DNA from: Isurus oxyrinchus
Taxonomy: Eukaryota
Assembly (NCBI GenBank): GCA_026770705.1
Contig: JANJGN010000016.1
Location: 86,118,001-86,182,000, forward strand
DNA length: 64,000 nucleotides
Direction of reading: 5' to 3'
Shown here: positions 1-64,000 of the stretch, piece after piece
Numbering within the stretch: position 1 is the stretch's first letter
How the letters are laid out: every line of letters starts with the position of its first letter
Program-made: the position numbers and the translations under genes
Notes under the pieces: generated by a model
Databases searched by the model: none
Told to the model about the DNA's origin: nothing
What the model saw: the letters and a program-made list of their open reading frames with translations, nothing else

Positions 1-74
1 AGAAAAATCTTTATAATTTATTGGAAAAAAAAGGAAGGGGGAAACAGAAAGGGGGTGGGGATGGAGGAGGGAGC

Positions 75-966
75 TCACGACCTAAAGTTGTTGAATTCAA
101 TATTCAGACCGGAAGGCTGTAAGGTGCCTAGTTGGAAGATGAGGTGTTGTTCCTCCAGTTTGCGTTGGGCTTCACTGGAACAATGCAGCAAGCCAAGGAC
201 AGACATGTGGGCAAGAGAGCAGGGTGGAGTATTAAAATGGCAAGCGACAGGGAGGTTTGGGTCATTCTTGCGGACAGACCTCAGGTGTTCTGCAAAGCGG
301 TCGCCCAGTTTACGTTTGGTCTCTCCAATGTAGAGGAGACCACATTGGGAGCAACGAATGCAGTAGACTAAGTTGGGGGAAATGCAAGTGAAATGCTGCT
401 TCACTTGAAAGGTGTGTTTGGGCCCTTGGACGGTGAGGAGAGAGGAAGTGAAGGGGCAGGTGTTACATCTTTTGCGTGGGCATGGGGTGGTGCCATAGGA
501 GGGGGTTGAGGAGTAGGGGGTGATGGAGGAGTGGACCAGGGTGTCCCGGAGGGAGCGATCCCTACGGAATGCCGATAAGGGGGGTGAAGGGAAGATGTGT
601 TTGGTGGTGGCATCATGCTGGAGTTGGCGGAAATGGCGGAGGATGATCCTTTGAATGCGGAGGCTGGTGGCGTGATAAGTGAGGACAAGGGGGACCCTAT
701 CATGTTTCTGGGAGGGAGGAGAAGGCGTGAGGGCGGATGCGCGGGAGATGGGCCGGACACGGTTGAGGGCCCTGTCAACGACCGTGGGTGGAAAACCTCG
801 GTTAAGGAAGAAGGAGGACATGTCAGAGGAACTGTTTTTGAAGGTGGCATCATCGGAACAGATGCGACGGAGGCGAAGGAACTGAGAGAATGGGATGGAG
901 TCCTTACAGGAAGCGGGGTGTGAGGAGCTGTAGTCGAGGTAGCTGTGGGAGTCGGTGGGTTTGTAA
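75..966 (-). mobile_element. Penelope-like element (Neptune-like) 3' part: RT thumb/C-terminus, Cys-rich linker and GIY-YIG endonuclease; 5'-truncated at the satellite
   Basis: The C-terminal ~297 aa of ORF 75..1325(-) read VYKPTDSHSYLDYSSSHP...IPFSQFLRLRRICS, RVPLVLTYH, PCPRKRCNTCP, FTC..NLVYCIRCSQCGLLYIGETKRKLGDRFAEH...VACHFN...EQHLIFQLGTLQPSGLN. These are typical PLE thumb, Zn-linker and GIY-YIG motifs. The upstream part of the ORF is satellite read-through. Confidence 0.9.
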
Positions 967-969
967 ACA

Positions 970-3900
970 ACCTTCTCACCCCCGGCAACACCCACCCACC
1001 CCACCCCCGGCATCACCAAACCCCTATGCCAAGCATCACCCATGCCCACAACCCTGGAATAACCCACCCCCTCACCCCCGGCATCATCCACTCCCCAACC
1101 CTCAGCCTCACCTATTCCCCCACACCCGGCATCACCCACATCCCCTAATCCGGCATCACCCACCCCCTCACGCCCGGTATCACCCACTCCCCCATCCCCG
1201 GCATCACTCACACCCCCACTTCCGGCATTAACAACTCCATCACCCCTTGGCATCAGCCAACCCCCACCCATGGTTCCCTCATCCCCACCCCCAGCATCAG
1301 CCAACCCCCCCAACCCTGGCATCACCCACCCCTGGCATCACCGACCCCCCCTACCCTGGGTTTCACCCACACACCCCACTCCCGGCATCACCCACTGCAC
1401 CACCTTCGACATCACCCACCCCCTCCCCACACCCAGCAACACCTAGCCCCCCAACGCTGGCATTATCCAGGCCACCACCCCTACCCCGGGCATCACCCAC
1501 ACACCCCACTCCCGGCATCAGCCACCCCTTCACCCCCGCCATTACCCACACCCCCAACACCGGCCTCAACTATTCCCCCGCACCCAGCATCACCCACACC
1601 CTCTACCCGGCATCACACACTAACTCACGCTCGGTATCACCCACTCCCCAACTTCCAGCATTAACAACTCCCTCACCCCTGGCATCACCCAGCCCCAACC
1701 CACGGTTCCCTCAGCCCCAACCCCAGCATCAGCCACCCCACCAACCCTGGTATCACCCACTCCGGCATCACCCACACCCCCTATCCTGGGCATCACCCAC
1801 CATTCCCACCCCTGGCTTCACCCACACCCTCACCCCCAGCAACACCCACACCCCCAACACTGGAATCACCCAAACACCCCACTCCCGTCATCACCCACCG
1901 CACCACCCTCGGCATCACCCAGCACCCCTCCCACACCTGGTGTCACCTAGCTCCCTACCCACGGCATTATCCAGGCCCCCACCCAGGCCATCACCCAACC
2001 CCAACCACCGGCACCACCCTCACCCCCTCCACTGGCATTACCCACTCTCCCACCCCTAGCATCACCCAGCCCCCCATCCCTGGATTCACTTACATCACCA
2101 CACCCGGCATCACCTACAAAACCCACCCACAACCCCGGCATCACCCAAACCCTCACCCCCGGCATCATTCAAACCCCCAGACTGGCATCACCCACTCCGT
2201 CACTCCCGGAATCACAAACCACACCACCCCCGGCATCACCCTGCACTTCACCGCCGGCAGCACCCAACCCCGCACCCCCGACAATACCCACCCTCCCATA
2301 CCCGGCAACACACACCCCCTCACCCCTGGCATCACCCAAAACCTCACCCCCTGCATCATCACCCCACTCCAATCCGGCATCACCCACACCCTCACACCCG
2401 GCATAAACCATCCCCACACCCCTGGCATCACATCCCCCCAACCACTGGCATCACCCACCCTCTCACCCCCGACACCACCACACTCCCAACCCCTGTGTCC
2501 CCCATATTCCCACCCCCGGCATCACCCGCACCCCCACCCCCTGCATCACCACCCCACTCCAACCCCCGGCATCACCCACACCCTCACCACCGGCATAACT
2601 CAATCCCCCAGCCTGGCATCACCCACCCCCTCACTCCCAGAATCACCCAGCCTACCACCCATGGCATCTCACACCCCACCACCCCCGGCATCAAACACCC
2701 CTTCACTGCTTGCAACACCCATCCCGCCAACCCTGCCATCAACCAAACCCGACATTACCCACCACCCCCATACCTGGTATCACAAAACCCATCACCCCTG
2801 GCATCACACACCCAACCACCCCCGGCATCACCCACCCCCACACCCCCAGCATCAGCAAACCCCTCAACACTGGCAATACACACACCCCCAATACCCGACA
2901 TCACCATTCCCCATACCCCTGGCATCACCGACACCCCCAACTCTGGCATCACCAACCCCCCCAACCAATGGCATCACCCTCCCCCAGTATCACCCACCCC
3001 CCACCCCAGGCAACACCCACCACCCCCACCCCAAACATCACACACTGCCTCACCACTGGCTTCACCAAACACCCCAAACCACCGGCCTCACACACTTCTG
3101 GCATCACCCACACCCCCACCCCTGGCATCACCCGTACCCCCACCCCCGGCATCACCCACACCCTCACCACCAGCATCACTCAAACACCCAGCCGGCATCA
3201 CCCACCCACTCACTCCCAGAATCACCCAGCCTACCACCCATGGCATCACTCACCCCCTCACCCACGGCATCACACTTCCCACCACCCCTGGCATCACCCA
3301 CCCCTTCAATCCCGGCAGCAAAGCAAGCCCTCATCCCTGGCAGCACCCACCACCCCCGGCCCCAGCATCATCCACCCCTTCACTGCTAGCAACACCCTCA
3401 CAACCCGACATTACCCATGCCCCCATACCTGCTAACACCCACCCCATCAACTCCGGCATCACACACACCACCACCCCCGGCATCATCCATACCTATAACC
3501 CCAGCATCACCCAACCACACAACACTGGCATTACCTACTCACCCATACCCGCCATCACCACTCCCCCAACCCCGGCATCATCCACACCTATACCCCCAGC
3601 ATCATCCAACCACACAACACCGGCATTACCCACTCCCCCATACCCGCCATCACCACTACCCCCACCCCCGGCATTGCACACCCGCCCACCTCTGGCATCA
3701 GCAAACAACGGCATCACCCACCCCCAGCATCACCCACTCCCCCACTCCCGGCATCACCCTCCACCCCTCACCCCTGGCATCACCCTCACCCTCACCACCG
3801 GTATCACTCAAACCCCCAGGCCGGCATCACCCACCCCCTCATTCCCAGAATCACCCAGCCTACCACCCATGGCATCACCCACCCCCTCACCCCCGGCATC

Positions 3901-6900
3901 ACACACCCCACCACCCCCATCAGCACCCAACCCCACACCCCTGACGTTACCCATACCCGGCATCACACACGTCCTCACCCCAAGCATCACCTCCCCCCCC
4001 TCACCCCCGGCATCATACATCCCCTCAACCCCGGCATCACACATCATGTCACCCCCGGCACCACGCACCCCCCCCACCCCTGGCCTCACTTACCACCCCA
4101 ACCTCAGCCTCACCCACCGCCTTACCTCCGGCATCACACCACCCTCACCTCTGGCATCACCCAACCGCCACCCCCCGTCCTCGACATCAACCACCCATCC
4201 AACCCCAGCACCACACACTTGCCCACCCCCGGCATCACCCACCCCCCGAACCACCAACATCAGCCACACCCACACCCTCACACACGGCATCACCCACACT
4301 CCCATCCCAGGCATCAACCACTCTCCCCCCCACCCCCGGCATCACCCTACCAAACCCCTACCCACGGCATCACCCACCCCCTCACCCCCGGCATCACTCA
4401 AACCCCCACACCGGCATCACACAAACACTCACTCCCGGCATCACCCACCCACCCACCCACCCACCCACGGCATCACTCACCCCCTCAACCTCGGCATCAC
4501 ACACCCCACCAGCCCCGGCATCACCCACCGCCATAATCCCAGCATCACCCAACCCCTCACCACCGGCGTTACCCATCCCCCATATACGCCATCACCACTC
4601 CTGCCACACCCGGCATCACCCACACCCTCACCCCCGACTTCACACAACTCGTCACCACTGGCTTCACCAAACACCCCACCCCACCGGCATCACCCACTCC
4701 ACCACTCCCGGCATCACCCACCCCCAGCATCACCAACACCCCCAACACTGGCATCACCCACACACCCCACTCCCGGCATCACCAACTCCCCCACTCCCGG
4801 CAACACCCACAAACCCACCCCCAGCATCACCCAACACCCAACCGTGGCATTGCCGAACCCCGGCATCCCCCACCCCCCCACCCCAGGCATCACCTATCAC
4901 CCCCACCCCCGGCCTCAGTCCCAGCAACAACTACACCCCCATCCCAACAACAATATTGGCATCAACCACCCCCCCAATCCCGGTATCACCCACCCCACCA
5001 CCCCCGGCATCACCCACCAGCCCCACCCCCACCCCCAACATCACACACCTCCTCACTCCTGGCTTCACCAAACATCGGACCCCACCGGTATCACCAACTA
5101 CCCCACTCCTGGCATCACCCACTCTCTCACCCTCAGCATCACCCACCCTCTCACCCCCAGCATCACCCAACCCTCAACTGTGGTATCGCCAACTCCCGGC
5201 ATCACCCAACCACCCGAACTCCGGCATCACCTATCACCCCCACCCCCGGTATCACCCACCCTCGCACCCCCGACACCATCCACATCCTCACCCCCGGCAT
5301 CACCCACACCCTCACCACCGGCATCACTCAAACCCCCAGCCCGGCCATCACCCAGCCCCTCACTCCCGGAATCACACACCCCACCAACCCATGCATCACC
5401 CAATACTTCACTGCTGGCAGCACCCAACCCCGCACCACCGACAATACCCACGCCTCCATACCCTGCAACACACACCCCCTCACCGCTGGCATCACCCTCC
5501 CACTCCAAAACCCGGCATCACCCACACCCTCATCCACGACATAACACACCCACACCACCGGCATCACCCACCCTCTCACCTCCGACACCACCACACCCCC
5601 CAACCCCGTCAACACCCACACCCACACCCCCAGCATCACCCACACCCTCACCAGCAGCATCACTCAAACCCCCAGCCTGGCATCACCCACCCCTTCACAC
5701 CCAGAATCACACACCCTACCAGCCATGGTATCAATCACCCCCTCACCCCTGGCATCACACACCCCACCACCACTGGCATCACCCACCTCTTCAACCCCGG
5801 CAGCACCCAACCCCTCATCCCCGGCATCACCCACCACCCCCGGCCCCAGCATCACCCCCCCTTCACTGCCAGCAACACCCTCACCCCCAACCCTGCCTTC
5901 ACCCACCACCGACATTACTTACTACCCCCATACTTGGTATCACCCACCCCATCAACCCCGGTATCATACACCCCACCACCCCTGGCATCACCCACCCCTA
6001 CACCCCCAGTATCAGCCAACCACACACCACTGGCATTACCCACATCCCCCATACCCGCCATCACCAATACCCCCAAACCCGGCATCGCCCACCGCCCCAC
6101 CTCTGGCATCACAAACCCCCCCTAACAATGGCATCACCCACACCCAGCATCACCCAACCCCAACCCCAGGCGACACCCACCACCCCCACCCACAACATCA
6201 CACACCTCACCACTGGCTACACCAAACACCCCACCACACCGGCATCACCCAGTCCCCCACTCCCGGCATCGCCCACCAGCCCACACCCCCAGCATCACCC
6301 ACACCCCCAACACTGGCATCACACACACACACCCCACTCCCGGCATCACCCACCCCCCCCAACCCCGGCATCAACAAGCCCCCACACCCGGCATCATCTA
6401 GCCCCCCATCCATGGCATTATCCAGGCCCCCTCCCCCGGCATCACTCAACCCCAACCAATGGCATCACCCATACCTCCACCTCTGGCATTACCCGCTCCC
6501 CCAACCCCGGCATCACCCAGCCCCCAATCCCCGGCATCAAAAACCCCCCAACACCCGGCTTCAACCACCCCCTACCCCTGGCATCACTCACCCCCTCACC
6601 CCCGCCATCACCCACCCCCCCACCCACAGCATCACCTATTCCCCCACCCTCGTCATCACCCACCATCCCATCCCCGGCATCACCCACCACCCTAACACAG
6701 GCATCACCCATGCCCACAACACCAGCATCACTCACCCCTTCACCTCTGGCATCACCTACACCCCCCCCACCCCCGGCATCACCTATTCCCCCAGCCCCGG
6801 CATCACCCACCATCACACCCCTGGCATTACCCAACCCCTTACCCCAGGCATCATCCAACCCCTCCACCCCCGGCATCACCCACCCCCTCAACCCCGGCAT

Positions 6901-9900
6901 CAGACATCACGTCACCCCCGGCATCACCCACCTCCCCACCCCTTGCATCCCACACTCTTAACCCCGGCATCACCCCACCTTTACCTCTGGCATTACCCAA
7001 CCACCCCCATCCCCGACATCAACCACCCATCCACCCCCGGCACCACCCACTTGCCCACCCCCGGCATCACCCAGCCCCCGAACCACCAGCATCATCCACA
7101 CCCCCACCCCCACACCCGGCATCACCCACACACCCAAACCCGGCACCAACCACCACCTCCACCCCCGGCATCACACATAGCCCCATCCCCGGCATGAACC
7201 ACAGACCCCCAACCCCGGCATCACCCAACCACACCCCTATCCCCGGCATCACCCATGCCTTCACCCCCGGCAGCACCTAACCCCTCACCCCCAGCATCAC
7301 CCACCACCCCCACCCCCAGCATCACCAATCCCTTCACTGCCAGCAACACCCACCCCTCCAACCCTGCCATCAACCTGCCCTGACATTACCCCGCCACCCC
7401 CCACCCCATGCCTGGTATCACCCACCCCATCACCCCCGGCATCACACACCCACCCACACCCGGCATAACCCACTCCCACATCCCCAGCATCAGCCAAAAC
7501 CTCAACACCGGCATTACACACCCCCCCCCCATACCCGACATCACCACTCCCCCCACCCCAGGCATCACCAACCCTGCCACCTCTGGCATCACTAACCCCC
7601 CACCCCAGGCAACATCCACCACCCCCACCCCCAACATCACACACCTCCTTACCACTGGCTTCGACAAACACCCCACCCCACTGGTATCACCCACTCCCCC
7701 ACTCCCGGCATAACGCACTACCCCCTAACCCCAGCATCACCACACCCCAACACTGGCATCACCCACACACTCCACTCCCGGCATCATCCACCCCCTCACC
7801 CCCCGGCTTCACCTAGCACCCCACCCACGGCATTATCCAGGCCCCCTCCGCCGGCATCACCCAACCCCAACCACCAGCATCACCCACACCCCCATCTCTG
7901 GCATTACCTGCTCCCCCACCCCCGGCATCACCCAGCCCCCCATCCCTGGCATCAAACTCCCGCCCACGCCCGGCATCACCCACCCCCTCACCCCCAGCAT
8001 CACACACCCTCCTACCCCAGGCTTCACCCACGCCCACAACACTGGCATCACTCACTCCCTCAACCCCGGCATCAATCACGCACCCCCTACCCCCGCCATC
8101 ACCCAGCCCCCTAACCCAGGCATCACCCATGCCCACAACCCCGGCATCACCCACCCACCCACACCTGGCATTACTCAGCCCCCAACCCCGGCATCATCCA
8201 CCCCCCTACCCCATGCATCATCCACCCCCTTACCCCCGGCATCACCCACCCCGTCACCCCTGGCATCACCCAACCTCCCACCATCCCTGGCATCAATCAC
8301 CCATCCAACCCCGGCATGATCAACCCCCCCAACACAGGCAACACCCACTACCCCCACCCCCAACATCACATACCTCCTCACCCCTGGCTTCAACAAACAC
8401 TCCACCCCCACCGGCATGAACAGGTCCCCCACTCACGGCATCACCCATGCCCCCACCCCCAGCATCACGCAACCCCCAACCGCGGCATCGCCGACCCCCC
8501 GGCATCACCCACCCCCTCAGTCCCAGGAACAAAAAAACACCCAAAATTGGCATTACCCACCCCCCTCACTCCTGAAATCACACAACCCACCACCCCCGGC
8601 ATCACCAAGCGCTTCACCGCCGGCAGTACCCAACCCTTCAACCCCGACAATACACACCCCCCCATACCCGGCAACACGCAGCCCCTCCCCGCTGGAATCT
8701 CCCACCACCTCACCCCCGGCATCACCCAACACCTCACCCTCGGCATCACCCACACCCCCACCCCTGGCATCACCCACCCTCTTACCCCTGACACCACCAC
8801 ACCCCCCAACCCTGGCATCACCCGCACCCCACACCCGGCATCACCCACACCCTCACCACCGGCATCACTCAGACCCTCAGCCCGGCATCATCCACCCCCT
8901 CATTCCCAGAACCACCCAGCCTACCACCCATGACATCACTCACCCCCTCACCCACGGCATCACACCCCCCACCACCCCATGCATCACCCAACCCTTCACC
9001 CCGGCAGCACCCAACCCTTCATCCCCGGCATCACCCACCACCCCCAGCCCCAGCATCACCCCCCCTTCACTGCCAGGAACACTCACACCCCCAACCCTGC
9101 CATCACCCACCCCCAACATTACCCACTACCCCCATACCTGGTATCACCCACCCCATCAACCCCGGCACCACTGACCCCACCACCCCCGGCATCACCCACC
9201 CCAACACCCCCAGCATCACCCAACCAAACAACATCGGCATTACCCACCCACCCCATACCCGCCACCACCACTCCCCCCACCCCCGACATCGCCCACCCCC
9301 CCACCTCTGGCATCACCAACCCCCACAAACAACGGCATCACCCGCCCCCATCATCACTCACCCCCCACCCCAGGCAATACCCGCCACCCCCCACTCCCAA
9401 CATCACACACCTCCTCAACACTGGCTTCACCAAACAACCCACACCACCAGCATCACCCACTCCCTCACTCCCGGCATCACCCACCACCCCACTCCCCCAG
9501 CATCACCCACACCCCCAACACTGGCATCACCCACACACCCCACTCCCGGCATCACCCAGATCCCACACCTGGCATCACTCACCCCCTAACCGAGGCATCA
9601 CCCATGCCCACAACCCCGGCATCACCCAGATCCCACACCTGGCATCACTCACCCCCTAACCCAGGCATCACCCATGCCCACAACCCCGGCATCACCCAGA
9701 TCCCACACCTGGCATCATCTAGCCCCCCACCCACGGCATTATCCAGGCCCCCACCCCCGGCATCACCCAAACCCAACCAACGGCATCACCCATACCCCCA
9801 CCTCTGGCATTACCCACTCTCCCAACCCCGGCATCACCCAGCCCCCAATCCCCGGCATCAAAAACCCCCCAACACCCGGCTTCAACCACCCCCTACCCCC

Positions 9901-12900
9901 GGCATCAAAAACCCCCTCAACCCCGGCATCACCTATTCCCCCACCCTCGGCATCACCCACCATCCCATCCCCGGCATCACTCACCCCCTAACCCAGGCAT
10001 CACCCATGCCCACAACCTCGGCATCACCCACTCACCCACACCCGGCATCACCCACCACCTCCATGCCCAGCATCACCGGTCCCCCCCATTCCCGGCATCA
10101 ACCACTGCACCCCGCTCACCACCGGCATCACCCATCCACACCCTCACACCCGGCATCAACCACCCCCCCCACCCCCAGCATCACCTTTTCCCCCAGCCCC
10201 GGCATCACCCACCATCACATCCCCGGCATCACCCACCCCCCTACCCCAGGATTCACCCACGCCCACAACACAGGCATCACTCACCTCCTCACCCCCGGCA
10301 TCACCCACCTGCACCCCCTCCCCCACCCCCGGCATCACCTATTCCCCCATCCCCGGCATCACCCACCAACACATTCCCAGCATCACCCAGCCCCTTACCT
10401 CAGGCATCACCCATGTCCACAACCCCGGCATCACCCACCTCCCAATGCCCGGCATCATCCAAAACCTCCACCCCCGGCATCAACCACCCCCTCAACCCCG
10501 GCATCAGACATCACGTCACCCCCGGCATCACCCACCTCCCCACTCCTGGCATCACTCACCTCCCCAACCCCGGCATCATCCACCCCCCTCCCCCATGCAT
10601 CACCCATTCCCTTATCCCCGGCATCACCCTACCCTTACCCCTGGCTTTACCCAACCACCCCCATCCCCAACATCAACCACCCATCCACCCCCGGCATCCC
10701 CACCCGCGCCCCCACCGCCCACCCGCAGCATCACCTATTCCCCCAGCCCCGGCATCAACCACCAACACATCCCTGGCATCACCCACCCCCTTACCCCAGG
10801 CATCACCCATGCCCACTACCCCGGCATCACCCACCTCCCCATGCCCGGCATCATCCAACACCTCCACCCCCGGCATCTCACCTCCGACACCACCACACCC
10901 CCGAACCCCGTCAACACCCACACTCACACCCCCAGCATCACCCACACCCTCACCACCAGCATCACTCAAACCCCCAGCCCGGCATCACCAAACCCTTCAC
11001 ACCCAGAATCACACACCCTACCAGCCATGGTATCAATCACCCCCTCACCACTGGCATCACACACCCCACTACCCCTGGCATCACCCACCTCTTCAACCCC
11101 GGCAGCACCCAACCCCTCATCCCTGGCATCACCCATCACCCCCGGCCCCAGCATCACCCACCCCTTCACTGCCAGCAACACCCTCACCCCCAACCCTGCC
11201 TTCACCCACCACCGACATTACTCACTACCCCCATACTTGGTATCACCCACCCCATCAACCCCGGTATCATACACCCCACCACCCCCGGCATCACCCAGCC
11301 CTACACCCCCAGCATCAGCCAACCACACACCACCGGCATTACCCACATCCCCCATACCCGCCATCACCAATATCCCCAAACCCGGCATCGCCCATCGCCC
11401 CACCTCTGGCATCACCAACCCCCCCTAACAATGGCATCACCCACCCCCAGCATCACGCAACCCCAACCCCAGGCGACACCCACCACCCCCACCCACAACA
11501 TCACACACTTCACCATTGGCTACACCAAACACCCCACCCCACCGGCATCACCCAGTCCCCCACTCCTGGCATCACCCATACACTCACCCCCAGCATCACC
11601 CACACCCCCAACACTGGCATCACCCACACACCCCACTCCCGGCATCACCCACCCCCCCAACCCCGGCATCAACCAGCCCCCAATCCCGGCATCATCTAGC
11701 CCCCCACCCATGGCATTATCCAGGCCCCCTCCCCCGGCATCACTCAACCCCAACCAATGGCATCACCCATACCCCCACCTCTGGCATTACCCGCTCCCCC
11801 AAACCCGGCATCACCCAGCCCCCAATCCCCGGCATCAAAAACCCCCCAACACCCGGCTTCAACCACCCCCTACCCCCGGCATCACTCACCCACTCACCCC
11901 CACCCCCCCTCCCACAGCATCACCTATTCCCCCACCCTCGTCATCGCCCACCATCCCATCCCTGGCATCACCCACCACCCTAACGCAGGCATCACCCATG
12001 CCCACAACACCAGCATCACTCACCCCCTCACCGCCGGCATCACCCACCCCCCCCGCCCCACCTCCGACATCACCCAGCCCCCCATCCCCGGCATCAAACA
12101 CCTCCCAACCCCGGCATCACCTAGACCCTCACCCACGGCATTACCTAGCCCCCCACCCACAGCAATATCCAGGCCCCATCCCCCGGCATCACCCACCACC
12201 CCCCCACCCCCAGCATTACCCACACACTCAACACAGGCATCATCCACACCCCGCACTCGAGGAATCACCCATGCCCACAAACCCGACATCACCCACCCTC
12301 CCACCCCAGGCATCACCCACTCCCCCATCCCCGGCATCAACCACCCCCCCCACCACTGGCATCACCCATCCATTCCCCCACCCACGGCATCACCCACACC
12401 CTCATCTCTGGCATCTCACACCCTCATCTCACACCGACTCCGGCATCAACCAAACCCTCACACCTGGCATCACTCACCCCCCCACCGCTGGCATCAACCA
12501 ACCCCTCCACCCCCAGCATTACCCACCCGCTCAACTCCAGCATCACCCACACCCTCACCCCTGACAATACCAACCCCCCCATACACGGCATCACACACCA
12601 CCTCACGCCTGGCATCACCCCCCAACTCCAACCCACGGCATCACCCACACACACCCCGGGTATTACCCATCCCCTCACACCCAGCATCACCCACCCTCTC
12701 ATCCCCGACACCACCAGCAGCACCACCCCCACCCCGGCATCACCCACAGACCCACCCCAGGCATCACTCAAACCCCCAGCTTGGCATCACCCATGCCCTA
12801 ACTCCCAGAATCACCCACCCTACCACTCACGGCATCTCCCACCCCCTCACCCCCGGCAGCAAACACCCCACCAACCCCAGCATTACCCATCGCCCCACCC

Positions 12901-15900
12901 CCAGCATCAGCAACCCTCCCAAACCCCAGCATAAACCACCCCCTCACTCCCGGCATTGCCCCCACACCCCAAGCATCACCCACCCTCTCACCCCTGACAC
13001 CACACCCCCCAACCCCAGCATCACCCATAGACCCACCACCGGCAACACCAACTACCCCTACCGCCGGCATCACAAACCCCCTCACCCCTGGCTTCACCCA
13101 ACACCCCACCCCCCGACTCCCGGCATCATCCACACCCCCCCCCACCCCTAGCATCACCCACCCCCTCACTGCCAGCAACATCCACCCCCCAACCCTGCCA
13201 TCACCCACCACCGACATTACCCACCCTCCCATGCCTGGCATCACCCACCCTACCAACCCCTGCATCACCCAAGCCCTCACCACCGAAATTCCCCACCCCC
13301 CCATACCCACCAACACCACTCCCCGCAACCCTGGCATCACCCAGCCTGCCCATCTCTGGCATCTCCAAACCCCTCACCCCAGGTAACACCCCCCATCCTC
13401 ACCCCCAAACATCACACACAAATCATCACCACTGGCTTCACCAAACAACCCACCCCCTTGGCATCACCCACTCCCCCACTCCCGTCATCACCCATCACCC
13501 CCCACCCCTAGCATCACCTAGCCCCCCCACCCACGACATTATCCAGACCCCCTTCACCGACATCACCCAACCCCAACCACCGGCATCACCCGCACCCCCA
13601 CCCCTGGCATTACCCACTCCCCCACCCCCGGCATCACCCAGCCCCCCATCTCTGGCATCACCCACCCCGGCATCACCTATTCCCCCACCCCCGCCATCAC
13701 CCACCATCCAATCCCCGGCATCACCCAGCCCACTTCCCCAGACATCACCCATGCCCACAAACCCGGCATCACCCACGCTCCCACCCCCGGCATCACCCAA
13801 CCCCTCCACCCGCGGCATCATCCACCCTCCTACCCCATGCATCACCCACCCCCTTATCCCCGGCATCACCCACCCTGTCAGCCCTGGTATCACCCAACCC
13901 CCAACCATCCCTGACATCAACCACCCATCCAACCCCGGCACCACCCAACCCCCACCCCAGGCAACACCCACCAACCCCACCCCCAACATCACACACCTCC
14001 TCACCCCTGGCTTCACCAAACACCCCGCCCCACCGGCATCACCAACTTCCCCACTCCCGGCATCACCCAACCCATCAACCATGGCATCGCCGACCACCGG
14101 CATCAGCCACCCACCCTACCCCTGGCATCATCTATCACCTCCACCCCTGGCATCACCCAACATCTCAGTCCCAGCAACAACTACACCCCCAACATTGGCA
14201 TCACTCACCCCCCCCCTCTCCCGGCATCACCCACCCCCTAACCCCGGCATCACTCACACTCCCACCCCCGGCATCACCCACACCCCCCATACCCGGCATC
14301 ACCCACACCCTCACCCACGGCATCAGACAACCCCTCACCCCCGGCATCACCGCCCCCCACTCCCGGCATCACCCACCCTCTCACACACGACACCACCATC
14401 CCCCCACCGCCGGCATCACCAACCCCCACAATCCCTGGTATCATACACCCCGGCATCACTCACACCCCCACCCCCGGCAACACCAACTACCCCCAACACC
14501 GGCATCACACACTCCCTCACTCCCAGCAACAACTACACCCATAACATTAGCATCAACTACCCCCCCACGCCTGGCATCACCCACAAATCCCACCCCCAAC
14601 CCCGGCATCACCCACCCTCCCAACCCCGGCATCAGGCAACCAAACCCCCGGCACCACTCACAACACCCACCCCCAACCCCAGCATCACTACATACCCACC
14701 CCCAGCACCACCCACAACCTCACCCCGGCATCACCCACACCCTCAACCCCGGCATCACTCAAACCTCCAGCCCGGCATCACCCACGCCCTAACTCCCAGA
14801 ATCACCCACCCGATCACCCATGGCATCTCCCACCCCCTCACCCCCGGCAGCAAACACGCCACCAGCCCCGGCATTACCCATCGCCCCACCCTCGGCATCA
14901 GCAAACCTCCCAAACCCCAGCATAACCCACCCCCTCACTCCCGGCATTGCCCCCCCACCCCCAGCATCACCCACCCTCTCACCCCTGACACCACCACACC
15001 CCCCAACCCCAGCATCACCCATACCCCCACCACCGGCAACTCCAAATACCCCTACCACCGGCATCACAAACCCCCTCACCCCTGGCTTCACCCAACACCC
15101 CACCCCCCACTCCCGGCATCATCCACCCCCCCCACCCCCAGCATCACCCACCCCCTCACTGCCAGCAACACCCACCCCCCAACCCTGCCATCACCCACCA
15201 CCGACATTACCCACCCCCCCATACCTGGCATCACCCACCCTACCAACACCTGCATCACCCAAACCCTCACCACCGACATTACCCACCCCCCCAAACCGAC
15301 CAACACCACTCCCCCCAACCCCCGCATCACCCTGCCCCCCATCTCTGGCATCACTAACCCCCCCACCCCAGGTAACACCCCCCATCCCCACCCCCAATCA
15401 TCACACACATCCTCACCACTGGCTTCACCAAACAGCCCACCCCCTTGGCATCACCCACTCCCCCACTCCCGGCATCACCAATCACTCCCCACCCCCAGAA
15501 TCACCTAGCCCCCCCACCCACGCCATTATCCAGACCCCTTCACCGACATCACCCAACCCCAAACACCGGCATCACCCGCACCCCCACCCCTGGCATTACC
15601 CACTCCCCCACCCCCGGCATCACCCAGCCCCCCATCTCCGGCATCACCCACCCCGGCATCACCTATTCCCCCACCCCCGGCATCACCCACCATCCAATTC
15701 CCAGCATCACCCAGCCCCCTTCCCCAGGCATCACCCGTGCCCACAAACCCGGCATCTCCCACCCTCCCATCCCCGGCATCACCCACCAACACATCCCCAG
15801 CATCATCCACCCTCCTACCCCATGCACCACCCACCCCCTTATCCCCGGCATCACCCACCCCGTCAGCCCTGGTATCACCCAACTCCCAACCATCCCTGAC

Positions 15901-18900
15901 ATCAACCACCCATCATACCCCAGCACCACCCAACCCCCACTCCAGGCAACACCCACCAAACCCAACCCCAACATCACACACCTCCTCTCCCCTGGCTTCT
16001 CCAAACACCCCGCCCCACCGGCATCACCAACTTCCCCACTCCCGGCATCACCCAACCCATCAACCATGGCATTGCCGACCACCGGCATCAGCCACCACCC
16101 CCCACCCCTGGCATCACCCAACATCTCAGTCCCAGCAACAACTACACCCCCAACATTGGCATCACTCACCCCCCCACTCCCGGCATCACCCACCCACCTA
16201 ACCCCGGCAACACTCACACTCCCACCTCCGGCATCACCCACACCCCCCATACCCGGCATCACCCACACCCTCACCCACGGCATCAGACAACCCCTCACAC
16301 CCGGCATCACCGCCCCCCACCCCCGGCATCACCCACCCTCTCACACACGACACCACCACCCCCCCCCACCGCCGGCATCACCAACCCCCACAATCCCTGG
16401 TATCATACACCCTGGCATCACTCACACCCCCACCCCCGGCAACACCAACTACCCCCAACACCGGCATCACACACTCCCTCACTCCCAGCAACAACTACAC
16501 CCCCAACATTGGCATCACTCACCCCCCCACTCCCGTCAGCCCTGGTATCACCCAACCCCCAACCATCCCTGACATCAACCACCCATCCAACCCCGGCACC
16601 CCCCAACCCCCACCCCAGGCAACACCCACCAAACCCACCCCCAACATCACACACCTCCTCTCCCCTGGCTTCTCCAAACACCCCGCCCCACCGGCATCAC
16701 CAACTTCCCCACTCCCAGCATCACCCAACCCATCAACCATGGCATTGCCGACCACTGGCATCAGCCACCACCCCCCACCCCTGGCATCACCCAACATCTC
16801 AGTCCCAGCAACAACTACACCCCCAACAATAGCATCACCCACCCCCCCACACCTGGCATCACCCACGAACCCCACCCCCAACCCAGGCATCACCCACCCT
16901 CCCAACCCCGGCATCAGGCACACAAACCCCCGGCACCACTCACAACACCCACCCCCAACCCCAGCATCACTACATCCCCACCCCCAGCACCACCCACAAA
17001 CCCACCCCCGGCATCACCCACACCCTCAACCCCGGCATCACTCAAACATCCAGCCCGGCATCACCCACCCTCTCACTCCCGGAATCACCCACCCTACCAC
17101 CCCTGGCATCACCCACCTCCTCACCCCAGGCATCACCCAACCCCCACCCGCAGCGTCACCCAACCTCTCACCCCCGACACTACGACACCCCCCACCCCAC
17201 CGCTGGCATTACCCAACACCCCCACCGCCGGCATCACCAACCCCCCCACGCGCAGTCATGACCCATCGCCCCGCTCCTGGCATCACCAACCTCCCCAATC
17301 CCCGGCATCACCTCCCCCCGGCATCGCCCACACCCCCAACCCCGGCAACAGCAACTACCACCATCCCTGGCATCACACACCCCATCACCCCTGGCTTCAC
17401 CCAACATCCCAACCCCCGGCATCACCCACCCCCCCACTCCCGGCGTCATCCACCCCACCCCCACCCCCACCCCTAGCATCACACATCCCCCCCAACCCTG
17501 CCATCACCCACCCCCGACATTACCCACCCCCCCTTACCTGGCATCACACATCCCATCACCATCGACATCACCACTCCCCCCCAACCCCAGCATCACCCGC
17601 ACCCACCCCCCACCGCCGGAAGCACCCAACGCCCACCCATGGCATGAACCATCGCCCCAGCCCCGGAATCACTGACCCCCCCAAACCCGGGCATCATCCA
17701 TCCCCTCACCACCGGCATTATCCACTCCCCCATACCCAGATTCACCACTCCCCCCACCCCCGGCATCACCCACACCCCCAACTCTGGCATCACCAACCCC
17801 CCCCAATCCCCGGCATCCCCCACCACCAGCATCACCCACCCCTCCACCCCAGGCAACACCCTTCACCTCCACCCCAATATCAAGCACCCTCTCACACCTG
17901 GCTTCACCAAACACCCCACTGGCATCACCCACTCCCCCATTCCCGCACCACCCACCGCCCCCCATCCCCAGCATCACCCAACCCTCAACCGCAGCATCAC
18001 CCACCCCCGGCAACACACAAACCCCCTACCCCCGGCATCAACTATCACCCCCACCCCTGTCATCGCACACCCCCTCACCCCCAGCAACACCCACACCCCC
18101 AACATTGGAATCACCCAACCCCCCACTCCCGGCATCATCCAAACCACCACCCACGGCATCACCCACCCAACCACCCCCGGCATCACCCACAACCCCCACC
18201 CCCATCCATGGCATCACCCACCTCACCACCCCCGGTATCACACACAACCTCCCCCCCCCAACCCCGGCATCATGAAACCCCCCACCCCCGGCATCACCCA
18301 CTCCACCAACCCCTGCATCACCAACACCCCCACCCCCGGCATCACCCTCCCCACCATCCCCGGCATCACCCACAACTCCCACCACCAACCCCGGCATCAC
18401 CTACACCCTCAGCCCCAGCATCAACCCCACCCACCCTCGGCATCACCCACCCTCTCACCCCCGATATCACCACCCACTCACCCCTGGCATCAACACCACC
18501 CCCCCCCACCCCCAGCATCACCCACATCCCCCACCGCCGGCATCACCCACCCCTCCACCCTCGCCATTACCCATCGCCCCACCCCCAAGCATCACTCACA
18601 CCCGGCATCACACAACTCCCAACCCCTGGCTTCACCCAACACCCCACCTCCCCGGCATCACACACCCCCCCACTCACAGGGTCATCCACCTCCCCCCACC
18701 CACACCCATCATCACCCACCCCTCCAACACTGCCAACACCCACCCCCAGCATCACCCACCACCTCCACACCCAGCATCACCCACCCCCTCACCGCCAGCA
18801 ACACCGACACCACCAACCCTGCTATCACCCTGCCCCGGCATTACTCACCCTCTACTGCCCCCCCGAAATAATCCACCCCACCCCACCCCCGCCATCATCC

Positions 18901-21900
18901 ACCCGCCCATCTCCGGCATCAACCAACCCCACACCCAGCATCATGCAGCCACCACCCCTGGCATCACCCATCCCCGACATTACACACCCCCTAATCCATG
19001 GTACACACCCCCTAATCCATGGCAACACCCACCAACCCCACCCCCAGCAAAACCCACACCGCCAACACTGGCATCATCCACTCCCAGCATCACCCACCCC
19101 ACCACGCCCGACATCACCCAAAACCGCCACCACTCCCAGCATCACACACACCCCCTACACCGGCATCACCACTCCTTCACGCCCGGCATCACCCACTCCA
19201 CCAACACCGACATCACCCAAACCCCCACCTCCGGCATTACTCACTCCTTGACCCCCAGCATCACACAACCCCAACCATGCGTCCCTTAACCAACACCTAC
19301 CACCGGCATCATCCACACTCCCACCTCTGGCAGTACCCACATCCGCACCCCCGGCATCAACCAGGCCCCAAGCCCAGGCATCAACCACCCCCCTACCCCC
19401 AGCATCACCCACCCACTACCCCAGGCGTCACCCACGCCCACAATCCCAGCATCACACACCCCCTCACCACCTGCATTACGCACCACCCCCCCACCCCCAG
19501 CATCACCTATTCCCCCACCCTGGCATCACCCACCATTCCAACCCCGGCATCAAACACTCCCCTACCCCAGGCATTATCCACCACCTCACCCCCGGCACCA
19601 CCTAACCCCCGCCCCGACATCACCTTTCCCTCCACCCCCAGCATCACCTACCCCTCCAACCCTGCCAACAACCACTCCCGGCATCACCCACCACCCCCAC
19701 AACCAGCATCACCCACCCCCTCACCGCCAGCAACACCGACACCACCAACCCTGCCATCATCCTGCCCCGCCATTACCCAGCCCCTACCGCCCCCCGGAAT
19801 CATCCACCCCACCCCACACACGCCACCATCCACCCGCCCATCTCCGGCATCAACCAACCCCACACCCGTCATCACGCAGCCACCACCCCTGGCCTCACCC
19901 ACCCCCGGCATTACCCACCCCCTACCTCCTGCATCACACCCCACCCCCTACCTCCGGCATCACCCATCATGCTACACCCGGCATCCCCCACCGCTGCATC
20001 CCTGGCACCATTCCCCCAAACCAAAGTGCCACCATGCACCCCCCCCCAATTCCCGGCATCAACCACCCACCTACACCCGGCATCACCCAGCTCCCAACCC
20101 TGGAATCACCCACCCCCGGCATTACATACCCCCTAATCCTGGCATCACCCACCCCCCCCCCATCCCGGGCATCACGCACCCCACCACCCCCGGCATCGCC
20201 CACAACACCCACCGCCAACCCTGCCATCACCACATCCCCACCCCTAGCAGCACCCACAACCCCACCCCCGGCATCACCAACACCCTCAACCCCGGCATCA
20301 CTCAAACCTCCAGCCCGGCGTCACCCACCCTCTCACTCCCGGAATCACCCATCCTACCACCCCTGGCATCACCCACCTCCTCAACCCAGGCATCACCCAA
20401 CTTCTCTTCCCCGACACCACGATCCGCCCCCCCACCACCGCTGGCATCACCCAACCCCCCCACGCACAGGCATGACCCATCGACCCACCCCCGGCATCAC
20501 CAGCATCCCCAATCCCCGGCATCACCCACCCCCGGCATCGCCCACACCACCACCCCAGGCAACAGCAACTACCACCACCCCCAGCATCACACACCCCCTC
20601 ACCCCTGGCTTCACCCAACATCCCAACCCCCCGCATCACCCACCCTCCCACTCCCGGCGTCATCCACCCCACCCCCACCCCCAGCATCACCCAGCCACCC
20701 CAATTCTGCCATCACCCACCCCCGACATTACCCACACCCCATACCGGGCATCACCCACCCAATCATCCTTGGCATCAGCGCCTCACTCCAACCCCAGGCA
20801 TCAAACCCCCCCACCCACGGCATCACCCACCATCGCACCCACGACATCACCGCCCCCCCCAACCCCGGCATCACCTGCCCCCCCACCAACGGAATCACCC
20901 ACTCCGCCACCCATGGCATGAACCATCGCCCTACCCCCTGAATCACTAACACCCTCAACCCCCGGCATCACCCACCCCCTCACCATCAGCATTACCCATC
21001 CCCCCATACCCAGCATCACCACTCCTGCCACACCCGACATTACCCACCCCCTCATACCTGGCATCACCCATCCCATCACCATCGACAACACCGCCCCCCC
21101 CCCCAACCCCAGCATCACCCGCATTCCACCCCCCACCGCCGGAAGCACCCAACCCCCTCCCATGGCATGAACCATCGCCCCACCCCCGGAATCACTAACC
21201 GCCCCAAACCGCGGCTTCATCCATCCCCTCACCACCGGCATTATCCACCCCCCCATACCCACTCCCCCCACCCCTGTATCACCCACCCCACCAACTCTGG
21301 CATCACCAACACCCCCAACCCCTGGCATCAGCCACCCCCAGCATCACCCAGACCCCACCCCAGGCAACACCCACCACCCCCACCCCAAATATCACACACC
21401 TCCTCACCCCTGGCTTCACCAAACACACCATCGGCATCACTCCCTCCCCTACTCCCGCATCACCCACCACTCAACCGTGGCATCACACACCCCCGGCCTT
21501 ACACAACCCCCCTACCCCCGGCATCACACACCCAGTCACCTCCAGCAACACCCACAGCCCCAACATTGGAATCACCTAACCCCCCACTCCCGGCATCACC
21601 CACCCCAACACCCTCGGCATCATCCAGAACCCCACCCTCAACCCCGGCATCACCAACACCCACACCCTCGGCATCACCCACACCACCAACCCCGGCATCA
21701 CCCAACCAGCCCCCAACTCCGGCATCACCCATCCACCCCACCACCTCGGGCATCACCCACAACCCCCACCCCCAACCCTGGCATCACCAAACTCCCCACC
21801 CACGGCATCACCCACACCACCAACCCTGGCATCACCATCCCCCCCCTTCCCCGGCATCACCCACACCTGCAACCTTGACATCACCCACCCCCTCACCCCC

Positions 21901-24900
21901 GGCATCACACCCCACCACCCCCGGCATCACCCACGTCCCCCACCGTCAGCATCACCCACCTCTCCACCCTCGCCATTACTCATCGCCCCACCCCCGGCAT
22001 CACCAACCCCCGGCATCTCCAAACCCTCCAGTCACCGGCATCACCCACCCCCGGCATCACACACCCCCCCAACCCCTGGCTTCACACAACACCCCACCTC
22101 CCCGGCATCACATGCACCCCCACTCCCCGTGTCATCCACCCCCCCACCCAAACCCATCATCACCCACCCCTCCAACCCTGCCAACACCCACTCCCGGCAT
22201 CACCCACCACCCCCACACCGAGCATCAACCACCCCCTCACCTCCTGCAACACCGACACCACCAAATCTGCAAGCACCCTGCCCCGGCATTACCCACCCCC
22301 TACCGACCCCAGAATCATCCACCCCACCCCACATCCGCCACCATCCACCTGCTCATCTCCTGCATCAACCAACCCCACACCCGGCATCATGCAGCCCCCA
22401 GCCCTGGGATCACCCACCCCCGGCAGTACCCACCCCCTACCTCCTGCATTACACCCCACCCCTACCTCCGACATCACCCATCATGCTACACCCGGCATCC
22501 CCCACCGCCGCATCCCCGGCACCATTCCCCCAAACCAAAGTGCCACCATGCACCCCCCCCAATTCCCGGCATCAACCACCCACCTACACCCGGCATCACC
22601 CAGCTCCCAACTCTGGAATCAACCACCCCCGGCATTACATACCCCCTAACCCATGGCAACAACCACCACCCCCAACCCCGGCATCACCCACCCCCCCCAA
22701 CCCCGGGATCGCGACCCCACCACCCCCGGCATCACCCACAACACCCACCCCCAACCCCGCCATCACCACATCCCCACCCCTAGCAGCACCCACAACCCCA
22801 CCCCCGGCATCACCCACACCCTCAACCCCGGCATCACTCAAACCTCCAGCCCGGCATCACCCACCCTCTCACTCCCGGAATCACCCATCCTACCATCCCT
22901 GGCATCACTCACCTCCTCACCCCAGGCATCACCCAACCCCCACCCGCGGCATCACCCAACCTCTCACCCCTGACACTATAACCCCCCCACCCCACCGCTG
23001 GCATCACCCAACCCCCCACCGCCGGCATCACCCACCCCCCCACGCACAGTCATGACTCATCGCCACACCCCCGACATCACTAACCTCCCCAATCCCCGGC
23101 ATCACCTCGTCCCGGCATCGCCCACACCCCCACCCCCGGCAACAGCAACTACCACCACCCCTGGCATCACACACCCCGTCACCCCTGGCTTCACCCAACA
23201 TCCCAACCCCCGGCATCACCCACCCCCCCACTCCCGGAGTCATCCACCCCACCCCCACCCCTAGCATCACACATCCTCCCCAACCCTGCCATCACCCACC
23301 CCCAACATTACCCACCCCCACTTACCTGGCATCACCCAACCCATCACCATCGACATCACCACTCCCCCCCCAACCCCAGCATCACCCGCACTCCCCCCCC
23401 CACCGCCGGAACCACCCAACCCCCAACCATGGCATGAACCATTGCCCCAGCCCCGGAATCACTGACCCCCCCAAACCCGGGCATCATCCATCCCCTCACC
23501 ACCGGCATTATCCACTCCCCCATACCCAGATTCACCACTCCCCCCACCCCCGGCATCACCCACCCACCCAACTCTGGCATCACCAACCTCCCCCAACCCC
23601 CGGCATCCCCCACCCCCAGCATCACCCACCCCTCCACCCCAGGCAACACCCTTCACCACCCTAATATCACGCACCTTCTCACACCTGGTTTCACCAAACA
23701 CGCCACCGGCATCACCCACTCCCCCACTCCCCCACTCCCCCATCACCCACTCCCCCCCATTCCCAGCATCACCCAACCCTCAACCGCGGCATAACCCACC
23801 CCCGGCAACACACAACCCCCCTACCCCCGGCATCAACTATCATCCCCACCCCTGTCATCACACACCCCCTCACCCCCAGCAACACCCACACCCACAACAT
23901 TGGAATCACCCAACCCCCCACTCCCCGCATCACCCACCCCACCACCCCCGGCATCACCCACAACCCCCACCCCCACCCCCGACATCACCCTCCCCACCAT
24001 CCCCAGCATCACCCACAACAACCACCAACAACCCCGGCATCACCCACACCCTCACCCCCAGCATCAACCCCAACCACCCTCGGCATCACCCACCCAACCA
24101 CCACCGATTTCACCACCCCCTCACCCCTGGCATCACCACAAACCCCCCCCCACCCCCAGCATCACCCACATCCCCCAACGCCAGCATCACCCACCCCCTC
24201 CACCCTCGCCATTACCCATCGCCCCACCCCCAAGCATCACCCACTTCCGGCATCACACAACTCCCAACCCCTGGCTTCACCCAACACCCCACCTCCCCAG
24301 CATCACACACCCCCCACTCACAGGGTCATCCACCCACACCCATCCACACCCATCATCACCCATCCCTCCAACCCTGCCAACACCCACCCCCAGCATCACC
24401 CACCACCCCCACACCCAGCATCACCCACCCCCTCACCGCCAGCAACACCAACACCACCAACCCTGCTATCACCCTGCCCCGGCATTACCCACCCTCTACC
24501 GCCCCCCCGAAATAATCCATCACACCCCACCCCCCCCCCCCGCCATCATCCACCCGCCCATCTCCGGCATCAACCAACCCCACACCCGGCATCATGCAGC
24601 CACCACCCCTGGCATCACCCATCCCCGGCATTAAACACCCCTAATCCACGGCAACACCCACCAACCCCACCCCCAGCAAAACCCACACCGCCAACACTGG
24701 CATCATCCACTCCCAGCATCACCCACCCCACCACGCCCGGCATCACCCAAAACCGCCACCACCACTCCCAGCATCACACACACCCCCTACACCGGCATCA
24801 CCACCACTTCACGCCCGGCATCACCCATTCCGCCACCACCGACATCACCCAAACCCCCACCTCCGGCATTACCCACTCCTTCAACCCCAGCATCACCCAA

Positions 24901-27900
24901 CCCCAACCATGGGTCCCTCACCCCCTCCCCCAGTATCAGCCGATACTCACCCGTGGCATCACCCAATCCCCACCACCGGCATCATCCACACTCCCACCTC
25001 TGGCAGTACCCACCTCCGCACCCCCAGCATCAACCAGGCCCCCATCCCAGGCATCAACCACCCCCCCACCCCCGGCATCACCCATCCACTACCCCAGGCG
25101 TCACCCACGCCCACAACCCCAGCATCACACACCCCCTCACCACTGGCATCACCCACCCCCCCCCACCCCCAGCATCACCTATTCCCCCACCCCGGCATCA
25201 CCCACCATCCCAACCCCGGCATCAAACACTCCCCTACCCCAGTCATCATCCACCCCCTCAACTCCGGCACCACCAAACCCCCCGCCCCGATATCACCTAT
25301 TCCTCCACCCCCTGCATCACCCACACCCCCACCCACGGCATCACCCACCTTCCCACACATGGAATCACCCAACCCACAACCCTGGCATCACCCACCCCCC
25401 TACCCCAGGCCTCACACTCACCCACACCCCCGGCATCACCCACACCCCATCCTCGGCATCAACCAACCCCCAACAATGGCATCACCCACCCCCACGAACC
25501 ACCGGCTTCACCCACCCCCACGAACCACCGGCTTCACCCCCACCCCCACACCCAGTATCACCTGCCCCCTCACCCCCAGCAACGCCTACACCGCCAACAC
25601 TGGCATCAACCACCTCCAGCATCACCCACAACACCCACCCCCACTCATGGCATCACCCACAACCCCCTACCCCGGCATCACCCACTCCCCCAACCCCGGC
25701 ATCACCCAGAACCACCACCTCTGGCATTACCCACTCCCTCACACCCAGCATCCACCAACCCCTCACCCATGGGCCCTCATCCCCCACCCCCAGCATCAGC
25801 CAACCGCCACGTGTGGTATCACCCACCACCCGACCCCTGGCATCTGCCAACCCCACCCATGGCATCACCCAACACCCAGCACCAGCATCACCAACACCCC
25901 CACCTTTGACATTACCCACTCCCCCACCCCCAGCATCACCCTACTCCCACCCCCGGCATCATCAACACCCCCACCTTTGGCATTACTCACTCCCCGATCC
26001 CCAGCATCACAGCCCCCTCACCTCCGGCATTACCCACTCCCTCGCTGCCAACATCACCCATCCCCCCACCCATGGGTCCCTCATCCCCCGACCCCAGGCA
26101 TCAGCCAACCCCCACCCGCGGCATCACCCAGCACCCGATCCCAGGCATCAGCCAAACCCCACCCCTGGGATCACCCAACCTCCAGCACCGGCATCAACCA
26201 CACCCCCAACTCTGGCATTACCCACTCCCCGACCCCCGGCATCACCCAGGCCCCCATCCCAGGCATAAACCACCCCCCGGCCCCCAGCATCACCCACCCC
26301 CTACCCCAGGCGTCACCCACACCCATCATCCCGGTACCACCCACCACCCTATAACCAGCATCACCACTCCCCCCACCCTCGGCATCACCCACCCCCAGCA
26401 TCACCCACCCTCCCACTCCAGGCCCACCCCCAATATCACACACCTCCTCAGCCCTGGCTTCACCAAACACCCAATCCAACCGGCATCATCCACACCCCCC
26501 ACCATCCCCAGCATCACACAACCATCAACCGTGGCGTCACCAGCCCTGGCATCACCCAACACCCCCCACACCTGGCATCACCTATCACTCCCAAACCCGG
26601 AATCACACACCCCCTCACCCCCAGCAACACCCACACCCCCAACATTGGCAACAACCCCCACTCCACCCCCGGCTAACCCACCCCACCACTCCCAGCATCA
26701 CCCACAACCCCCACCCCAACCCCGGCATCACCCAACCCCCCAACCCTGGCATCACCTACATCCCCAGCCCCCCGGCATCACACACATCTCCAACCCTGGC
26801 ATCACCCAGCCCCCCACCTCCGGCATTACCCTCTCCCACACATCCAGCATCATCCAACCCCAGAACCATGTGTCCCTCACCCCTACCCCCGGCATCACCA
26901 ACCCCCACCCTTGGCATTACCCAATCCCACCTCAGGCATTACCCACTCCCCCAACACCCGGCATCAATCAGGCCCCCATCCCAGACATCAACCGCCCCCC
27001 CACCCTCGGCATCATCAACACCCCCACCTTTGGCATTACTCACTCCCCGATCCCCAGCATCACACAGCCCCCCCACCTCCGGCATTACCCACTCCCTCAC
27101 CGCCAACATCACCCATCCCCCCACCCATGGGTCCCTCATCCCCCAACCCCGGCATCAGCCAACCCCCACCCGCGGCATCACCCAGCACCCGATCCCAGGC
27201 ATCAGCCAAACCCCACCCCCGGGATCACCCAACCTCCAGCACCGTCATCAACCACACCCCCAACTCTGGCATTACCCACTCCCCGACCCCCGGCATCACA
27301 CAGGCCCCCATCCCAGGCATAAACCACCCCCCGGCCCCCAGCATCACCCACCCTCTACCCCAGGCGTCACCCACACCCATCATCCCGGTACCACCCACCA
27401 CCCCATAACCAGCATCACCACTCACCCCACCCCCGGCATCACCCACCCCCAGCATCACCCACCCTCCCACTCCAGGCCCACCCCCAATATCACACACCTC
27501 CTCAGCCCTGGCTTCACCAAACACCCAATCCAACCGGCATCATCCACACCCCCCACCATCCCCAGCATCACACAACCATCAACCGTGGCGTCACCAGCCC
27601 TGGCATCACCCAACCCCCCCCACACCTGGCATCACCTATCACTCCCAAACCCGGAATCACACACCCCCTCACCCCCAGCAACACCCACACCCCCAACATT
27701 GGCAACAATCCCCGCCCCACTCCCGGCTAACCCACCCCACCACTCCCAGCATCACCCACAACCCCCACCCCAACCCCGACATCACCCAACCCCCCAACCC
27801 TGGCATCACCTACATCACCAGCCCCCCGGCATCACCACACATCTCCAACCCTGGCATCACCCAGCCCCCCACCTCCGGCATTACCCTCTCCCACACATCC

Positions 27901-30900
27901 AGCATCATCCAACCCCACAACCATGTGTCCCTCACCCCTACCCCCGGCATCACCAACCCCCACCCTTGGCATTACCCAATCCCACCTCAGGCATTACCCA
28001 CTCCCCCAACACCCGGCATCACTCAGGCCCCCATCCCAGACATCAACCGCCACCCCACCCCCGGCATCACCCACCCCATACCCCAGGCGTCACCCACTCC
28101 CGCAACCCCGGCATCACACAGCCCCTCACCCCTGGTATCACCAACCCCCCCCAACCCCTGACATCACCTATTCCCCCAGCCCCGGCATCACCCAACCCCT
28201 CCACCCCCTGCATCACCCACCGCTTCAACCCCAGCATCACCAATCACATCACCCCTGGCATCAGCCACTCCCCCATCCCCGGCATCACCAACGCCGTCCA
28301 CCCTCGTCATCACCCAACCCCTCAACCCCGGCATCAGCCACCCTCCCACCCATGGCATCACCTACCCCCCTACCCCCGGCATCACCCAATCCCTGACCCC
28401 CAGCATCACTCAAACCCCCACCCATGGGTCCCTCACCCCCACCCCCGGCATCAGCCAATCCCCACCCGCGGCATCACCCAACCCCCACCACCGGCATCAC
28501 CCACAATCCCACCTCTGGCATTACCCACTCCCCCACCACCAGCATCACCCAGGCCCCCATCCCAGGCACCAACCAACCCCGAACCCCGGCATCACCCACC
28601 CCCTGCCCCAGGCGTCTCCCATGCCCACAACCCCGGCATCACACATCCCCTCACCCCCCGCATCACCCACGCCCTCACCCCTGGCATCATCTATTCCCCC
28701 ATCCCCGGCATCACCACTATCCCAAACCCGGCATCACCCACTCCCCTACCCCAGGCATCAGCCACGCCCATCACCCCAGCATAACCTACTCCCTCAACCC
28801 CGGCACCACCAACACCCCCCAACCCCTGACATCAGCTATACCCCACCCCTACATCACTCAACACCTCCACCCCTGGCATCACCCACCCCCTCAATCCCAG
28901 CAACACCCATCACGTCAGCCCTGGCATCACACACCCCACCACCCCCGGCATCACCCTGTCCCCCACTACTGGCATCATCAACGCCCTCCACCCCCCGGCA
29001 TCACCCACCCCCTCAACTCCGGCATCAATCATCACCCTACCACCGGCATCAGCCACGCCCCCATCCCCAGAATCACCCACCCCCCCCCCCACCACCTGCA
29101 ACACTCACCCCCCAACACATGGCATCACCTAACCCCTAACCCCGGCATCACCCACATCCTCACTCCCGGCATCAACCACCCCACAAAACCCCGGCATCAC
29201 CCACCCCCCCAACCCCTGCATCTCCCATACCCCGACCACCGGCATCACCCACCCGCCTCACCCCCGGCATCAACCACCCCCTCACTCCCGGCATCACCCA
29301 CCCCCCCCACACCCACCATCACTCAACCCGCACACATGCATCACCCACACCCCTGCCCCCTCACCCCCGACATCATCCACACCACGCCCCCCCACACCCC
29401 CGGCATCACCCACACCCCATCCCCGGCATCAACCAGCCCCCCACACCCAGCATCTTCCAACCCCCACCCCCGGTATCACCTGCGCCCTCACCCCAGCAAC
29501 ACCCACTCCACCAACCCTGCCATCACACAGCCCCGGCATCACCCACAGCCCCCACTCCGGGCATCACCCACCTTCCTACACCTGGCATCACATACTCCCC
29601 CAACCCCAGCATCACCAACGCCCTCCACCGTTGACATCACCCACCCCCTAACCCCGGCATCACCCAACCCCTGACCCCCAGCATCACTCAAACCCACACC
29701 CATGGGTCTCTAACCCCCACCCCCGGCATCAGCCAATCCCCACCCGCTGCATCACCCACCCACTACCCCAGGCATCACCACGCCCACAACCCCGGCATCA
29801 CACATCCACTCACACCCGGCATCACCCACGCCCCCACCAATGGCATTACTCACCATCCCAACCCCAACACTGGCATCACCCACAGCCCCCACTCCAGGCA
29901 TCAGCCACCCCACCACCTCCGGCATCACCCACCCCCCCATCCCCTGCATCACACACACCCACCACCCCCGGCAACACGAACTACCCCCAACCCCAGCTTC
30001 ACGCAACAACCCACCTCCCCGGCATCACACGCCTCCCCACACCCGTCATCACCCACCCCTCCAACCGTGCCAACACCCACCCCTGGCATCACCCACCACT
30101 ACCCACCCCCACCACAAGCATCACCCACCCCCTTACTGCCAGCAACACCCACTCCACCAACCCTGCCACCACACAGCCCCAGCATTACCCTCCCCCTACC
30201 CCAGACATCACACTCCCTCTAACTTCCAGCATCACCCACCCCCTCACCACCGGCACCAGCCACCCACCCCCACACCCAACTTCACCTATTCCCCCACCCC
30301 CAGCATCACCCACTCGCCCAACCCCGGCATCACCCAGCGCCCCGACCCCCGGTATCACCTCCCACCTCATCCCCAGCAACACCTACGCTGCCAACAGTGG
30401 CATCACCCACACCCCCCACTCCAGGTATCACCCATCCCACTAACCCGCCATCACCCACCAACCCCACTCCCAGCAACACCCAAACCGCCAACAATGGCAC
30501 TACCCACTGCCGGCATCACCCACACCACCACCCCCGGCATCACCCACAAACCCCAACCCAACTCCCGGCATCACCCACAACCCCTACCCCGGCATCACCA
30601 TCCCCACACGCCCGGCATCACCCACTCCCCCACCCCCGGTATCTCCCAGCCCCTCACCTCCGGCATTACCCACTCCCTCACCCCTAGCGTCACCCAACCC
30701 CACACCCATAGGTCCCTCACCCCCACCCCCGGCATCAGCCAAACCCCTAGCACCGGCATCACCCACACCCCCAGCTCTGGTATTACCCACTTCCGCACCC
30801 CTAGCATAACACAGGCCCCCAGCCCTGGCATCACCCACACCCCCAGCTCTGGCATTTCGCACTCCCACACCCCCGGCATCGCCCAACCCCTACCCCAGGC

Positions 30901-31793
30901 ATCACTCACGCCCACAATCCTGGCATCACACACCCCCTCACACCCGGCATCACCCTCTACACCACCCCTGACATCACCTATTGCCCCTCCCCCGGCATCA
31001 ACAACCTCCTACACCCCTGGCATCACCCCCCCCCACCCATGGCATCACCCAGTCACCCCTACCCCCTGCAATGCCCACACCCCACCCATGGCATCACCCA
31101 CCACACCATCCCCTGCATCACACACACCCACACCACTGGCATCACCCACCCCCCCCCACCCACGGCATCATTCACAAACCCCCCCCTCCATCAACCACAC
31201 CCTCACCCCCGGCATCACCCACACCCTCACCCACGGCATCCCCCACCGCCGCATCCAAGGCATCACCCACCCATGTCATCACCCAACCTTTCCATCCCCG
31301 GCATCACCCACCTCCATACCCCCGGCATCATCCACATCCCCCCGCAACCCGCACCACCATCCACACCCCCATCTCCGGAATCAACCCCCCCCCACCTACA
31401 CCCAGCACCACGCATTCCCCAACCCTGGCAACACCCACCCCAGTCATTACCCACCCCCCCACCCTTGGCATCACCTGTCACACCACCCACGGCATCATCC
31501 GTGCCCCCACCCCAGGCATCACCCACCAACCCCACCGCCTGCATCACCCATCACGCTACATTCGGCATCAACCACCACTGCATCCCTGGCATCAACCACT
31601 CCCCCACCCATGGCATCACCCACCACCCCCACATCCAGCCACACCCACAACCCCCACATCCACTCCCGGCATCACCCACACCCCCTACCCCGGCATCACC
31701 AACCCCGCACGTCCGGCATTACCCATTCCCTCAACCTCAGCATCACCCAACCCCCATCCACGGCATCACCCACCCCCACCCCTCCACCCCCTA
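970..31793. repeat. ~30.8 kb complex C/A-rich (G-rich on minus strand) satellite with a CC(C/T)(G/A)GCATCACCC core and kb-scale internal duplications
   Basis: GGCATCACCC, AGCATCACCC and GACATCACCC recur every ~20-40 bp between C-runs. G is almost absent on the + strand outside the core. Long Pro/His/Thr ORFs occur in all three + frames. Confidence 0.95.
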
Positions 31794-32262
31794 CAACACT
31801 CAAGAAGCTTGACACAATCCAGGACAAAACAGCCCACTTGATTGGCACCACATCCACAAACATTCACTCCCTCCACTACCGACACACAGTGGCAGCAGTG
31901 TGTACCATCTACACGATGCAATGCAGAAACACGCCAGGTCTCCTTAGACAGCACCTTCCAAACCCACGACTACCGATATCTAGAAGGACAAGGGCAGCAG
32001 GTAGGTGGGAAAACCACGACATGGAAGTTCCCCTACTAGCCACTCACCATCCTGATTTGGAAATATATTGTTGTTCCTTCACTGTCTCTGGGTCAAAATC
32101 CTAGAACTCCCTCCCTAACAGCACTGTGGGTGTACCTACACCACATGGACAGCATGATTCAAGAAGGCAGCTCACCACCACATTCTCAAGGGCAATTAGG
32201 GATGGGCAATAGATGCTGACCTAGTCAGCGACACCCACAAGCCATAAATGAATAAAAAATAA
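31794..32262 (+). mobile_element. 3' end of a non-LTR LINE (CR1/L2-group; C-terminal ORF2 plus 3' UTR)
   Basis: Translation TTLKKLDTIQDKTAHLIG...IHSLHYRHTVAAVCTIY resembles the post-RT region of LINE ORF2. The segment ends in an AATGAATAAAAAATAAAT tail. Confidence 0.75.
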
Positions 32263-32575
32263 ATAGACTTGTTGATGACAGAAATATTGCTTGGAAAGTA
32301 AGTTGTCAAGAGGACAGAATGGGCCAATAAAGGGATTTAGATCGGTTAAGCGAGTGGGGAAATATTTGGCAGGTGGGGAATAATGTGGGAGAATGTGTAT
32401 TGTCCGCTTGGTAGGAAGAATAGAAAAGCAGTAAATTATTTGAATGGAACGAGGCTGCAGAACTCTGCGATCCAGAGGGATCTGGGTGTCCTGGTGCATG
32501 AATCACAAAAAGTCGGTTTGCAGATGCAGCAAGTGATTCGGAAGGTAGATGGAATGTTGGTGGTTATTGCAACAG
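32263..32575 (+). mobile_element. CR1-type LINE reverse-transcriptase fragment
   Basis: Translation GRKNRKAVNYLNG..LQ...QRDLGVLVHESQKVGLQMQQVIRK. Confidence 0.85.
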
Positions 32576-32912
32576 GATCGAGTGTAAAAGTAGCACAGGG
32601 CCTGAGAGCACATCTCCTGGACTGGCTACAGTTTGCACTCCTGACTTAATTGTGGTTGTGATGATTTAATCCCAGCAACTTCCAGTTTCTTTTCTGTTTT
32701 TAATCTTGTAAATTCAAGAGATTCAGGATGAAACTGATCATTTTAAAATGATTGATAATTGGCTTTGAATCAAATCTTCTCCTGATGTGTCATTGATTGA
32801 CAGGCCAGCCAGCCAATCAGGACAAGCACTTGCTGAAAGGCAGCCAATCAGCTGATGGGGAGGTGGGACATTTCCAAAGCACTCACCAGACAGAGACTGA
32901 ATATTCTTAATG

Positions 32913-33013
32913 TTTATTACCTTTTACACATTGACATTTACAGAAAAAAGACTTGAATAAACAGCCCAGCCAGAGGGAGCTGGAGAAATTCACAGGGAGA
33001 ATGGAGGTTTATT
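32913..33013 (-). terminator. Two candidate polyadenylation signals (AATAAA) of the Ig light-chain transcript
   Basis: TTTATT on + at 32913-32918 and 33008-33013, ~500-600 bp past the C stop codon. Confidence 0.6.
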
Positions 33014-33216
33014 AAAACGCTTGTGGAGATTTTCTCCAGAACATGAGAATCCTGTCCCTTTAAACAGTGACTAAACCTTAAATTGTAACTGCAGGGTGAA
33101 CAGGAAGGGGTCTGGTTTACTGAAGCAGACACTTCGGAGGGTCACATTATTTTTGTACAGCTGACAGTCTTCAGCATCTTAGAGAGGTTTAACTTAGCAT
33201 CACGAGATTAAACTGA

Positions 33217-33352
33217 CCCATCAAACACTCCCAGGACAGGTACTGCATGGGGTTAGATACAGAGTAAAGCTCCCTCTACACTGTCCCCATCAAACACTCC
33301 CAGGACAGGTACAGCACAGTGTTAGATACAGAATGAACCTCACTGTACACTG
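33217..33352. repeat. Two copies of a 69-bp unit (CCCATCAAACACTCCCAGGACAGGTACAGCA...GTTAGATACAGA) in the C-gene 3' UTR; resembles a common shark dispersed repeat
   Basis: The unit starts at 33217 and again at 33286. Confidence 0.7.
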
Positions 33353-33512
33353 CACCAATAACGTGCGTTAACCCCTGACCCTCAGAAGTGTCTCAGAGCC
33401 AGTCCTGAGAAGGAAGAGAGTTGTAATTTGGTGCTGACAATGACCTTTGCCCTCCCAGCTCACCCCTGTTCTATTTAAAGTTGTGTCTCCTCTGTGGACT
33501 GTCTCTAACACT

Positions 33513-33841
33513 CTACGCACATTCTGATCTCCTGATGCTCTTGCTGAGGGGAGAGGAAAGACTCTCGTGGGTGACGACACAGGAGAAGCTGGCGTTGGAC
33601 TCCCAGCCGGAGCCAGAGAGGGTCAGCAGGCTGCTGATGCTGTAGGTGCTGTCCGAAGCTCGCAGGTAGTTGCTGGTCTGAACCCCGTCCGAAATGGCTG
33701 CACCGTCCTTCTTCCACTCCACCTTCACCTCATCGGGATAGAAGTGATTGGCAAGGCACACCAGGGTGGCAGTGCCCTTGGTCTTGACCTCCTCTGGGGA
33801 GGGGGGCAGCAGGGTCACTGTGGGTGGTGACTTCTCTCTGC
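33513..33841 (-). CDS. IGKC: Immunoglobulin light-chain constant exon, kappa/type III (NS4-like)
   Basis: Acceptor TCCTTCTCTTCCATTTCAG| at 33842 (phase 1). Translation (S)REKSPPTVTLLPPSPEEVKTKGTATLVCLANHFYPDEVKVEWKKDG...STYSISSLLTL....WESNASFSCVVTHESLSSPLSKSIRRSECA*. It has the C1-set Cys/Trp/Cys and the terminal inter-chain Cys. Confidence 0.97.
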
Positions 33842-34009
33842 CTGAAATGGAAGAGAAGGAAGTATAATCACTGTCATTATAATGTATTTCAACTTCCCGA
33901 ATATTAACTGGGATGAAATCTGTGTAAATGTATAGATGATGCAAAATTCTTATAATCCATCCAGGTGATTTTTTTTCGGCAGAACATAACAAACTCAGCA
34001 AGAGAAGGG

Positions 34010-35300
34010 ACAGTTTTGGACAATTTCAGGGAATGAATCTGTGCAAGTGGAATGTGTTTCAGTGGGAGAGTATTTGGGTAATAGTGATCATAATTCAGTT
34101 AGATTTAGAGCAGTTATGGAAAAGGATAAAGATAGACCAAGTGTAAAATTTGTACATTAGGGAAAGGCCAATTTGCCAAAATGGACAGGAAACAGAAACC
34201 TGAAGATAAATCAGTGTCAGAGCAATGGGAAACATTCAGGAAAGATATAAAATGGGCTCAGAACAAATATCTTCACACAAAGAAATAGCGTGGGACATTG
34301 CAAGAGGATAACTAAAGATTGAGTAAGGCCAATTGGAGACCAAAAAATAGATCTCTGTCACTCACTCTCTGTGACTCTTCCTGACTCCCCCTGTATCTCT
34401 TTCTCACCCACTCTCTCTCTCTGTATCTCTGTCACCCTCTCCCTCTCTCTCCCTCCCTCTCCCCCTCTTTCCCTCCTTCTCTCTCCTCCTTACTCTCTGA
34501 CTCTCTCTCTCTTTCCTTTTCTCTCTCTCCCTCTCTCTCTCCCTCTCACTCTCCCTCTCTCTCTCCCTCTCCCTCTCCCTCTCTCACTCTCTCTCTCTAT
34601 CTCCCTCTTACTCTCCCTCTCTCTCTCCCTCTCTCTCTCCCTCTCTCTCTCCCTCTCTCTCTCCCTCTCTCTCTCCTCCCTCCGTCTCACTCACTCTCTG
34701 TATTGGGGGGAGGGGTGGGGTTGGAAGCACATAGATGGTACTGAATGAATAATTTACATCTGTTTTCACACAAGAGAGGGACAACGCGGACATTCTAGTT
34801 GAGGAGGAGCAGAATTGTGAAATATTGGATGGGATAAACATCGTGAGAGAGGAGATATTAATGTGTTCAGCATCTTGGAGAGTGGATAAATCCCCAGACC
34901 CGGATGAATTGTATCCCAGGCAGGAAAGGAAACAAGGGAAGAAATAGCAGAGGCTCTGACCATTATTTCCCAATCCTCTCTGGATAGGGGTGTGGTGTCA
35001 GAGGGCTGGAGGACTGATAATGTTGTTTAAAAAGGGAGGAAGGGATAGACTGAGAAATTACAGACCAGTCACTCTAACCTCAGTGGTGGGCAAATGTCAG
35101 AAATCTTTCTAAGAGAAATTCTCATCATCATGAGGAGGTAACAAGAAGGGTTGACAACGATAGCGAGTTTGATGTAATCGATGTGGATTTTAGCAAGACT
35201 TCTGACATGGACAGACTGGTCAGAAAGTTAAAACTCATTGGATCCCAGGGAAAGGAGCAAGTTGTGTTTCAAATTGGTTGAGTGGCAGGAGGTAAAGGTT
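34010..35300 (+). mobile_element. Degenerate CR1 ORF2 fragments in the J-C intron, interrupted by a (CT)n tract
   Basis: Remnants of GEYLGNSDHNSVRF, VDKSPDPDELYP, NYRPVTLTSVVG and DVDFSK motifs. Confidence 0.75.
34355..34698. repeat. (CT)n/(CTCTCC)n polypyrimidine microsatellite
   Basis: Direct inspection. Confidence 0.9.
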
Positions 35301-35764
35301 TGATGTTAAGCTGGTTAAATCATATTGGGCTGTTACTTAGACATTTGTAAAGAGGGTTACCACAAATTCAGCACTGAAATGGTTAATAGTAAGAGTGTTT
35401 AAAGACTCAGTGTCCCTCTAAGACACTGTTAAGCTGTCAGGAAGCTCTGACTATTGATCAACCTGTCCGAGGGAAACAGGTTCACATTAACAATCCTCAG
35501 ATCACACACACATCGAGAGAACTTTATCCCAGAATGTTGGAGCAGACTTGGATCAACCCACTTCAGAAAGGATTCAGATTGGGTCTCGGTATAGAAGGTT
35601 CTAGATTTCATTTCAAACCTTGCTGCCCAGCACTGGAGAGAGGTCAAGGGTGAGGTTACAATTAGTCTCAGAGTCTGGGGGGCAGACAAGGTCACGACTC
35701 CGAATGACCCCATGAACCATGGAAAGTGAGAGTGCGAGGGTCAGGATTAGGAACCTTCAGTCTC

Positions 35765-36142
35765 AATACTTGCATTTCTATAGCACCAGTCATCATCTCA
35801 GGATTTTTACAGCTAACTGTACACAGTAAGATCCCAGTCAGTAGAGTGATGATGGCCAGAAAGTCAGGTTTTTTTGTGATGTTGTTTGCGTGATAAATAC
35901 TAAACAGAAAATGCGCAAGAACTCCCCTGCTCTTCTTCTCACAGCGCCATGGGAACTTTTACATCCCCCTGAGAGGGCAGACCTCAGTTTGTCTCATCTG
36001 AAAGACGGCTCCTCTGACAGTGCTGCCCTCCCTCAATACCGCACTGGAGTCTCAGCCTGGATTATGTGCTCAAGTCTCTGGAGTGGGATTTCAACCCACA
36101 ACATTGTGACTCTGAGGGGAGAGTGCTACCCATTGAGGCACG
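35765..36142 (-). mobile_element. tRNA-derived SINE (resembles shark Deu-domain SINEs)
   Basis: The minus strand starts GCCTCAATGGGTAGCACTCTC (A-box-like) and GGGTTGAAATCCC (B-box-like). It ends in an L2-like GCTATAGAAATGCAAGT tail. Confidence 0.65.
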
Positions 36143-36857
36143 GCCCACACCTCACGGTCCAATAGCCTGTCATGTTCACCCTCCCGCCTCACACTTGGAG
36201 GAATGAGCCCACTTGGGGAGAGTGGAGCTGTTCCCCAGTCAGAGACAGTGTCTTCAGGAGAGAGATGGAGAGCAGATTCCGGGAGGTCTGGAGTCTAGAG
36301 GGTGACATTTAAACATTCGGGGGAAACGGAGAGTCTCCCCGAAACCCTGGAACACTGAAGCCACTGGATTGTGGGCCCTGCTCTACCTGTTTGTCATCAG
36401 AAATTTGCCAAGAGATAACCAGGGAGTGGAGAGAGCAGAGTTCAAGCTGGGGGAGGTGGGACCTCGGTGTCTCACTGTGCTGGTGCTGTGATCAGTTATA
36501 TCAGAGACTGTGAGAGGGAGCCGGAGCTCATATCAAACTCTGCCCGTGTCTGTCACACTGAGACTGACAGGAGTCTAGTGAGTGATTTCAGTCCATGGTG
36601 CAGCAATGTCAGCACAGTCTGCAATCGTCCAGATCTCCTCTAGACGGTGGGTAAAAGTTGGTTATTTCTATCTTGCTGCTTAAAGGGGGGAATGTAATGA
36701 AAGAAATACAGCTGGGCACCCTGTTATACACAGTGTTGTTCACTGAACCATTTCATTCACTGCAGCTCCTCACTAACACCTTCAACTATTCAGCATTAGT
36801 GTTTGAGAAAGTTTCAGTATTGAAAGGGTTAATAAGGGAGGATTGGGGTCTACTTAC

Positions 36858-36892
36858 TCAGTCTGAGTTTGGTTCCTTTACCGAACGTAACC
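36858..36892 (-). CDS. IGKJ: Ig light-chain J segment (VTFGKGTKLRL)
   Basis: G GTT ACG TTC GGT AAA GGA ACC AAA CTC AGA CTG A|GTAAGT: FGxG motif, consensus donor, and a phase matching the C acceptor (A+GC=Ser). Confidence 0.97.
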
Positions 36893-36931
36893 CACACTGA
36901 GAGCTTCCAGTGCAGGGGCTGTACAAAAACC
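36893..36931 (+). promoter_or_regulatory. J recombination signal sequence, 23-bp spacer
   Basis: Heptamer CACACTG (36893-36899), 23 bp spacer, nonamer ACAAAAACC (36923-36931). Confidence 0.95.
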
Positions 36932-36952
36932 TCAGCTCTCTGCTTCACTCAG

Positions 36953-37132
36953 TCACTCTCACCCTCTCTCTGTCCCTCACTCACACTCACCTTTAACTCA
37001 CTCTCACCCTCTCTCTGTCTCTCACTCACACTCACCTTTAACTCACTCTCACCCTCTCTCTGTCTCTCACTCACACTCACCTTTAACTCACTCTCACCCT
37101 CTCTCTGTCTCTCACTCACACTCACCTTTAAC
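36953..37132. repeat. 4 x 45-bp tandem repeat adjacent to the J-RSS nonamer
   Basis: Unit TCACTCTCACCCTCTCTCTGTCTCTCACTCACACTCACCTTTAAC. Confidence 0.9.
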
Positions 37133-37257
37133 ACTCTCTCTTTCCCTCTCTCTTCCTCTCAATGCCTTTTTTTTGTTGGGAGAATTGAGAATCCCAATTT
37201 TATGTGATAAATCTTTCAGCTGCTCTTCATATGTGGACATGTAAGGTAAGAGGTAAA

Positions 37258-37748
37258 GTGACCATTATTATAAATTCTATATAACTGTGGGATGTGTCAG
37301 TACAGGAGGTGGGACAGTATGTCCATTATTATATATTCTATGTAACTATGGGATGTGTCAGTACAGGAGGTGGTGGTGTGTGTCCATTATTATATATTCT
37401 ATATAACTGTGGGATGTGTCAGTACAGGAGGTGGGACTGTGTGTCCATGATTATATATTCTATATAACTGTGGGATGTATCAGTACAGGAGGTGGGACGG
37501 TGTGTCCGTTATTATATATTCTATATAACTGTGGGATGTGTCAGTTAGGAGGTGGGACTGTGTGTCCATTATTATATATTCTATATAACTGTGGGATGTA
37601 TCAGTACAGGAGGTGGGACAGTGTGTCCATTATTATTTATTCTATATAACTGTGGGATGTGTCAGTACAGGAGGTGGGACAGTGTGTCCATTATTATTTA
37701 TTCTATATAACTGTGGGATGTGTCAGTACAGGAGGTGGGACTGTGTGT
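37258..37748. repeat. 8 x 61-bp tandem repeat abutting the V-RSS nonamer
   Basis: Unit (+) TATTCTATATAACTGTGGGATGTGTCAGTACAGGAGGTGGGACTGTGTGTCCATTATTATA. Confidence 0.95.
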
Positions 37749-37753
37749 ATTGA

Positions 37754-37781
37754 GGTTTTTGTCATGCTCTGTATCACTGTG
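37754..37781 (-). promoter_or_regulatory. V recombination signal sequence, 12-bp spacer (perfect consensus)
   Basis: Minus strand CACAGTG-ATACAGAGCATG-ACAAAAACC. Confidence 0.97.
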
Positions 37782-38076
37782 TTGGGGTTGCTGTTGTATT
37801 GCTGACAGGAATAATCAGCGACATCCTCATTCTGTACATTGCTGATTGTCAGGGTGAATTGAGTGCCAGATCCACTGCCGGTGAATCGCTCGGATGTTCC
37901 TGTGAATCGAGTTGTTGCCCCATAGATCAGGAGAGTCGGTTTCTGTCCTTCTCGCTGCTGGTACCAATTCACATAGCTGCTAACAGACTGACTGGCCGTA
38001 CAGGTGATGGTGGCGGTCTGGCCCAGACTCACTGACACCAGGGGAGGCTGTTTCATGGTGATGTCCCCACTGATAC
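37782..38076 (-). CDS. IGKV: Ig light-chain V exon (end of leader plus V), kappa/type III-like, open frame
   Basis: Acceptor CTCTATTACCCCTCAG| at 38077. Translation (G)[97 protein letters not shown], followed by the 12-RSS. The 12(V)/23(J) configuration is kappa-type. Confidence 0.97.
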
Positions 38077-38262
38077 CTGAGGGGTAATAGAGAAACAGAG
38101 TGAAGTAAGAACTGTCACACAAAGAGCCTGTAAAATGAGATATTGTTAGAGACAGTGACCGTTCCTCTGCTTTCAGCATTTTCCCTTCAATCACAAGTCA
38201 GTCGAATTGGATGGAAATGGAGAGCAGGAAAATATTCACGGTGGAAGGAGAGAGATTTGTAC

Positions 38263-38311
38263 CTGCGATGCAGAATGCCAGAGGCCAGATCAGCTGGATG
38301 GCTGAAATCAT
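38263..38311 (-). CDS. IGKV: Ig V leader exon (MISAIQLIWPLAFCIA/G)
   Basis: ACC ATG start context, 49 nt hydrophobic signal peptide, CAG|GTACAA donor, and a 186-bp phase-1 intron in frame with the V exon. Confidence 0.93.
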
Positions 38312-38371
38312 GGTGTCTGCTCCTGTCCCTGTGCCTGGTCACTGATAAACTCTCCCTTCACTGGGCTCAGC

Positions 38372-38470
38372 TTTATACAGCTGCAGCCTGTCAGAGTCTC
38401 ACTGGCTGTTCCTCAGTATGTAAATGGTATCACCCAGAGAGAACCACGTCAGCACCTTTCACTTCCTCTT
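38372..38470 (-). promoter_or_regulatory. V promoter: TATA box, variant octamer, CRE-like site and Ets-IRF composite element
   Basis: Minus strand TATAAA 38372-38377, ATTTACAT 38418-38425, TGACGTGG ~38444-38451 and AAGAGGAAGTGAAA 38457-38470. Confidence 0.75.
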
Positions 38471-38734
38471 CAACTCTCTCCCTCCCTCTCTCAGTATTTG
38501 TCCATCACTCTCTCTCTATCTCTCCCTCTCTCTGTCCGTCACTCCCTGTCTCTCTCTCCCTCTCGTTCTGCCTGTCTCCTTGTCTTGTTCTTCTTGTCTC
38601 ACTCTCCTTGTTTGCTCTCTCTCTCCCTCCCCTTCTCTTCCTTTCCCTCTCTCTCCCTCTCACTCTTTCTCTTTCTTTCTCCCTAACTTTCTGTCTCTCT
38701 TTCTTTGTCCCTCCACCTACTCATTTTTCTCTCG

Positions 38735-39740
38735 CGTAAGAAGTGGGGTCAACCTCCTGGAATCCATTCTATCAAATCCCTTCAGGATTTTATATGTTTT
38801 AATAAGATCCCCTCTCATTCTTCTCCATTGCACTGACTGGAGTCCCAACCTGTCCAACCTGCCTTCATGAAATAAACCCCTCATCCCAGGAGTGAGCCGA
38901 ATGAACCTTCTCTCAACTGCTTCGAACGCAATTATATCCTTTTTCAAATAAGGAGACCAAAACTGTACACACTGCTCCAGATGTGGTCTCACCAACGTCC
39001 CTGTACAGCTGCAGTAAAACTTCCTTATGTTTATATTCCATTCCCCTTGCAACAAACTCCAACATTCCATGTACCTTCCGAATCACTTGCTGCATCTGCA
39101 AACCAACTTTTTGTGATTCATGCACCAGGACACCCAGATCCCTCTGGATCGCAGAGTTCTGCAGGATCTCTCTCCATTTAAATAATATCCTGCTTTTGTA
39201 TTCTTCCTGCCTAGTTCACATTTTCACACATTACGCTCCATCTGCCAAATTGTTGTCCTCTCACTTAACCTGTCCATATCCCTTTGCAGACTCCCTACCT
39301 CCTCTTAACAAATTACATTCCTACCCATCTTGATGAGATCGACACATTTAGCTACCTTACAGGCCGCTCCGTGCCTCAGGGAGCTTTTCCTGTGCACACT
39401 CGCACTCATGCACAAAGCTCTCCGCTTACCCCCCTCCCTCCCACCCCCGACACAGGCAGCGCTGAGCGCTGTAGCACGTGGTTCACGCTGGGAGGGCTTT
39501 AATTGGCTCGCCAGTGTGAAATCCCGCTCAGGCTCCAATCACAGGCAGTGGTCGGCTTCCTGAACGCCCACTCTCACCCCCACCGAGTTCACCCGACGAG
39601 AGCAAAATCCTGGCCCATGAGCTCTCATCTTATGCAGCAATGTTTGATGTGTCACCTTATCAAATGCATTTAAAAATTCCGTGTACACCACATCTACAGT
39701 TTCCCCTTTATCCACCTTGCTTGTGACTTACTCAAAGGTG
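38735..39740 (-). mobile_element. CR1 RT/C-terminal fragments, interrupted by an unrelated ~280 bp GC-rich insert at ~39340-39617
   Basis: Translation LVRPHLEQCVQFWSPYLKKDIIAFEAVERRFIRL..GMRGL..EGRLDRLGL..RRMRGDLIKTYKIL and HESQKVGLQMQQVIRK. Confidence 0.85.
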
Positions 39741-39796
39741 GACAATCACACATTGACAACAAGGAACTGTCCCAAACATCAACCATGGTGTCCATG

Positions 39797-39943
39797 TCCC
39801 ACTGGACCCTCCAATAGAGACCAGTAAACATGGGCCTCCTTCCCACTGGAGCCTCCAATAGGGACCAGTAAACATGGGCCTCCTTCCCACTGGACCCTCC
39901 AATAGGGACCAGTAAACATGGGCCTCCTTCCCATTGGGCCTCC
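39797..39943. repeat. ~3.3 x 44-bp tandem repeat
   Basis: Unit CCCACTGGACCCTCCAATAGGGACCAGTAAACATGGGCCTCCTT. Confidence 0.85.
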
Positions 39944-39989
39944 AGTATCTGAGCTTCAAACTCCACATCTCTCCATCCCGTAAGCCTCT

Positions 39990-40585
39990 CATTTCCATCT
40001 CCACAACATTGTCCGTCTCTACACTACATCAGCCCCTTGACCACAGAAACCCTTATTCCTGTTTGTCTCGCCTCCTGACTCCATTATTCCGATGTCCTCT
40101 CCCGGCTTCCTTCATCCACGCTCCATAAATCCCAACTGTCCGAAATGCAGTGTTCCATACCCGGTGCCACATGAAGTGTTGTTCCTACATTATCCCTGAC
40201 CTCACTGACCTGTAACCCCTGACCTCACTGCCCTCCAATGCACTCCATGGCCTCGCTCCTCCCTACCTCTGTGTTCTGCTGCAGACTCACATTCCCTCCC
40301 TCACCCTTCCACCTTCTGACTCTGCTCTCCTGCCCATCGCTGCTTCCTTCATCCCACATTGACAGCAGAGCCTTCAGACGCCTAGGCCCAGCTCCCTGAA
40401 TTCCTGCCTTAATCCCTCCCCCTCTCCAGGCCTCTCTCTCCTCCATCAAACTCCATCCTTTCACCCAAGACTTCAATCCCTCTTCCTGAAGTCCCATCAT
40501 CCCCTCCCCCGTTCCTCTTACTGCAGCTCTCTGAAACCTCTTGGGATGTTTTTTATGTTAAGGCGCTATAAAAATTCACATTGTC
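39990..40585 (+). mobile_element. Degenerate L2-type LINE 3' fragment
   Basis: Pyrimidine-rich segment ending CTTGGGATGTTTTTTATGTTAAGGCGCTATAAAAAT, resembling L2 3' tails. Confidence 0.5.
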
Positions 40586-40599
40586 GATGAGAGAATTAT

Positions 40600-41500
40600 G
40601 CTCAGTGGTGATGGCTCCTGCAGTCAAATATCCTGCTATCAGGTTGAGGCTTCAACACACCGAGCAGCTCTTAGTGATGCACATTGAAGTCCTCCACACT
40701 GAGTACATTCTGTGCCTTTGCCACTCTCAGTGCTCCCTCCAAGTGATGTTCAACATGGAGGGGCACTGCTTCACCAGCTGAGGGAGGGCAGTACGTGGTA
40801 ATCAGCAGGAGGTTTCCTTGCCCATGTTTGACCTGATGCCATGTGACTTCATGGGGTTGGGTGTTGATGTTGATAACTCCCAGGACAACTCCCTCCTGAC
40901 TGTATACCACTGTGTCACCACCTGTGCTGGGCCTGTCCTGCTGGTGGGATGGGGATGGTGGTGTCTGGGACATTATCTGTAAGGTATGATTCCGTGAGGA
41001 TGACTCTGTCAGGCTGTTGCTTGACTAGTCTGTGAGACAGCTCTCCCAATTTTGGCACTAGTCCCTAGATGTCAGTCAGGAGGACTTTGCAGGGTGGACA
41101 GGGCTGAGTTTGCTGTTGTCGTTTCCAGTGTCTAGATCAATGGTGGGTGGTCCGTCTGCTTTCATTCCTTTTAGACCTCATAGCGGTTTGGTACAAATGG
41201 GAGGACATTTCAGAGGCAGTGAAGAGTCAACCACATTGCTGTGGGTCTGGAGTCACATGTAGGCCAGACCAGGTAAGGACAGCAGATTTCCTTCCCTAAA
41301 GGACATGAGTGAACCAGATGGGTTTTTACATCAATCGACAATGGTTTCATGGTCACCGTGACTGAGACTAAATTATAATTCTGGATGTATTAATTGAATT
41401 TAAATTCCACCAGCTGCCGGGGTGGGATTTGAAAGTGTGACCCCAGAGCGTTACCCTGGGCCTCTGGATTACTGGTCCAGTAACATTGCCGCTACCCCAC
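40600..41500 (-). mobile_element. LINE 5' fragment: tRNA-like head followed by a degenerate AP-endonuclease domain
   Basis: Minus strand TGGGGTAGCGG (A-box-like) and TTTCAAATCCC (B-box-like), then DI*GLVPKLGELSHRLVKQQPDRVILTESYL...LLLITTYCPPS...VEDFNVHH. Confidence 0.7.
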
Positions 41501-42079
41501 AGCCTCCCCCGTGTTGTGCTCCCGGGTTCCATCGAAATGTATCCCAGCATGAAGTGTCCCTCAGGAGGGGAGAGGGAATGTTTGGAGTTCTGAGCTCCAT
41601 TTCCCACTCCGGGCATTTTGTCTTCCAATGAATGAATGAGATGCCAATTTCGAGCCCAGGTTCGGGACAGTCTCGAGCTGTGGACCCAGGTCTACAAGAG
41701 GGAATTGGAGATCTACCTGAAAAGGAAAGATTTGCTGGGTTATGGGGACAGAGAGGGGGAGTGGGTCTCACTGGGTAACTCACAGGCAGGATGGGCTGAA
41801 TGGCCTCCTTCTGTGCTGTAAGATTCTAGGTAGTGGACACGGTTCACAGTTTTCTCCCGTGTCAGTAACAAACATCCAGCTGCTCTGAGCTCCTTCTTTC
41901 ACTTCCTCTCTTGGTTACGATTCAGTCTTGCGATCGGACAATGTTTGCAGTTATTTTTTACACTGGGGGTTTCTGCTGTGGTCTGAATCTGTAATAATAA
42001 CTGTCCGATCAGTGAAAAGAACAGCAGCTAAGAGCAGTCAGGACTGAGGAGGCAGGCTCACTGGGAAACACATTGGGAA

Positions 42080-43200
42080 GATCAAAGCCATCGTCTTCAG
42101 CTCCCGATACAAACTCCATCCCTCTCCCTGAGCACTGTCTGCTGCTGAACCAGACTCCTTACAACCTTGGCCTCATCTTTCTGCTCCTCCACAGCTGCCA
42201 GCATCTCACCATTTACAAATTACTCTGATCCATCTTTCTTCGGACCAAAGTGGATGATTTCACACTCCCCACGTTGAGCTCCATTTGCCATTGTCTTCAG
42301 TCCCCATCACAAACTCTGTTCCCTCATCACCGATTCCATCCCTCTCCCTGGGTCTGTCTGACACTGAACCACACAGTTCACAGCCATGGTGTCCAGTTTG
42401 ACCCTGAGATGAGCTTCTGACCACATCATCCGCTCCATCACTAAGAGAGCCTATTTCCACCTCGGTAACATCGCCCGAGTCCGGCCTGCCTCAGACCATC
42501 TGCTGCTGAGAATCTCCTCCATGTCTTTGTTCCCTGAAACGTGACGATTCCAATGCTGCCCTGGCCGGAGTCACACCTTCCACACTCCGTAAACATGAGC
42601 TCATCCCAAACTCTGCTGCCCGGATCTGAACTCACACCAAGTCCTGTTCACCCATCACCCCCTGTGCTCACTGACCTCCCAGCCCAGCAATGTCTCGATT
42701 TTAAAATTCTCATCCTTGTTCTCAAATCCCTCTCAGTCCTCGACACTCCCCATCTCTGTAACCTCCTCCAAGCCGCCTAACTTAGTGTCGTCAGCAATCT
42801 TGGATATATGGCTCTCTATTTCTTCATCCAAATCATTGATAAATATTGTGAAAAGCTGAGGCTCCAGCACAGATCCCTGGGGACATCACTATTCACATCT
42901 TGCTCATTGGAGCACATACACATTATCCCTACTCTCTGTCTCCTGCCTCCTAACCAGTTCCTCATCCATGGCAACAGGTTTCCTCAAATTCCATCTGCTT
43001 CCATTTTTATTCACAGTCTCTCATGTTGAACCTTCTCGAATGTCTTCTGGAAATCCATATCAATCACTTCCATATACATTCCCGAATCTACCACATTAGT
43101 GACCTCCTTAAAAAATGTAACCAGGTTAGTTAAAGATGTCTGATCCTTTTTAAATCCATGCTGACTCTCTCTGATCAGTTCATATTTATCATTCACTCTG
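42080..43200. mobile_element. Mixed L2-like (+) and CR1 (-) fragments
   Basis: CR1 motif LIRESQHGFKK..SLTNLVTFFKEVT..VD.G..MEVIDMDFQKTFEKV on minus; L2-like LDFKILILVLKSL on plus. Confidence 0.65.
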
Positions 43201-44049
43201 TCTCTAATAACAGGTTCCAGTCACTTCCCCATTACAGACATTAAACTGAGAGGTTAGTTCTGAATGATCCGAGTGCACAGCTAGCACAGACACAAGGGGC
43301 TGAATGGCCTCCTCCTGTGCTAGAGGCTTATCAGGCTCCTTGACTGAAACATATGGATGGGAACAGGAGGTGGGCTGGAGCTTAAACAATGAGTTAAATG
43401 TAGACAGAGTGTCATTAGTGGGTAATGTACAGTGTACATTGTGTCCATGAGCCTCTCGAAAAGATGTCTTTCTCTTTTTCCCTTTTCAGCTCCAGGCCTC
43501 TCATTAAGGAGCTGAAAGAATATTTAGTGAAGAAGTTTGCGGAGTGTGCGGGCTGTGTGAAGGATTTCGGCAGTGACTGATGATTGCAGCTCCTTGTTCA
43601 GTCTGCTCCTCCCTCACCACTGAACAAGACATGTAACCTCGTGTCACACTGAGTGAGATTACAATCAATATCATAGCGTCAGTCACAGAAAACAACAGCA
43701 TCACAGTCTGAGAGACTGGGACAGATATCACTGCGTCACGTCAAAGAACAGAGCCCTGATCCCCTCCCACCATGCTCAGAAACCATAGAGCATCGAAAAT
43801 ATACTGACAAACACCCCCTTATATTAAACACTCACACCCAGAGAACATCTACAGAGGGACAAGGCAGGATAGAGATTGAGAGAGAGTGAGAGAGAGAGAG
43901 GGGGAGAGAGAGAGAGAGTGAGAGAGAGACAGGGAGATGGAGAGAGAGGCAGAGAGATAGAGAGAGAGGGAGATAGAGAGAGTGAGAGGGAGAGGGATGG
44001 GTTAGTGTGAGAGAGAGACACTCTGTGTCAGCTCCTGTACCTGTCAGAG

Positions 44050-44320
44050 TGAAGAAGTCTTACTATAATTCTATCGGACCTCGGTGAGACCACACCTGGA
44101 TTACTGTGTACAGATTCGGTCTCCTTACCTAAGGAAGGATATACCAGCCTTGGAAGGAGTGCAGCAGAGATTCCCCAGAGTGATTCCTGGGATGAGGGGA
44201 TTGTCCGATGAGGAGAGATTGAGTAGACTGGGACATTATTCCCTGGAATTTAGAAGAATGAGAGGTGATCCCATTGAAACATATAAAATTCTTAAAGTGA
44301 TTGACAGGGTAGACAGTGAC
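44050..44320 (+). mobile_element. CR1 C-terminal fragment
   Basis: Translation RPHLDYCVQIRSPYLRKDIPALEGVQQRFPRVIPGMRGLSDEERLSRLG..RRMRGD. Confidence 0.85.
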
Positions 44321-44649
44321 AGGGTGAGACCGGCAGCTTCCCTCACTGAGTCCCTTGTGTTTTACAGCAATCCAGCAGGATTTATGGACAATTTCTGCAG
44401 CCAGAACACAAATGATCAGATTGATCCAATTCCATTTCACTATTTCCCATCCTGGGATTTGAACTCATCTCCTCTGGGTTACTGGCTCAATCCCATTCCC
44501 TACAGGGAAGAAGTGGTGGTGTGGATTGAGAGAGGCTGAAAGGCAGGGAGCAAGGGGACTGCATTAACCAGGGATCCACAGAGCAACAGGTTAGTCTGCA
44601 AAAAACTGCAGCACAGGTGGAGAGAATGGACAGTAACCTCGTACCACCT

Positions 44650-45140
44650 GATCACCATCCCTCCCTCTGAGTGTCCGACCTTCCTCTGAGTTAGACACCT
44701 CCCTGATCTCCATCCCTCCATCTGAGTGTCCGACCTTCCTCTCAGATACACACCTCCCTGATCTCCATCCCTCCCTCTGAGTGTCCCACCTTCCTCTCAG
44801 ATACACACCTCCCTGATCTCCATCCCTCCCTCTGAGTGTCCGACCTTCCTCTCAGTTACACACCTCCTTGATCTCCATCCCTCCCTCTGAGTGTCCCACC
44901 TTCCTCTCAGATACACACCTCCCTGATCTCCATCCCTCCCTCTGAGTGTCCCACATTCCTCTCAGATGCACACCTCCCTGATCTCCATCCCTCTCCCTGA
45001 GTGACCGAACTTCCTCTCAGATACACACCTCCCTGATCACCATCCCTCTCCCTGAGTGACCGAACTTCCTCTCAGATACACACCTCCCTGATCTCCATCC
45101 CTCCCTCTGAGTGTCTGACCTTCCTCTCAGATACAAACTT
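44650..45140. repeat. ~9 x 55-bp tandem repeat
   Basis: Unit ATCTCCATCCCTCCCTCTGAGTGTCCGACCTTCCTCTCAGATACACACCTCCCTG. Confidence 0.9.
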
Positions 45141-45169
45141 CACTGAGCTTCACCCCTGGTGTATCCGAG

Positions 45170-46385
45170 CTCCATCCCTCTCCTGAACAGCTCTCCATCC
45201 CTCTCTCTATCTGATCTCCATCCCTCTCTCTCTGACCTCCACCTTCTCTCTATCTGACCTCCATCTCTCTCTCTCTGACCTCCATCCCTGTAGTTATCTG
45301 ACCTCTATCCCACTCTCTATCCAACCTCCATCCCTCTCTCGCTCTGACCTCCATCCCTCTCTCTATCTGATCTTCATTCCTCTCTCTATCTGACCTCCAT
45401 CCGTCTTTCTCTCTAACCTCCATCCGTCTTTCTCTCCAACCTCCATCCCTCTCTCCATCTGACCTCTACTCTTCTCTCTACCTCATCTCCATCCTACTCT
45501 CTATCTGGACTCCAGCCATCCCTCTAGCTGACCTCCATCTCTATCTCTACCTGTCCTCCACCCCTCTCCCTTCTGACCTCCACCCCTCTCTCTACCTGAG
45601 CTCCAGCCATCACTCCACCTGAACGCATCCCTCGCTCCATCTGACATCCATCACTCTGCGTTTCAGACCTCCATCCCTCTCTCTATCTGACTCCATCCCT
45701 CTCTCTATCTGACCTCCATCCCTCTCTCTACCTGACTCCATCCCTCTCTCTATCTGACTCCATCCCTCTCTCTATCTGCCCTCTATCCTTCTCTCTATCT
45801 GAGCTCCATCCCTCTCTCTATCTGACCTTCATCCCTCTCTCTATCTGACTCCATCCCTCTCTCTATCTGACTCCATCCCTCTCTCTATCTGACCTCCATC
45901 CCTCTCTCTATCTGACTCCATCCCTCTCTCTATCTGAGCTCCATCCCTCTCTCTATCTGACCTACATCTCTCTCTCTTCCTGTTCTCCACACCTATCCCT
46001 ATCTGACATCCACCCCTCTCTCAACCTGAGCTCCAGACATCTCTCCACCTGACCTCCATCCCTCGCTCCATCTGACCACCATCACTCTGCATTTCAGCCC
46101 TTCATTCCTCTCTCTATCTGACCTCCACCCCTCTCTCTATATGACTCCATCCCTCTATCTGATATATATCCCTTTCTCTACCTAACCTCCATCTCTCTGT
46201 CTATCTGACCTCCATCACTCTCTCTATCTGACCTCCAACCCTCTGACTGAACTCTATCTCTTTCTCTACCTGACCTCCATCTCTCTGTCTATCTGACCTC
46301 CAACCCTTCTCTAATTGACTTTCACCCCTCCCTCTAATTAACCTCCATCCCTCTCTCTATCTATCCTCTATCCCTCTCTCTATTT
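45170..46385. repeat. Degenerate ~22-24 bp pyrimidine-rich minisatellite
   Basis: Unit CTGACCTCCATCCCTCTCTCTAT. Confidence 0.85.
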
Positions 46386-46871
46386 TAGCTGCTGACGCTC
46401 AGATCTGACACAATTACAGTTAATCCCATTATGAACAATGTCGGCCTATTTGGAATGTCAGTTTGATGAAGTCAGTTTGAGCCATTACTCCAAGGACATC
46501 ACAGATGGTTTGTACGTAGCGTAACCCACGAACCAGAGAATTGTGTCAGTAAACACAGAGAGAATGAAAGATACAATTAAATCTTGATTAATATGGTTAT
46601 CAGAGCTGTGTCACTACATAGTTAAAATGTTAGTGATGATATATCCTGTGGAGTAATATATAGGGAAGCCTGAGTAATAAGTCATATGTATCATATTATA
46701 TGATATAAAATATGTATTACAAATATATGTCATCTATATACAGTAATATATGCAGACCAGATTATTGTGACAATATATAAAGATCTGCAAAAAGCTGCAA
46801 TAAAATTTTTATTAATAAGTTGCTCAGCAAAATGTCATTATTATAGTTTAACAATGGCTACTTATTGGTGA

Positions 46872-48626
46872 TGTTACATTTCACAGTCCAGTCTGTGTAC
46901 TCAGGTACAACACACTTCACAATCCAGTCTGTGTACTCAGGTACAACACACTTCACAATCCAGTCTGTGTACTCAGGTACAACACACTTCACAGTCCAGT
47001 CTGTGTATTCAGGTACAACACACTTCACAATACAGTCTGTGTACTCAGGTACATCACACTTCACAATCCAGTCTGTATACTCAGGTACATCACACTTCAC
47101 AATCCAGTCTGTGTACTCAGGTACACCACATTTCACAGTCCAGTCTGTGTACTCAGGTACATCACACTTCACAATCCAGTCTGTGTACTCAGGTACACCA
47201 CACTTCACAAGCTACTCTGTGTACTCAGGTACACCACACTTCACAAACCTGTCTGTGTACTCAGATACACCACAATTCACAATTGAGGCTGTGTACTCAG
47301 GTACATCACACATCACAATCCAGTCTGTGTACTCAGGTACATCATACTTCACAGTCCAGTCTGTGTATTCAGGTACAACACACTTCACAATACAGTCTGT
47401 GTACTCAGGTACATCACACTTCACAATCCAGTCTGTATACTCAGGTACATCACACTTCACAATCCAGTCTGTGTACTCAGGTACACCACATTTCACAGTC
47501 CAGTCTGTGTACTCAGGTACATCACACTTCACAATCCAGTCTGTGTACTCAGGTACACCACACTTCACAAGCTACTCTGTGTACTCAGGTACACCACACT
47601 TCACAAACCTGTCTGTGTACTCAGATACACCACAATTCACAATTGAGGCTGTGTACTCAGGTACATCACACATCACAATCCAGTCTGTGTACTCAGGTAC
47701 ATCATACTTCACAATTCAGTCTGTGTACTCAGGTACACCACACTTCACAATCCAGTCTGTGTACTCAGGTAAATCACACTTCACAAGCTACTCTGTGTAC
47801 TCAGGTACACCACACTTCACAAACCTGTCTGTGTACTCAGATACACCACAATTCACAATTCAGTCTGTGTACTCAGATACGTCACACTTCACAATCCAGT
47901 CTGTGTTCTCAGGTACATCACACTTCACAATACAGTCTGTGTACTCATGTACATCACACTTCACAATCCAGTCTGTGTACTCAGGTACATCACATTTCAC
48001 AATCCAGTCTGTGTACTCAGGTACATCACACTTCACAATCCACTCTGTGTACTCAGGTACATCACACTTCACAATCCAGTCTGTGTACTCAGGTACATCA
48101 CATTTCACAATCCAGTCTGTGTACTCAGGTACATCACACTTCACAATCCAGTCTGTGTACTAAGTTACATCACACTTAACAATCCAGTCTGTGTACTCAG
48201 GTACATCACACTTCACAATCCAGTCTGTGTACTCAGGTACATCACACTTCACAATACAGTCTGTGTACTCATGTACATCACACTTCACAATCCAGTCTGT
48301 GTACTCTGGTACATCACACTTAACAATCCAGTCTATGTACTCAGGTACATCACACTTAACAATCCAGTCTGTGTACACAGGTACGTCACATTTCACAATC
48401 CTGTCTGTATACTCAGGTACATCACGCTTCACAATCCAATCTGTGTACTCAGGTACATCACACATCACATTCCAGTCTGTGTACACAGGTACATCACATT
48501 TCACAATCCAGTCTGTGTACTCAGGTACATCACACTTCACAATGCAGTCTGTGTACTCACGTACATCACACTTCACAATCCACTCTGTGTACTCAGGTAC
48601 CTCACATTTCACAACCAGTCTGTACA
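46872..48626. repeat. ~49 x 36-bp satellite with a 360-bp higher-order duplication
   Basis: Unit CACTTCACAATCCAGTCTGTGTACTCAGGTACATCA; variant order in 46990-47349 is repeated in 47350-47709. Confidence 0.95.
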
Positions 48627-48699
48627 TTTTAAAACATAATGTAAATTCTATCATATTATGGTCACTCATCCAAACGGTTCTTTTATAACAAGACTATTC

Positions 48700-51600
48700 A
48701 CACAATCACAGAATCACACAGTGGGGAAGAGGCCCTTCAGCCCATCGAGTCTACACTGACACGTGAGAAACACCTGACCTTCCTACCTAATCCAATTTAC
48801 CAGCACTTGGCCCATAGCCTTGAATGTTATGACGTTCCTAGTGCTCATCCAGGTACTTTTTAAATGATGTGAGGCAACCCGCCTGCACCACCCTCCCAGG
48901 CAATGCATTCCAGACTGTCACCACCCTCTGGGTAAAAAATGTTCCCCTCACATCCCCCCTAAACCTCCTGCCCCTCACCTTGAACTTATATCCCCTCATA
49001 ACTGACCCTTCAACTAAGGGGAACAGCTGCTCCCTATCCACCCTGTCCATGCCCCTCATAATCTTGTACACCTCGATCAGGTGGCCCCTCAGTCTTCTCT
49101 GCTCCAATGAAAACAACCCAAGCGTTTCCAACCTCTCTTCATAACTTAAATGTTTCGTCCCAGGCAACATCCTGGTGAATCTCCTCTGCGCCCCTTCCAG
49201 TGCAATCACATCCTTCCTATAATGTGGCGACCAGAACTGCACACAGTACTCCAGCTGTGGCCTCACCAAGGTTCTATACACTCCAACATGACTCCCAAAT
49301 TTTGTAATCTATGCCTCGATTGATAAAGGCAAGTGGCCCATATGTCTTTTTCACCACCCCACTAACATGCCCCTCCGCCTTCAGAAATCTATGGACACAC
49401 ACTCCAATGTCACTTTGTTCCTCAGAACTTCCTAGTGTCATGTCTTTCATTGAATACTTCCTTGTCAAATTACACCTTCCAAAGTGTATCACCTCACACT
49501 TTTCAGGGTTAAGTTCCATCTGCCACTTATCTGCCCATTTGACCATCCTGTCTATATCTTCCTGTAGCCCAAGACTCTCAGCCTCACTGTTAACCACCCG
49601 GCCAATCTTTGTGTCATCCGCAAACTTACTAATCCTCCCCCCACATAGTCATCTATGTCGTTTATATAAACGACGAATAATAGGGGACTGAGCACAGATC
49701 CCTGTGGTACACCACTGGACACTGGCTTCCAGTCACTAAAGCATCCTTCTGTCATCACCCTCTGTCTCCTACAACTAAACCAATTTTGAATCCATCTTAT
49801 CAAATTACCCTGTATCCCATGTCCATTTGCCTTCTTTATAATTCTCCCACGTGGGAACTTATCGAAGGCTTTGCTGAAATCCATATAAACTACATCAACT
49901 GCACTACCCTTATCTACACACCTGGTCACCTCCTCAAAACATTCAATCAAATTTGTAAGGCATGCCCCCTTCTGACAAAGCCATGCTGACTATCCCTGAT
50001 CAAACCTTGCCTTTCCAAGTGGAGATAGATACTCTCCTTCAGAACTTTCTCCAATAGTTTCCCTACCACTGATGTGAGACTCACTGGCCTGTAATTCCCT
50101 GGCTTATCTCTACAACACTTCTTATATAGCGGAACCACATTAGCTTTTCTCCAGTCCTCTGGCACCTCCCCCGTGGCCAGAGAGGAATTAAAAATTTGGG
50201 TCAGAGCCCTTCAGATCTTCTCCCTTACCTCCTTCAGCAGTCTGGAAGACAGATCGTCCGGACCTGGAGATTTGTCCACTTTTAAGCCTGCCAACATCTC
50301 CAATACCTTGTCACTCCATATATCAATTTATTTAAGAACCTTGCAGTCTCTCTCCCCGAGTTCCATACCTTCATCCTCATTCTCTTGGTTGAAGACGGAT
50401 GAGAAGTATTCATTCAACACTCTAGCGATGTCCGCTGGCTCCACCCATAGATTGCCCCCTTGTTCCCTAATGGGCCCTACTCTTTCCCTGGTTATCCTCT
50501 TCCCATTGATATACATCTGGAATATCTTGGGATTTTCCCTACTTTTACCAGCCAGAGCTTTCTCATATCCCCTCTTTGCTCTCCTAATTGCTTTCTAAGC
50601 TCCACTCTGCACTGTCTGTACTCCACTAATGCCTCCGCTGATTTGCTTCCCTTGTACCTGCTAAAAGCCTCTCTCTTCATTTTCATCGTATCCTGAATAA
50701 CTCTGGTCATCCATGGTTCTCTGGGCTTGTTACTCCTTCCTATCACCCGAGAGGGAACATGTTGAGCCTATACCCTCCCCATTTCCTTTTTCAATACCCC
50801 CCACTGCTCCTCTGTAGATTTCCCCACAAGTAACTGTTCCCGGTCTACCTTGGCCAGATCCTGCCTTATTTTACTAAAATCCACTCTCCCCCAATCCAAA
50901 ACATTTTTTTGCAACTTGCCTATTTCTTTGTTCATAACAAGCTTAAACTGTACCATGTTGTGGTCAATATCACTAAAATGCTCCCCCACCACCACCTCAA
51001 CCACCTGTCTGGCTTCATTCCCCAGAATTAGTCCAGCACGGCGCCATCCCTTGTTGGACCCTCTACATATTGACCTAAAAAGTCCTCCTGTAAACATTTC
51101 AAAATATCCAATCCATCCAAGCACTTAACACTATGTCTATCCCAATTAATGTTGGGAAAGTTGAAATCTCCTAATATAATTATCCTATTGTTATTGTTTT
51201 TACACACCTCCGCAAATTGTGCTCATATTTGCTCCTCAATTTTCTGCTGACTATCTGTGGGTCTATAATAAACACCTAACAATGTGGCTGCCCCTTTTTC
51301 ATTCCTAAGCTCCACCCACAAAGCTTCATTCGACGCCCCCTCCAAGATATCATCTCTCCTTACTGCAGTAACTGACTCCTTAACTAATAATACAATGCCT
51401 CCTCCTCTTTTACCGCCTCCCCGTCTCGCCTGAAGATTCTATATCCCAGAATGTTGAGCTGCCAATCCTGCCCCTCCCTCAGCCACGTTTCAGTGATGGC
51501 CAATATATCACAATTCCACGTGTCAATCCTCACCCTTAACTCATCCGTTTTACCTGTAATACTCCTGGCATTAAAGTAGAGGCCATCCAGCCTTGCCTTA

Positions 51601-52900
51601 CTCCCTTGAAACTTAATGCAGCTGTACTCCGTCTGACTTGATTGTTTTATTGTATTATGATGTGTCCCTATTCTGTTAACATTCTGTGTCCCCTCCCCCT
51701 GCAAATTATTTTAAACACCTCCCAACAGCACTGGCAAACCCGCCAGCAAGGATGTTAGTCCCGCTCTGGTTCAGATGTAGACCGATCCACTTGTACAGGT
51801 CCCACCTTCCCCAGAAACGGTCCCAGTGATCCAGGAATCTAAAACCCTCCCTCCTGCACCAACTCTTAATCCACGTATTCATCTGCACTATTCTCCTATT
51901 TCTGTGCTCACTGGAATGTGGCACTGGGAGTAATCCAGAGATTACAACCCGAGAGGTCTTGCTTTTTAGTCTACTGCCTAACTCCCTGAAATATTGATGC
52001 AAGACCTCATTCCTCTTTCTACCTATGTCATTGGTACCAACATGTACCATGACCTCTGCCTTATCACCCTCCCCCTTCAGGATGCCCTGCAGCTGTTCAG
52101 TGACATCCCGGACCCTGGCACCAAGGAGGCAACACACCATCCTGGAGTCACGTTGACAGCCGCAGTAGCGCCTACCTGTTCCCCTGACTATATAATCCTC
52201 TATTACTATTGCTCTTCCTCCTGTCTGGTACAGACAGGCTGCTTGTGGTGCCAGAAGCTTGGCTCTGTCTGCACTCTCTGGAGGAACCAGCATCCTCATC
52301 AGACTCCAAAATGTAATACCGATTTGTGAGCGGGACCGCAGGGGACTCCTGAACTACCTGCCTGTTTCGTTTGGACTGCCTTGTGGTCACCCATTCCTTT
52401 CCTTCCTCAAGTCACTTCAGCTGCGGTGTGACCACCTCTCTAAATGTGCTATCCACGATGCTCTCAGACTTGCGGATGCTCCACAGTGTCTCCAGCTTCC
52501 GTTCCAGCTCTGAAATCTGAGCTTCCAGGAGCTGCAGCTGGACACACTTCCTGCACAAATGCTGGTCCCGGGCACTGGAAATGTCCCCAGCTTCACACAT
52601 GCAGCACGAGGAGCACACCACGGCTTTGAGCTCTCCTGCCATGATTTATCCCTTTAAATTAAACATTGTAAATCAATTACTCGAGGGCCCTTCTTTCCTG
52701 ATCCTCATTACTACAGAATATACAAACCATAAACCAATCTTTGATTATAGTCCTTAAACTATAAGCAATAAAAGTAGTAAATACTTACCCGACCTTACCC
52801 ACTACTTACCAGCCATTCCTTTCCCTTGTAGCCTCTACTGCTGCAGCAGGGCAAGACCACTCTCTGAAGATTTAAGAAGTTGGATAGCAAAGAACAAAAC
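48700..52900 (-). mobile_element. Near full-length degenerate CR1 LINE (ORF1 zinc-finger/coiled-coil plus SGNH esterase; ORF2 APE plus RT; 3' microsatellite tail)
   Basis: ORF1: MAGELKAVVCSSCCM...CRKC.QLQLLE and VHVGTNDIG...SGLLP...GLHLN. APE: LYFNARS...DILAITETWL. RT: NYRPVSLTSVVGK, GVPQGSVLSPLLF, ISKFADDT, LVRPQLEYCVQFWSP. Tail TGATTCTGTGATT. Several frameshifts and stops. Confidence 0.93.
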
Positions 52901-53004
52901 ACAAAGAGCACCTCTTCCCTTGTGCAACGAATTCCCACTGTGCACCAAATTGCCAATACCCACACTCACTCTGACTGTGTCTCACTCAGGGTAAGGTCTC
53001 TCTG

Positions 53005-54170
53005 CTGTTTGTGTGCAAGCATTATTAACTAGCAAATTAAAGGCACAGATAGAGGTAAATGCCTATGATTTAGTTGCCATTACAGAAATGTGGCTACAGG
53101 GTGACAAAGACTGGGAACTGAATATTCAATGATATTTGACATTTAGGAAGGACAGGAGAAAGGAAAAGGTGTTAGTACTACGCTGATAATAAGGGACAGG
53201 ATCAGGCATTAGTATGGGTGGATCTCAGATCAGAAGAACAATGTGTGGAATCTGTTTGTGTGGGAGCTAAGAAACAGCAAGAGGCAGCAACGATTGGTTG
53301 GAGCTGTTCATCAGCCACCAAACAGTATTGGTAATGTGGGGCATGATATTGATCAGGAGATTAGAGACGTGTGTAGAATGCGTAATACAGTGATCATGGG
53401 TGATTTCAATTTGCATATAGACTGGGTCAGAGCAATGAGCACTGACACTGGGGAGGAGGAGTTTCTGGAGTGTGTTAGGGATGGTTTTCTAGAGCAGAAT
53501 GTTGAGGAACGGACCAGAGGACAGGCTATTATAGATCGAGTATTCTGTAATTTACATTATGTTTGAAAGTGAGGCAGTTCAATCTGAAATCAGTGTGTTA
53601 AATTTCAACAAGGAAATGATTTCTCCTTGGGTTTCTGTGAGGGGGAAAATTGCTTGATGTGGATTGGGAAATACATTGAAAGGTGCGACAGTACATTGGC
53701 AATGGATAGTCTTTAGTGAATTATTACATAGTTTACTGCAATTATACATTCCTTCAAGGCACAAAAACCAAAAAAGAAAAATCAGTCAATGTGGCTAACA
53801 AAGGACATTAAGGATTGTTTAAGATTAAAAGTAAGGGCTTATAAAGTTGTCGAAAATATTAGTAAACTTAAGGATTGGGAGCATTTTAGAAAACAGCAAA
53901 GGAGGGCCAAGAAACTGATAAAGGGAGAATAGAAAATGAACGTAAACTCGCAAAAGACATAAAAACGGACTGTAAAAGCTTCTGTAGGTATGAAAAAGGA
54001 AATGTTTAGCTAAAATAAATGTGGGTCCATTACAGGCAGCGAAGAGAATTTATAATGGGGAATAGAGAAATGGCAGAGAAGCTAAATGATTACTTTGTGT
54101 CTGTCTTCACTGACAAAGATACAGGAAATCTCCCAGAGTTAGAGATCCAAGGGACCAGGGAGAATGAGAA
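53005..54170 (+). mobile_element. Degenerate CR1 ORF2 (APE and linker) fragments
   Basis: Remnants DLVAITEMWLQGD, TVIMGDFNLHIDW and EMAEKLNDYFVSVFT. Confidence 0.8.
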
Positions 54171-54499
54171 ATTGTTTTTTTTATCTGCAGCCGCCATTTT
54201 GTTTCCAATCGGGTTCCTGTCGTGTCGAAATTCCCGGGGTTATGGAGGCAAAATTTGTGGTCATCGTATTCAATCAACTAATCTTATTTTACAGTTTTGA
54301 ATACATCACTTGATCGGGTTTAGCTGATAGGAGGATTCACTGAAATGTTTCTGGGTAAACTTACCCCTGCCACTTCTCCTTGTGCGGTGATCGTCTCTTT
54401 GTGATTTTTTTCTCCTGTTCCAGTCGCCTCTCTCAGCAGCTGCTCTGTCACATTCCAGTTTAAACCCTGAGTGTGTTTCCCATACTCTCCTCTCTCTCT

Positions 54500-55800
54500 C
54501 TCTCTCGAATATCTGAACCTGTTTATATCCCTTTGCAGTCTCTTTGTATCCTCCTCACAGCTTACTTTCCCAACTAACTATTTATTGTCAGTAGCCCTGA
54601 CTGTGTTACACTCAGACCCCTCCTCTAAATCATTGGTCTCGATTGTAAATAGCAGAGACCCAATGATCCTGTCCTGTTAGTTCCAGTTCTCCATCCTGAT
54701 AACAGGGACACAGGAACATCGGAACAGCAGTAGGCCATTCGGCCCTTCGAGCCTGCTCCATCATTCAATACGAGAATGGCTGATCCGGTTATAGTCTCAG
54801 CTCCACTTTCCTGCCCCCCTTAAGCCTTGACTTTGTTGCCTATAAAAATCTAACTCTGCCCTGAATCAATTCAAAAACCCTGGCTCCACTACTTTCTGGG
54901 GAAGAGAATTCCACACACCAACTACACTTTGGGATAAAGCTTTTCTTCACATCTCTGGCTGAAAAGGGAGATCCCTTATTTTTAAACTATGACCCCTAGT
55001 TCTAGTCTCCCCCAGATGAGGAAACATCCTCAGGGGATCCACTCTATCAAGTCCCCGCTGGATCTTATATGTTTCAATAAGATCCCCTCTCGCTCTTTGA
55101 AACTCCAGTGGATATAGGCCTGACATGTTGAAGCTTCCTTCATAAAACAACACCTTCATCCCAGGAATGAGTCCAGTGGACCTTCTCTGAACTGCTCCTA
55201 AAGCAATTCTATCTTTATTTCAAACCTATCTAATATGTTTGAATAGTGACTGGTTCATTCCCGCCGTGTTCTGTCCGTTAGCTTGTCCGGAATCCATGTT
55301 CATACATTCTCCCCAATCCCATGAACCCTAATCTTGTGTCACAACCTCCCGTGTGGAATCTTATCCAGTGTCTCCTGAAAATCCAAATATACCGAATCGA
55401 TGGCTCCTCCGTATCGACCCTGCCAGTTACACACTGAAAAATCTACAATCCTTCAGTCAGACATGATTCCCTTTCATAAATCCCTGTTGACCGAGTCTAA
55501 TCAAGGCCGGGATTTTCCAAGTGTCCTGTTACCACATCCCCCATAAAAGATTCCAGTATTTTCCCTATTCCTGATGTCAGACTAACTGGTCTATAATTCC
55601 CTGTTTTCTCTCTCCCTCCTTTCTGGAACACTGGGGTTACATTCACTACCTTCCAATCCATGGGGAATGGTCTAGAATCTGGGGAATTCAGGAAGATGAA
55701 ACCCATGCATCCACTCTCTCTGCAGCCACATCTATTAGACCCCGAGGATGTTGGGCACCAGGTCCAGGGGATTTATCACCTTTTACCACATTAATCTTTC
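54500..55800 (-). mobile_element. Degenerate CR1 fragments (RT N-terminal part and 3' end)
   Basis: Remnants DWKVVNVTPVFQKGGREKTGNYRPVSLTSGIGKILES and GLYPLEFQRARGDLIETYKI. Confidence 0.8.
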
Positions 55801-55834
55801 TAGAACTTATCATTACTAATGAAAAGTACTGGAG

Positions 55835-57050
55835 CGTGGGGAGGGAGGTGAGGTGGATCTTCCTATTCCTCTATGGGGGAGGGGGTGAGGTGGATCTTCC
55901 TATTCCACTATGGGGGAGGGAGGTGAGGTGGATCTTCCTATTCCTCTATGGGGGAGGGAGGTGAGGTCGATCTTCCTATTCCTCTATGGGGGAGGGGGGA
56001 GGTCGATCTTCCTATTCCTCTATGGGGGAGGGGGTGAGGTGGATCTTCCTATTCCTCTATGGGGGAGGGGGGAGGTGGATCTTCCTATTCCTCTATGGGG
56101 GAGGGGTGAGGTGGATCTTCCTATTCCTCTATGGGGTAGGGGTGAGGTGGATCTTCCTATTCCTCTATGGGGTAGGGGTGAGGTGGATCTTCCTATTCCT
56201 CTATGGGCGAGGGGGGTGAGGTGGATCTTCCTATTCCTCTATGGGGGAGGGGGTGAGGTGGATCTTCCTATTCCTCTATGGGGTAGGGGTGAGGTGGATC
56301 TTCCTATTCCTCTATGGGGAGGGAATGAAGTGGATCTTCCTATTCCTCTATGGGGGTGGAGGTGAGGTGGATCTTCCTATTCCTCTATGGGGGTGGAGGT
56401 GAGGTGGATCTTCCTATTCCTCTATGGGGAGGGAATGAGGTGGATCTTCCTATTCCTCTATGGGCGTGGGGGTGAGTTGGATCTTCCTATTCCTCTATGG
56501 GGGTGGAGGTGAGGTGGATCTTCCTATTCCTCTATGGGGGAGGGGGAATGAAGTGGATCTTCCTATTCCTCTATGGGCGTGGGGGTGAGGTAGATCTTCC
56601 TATTCCTCTATGGGGAGGGAATGAAGTGGATCTTCCTATTCCTCTATGGGCGTGGGGGTGAGTTGGATCTTCCTATTCCTCTATGGGCGTGGGGGTGAGT
56701 TGGATCTTCCTATTCCTCTATGGGGAGGGAATGAAGTGGATCTTCCTATTCCTCTATGGGCGTGGGGGTGAGTTGGATCTTCCTATTCCTCTATGGGGGA
56801 GGGGGTGAGGTGGATCTTCCTATTCCTCTATGGGGGAGGGGGTGAGATGGATCTTCCTATTCCTCTATGGGGGAGGGGGTGAGGTGGATCTTCCTATTCC
56901 TCTATGGGGGAGGGGGTGAGATGGATCTTCCTATTCCTCTATGGGGAGGGAATGAAGTGGATCTTCCTATTCCTCTATGGGGGAGGGGGTGAGATGGATC
57001 TTCCTATTCCTCTATGGGGAGGGAATGAAGTGGATCTTCCTATTCCTCTC
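55835..57050. repeat. ~33 x 36-38 bp minisatellite
   Basis: Unit GGTGAGGTGGATCTTCCTATTCCTCTATGGGGGAGGG. Confidence 0.95.
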
Positions 57051-57329
57051 TGGAACATCCTCTAGCCCCACAACTCTCTGGGATATCTATGTTGCTCTAA
57101 TGCTGCCTCTTGAACTTCCCCCAGTCTATTTTCTCCATTATTAGCAATTGTGACACTGACCCATGACCTCCCATTCTCTGCACCCCGGAGTTACCCCAGA
57201 TGATGCTCTGGGAGTTGTCAGGATAATAGTTGAGTGTGACAGTGGAATCTAGAATTAGATACTATACGGTGCTCTGTGCTAGATAGAGGGTCACTTAACC
57301 TGGGGGTTGAAGGCCAGAGAGCTTGTGTT

Positions 57330-60300
57330 GGATACTAAATACTATTCAGAGAACATGTATGGAAGAGATAATGTGTAAAGTAGCTGATGCTAAATACTAT
57401 TCAGAGATCACATGTAGAACAGATCACGTGTAAAGTAGCTGATGCTAAATACTATTCACAGATCACATGTAGAAGAGATCACGTGTAAAGTAGCTGATGC
57501 TAAATACTATTCAGAGATCACGTGTAGAAGAGTTAATGTGTAAAGTAGCTGATGCTAAATACTATTCAGAGATCATGTGTAGAAGAGATAATGTGTAAAG
57601 TAGCTGATGATAAATACTATTCAGAGATCACATGTTGAACAGATCATGTGTTAAGCAGATGATGCAAAATACTATTCAGAGATCATGTGTAGAAGAGATC
57701 ATGTGTAAGATGGCTGAAGCTAAATACTATTCAGAGATCTTGTGTGGAAGAGATCACAAGTAAATTGGCTGAAGCTAAATACTATTGAGAGATCACGTGT
57801 AGAAGTGATCACATGTAAACAAGCTGATGCTAAATACTATTCAGAGATCATTTGTAGAAGAGATCACGTGTAAACGAGCTGAGGCTAAATACTATTCAGA
57901 GATCATGTGTAGAAGAGATCATGTGTATAGTAGTTGTTGTTAAACACTATGCAGAGATCACATATAGCAGAGATCACGTGTAAAGAGGCTGATGCTTGAT
58001 AATATTCAGAGATGAAAAGTAGAAGAGATCACGTATAAATTAGATGATGCTAAATACTATTCAGAGATCACATGTAGAAGAGATCATGTGTAAAGTAACT
58101 GATGCTAAATTCTATTCAGTGATCATGTGTAGAAGAGATCACGTGTAAAGTAGCTGATGCTAAATACTATTCACAGATCACGTGTAGAAGAGATCACGTG
58201 TAAACTGGCTGATGATAAATAATATTCAGAGATCAGGAATAGAAGAGATCACATGTAATGTAGCTGATGCTAAATATTATTCAGAGATCACGTTTAGAAG
58301 AGATCACATGTAAAGTAGCTGATGCTAAATACTATTCAGAGAGCAGGTATAGAAGAGATCACATGTAAACAAGCTGATGCTAAATATTATTCGGAGATCA
58401 CGTGTAGAAGAGATCAGGTGTAAAGTAGCTGATGCTAAATACTATTCAGAGATCACATGTAGAAGAGATCATGTGTAAACAAGCTGATGCTAAATACTAT
58501 TCAGAGATCACGTGTAGAAGAGATCATGTGTTAAGCAGATGATGCAAAATACTATTCAGAGATCAGGTGCAGAAGAGATCATGTGTAGAAGAGATCACAT
58601 GTAAAGTAGCTGATGCTAAATACTATTCAGAGATCAGGTATCGAAGAGATCACATGTAAACAAGCTGATGCTAAATACTATTCAGAGATCATTTGTAGAA
58701 GAGATCACGTGTAAACGAGCTGAGGCAAAATACTATTCAGAGATCACGTGTAGAAGAGATCACGGGTAGAAGAGATCATGTGTACATTAGTTGTTGCTAA
58801 ACACTATGCAGAGATCACATATAGAAGAGATCACGTGTAAAGTAGCTGATGCTAGATAATATTCAGAGATGACATGTAGAAGAGATCACGTATAAATTAG
58901 ATGATGCTAAATACTATTCAGAGATCACGTGTAGAAGAGATCACGTATAAATTAGATGATGTTAAATACTATTCAGAGATCACGTGTAGAAGAGATCATG
59001 TGTAAAGTAGCTGATGCTAAATACTATTCAGAGATCACGTGTAGAAGAGATCATGTGTAAAGTAGCTGATGCTAAATACTATTCCGAGATCACATGTAGA
59101 AGAGATCATGTGTAAAGTAGCTGATGCTAAATACTATTCAGAGATCACGTGTAGAAGAGATCATGTATAAAGTAACTGATGCTAAATTCTAATCAGTAAT
59201 CACGTGTAGAAGGGATCACGTGTAAAGTAGCTGGTGTTAAATGCAATTCCGAGATCATATGTGGAAGAGATCACATGTAAACTAGCTGATGCTAAATACT
59301 ATTCACAGATCACATGTAGAAGAGATCACGAGTAATGTAGCTGATGCTAAATTCTATTCTGAGATCACGTTTAGAAGAGATCACGTGTAAAGTAGCTGAT
59401 GCTAAATACTATTCAGAGATCAGGTATAGAAGAGATCACATATAAACAAGCTGATGCTAAATACTATTCAGAGATCACATGTAGAAGAGATCAGGTGTAA
59501 ACAAGCTGATGCTAAATAATATTCAGAGATCACGTGTAGAAGAGATCACGTGCAAAGTAACTGAAGCTAATACTATTCATAGATCACGTGTAGAAGAGAT
59601 CACGTGTAAAGTAGCTGATGCTAAATACTATTCAGAGATCTCGTGTAGAAGAGATCAGGTGTAAAGTAGCTGATGCTAAATACTATTCAGAGATCACATG
59701 TAGAAGAGATCACGTGTAAAGTAGCTGATGCTAAATACTATTCAGAGATTACATGTCGAAGAGATCACATGTAAAGTAGCTGATGCTAAATACTGTTCAG
59801 AGATCACGTGTAGAAGAGATCATGTGTAAAGCAGCTGATGCTAAATACTATTGAGAGATCATGTGTAGATGAGATCACGTGTAAACAAGCTGATGCTAAA
59901 TACTATTCAGAGATCACATGTAGAAGAGATCACATGTAAATTAGCTGATGCTAAATACTATTCAGAGCACATGTGTAATAGAGATCACGTGTAAACTAGC
60001 TGATGCTAAATACTATTCAGAGATCACGTGTAGAAGAGATCACATGTAAATTAGCTGATGCTAAATACTATTCAGAGATCACGTGTACAAGAGATCATGT
60101 GTAAAGTAGCTGATGCTAAATACTATTCAGAGATCACGTGTAGAAGAGATCACGTGTAAAATAGCTGATGCTAAATAATACTCAGAGATCACATGTAGAA
60201 GAGATCACATGTAGAAGAGTTCACGTGTAAACAAGCTGATGCTAAATACTGTTCAGAGATCACGTGTAGAAGAGATCATGTGTAAAGTAGCTGATGCTAA

Positions 60301-63300
60301 ATACTGTTCAGAGATCACGTGTAGAAGAGATCACGTGTAAACAAGCTGATGCTAAATACTATTCCGAGATCATGTGTAGAAGAGATCACGTGTAAACAAG
60401 CTGAAGCTAAATACTATTTAGAGATCACGTGTAGAAGTGATCACGTGTAAAGTCGCTGATGCTAAATACTATTCAGAGATAACGTGTAGAAGAGATCACG
60501 TGTAAACAAGCTGAAGCTAAATACTATTCAGAGATCACTTGTAGAAGAGATCATGTGTAAACTAGTTGGTGCTAAATACTATTCAGAGATCACGTGTAAA
60601 GTAGCTGATGCTAAGTATTATTCAGAGATCACGTGTAGAAGAGATCACGTGTAAACTAGCTGATGCAAAATACTACTCAGAGATCACGTGTAGTACAGAT
60701 CACGTGTAAAATATCAGATGCAAAATATTGTTCAGAGAACATGTGTAGAAGAGATCACGTATAAACTATCTGATGCTAAATACTATTCAGAGATCACGTG
60801 TAGAAGACATCACGTGTAAACAAGCTGATGCTAAATTATATTCAGAGATCATGTGTAGAATAGATCACGTGTAAAGTAGCTGAAGCTAAATACTATTCTG
60901 AGATCACGTATCAGAGAGATCACGTGTAAACTAGCTGATGCTACATACTATTCAGAGATCAGGTATCGAAGAGATCACATGTAAACAAGCTGATGCTAAA
61001 TACTATTCAGAGATCATTTGTAGAAGAGATCACGTGTAAACGAGCTGAGGCAAAATACTATTCAGAGATCACGTGTAGAAGAGATCACGGGTAGAAGAGA
61101 TCATGTGTGCATTAGTTGTTGCTAAACACTATGCAGAGATCACATATAGAAGAGATCACGTGTAAAGTAGCTGATGCTAGATAATATTCAGAGATGACGT
61201 AGAAGAGATCACGTCTAAATTAGATGATGCTAAATACTATTCAGAGATCACGTGTAGAAGAGATCACGTATAAATTAGATGATGTTAAATACTATTCAGA
61301 GATCACGTGTAGAAGAGATCATGTGTAAAGTAGCTGATGCTAAATACTATTCCGAGATCACATGTAGAAGAGATCATGTGTAAAGTAGCTGATGCTAAAT
61401 ACTATTCCGAGATCACATGTAGAAGAGATCATGTGTAAAGTAGCTGATGCTAAATACTATTCAGAGATCACGTGTAGAAGAGATCATGTATAAAGTAACT
61501 GATGCTAAATTCTATTCAGTAATCACGTGTAGAAGGGATCACGTGTAAAGTAGCTGGTGTTAAATGCAATTCCGAGATCATATGTGGAAGAGATCATGTG
61601 TAAACTAGCTGATGCTAAATACTATTCACAGATCACATGTAGAAGAAATCACGAGTAATGTAGCTGATGCTAAATTCTATTCTGAGATCACGTTTAGAAG
61701 AGATCACGTGTAAAGTAGCTGATGCTAAATACTATTCAGAGATCAGGTATAGAAGAGATCACATATAAACAAGCTGATGCTAAATACTATTCAGAGATCA
61801 CATGTAGAAGAGATCAGGTGTAAACAAGCTGACGCTAAATAATATTCAGAGATCACGTGTAGAAGAGATCACGTGCAAAGTAACTGAAACTAATACTATT
61901 CATAGATCACGTGTAGAAGAGATCACGTGTAAACTAGCTGATGCTAAATACTATTCAGAGATCACGTGTAGAAGAGATCACATGTAAATTAGCTGATGCT
62001 AAATACTATTCAGAGCACATGTGTAATAGAGATCACGTGTAAACTAGCTGATGCTAAATGCTATTCAGAGATCACGTGTAGAAGAGATCACATGTAAATT
62101 AGCTGATGCTAAATACTATTCAGAGATCACGTGTACAAGAGATCATGTGTAAAGTAGCTGATGCTAAATACTATTCAGAGATCACGTGTAGAAGAGATCA
62201 CGTGTAAAATAGCTGATGCTAAATACTGTTCAGAGATCACGTGTAGAAGAGATCACGTGTAAAGTAGCTGATGCTAAATACTGTTCAGAGATCACGTGTA
62301 GAAGAGATCACGTGTAAACAAGCTGATGCTAAATACTATTCAGAGATCAAATGTAGAAGAGATCACGTGTAAACAAGCTGATGCTAAATACTATTCAGAG
62401 ATCACGTGTAGAAGAGTTCACGTGTAAACTAGCCTGTGCTAAATACTATTCAGAGATCACGTGTAGAAGAGATCACGTGTAAACTAGCCTGTGCTAAATA
62501 CTATTCAGAGATCACGTGTAGAAGAGATCATGTGTAAAGTAGCTGATGCTAAATACTATTCAGAGATCACTTGTAGAACAGATCATGTGTTAAGTAACTG
62601 ATGCAAAATACTATTCAGAGATCAGGTGTAGAAGTGATCACGTGTAGAAGAGATCATGTGTAAGATAGCTGAAGTTAAATACTAGTCAGAGATATTGTGT
62701 TGAAGAGATCACGAGTAATGTTGCTGAAGATAAATAGTATTCCGATATCACGTGTAGAAGAGTTCACGTGTAAACAAGCTGATACTAAATACTGTTCAGA
62801 GATCACGTGTAGAAGAGATCACGTGTAAACAAGCTGATGCTAAGTACTGTTCAGAGATCACGTGTAGAAGAGATCATGTATAAACTAGCTAATGCTAAAT
62901 ACTGTTCAGAGATCATGTGTGGAAGAGATCACGTCTAAACTAGCTGAAGTGAAATAGTATTCGGAGATGACGTGTTGAAGAGATCACGTGTAAACTAGCT
63001 GGTGCTAAATATTATTCAGTGATCACGTGTAGAAGAGATCACATATAAACAAGCTGATGCTAAATACTATTCAGAGATCAGGTATCGAAGAGATCACGTG
63101 TAAAGTAGCTGATGCTAAATACTATTCAGAGATCATGTGTAGAAGTGATCACGTGTAAAGTCGCTGATGCTAAATACTATTCAGAGATAACGTGTAGAAG
63201 AGATCACGTGTAAACAAGCTGAAGCTAAATACTATTCAGAGATCACTTGTAGAAGAGATCATGTATAAACTAGTTGGTGCTAAATACTATTCAGAGATCA

Positions 63301-64000
63301 CGTGTAAAGTAGCTGATGCTAAGTATTATTCAGAGATCACGTGTAGAAGTGATCACGTGTAAAGTCGCTGATGCTAAATACTATTCAGAGATAACGTGTA
63401 GAAGAGATCACGTGTAAACAAGCTGAAGCTAAATACTATTCAGAGATCACTTGTAGAAGAGATCATGTGTAAACTAGTTGGTGCTAAATACTATTCAGAG
63501 ATCACGTGTAAAGTAGCTGATGCTAAGTATTATTCAGAGATCACGTGTAGAAGAGATCACGTGTAAACTAGCTGATGCAAAATACTATTCAGAGATCACG
63601 TGTAGAACAGATCACGTGTAAAATATCAGATGCAAAATATTGTTCAGAGAACATGTGTAGAAGAGATCACGTATAAACTATCTGATGCTAAATACTATTC
63701 AGAGATCACGTGTAGAAGACATCACGTGTAAACAAGCTGATGCTAAATTATATTCAGAGATCATGTGTAGAATAGATCACGTGTAAAGTAGCTGAAGCTA
63801 AATACTATTCTGAGATCACGTATCAGAGAGATCACGTGTAAACTAGCTGATGCTACATACTATTCAGAGATCACCCGTAGAAGAGATCACATGTAAAGTA
63901 GCTGATGCTAAATACTATTCAGAGATCAGGTATTGAAGAGATCACATGTAAACAAGCTGATGCTAAATACTATTCAGAGATCATTTGTAGAAGAGATCAC
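57330..64000. repeat. 55-bp satellite (~120 copies, runs off the window) with an internal 17-bp duplication and kb-scale higher-order repeats
   Basis: Unit GATGCTAAATACTATTCAGAGATCACGTGTAGAAGAGATCACGTGTAAAGTAGCT. Confidence 0.97.

Follow-up and report, generated by a model that had tools for sequence, protein, structure and literature searches.

Kappa light-chain clusters of a shark carry a 61-bp minisatellite of variable copy number between V and J, probably descended from a degenerate V recombination signal

A light-chain minilocus and its spacer arrays

The window, i.e. the whole stretch of 64,000 nucleotides of Isurus oxyrinchus that was analysed (C16:86118001-86182000), holds a complete light-chain V-J-C minilocus on the minus strand, with a V 12-RSS and a J 23-RSS. 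In window coordinates, its features are:

38263 to 38311, minus strand: leader exon of the kappa gene, with an octamer-like site at 38425 and a TATA-like site at 38377
37782 to 38076, minus strand: V kappa exon, open frame
37754 to 37781, minus strand: functional V 12-RSS, 13/13 consensus matches
37716 to 37748, minus strand: first "B" half (33 nt), native RSS flank and at once the opening half of unit 1; the horn-shark gene model has it too
37258 to 37748, minus strand: 61-bp minisatellite of 8 units, each a B half plus an A half
36953 to 37161, strand not assigned: second, unrelated 45-bp CT-rich tandem array, adjoining the J RSS
36893 to 36931, plus strand: J 23-RSS (CACACTG, 23 nt, ACAAAAACC)
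36858 to 36892, minus strand: J segment VTFGKGTKLRL with splice donor
33513 to 33841, minus strand: C kappa exon, open frame, 86% identity to the Heterodontus model

The V exon has 74% identity to a Heterodontus francisci model named "kappa light chain-like" by NCBI. The leader intron is 186 nt long, and GT..AG splicing was seen in run X5 on a paralogue (L035). From its closest V and C identities and the length of the leader intron, the minilocus is probably a shark kappa gene (NS4/type III) and is filed here as such. The V RSS at 37781 on the minus strand is perfect, with CACAGTG, 12 nt and ACAAAAACC.

Both the V of the window and the V of its twin cluster (L014, see below) have YSC in place of YYC. 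Further along, 1.7 kb beyond the C exon, lies a 31 kb C-rich satellite (977 to 31777), with a period of about 24 bp, 1285 copies and 62% matches.

The original prediction placed in the V-J spacer a tandem array of eight copies, seven of them with CACAGT, with the functional RSS in register as the terminal unit (66 bp versus 61 bp). The array and its spacing were recovered. TRF reports period 61, 8.1 copies and 92% matches at 37258-37748. On the minus strand CACAGTT is found at 37715, 37654, 37593, 37533, 37472, 37411 and 37289, with CATAGTT at 37350. The distance from the RSS to the first unit is 66, and the later units are spaced by 60-61. The array starts past the nonamer and the following TCAAT, and stops at TAATAATGG.

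Each unit is composed of a B half of 33 nt and an A half of 28 nt, the first bases of which are CACAGTT. Units border the previous unit and no V, D or J coding segment, and only unit 1 is in an open frame with the V, via the real RSS. Some of the internal unit junctions read GGTCACACAG, which would fit an origin by slippage at CAC microhomology.

The array in other kappa clusters

DNA and protein searches of the genome found 25 V and 25 J segments, all located at C16 85.79-88.47 Mb, in both orientations and a median of 95 kb apart. Their V-J spacers measure between 553 and 6070 bp (median 1325). Comparison of these paralogous spacers, a check proposed with the original prediction, found the 61-bp unit in 25/25, so it is not particular to the window cluster. 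Copy number goes from 1 to 70 (median 13), for a total of 419 units, counted as sites with at least 9/14 matches. The array is therefore a variable-number minisatellite within the spacers of one multigene family, present in every kappa cluster found; its copy-number variation is known among loci of one assembly, and the contigs of other runs do not span arrays.

All 25 V frames are open and the clusters are unrearranged: in none of those found is the kappa gene deleted, inverted or joined in the germline. One cluster (L012) has a damaged J, without FG, and a damaged J heptamer, and another (L022) has the V heptamer CACTGTG. The twin of the window cluster, L014 (C16:85909000-85918999), lies 242 kb away and is near-identical, with 100% identity in the V, an 8-unit array and 96-99% identity over 10 kb. 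It is either a recent duplication or an assembly duplicate.

With the whole array as query, 83 matches fall in 27 places, namely the 25 kappa spacers and two orphan sites; these counts are lower bounds, as the search skips very common words. Within these bounds, the expected confinement to immunoglobulin loci holds for 25 of 27 places, and we rejected the possibility of a dispersed repeat. Seven further V-like loci, each of 10 kb, gave no match to the unit.

The first orphan array (L011, C16:85714614-85716669) sits at the edge of the locus. A 1.1-kb insertion interrupts its units, which number about 16, and 70 kb of sequence around it gave no match to V, J or C. The second (L043:5100-5199, C16:52630599-52630698) is a 100-bp piece of array, 33 Mb away, that begins with CACAGTT inside a high-copy repeat, which we take to be Harbinger-like. 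RAG transposition was considered for this piece and rejected: empty host copies share at most 5 bases with the unit at the CACAGTT end, and the other end shows A/T slippage (9 of 40 scored host copies aligned). Given this end microhomology and slippage, a microhomology-templated insertion suffices as explanation.

The 61-bp tandem joint is also present in a second organism, in runs X6, X9 and X17. In that organism the summed depth on the unit is 7,705 and 60,586, compared to 25 and 36 on the V, figures that are not a copy number.

Minisatellites and VNTRs are known for head-to-tail units, interspersion of variant repeats, higher-order duplication and occasional orphan insertions. In terms of unit variation, the 389 full-length units used for the conservation profile comprise 192 distinct sequences, with a mismatch of 3.9% for the whole unit, 3.3% for CAC and 2.9% for the heptamer. 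CAC ranks mid-way in conservation among 59 triplets, and nothing here hints at selection in favour of the RAG target or against it, in units that are not independent of each other. The array of L033, with 70 units, contains an internal repeat of a 1,887-bp block.

The 45-bp CT-rich VNTR is found on the J side of all 25 spacers, with 2-29 copies, and its copy number is independent of that of the 61-bp array (rho 0.13, p 0.53). Each of its units agrees with the J heptamer in 6/7 positions and lacks a nonamer, and 0 of its sites pass the 9-of-13 filter described below.

The literature search found no description of the array; its reach stopped short of older subscription papers and of the deposited GenBank NS4 genomic clones, which may show it.

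The A half and the V signal

What relates the array to the RSS is the A half itself. Its heptamer matches that of the RSS in 6/7 positions (CACAGTT vs CACAGTG), as had been proposed. A spacer match of 8/12 with only transitions, also proposed, is correct for the window variant, found in 2 of 25 clusters, but the spacer type of the other 23 has 7/12 matches with one transversion, together with the same 6/7 heptamer and a 3/9 nonamer. The view that the nonamer alone was lost did not hold either. With one gap, the A nonamer reaches 5/9, and an older terminal variant of the unit reaches 6/9 and goes on with TCAA or ACAA. This older variant ends the array in 3 clusters (L012, L021 and L033), followed by about 80 bp absent from the other clusters. 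Once a 1-nt spacer deletion is allowed, its alignment to the RSS extends across the nonamer and into the bases beyond.

The original prediction also counted about 33 nt of downstream identity as homology to the RSS. As proof of an RSS duplication this is circular: the 33 nt shared after the RSS and after each A are B, with which unit 1 begins, so that they belong to the definition of the array and are not evidence on the RSS. The sequence past the last unit holds no significant copy of the RSS flank (p 0.91 and 0.68), and neither do the older tails (p 0.15-0.61). The comparison of A with the RSS is therefore the only real evidence.

Against chance, this likeness is above expectation but modest, with p 0.018 for the best ungapped match at any offset. 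In register, A and the RSS match in 20/33 positions, a value reached by 0 of 30,800 background positions, although the last 5 of the 33 possibly come from across a deletion. Gapped alignment gives p 0.007-0.011 for the unit; for the older variants it gives 0.0015-0.002 in L012 and 0.04-0.13 in L021 and L033. These three variants share ancestry and count as one line, and the p-values for homology remain modest. Background windows scoring as high numbered 2, 98 and 35 of 7,994, the 98 being those for the main unit. The alignment past the heptamer alone gives p 0.001-0.014.

An alternative is that an AC/AT-rich stretch beside the RSS was amplified and happens to start with CACAGT. The any-offset value, the weak values of two of the three older variants and the 98 background windows that equal the main unit all speak for it, as does the presence of 6/7 heptamers in the B half and in the J-side repeat. 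It is countered by the in-register match, by the post-heptamer alignment and by the better fit of the older variant exactly at the point where the main unit is cut off, and we regard it as unlikely. Judged on these alignments, the A half probably descends from a copy of the RSS.

Amplification of the RSS with its flank, as originally proposed, is thus retained for the RSS-copy origin and modified for the process, which would have had two steps, with a 61-bp amplified piece that excludes the real RSS. In the first step, which we hold to be likely, the RSS and its next few bases would have been copied once, 66 bp downstream. The copy would then have decayed, through a G-to-T change at heptamer position 7, the loss of one spacer base and partial erosion of the nonamer. 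In the second step, a 61-bp piece bounded by CAC microhomology (flank B plus the decayed copy A) would have been duplicated by slippage. From then on, unequal exchange would expand and contract the array independently in each cluster, with homogenisation of the paralogues.

The first copy is probably old and single, and the amplification recent. In the horn-shark gene model the frame continues across the RSS and B as far as the same HPT, so both B and the CCCACA at +66 must be old; as a protein, this model is silent on an array in that species.

Recombination at the array and comparison with known systems

Seven V-to-J junction contigs from 5 runs were placed on the single-unit paralogue L035, where the real RSS border is at 4552 and the cryptic heptamer at 4618. 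In all of them the V was left at 4529-4551, i.e. 7/7 at the real RSS border. One contig matches L033, the cluster with 70 units, in its CDR3, unique among the 25, and in 119/119 V bases; it comes from an animal whose array may be of another length. Another matches L035 (1 unit) or L022. Runs X5 and X16-X19 are guessed to be RNA, with X19 flagged as probably DNA. These contigs demonstrate normal V-J joining and are silent on rare cryptic joints, as they come from dominant, probably selected clones of other individuals and contigs drop rare joints. With the same restriction, the matches listed for contigs of 8 of the 24 listed runs include neither a loose end nor a strand-change joint at the cryptic heptamer. 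Run X16 has one fold-back contig, which was discarded, as it joins away from the predicted places.

From the V exon the reading frame runs on without a stop for 22 codons, across the RSS and the B half and up to the first cryptic heptamer (window 37782-37706, minus strand); this holds for 25/25 clusters and for the horn-shark model. If J joined at the first unit, the light chain could thus have a CDR3 22 residues longer. Among proteins of 66-210 aa, no such light chain was found. The single longer match is the gene model of an unrearranged gene, and of the 65 matches from a search of representative proteins, the 7 inspected are all generic V read-throughs or other antibodies.

In terms of signal strength, the strong filter for cryptic RSS demands CAC and 9/13 matches, i.e. 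4 mismatches (PMC11153149). In SARP-seq with a consensus nonamer, the heptamer CACAGTTAT, which is the natural heptamer of mouse Traj38, gives 0.067% compared to 1.14% for CACAGTGAT, hence 17-fold weaker (PMC9723617); the RAG assays behind these heptamer figures, and those behind the nonamer figures below, all used mouse RAG.

One functional view would be that a decayed RSS copy has been amplified into a tunable decoy field, with each unit made by the tandem junction into a cryptic 23-RSS oriented like the V signal. Array length (1-70 copies here) would then determine the frequency at which a kappa cluster is lost or held back and not joined. If true, sharks would have an inherited and rapidly mutating control of V usage and of light-chain exclusion that works without long-range control of the locus, and real use of decoys would be an undescribed way of setting gene-segment usage. 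We consider it quite unlikely.

The better cryptic reading of the unit is a 23-RSS, which is absent from the original prediction. The tandem junction sets ACACAGTCC (6/9) 23 nt behind CACAGTT, with the orientation of the V 12-RSS. By the 12/23 rule a 23-RSS partners a 12-RSS, and two signals in the same direction lead to inversion or hybrid joints. At the kappa locus, units of this type would thus partner the V RSS, giving V inversion or hybrid joints and not J joints. Now and then RAG would choose a unit of the array, and not J, as partner for the V RSS; the intervening piece would be inverted or a hybrid joint formed, and the cluster would be killed, with lower usage at higher copy number.

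At 23 spacing, 229 of 419 units pass the 9/13 filter, in 23 of 25 clusters, over a background of 0.03 sites per kb per strand. Shuffled units pass in 0.8-1.5% of trials (3.4% given the heptamer), figures that stand before allowing for the number of spacings tried, since this spacing was picked after looking at the data. Furthermore, 24 units in 8 clusters hold nonamers in the top 1000 of the 262,144 predicted for a 23-RSS (PMC12711392). The common nonamer ACACAGTCC, however, is outside this top 1000 and lacks A6-A7, and the A6-A7 positions are the most variable of the unit (11-22%). The weak heptamer also argues against this use of the array, as do the window itself, where only 2 of 8 units qualify (9/13 at 37593 and 37472), and the normal joint of the V from the 70-unit cluster. 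A role of the units as 23-type decoys is therefore very unlikely.

The function first proposed took the units as cryptic 12-RSS, convergent with the J 23-RSS, so that J would be joined to the array before V, with the cluster inactivated and usage or exclusion tuned. In agreement with this, 384 of 419 units keep CAC and are convergent with J, and work on mouse Igk counts as RAG off-targets the cryptic CAC sites that lie between J and V in convergent orientation (PMC11153149). As a 12-RSS, the unit has a heptamer near CACAGTG (6/7) and a nonamer far from ACAAAAACC (3/9 at 12 nt; 5/9 at 11). No unit reaches 9/13 at 12 spacing (0/419, mode 6/13), while a spacer of 11 nt gives 8/13 in 308 units and 9/13 in 17. 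TAATAATGG is not among the top-1000 predicted nonamers in Table S2 of PMC12711392. Non-consensus A/T-rich nonamers one base off the 11-spacer reading are predicted to be functional there, several of them in the top 1000, and 13 units carry one. With the 17-fold weaker heptamer, CAC not selectively kept, V frames intact at 1-70 copies and the real RSS used in 7/7 junction contigs, joining of J to cryptic 12-RSS as a means to tune or inactivate the cluster is highly improbable.

The explanation we favour, at a probability of roughly two in three, is that the array is a neutral VNTR passenger, with a two-step origin from a decayed duplicate of the V RSS and weak off-target potential. RAG would favour the perfect V 12-RSS, and a unit would at best be a weak off-target. 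The array would cost a small share of rearrangements, would lengthen the spacer without blocking it and would be removed by normal V-J joining. The persistence of the array in 25/25 clusters and in a second organism speaks against neutrality; descent with homogenisation would account for this retention, and selection could explain it too.

Even a neutral array provides a natural series, with 25 near-identical clusters that share identical promoters and signals, spacers of 0.55-6 kb and 1-70 weak RAG sites. Such a series could address whether shark miniloci need a short V-J distance, and how far a strong RSS beats a field of cryptic ones in a native setting.

Among known systems, nurse-shark NS4 and horn-shark kappa-type miniloci have one V, one J and one C per cluster (PMC2193156), and the clusters described here share this organization and the 186-bp leader intron. 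NS4 V-J spacers are about 500 bp long (502-524), and the word "repeat" is absent from the text of that paper, in contrast with the 553-6070 bp (median 1325) found here, with two VNTRs filling the spacer. Nurse-shark NS4 also has germline-joined genes, according to the same source, unlike the 25 kappa clusters found here.

The units resemble cryptic RSS and RAG off-target CAC sites (PMC9723617, PMC12711392 and PMC11153149) in having a CAC heptamer, a poor nonamer and a location near the recombination centre, and some of them pass the filter. They differ in being hundreds of near-identical tandem copies, known here from their sequence, that lie between both real signals and are probably derived from an RSS.

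Finally, the array is like minisatellites and VNTRs in its 61-bp head-to-tail unit, interspersed variants, higher-order duplication, 1-70 copies across 25 paralogues and orphans. What sets it apart from VNTRs in general is its restriction to the spacer of a single multigene family, together with its apparent seeding by a regulatory signal.
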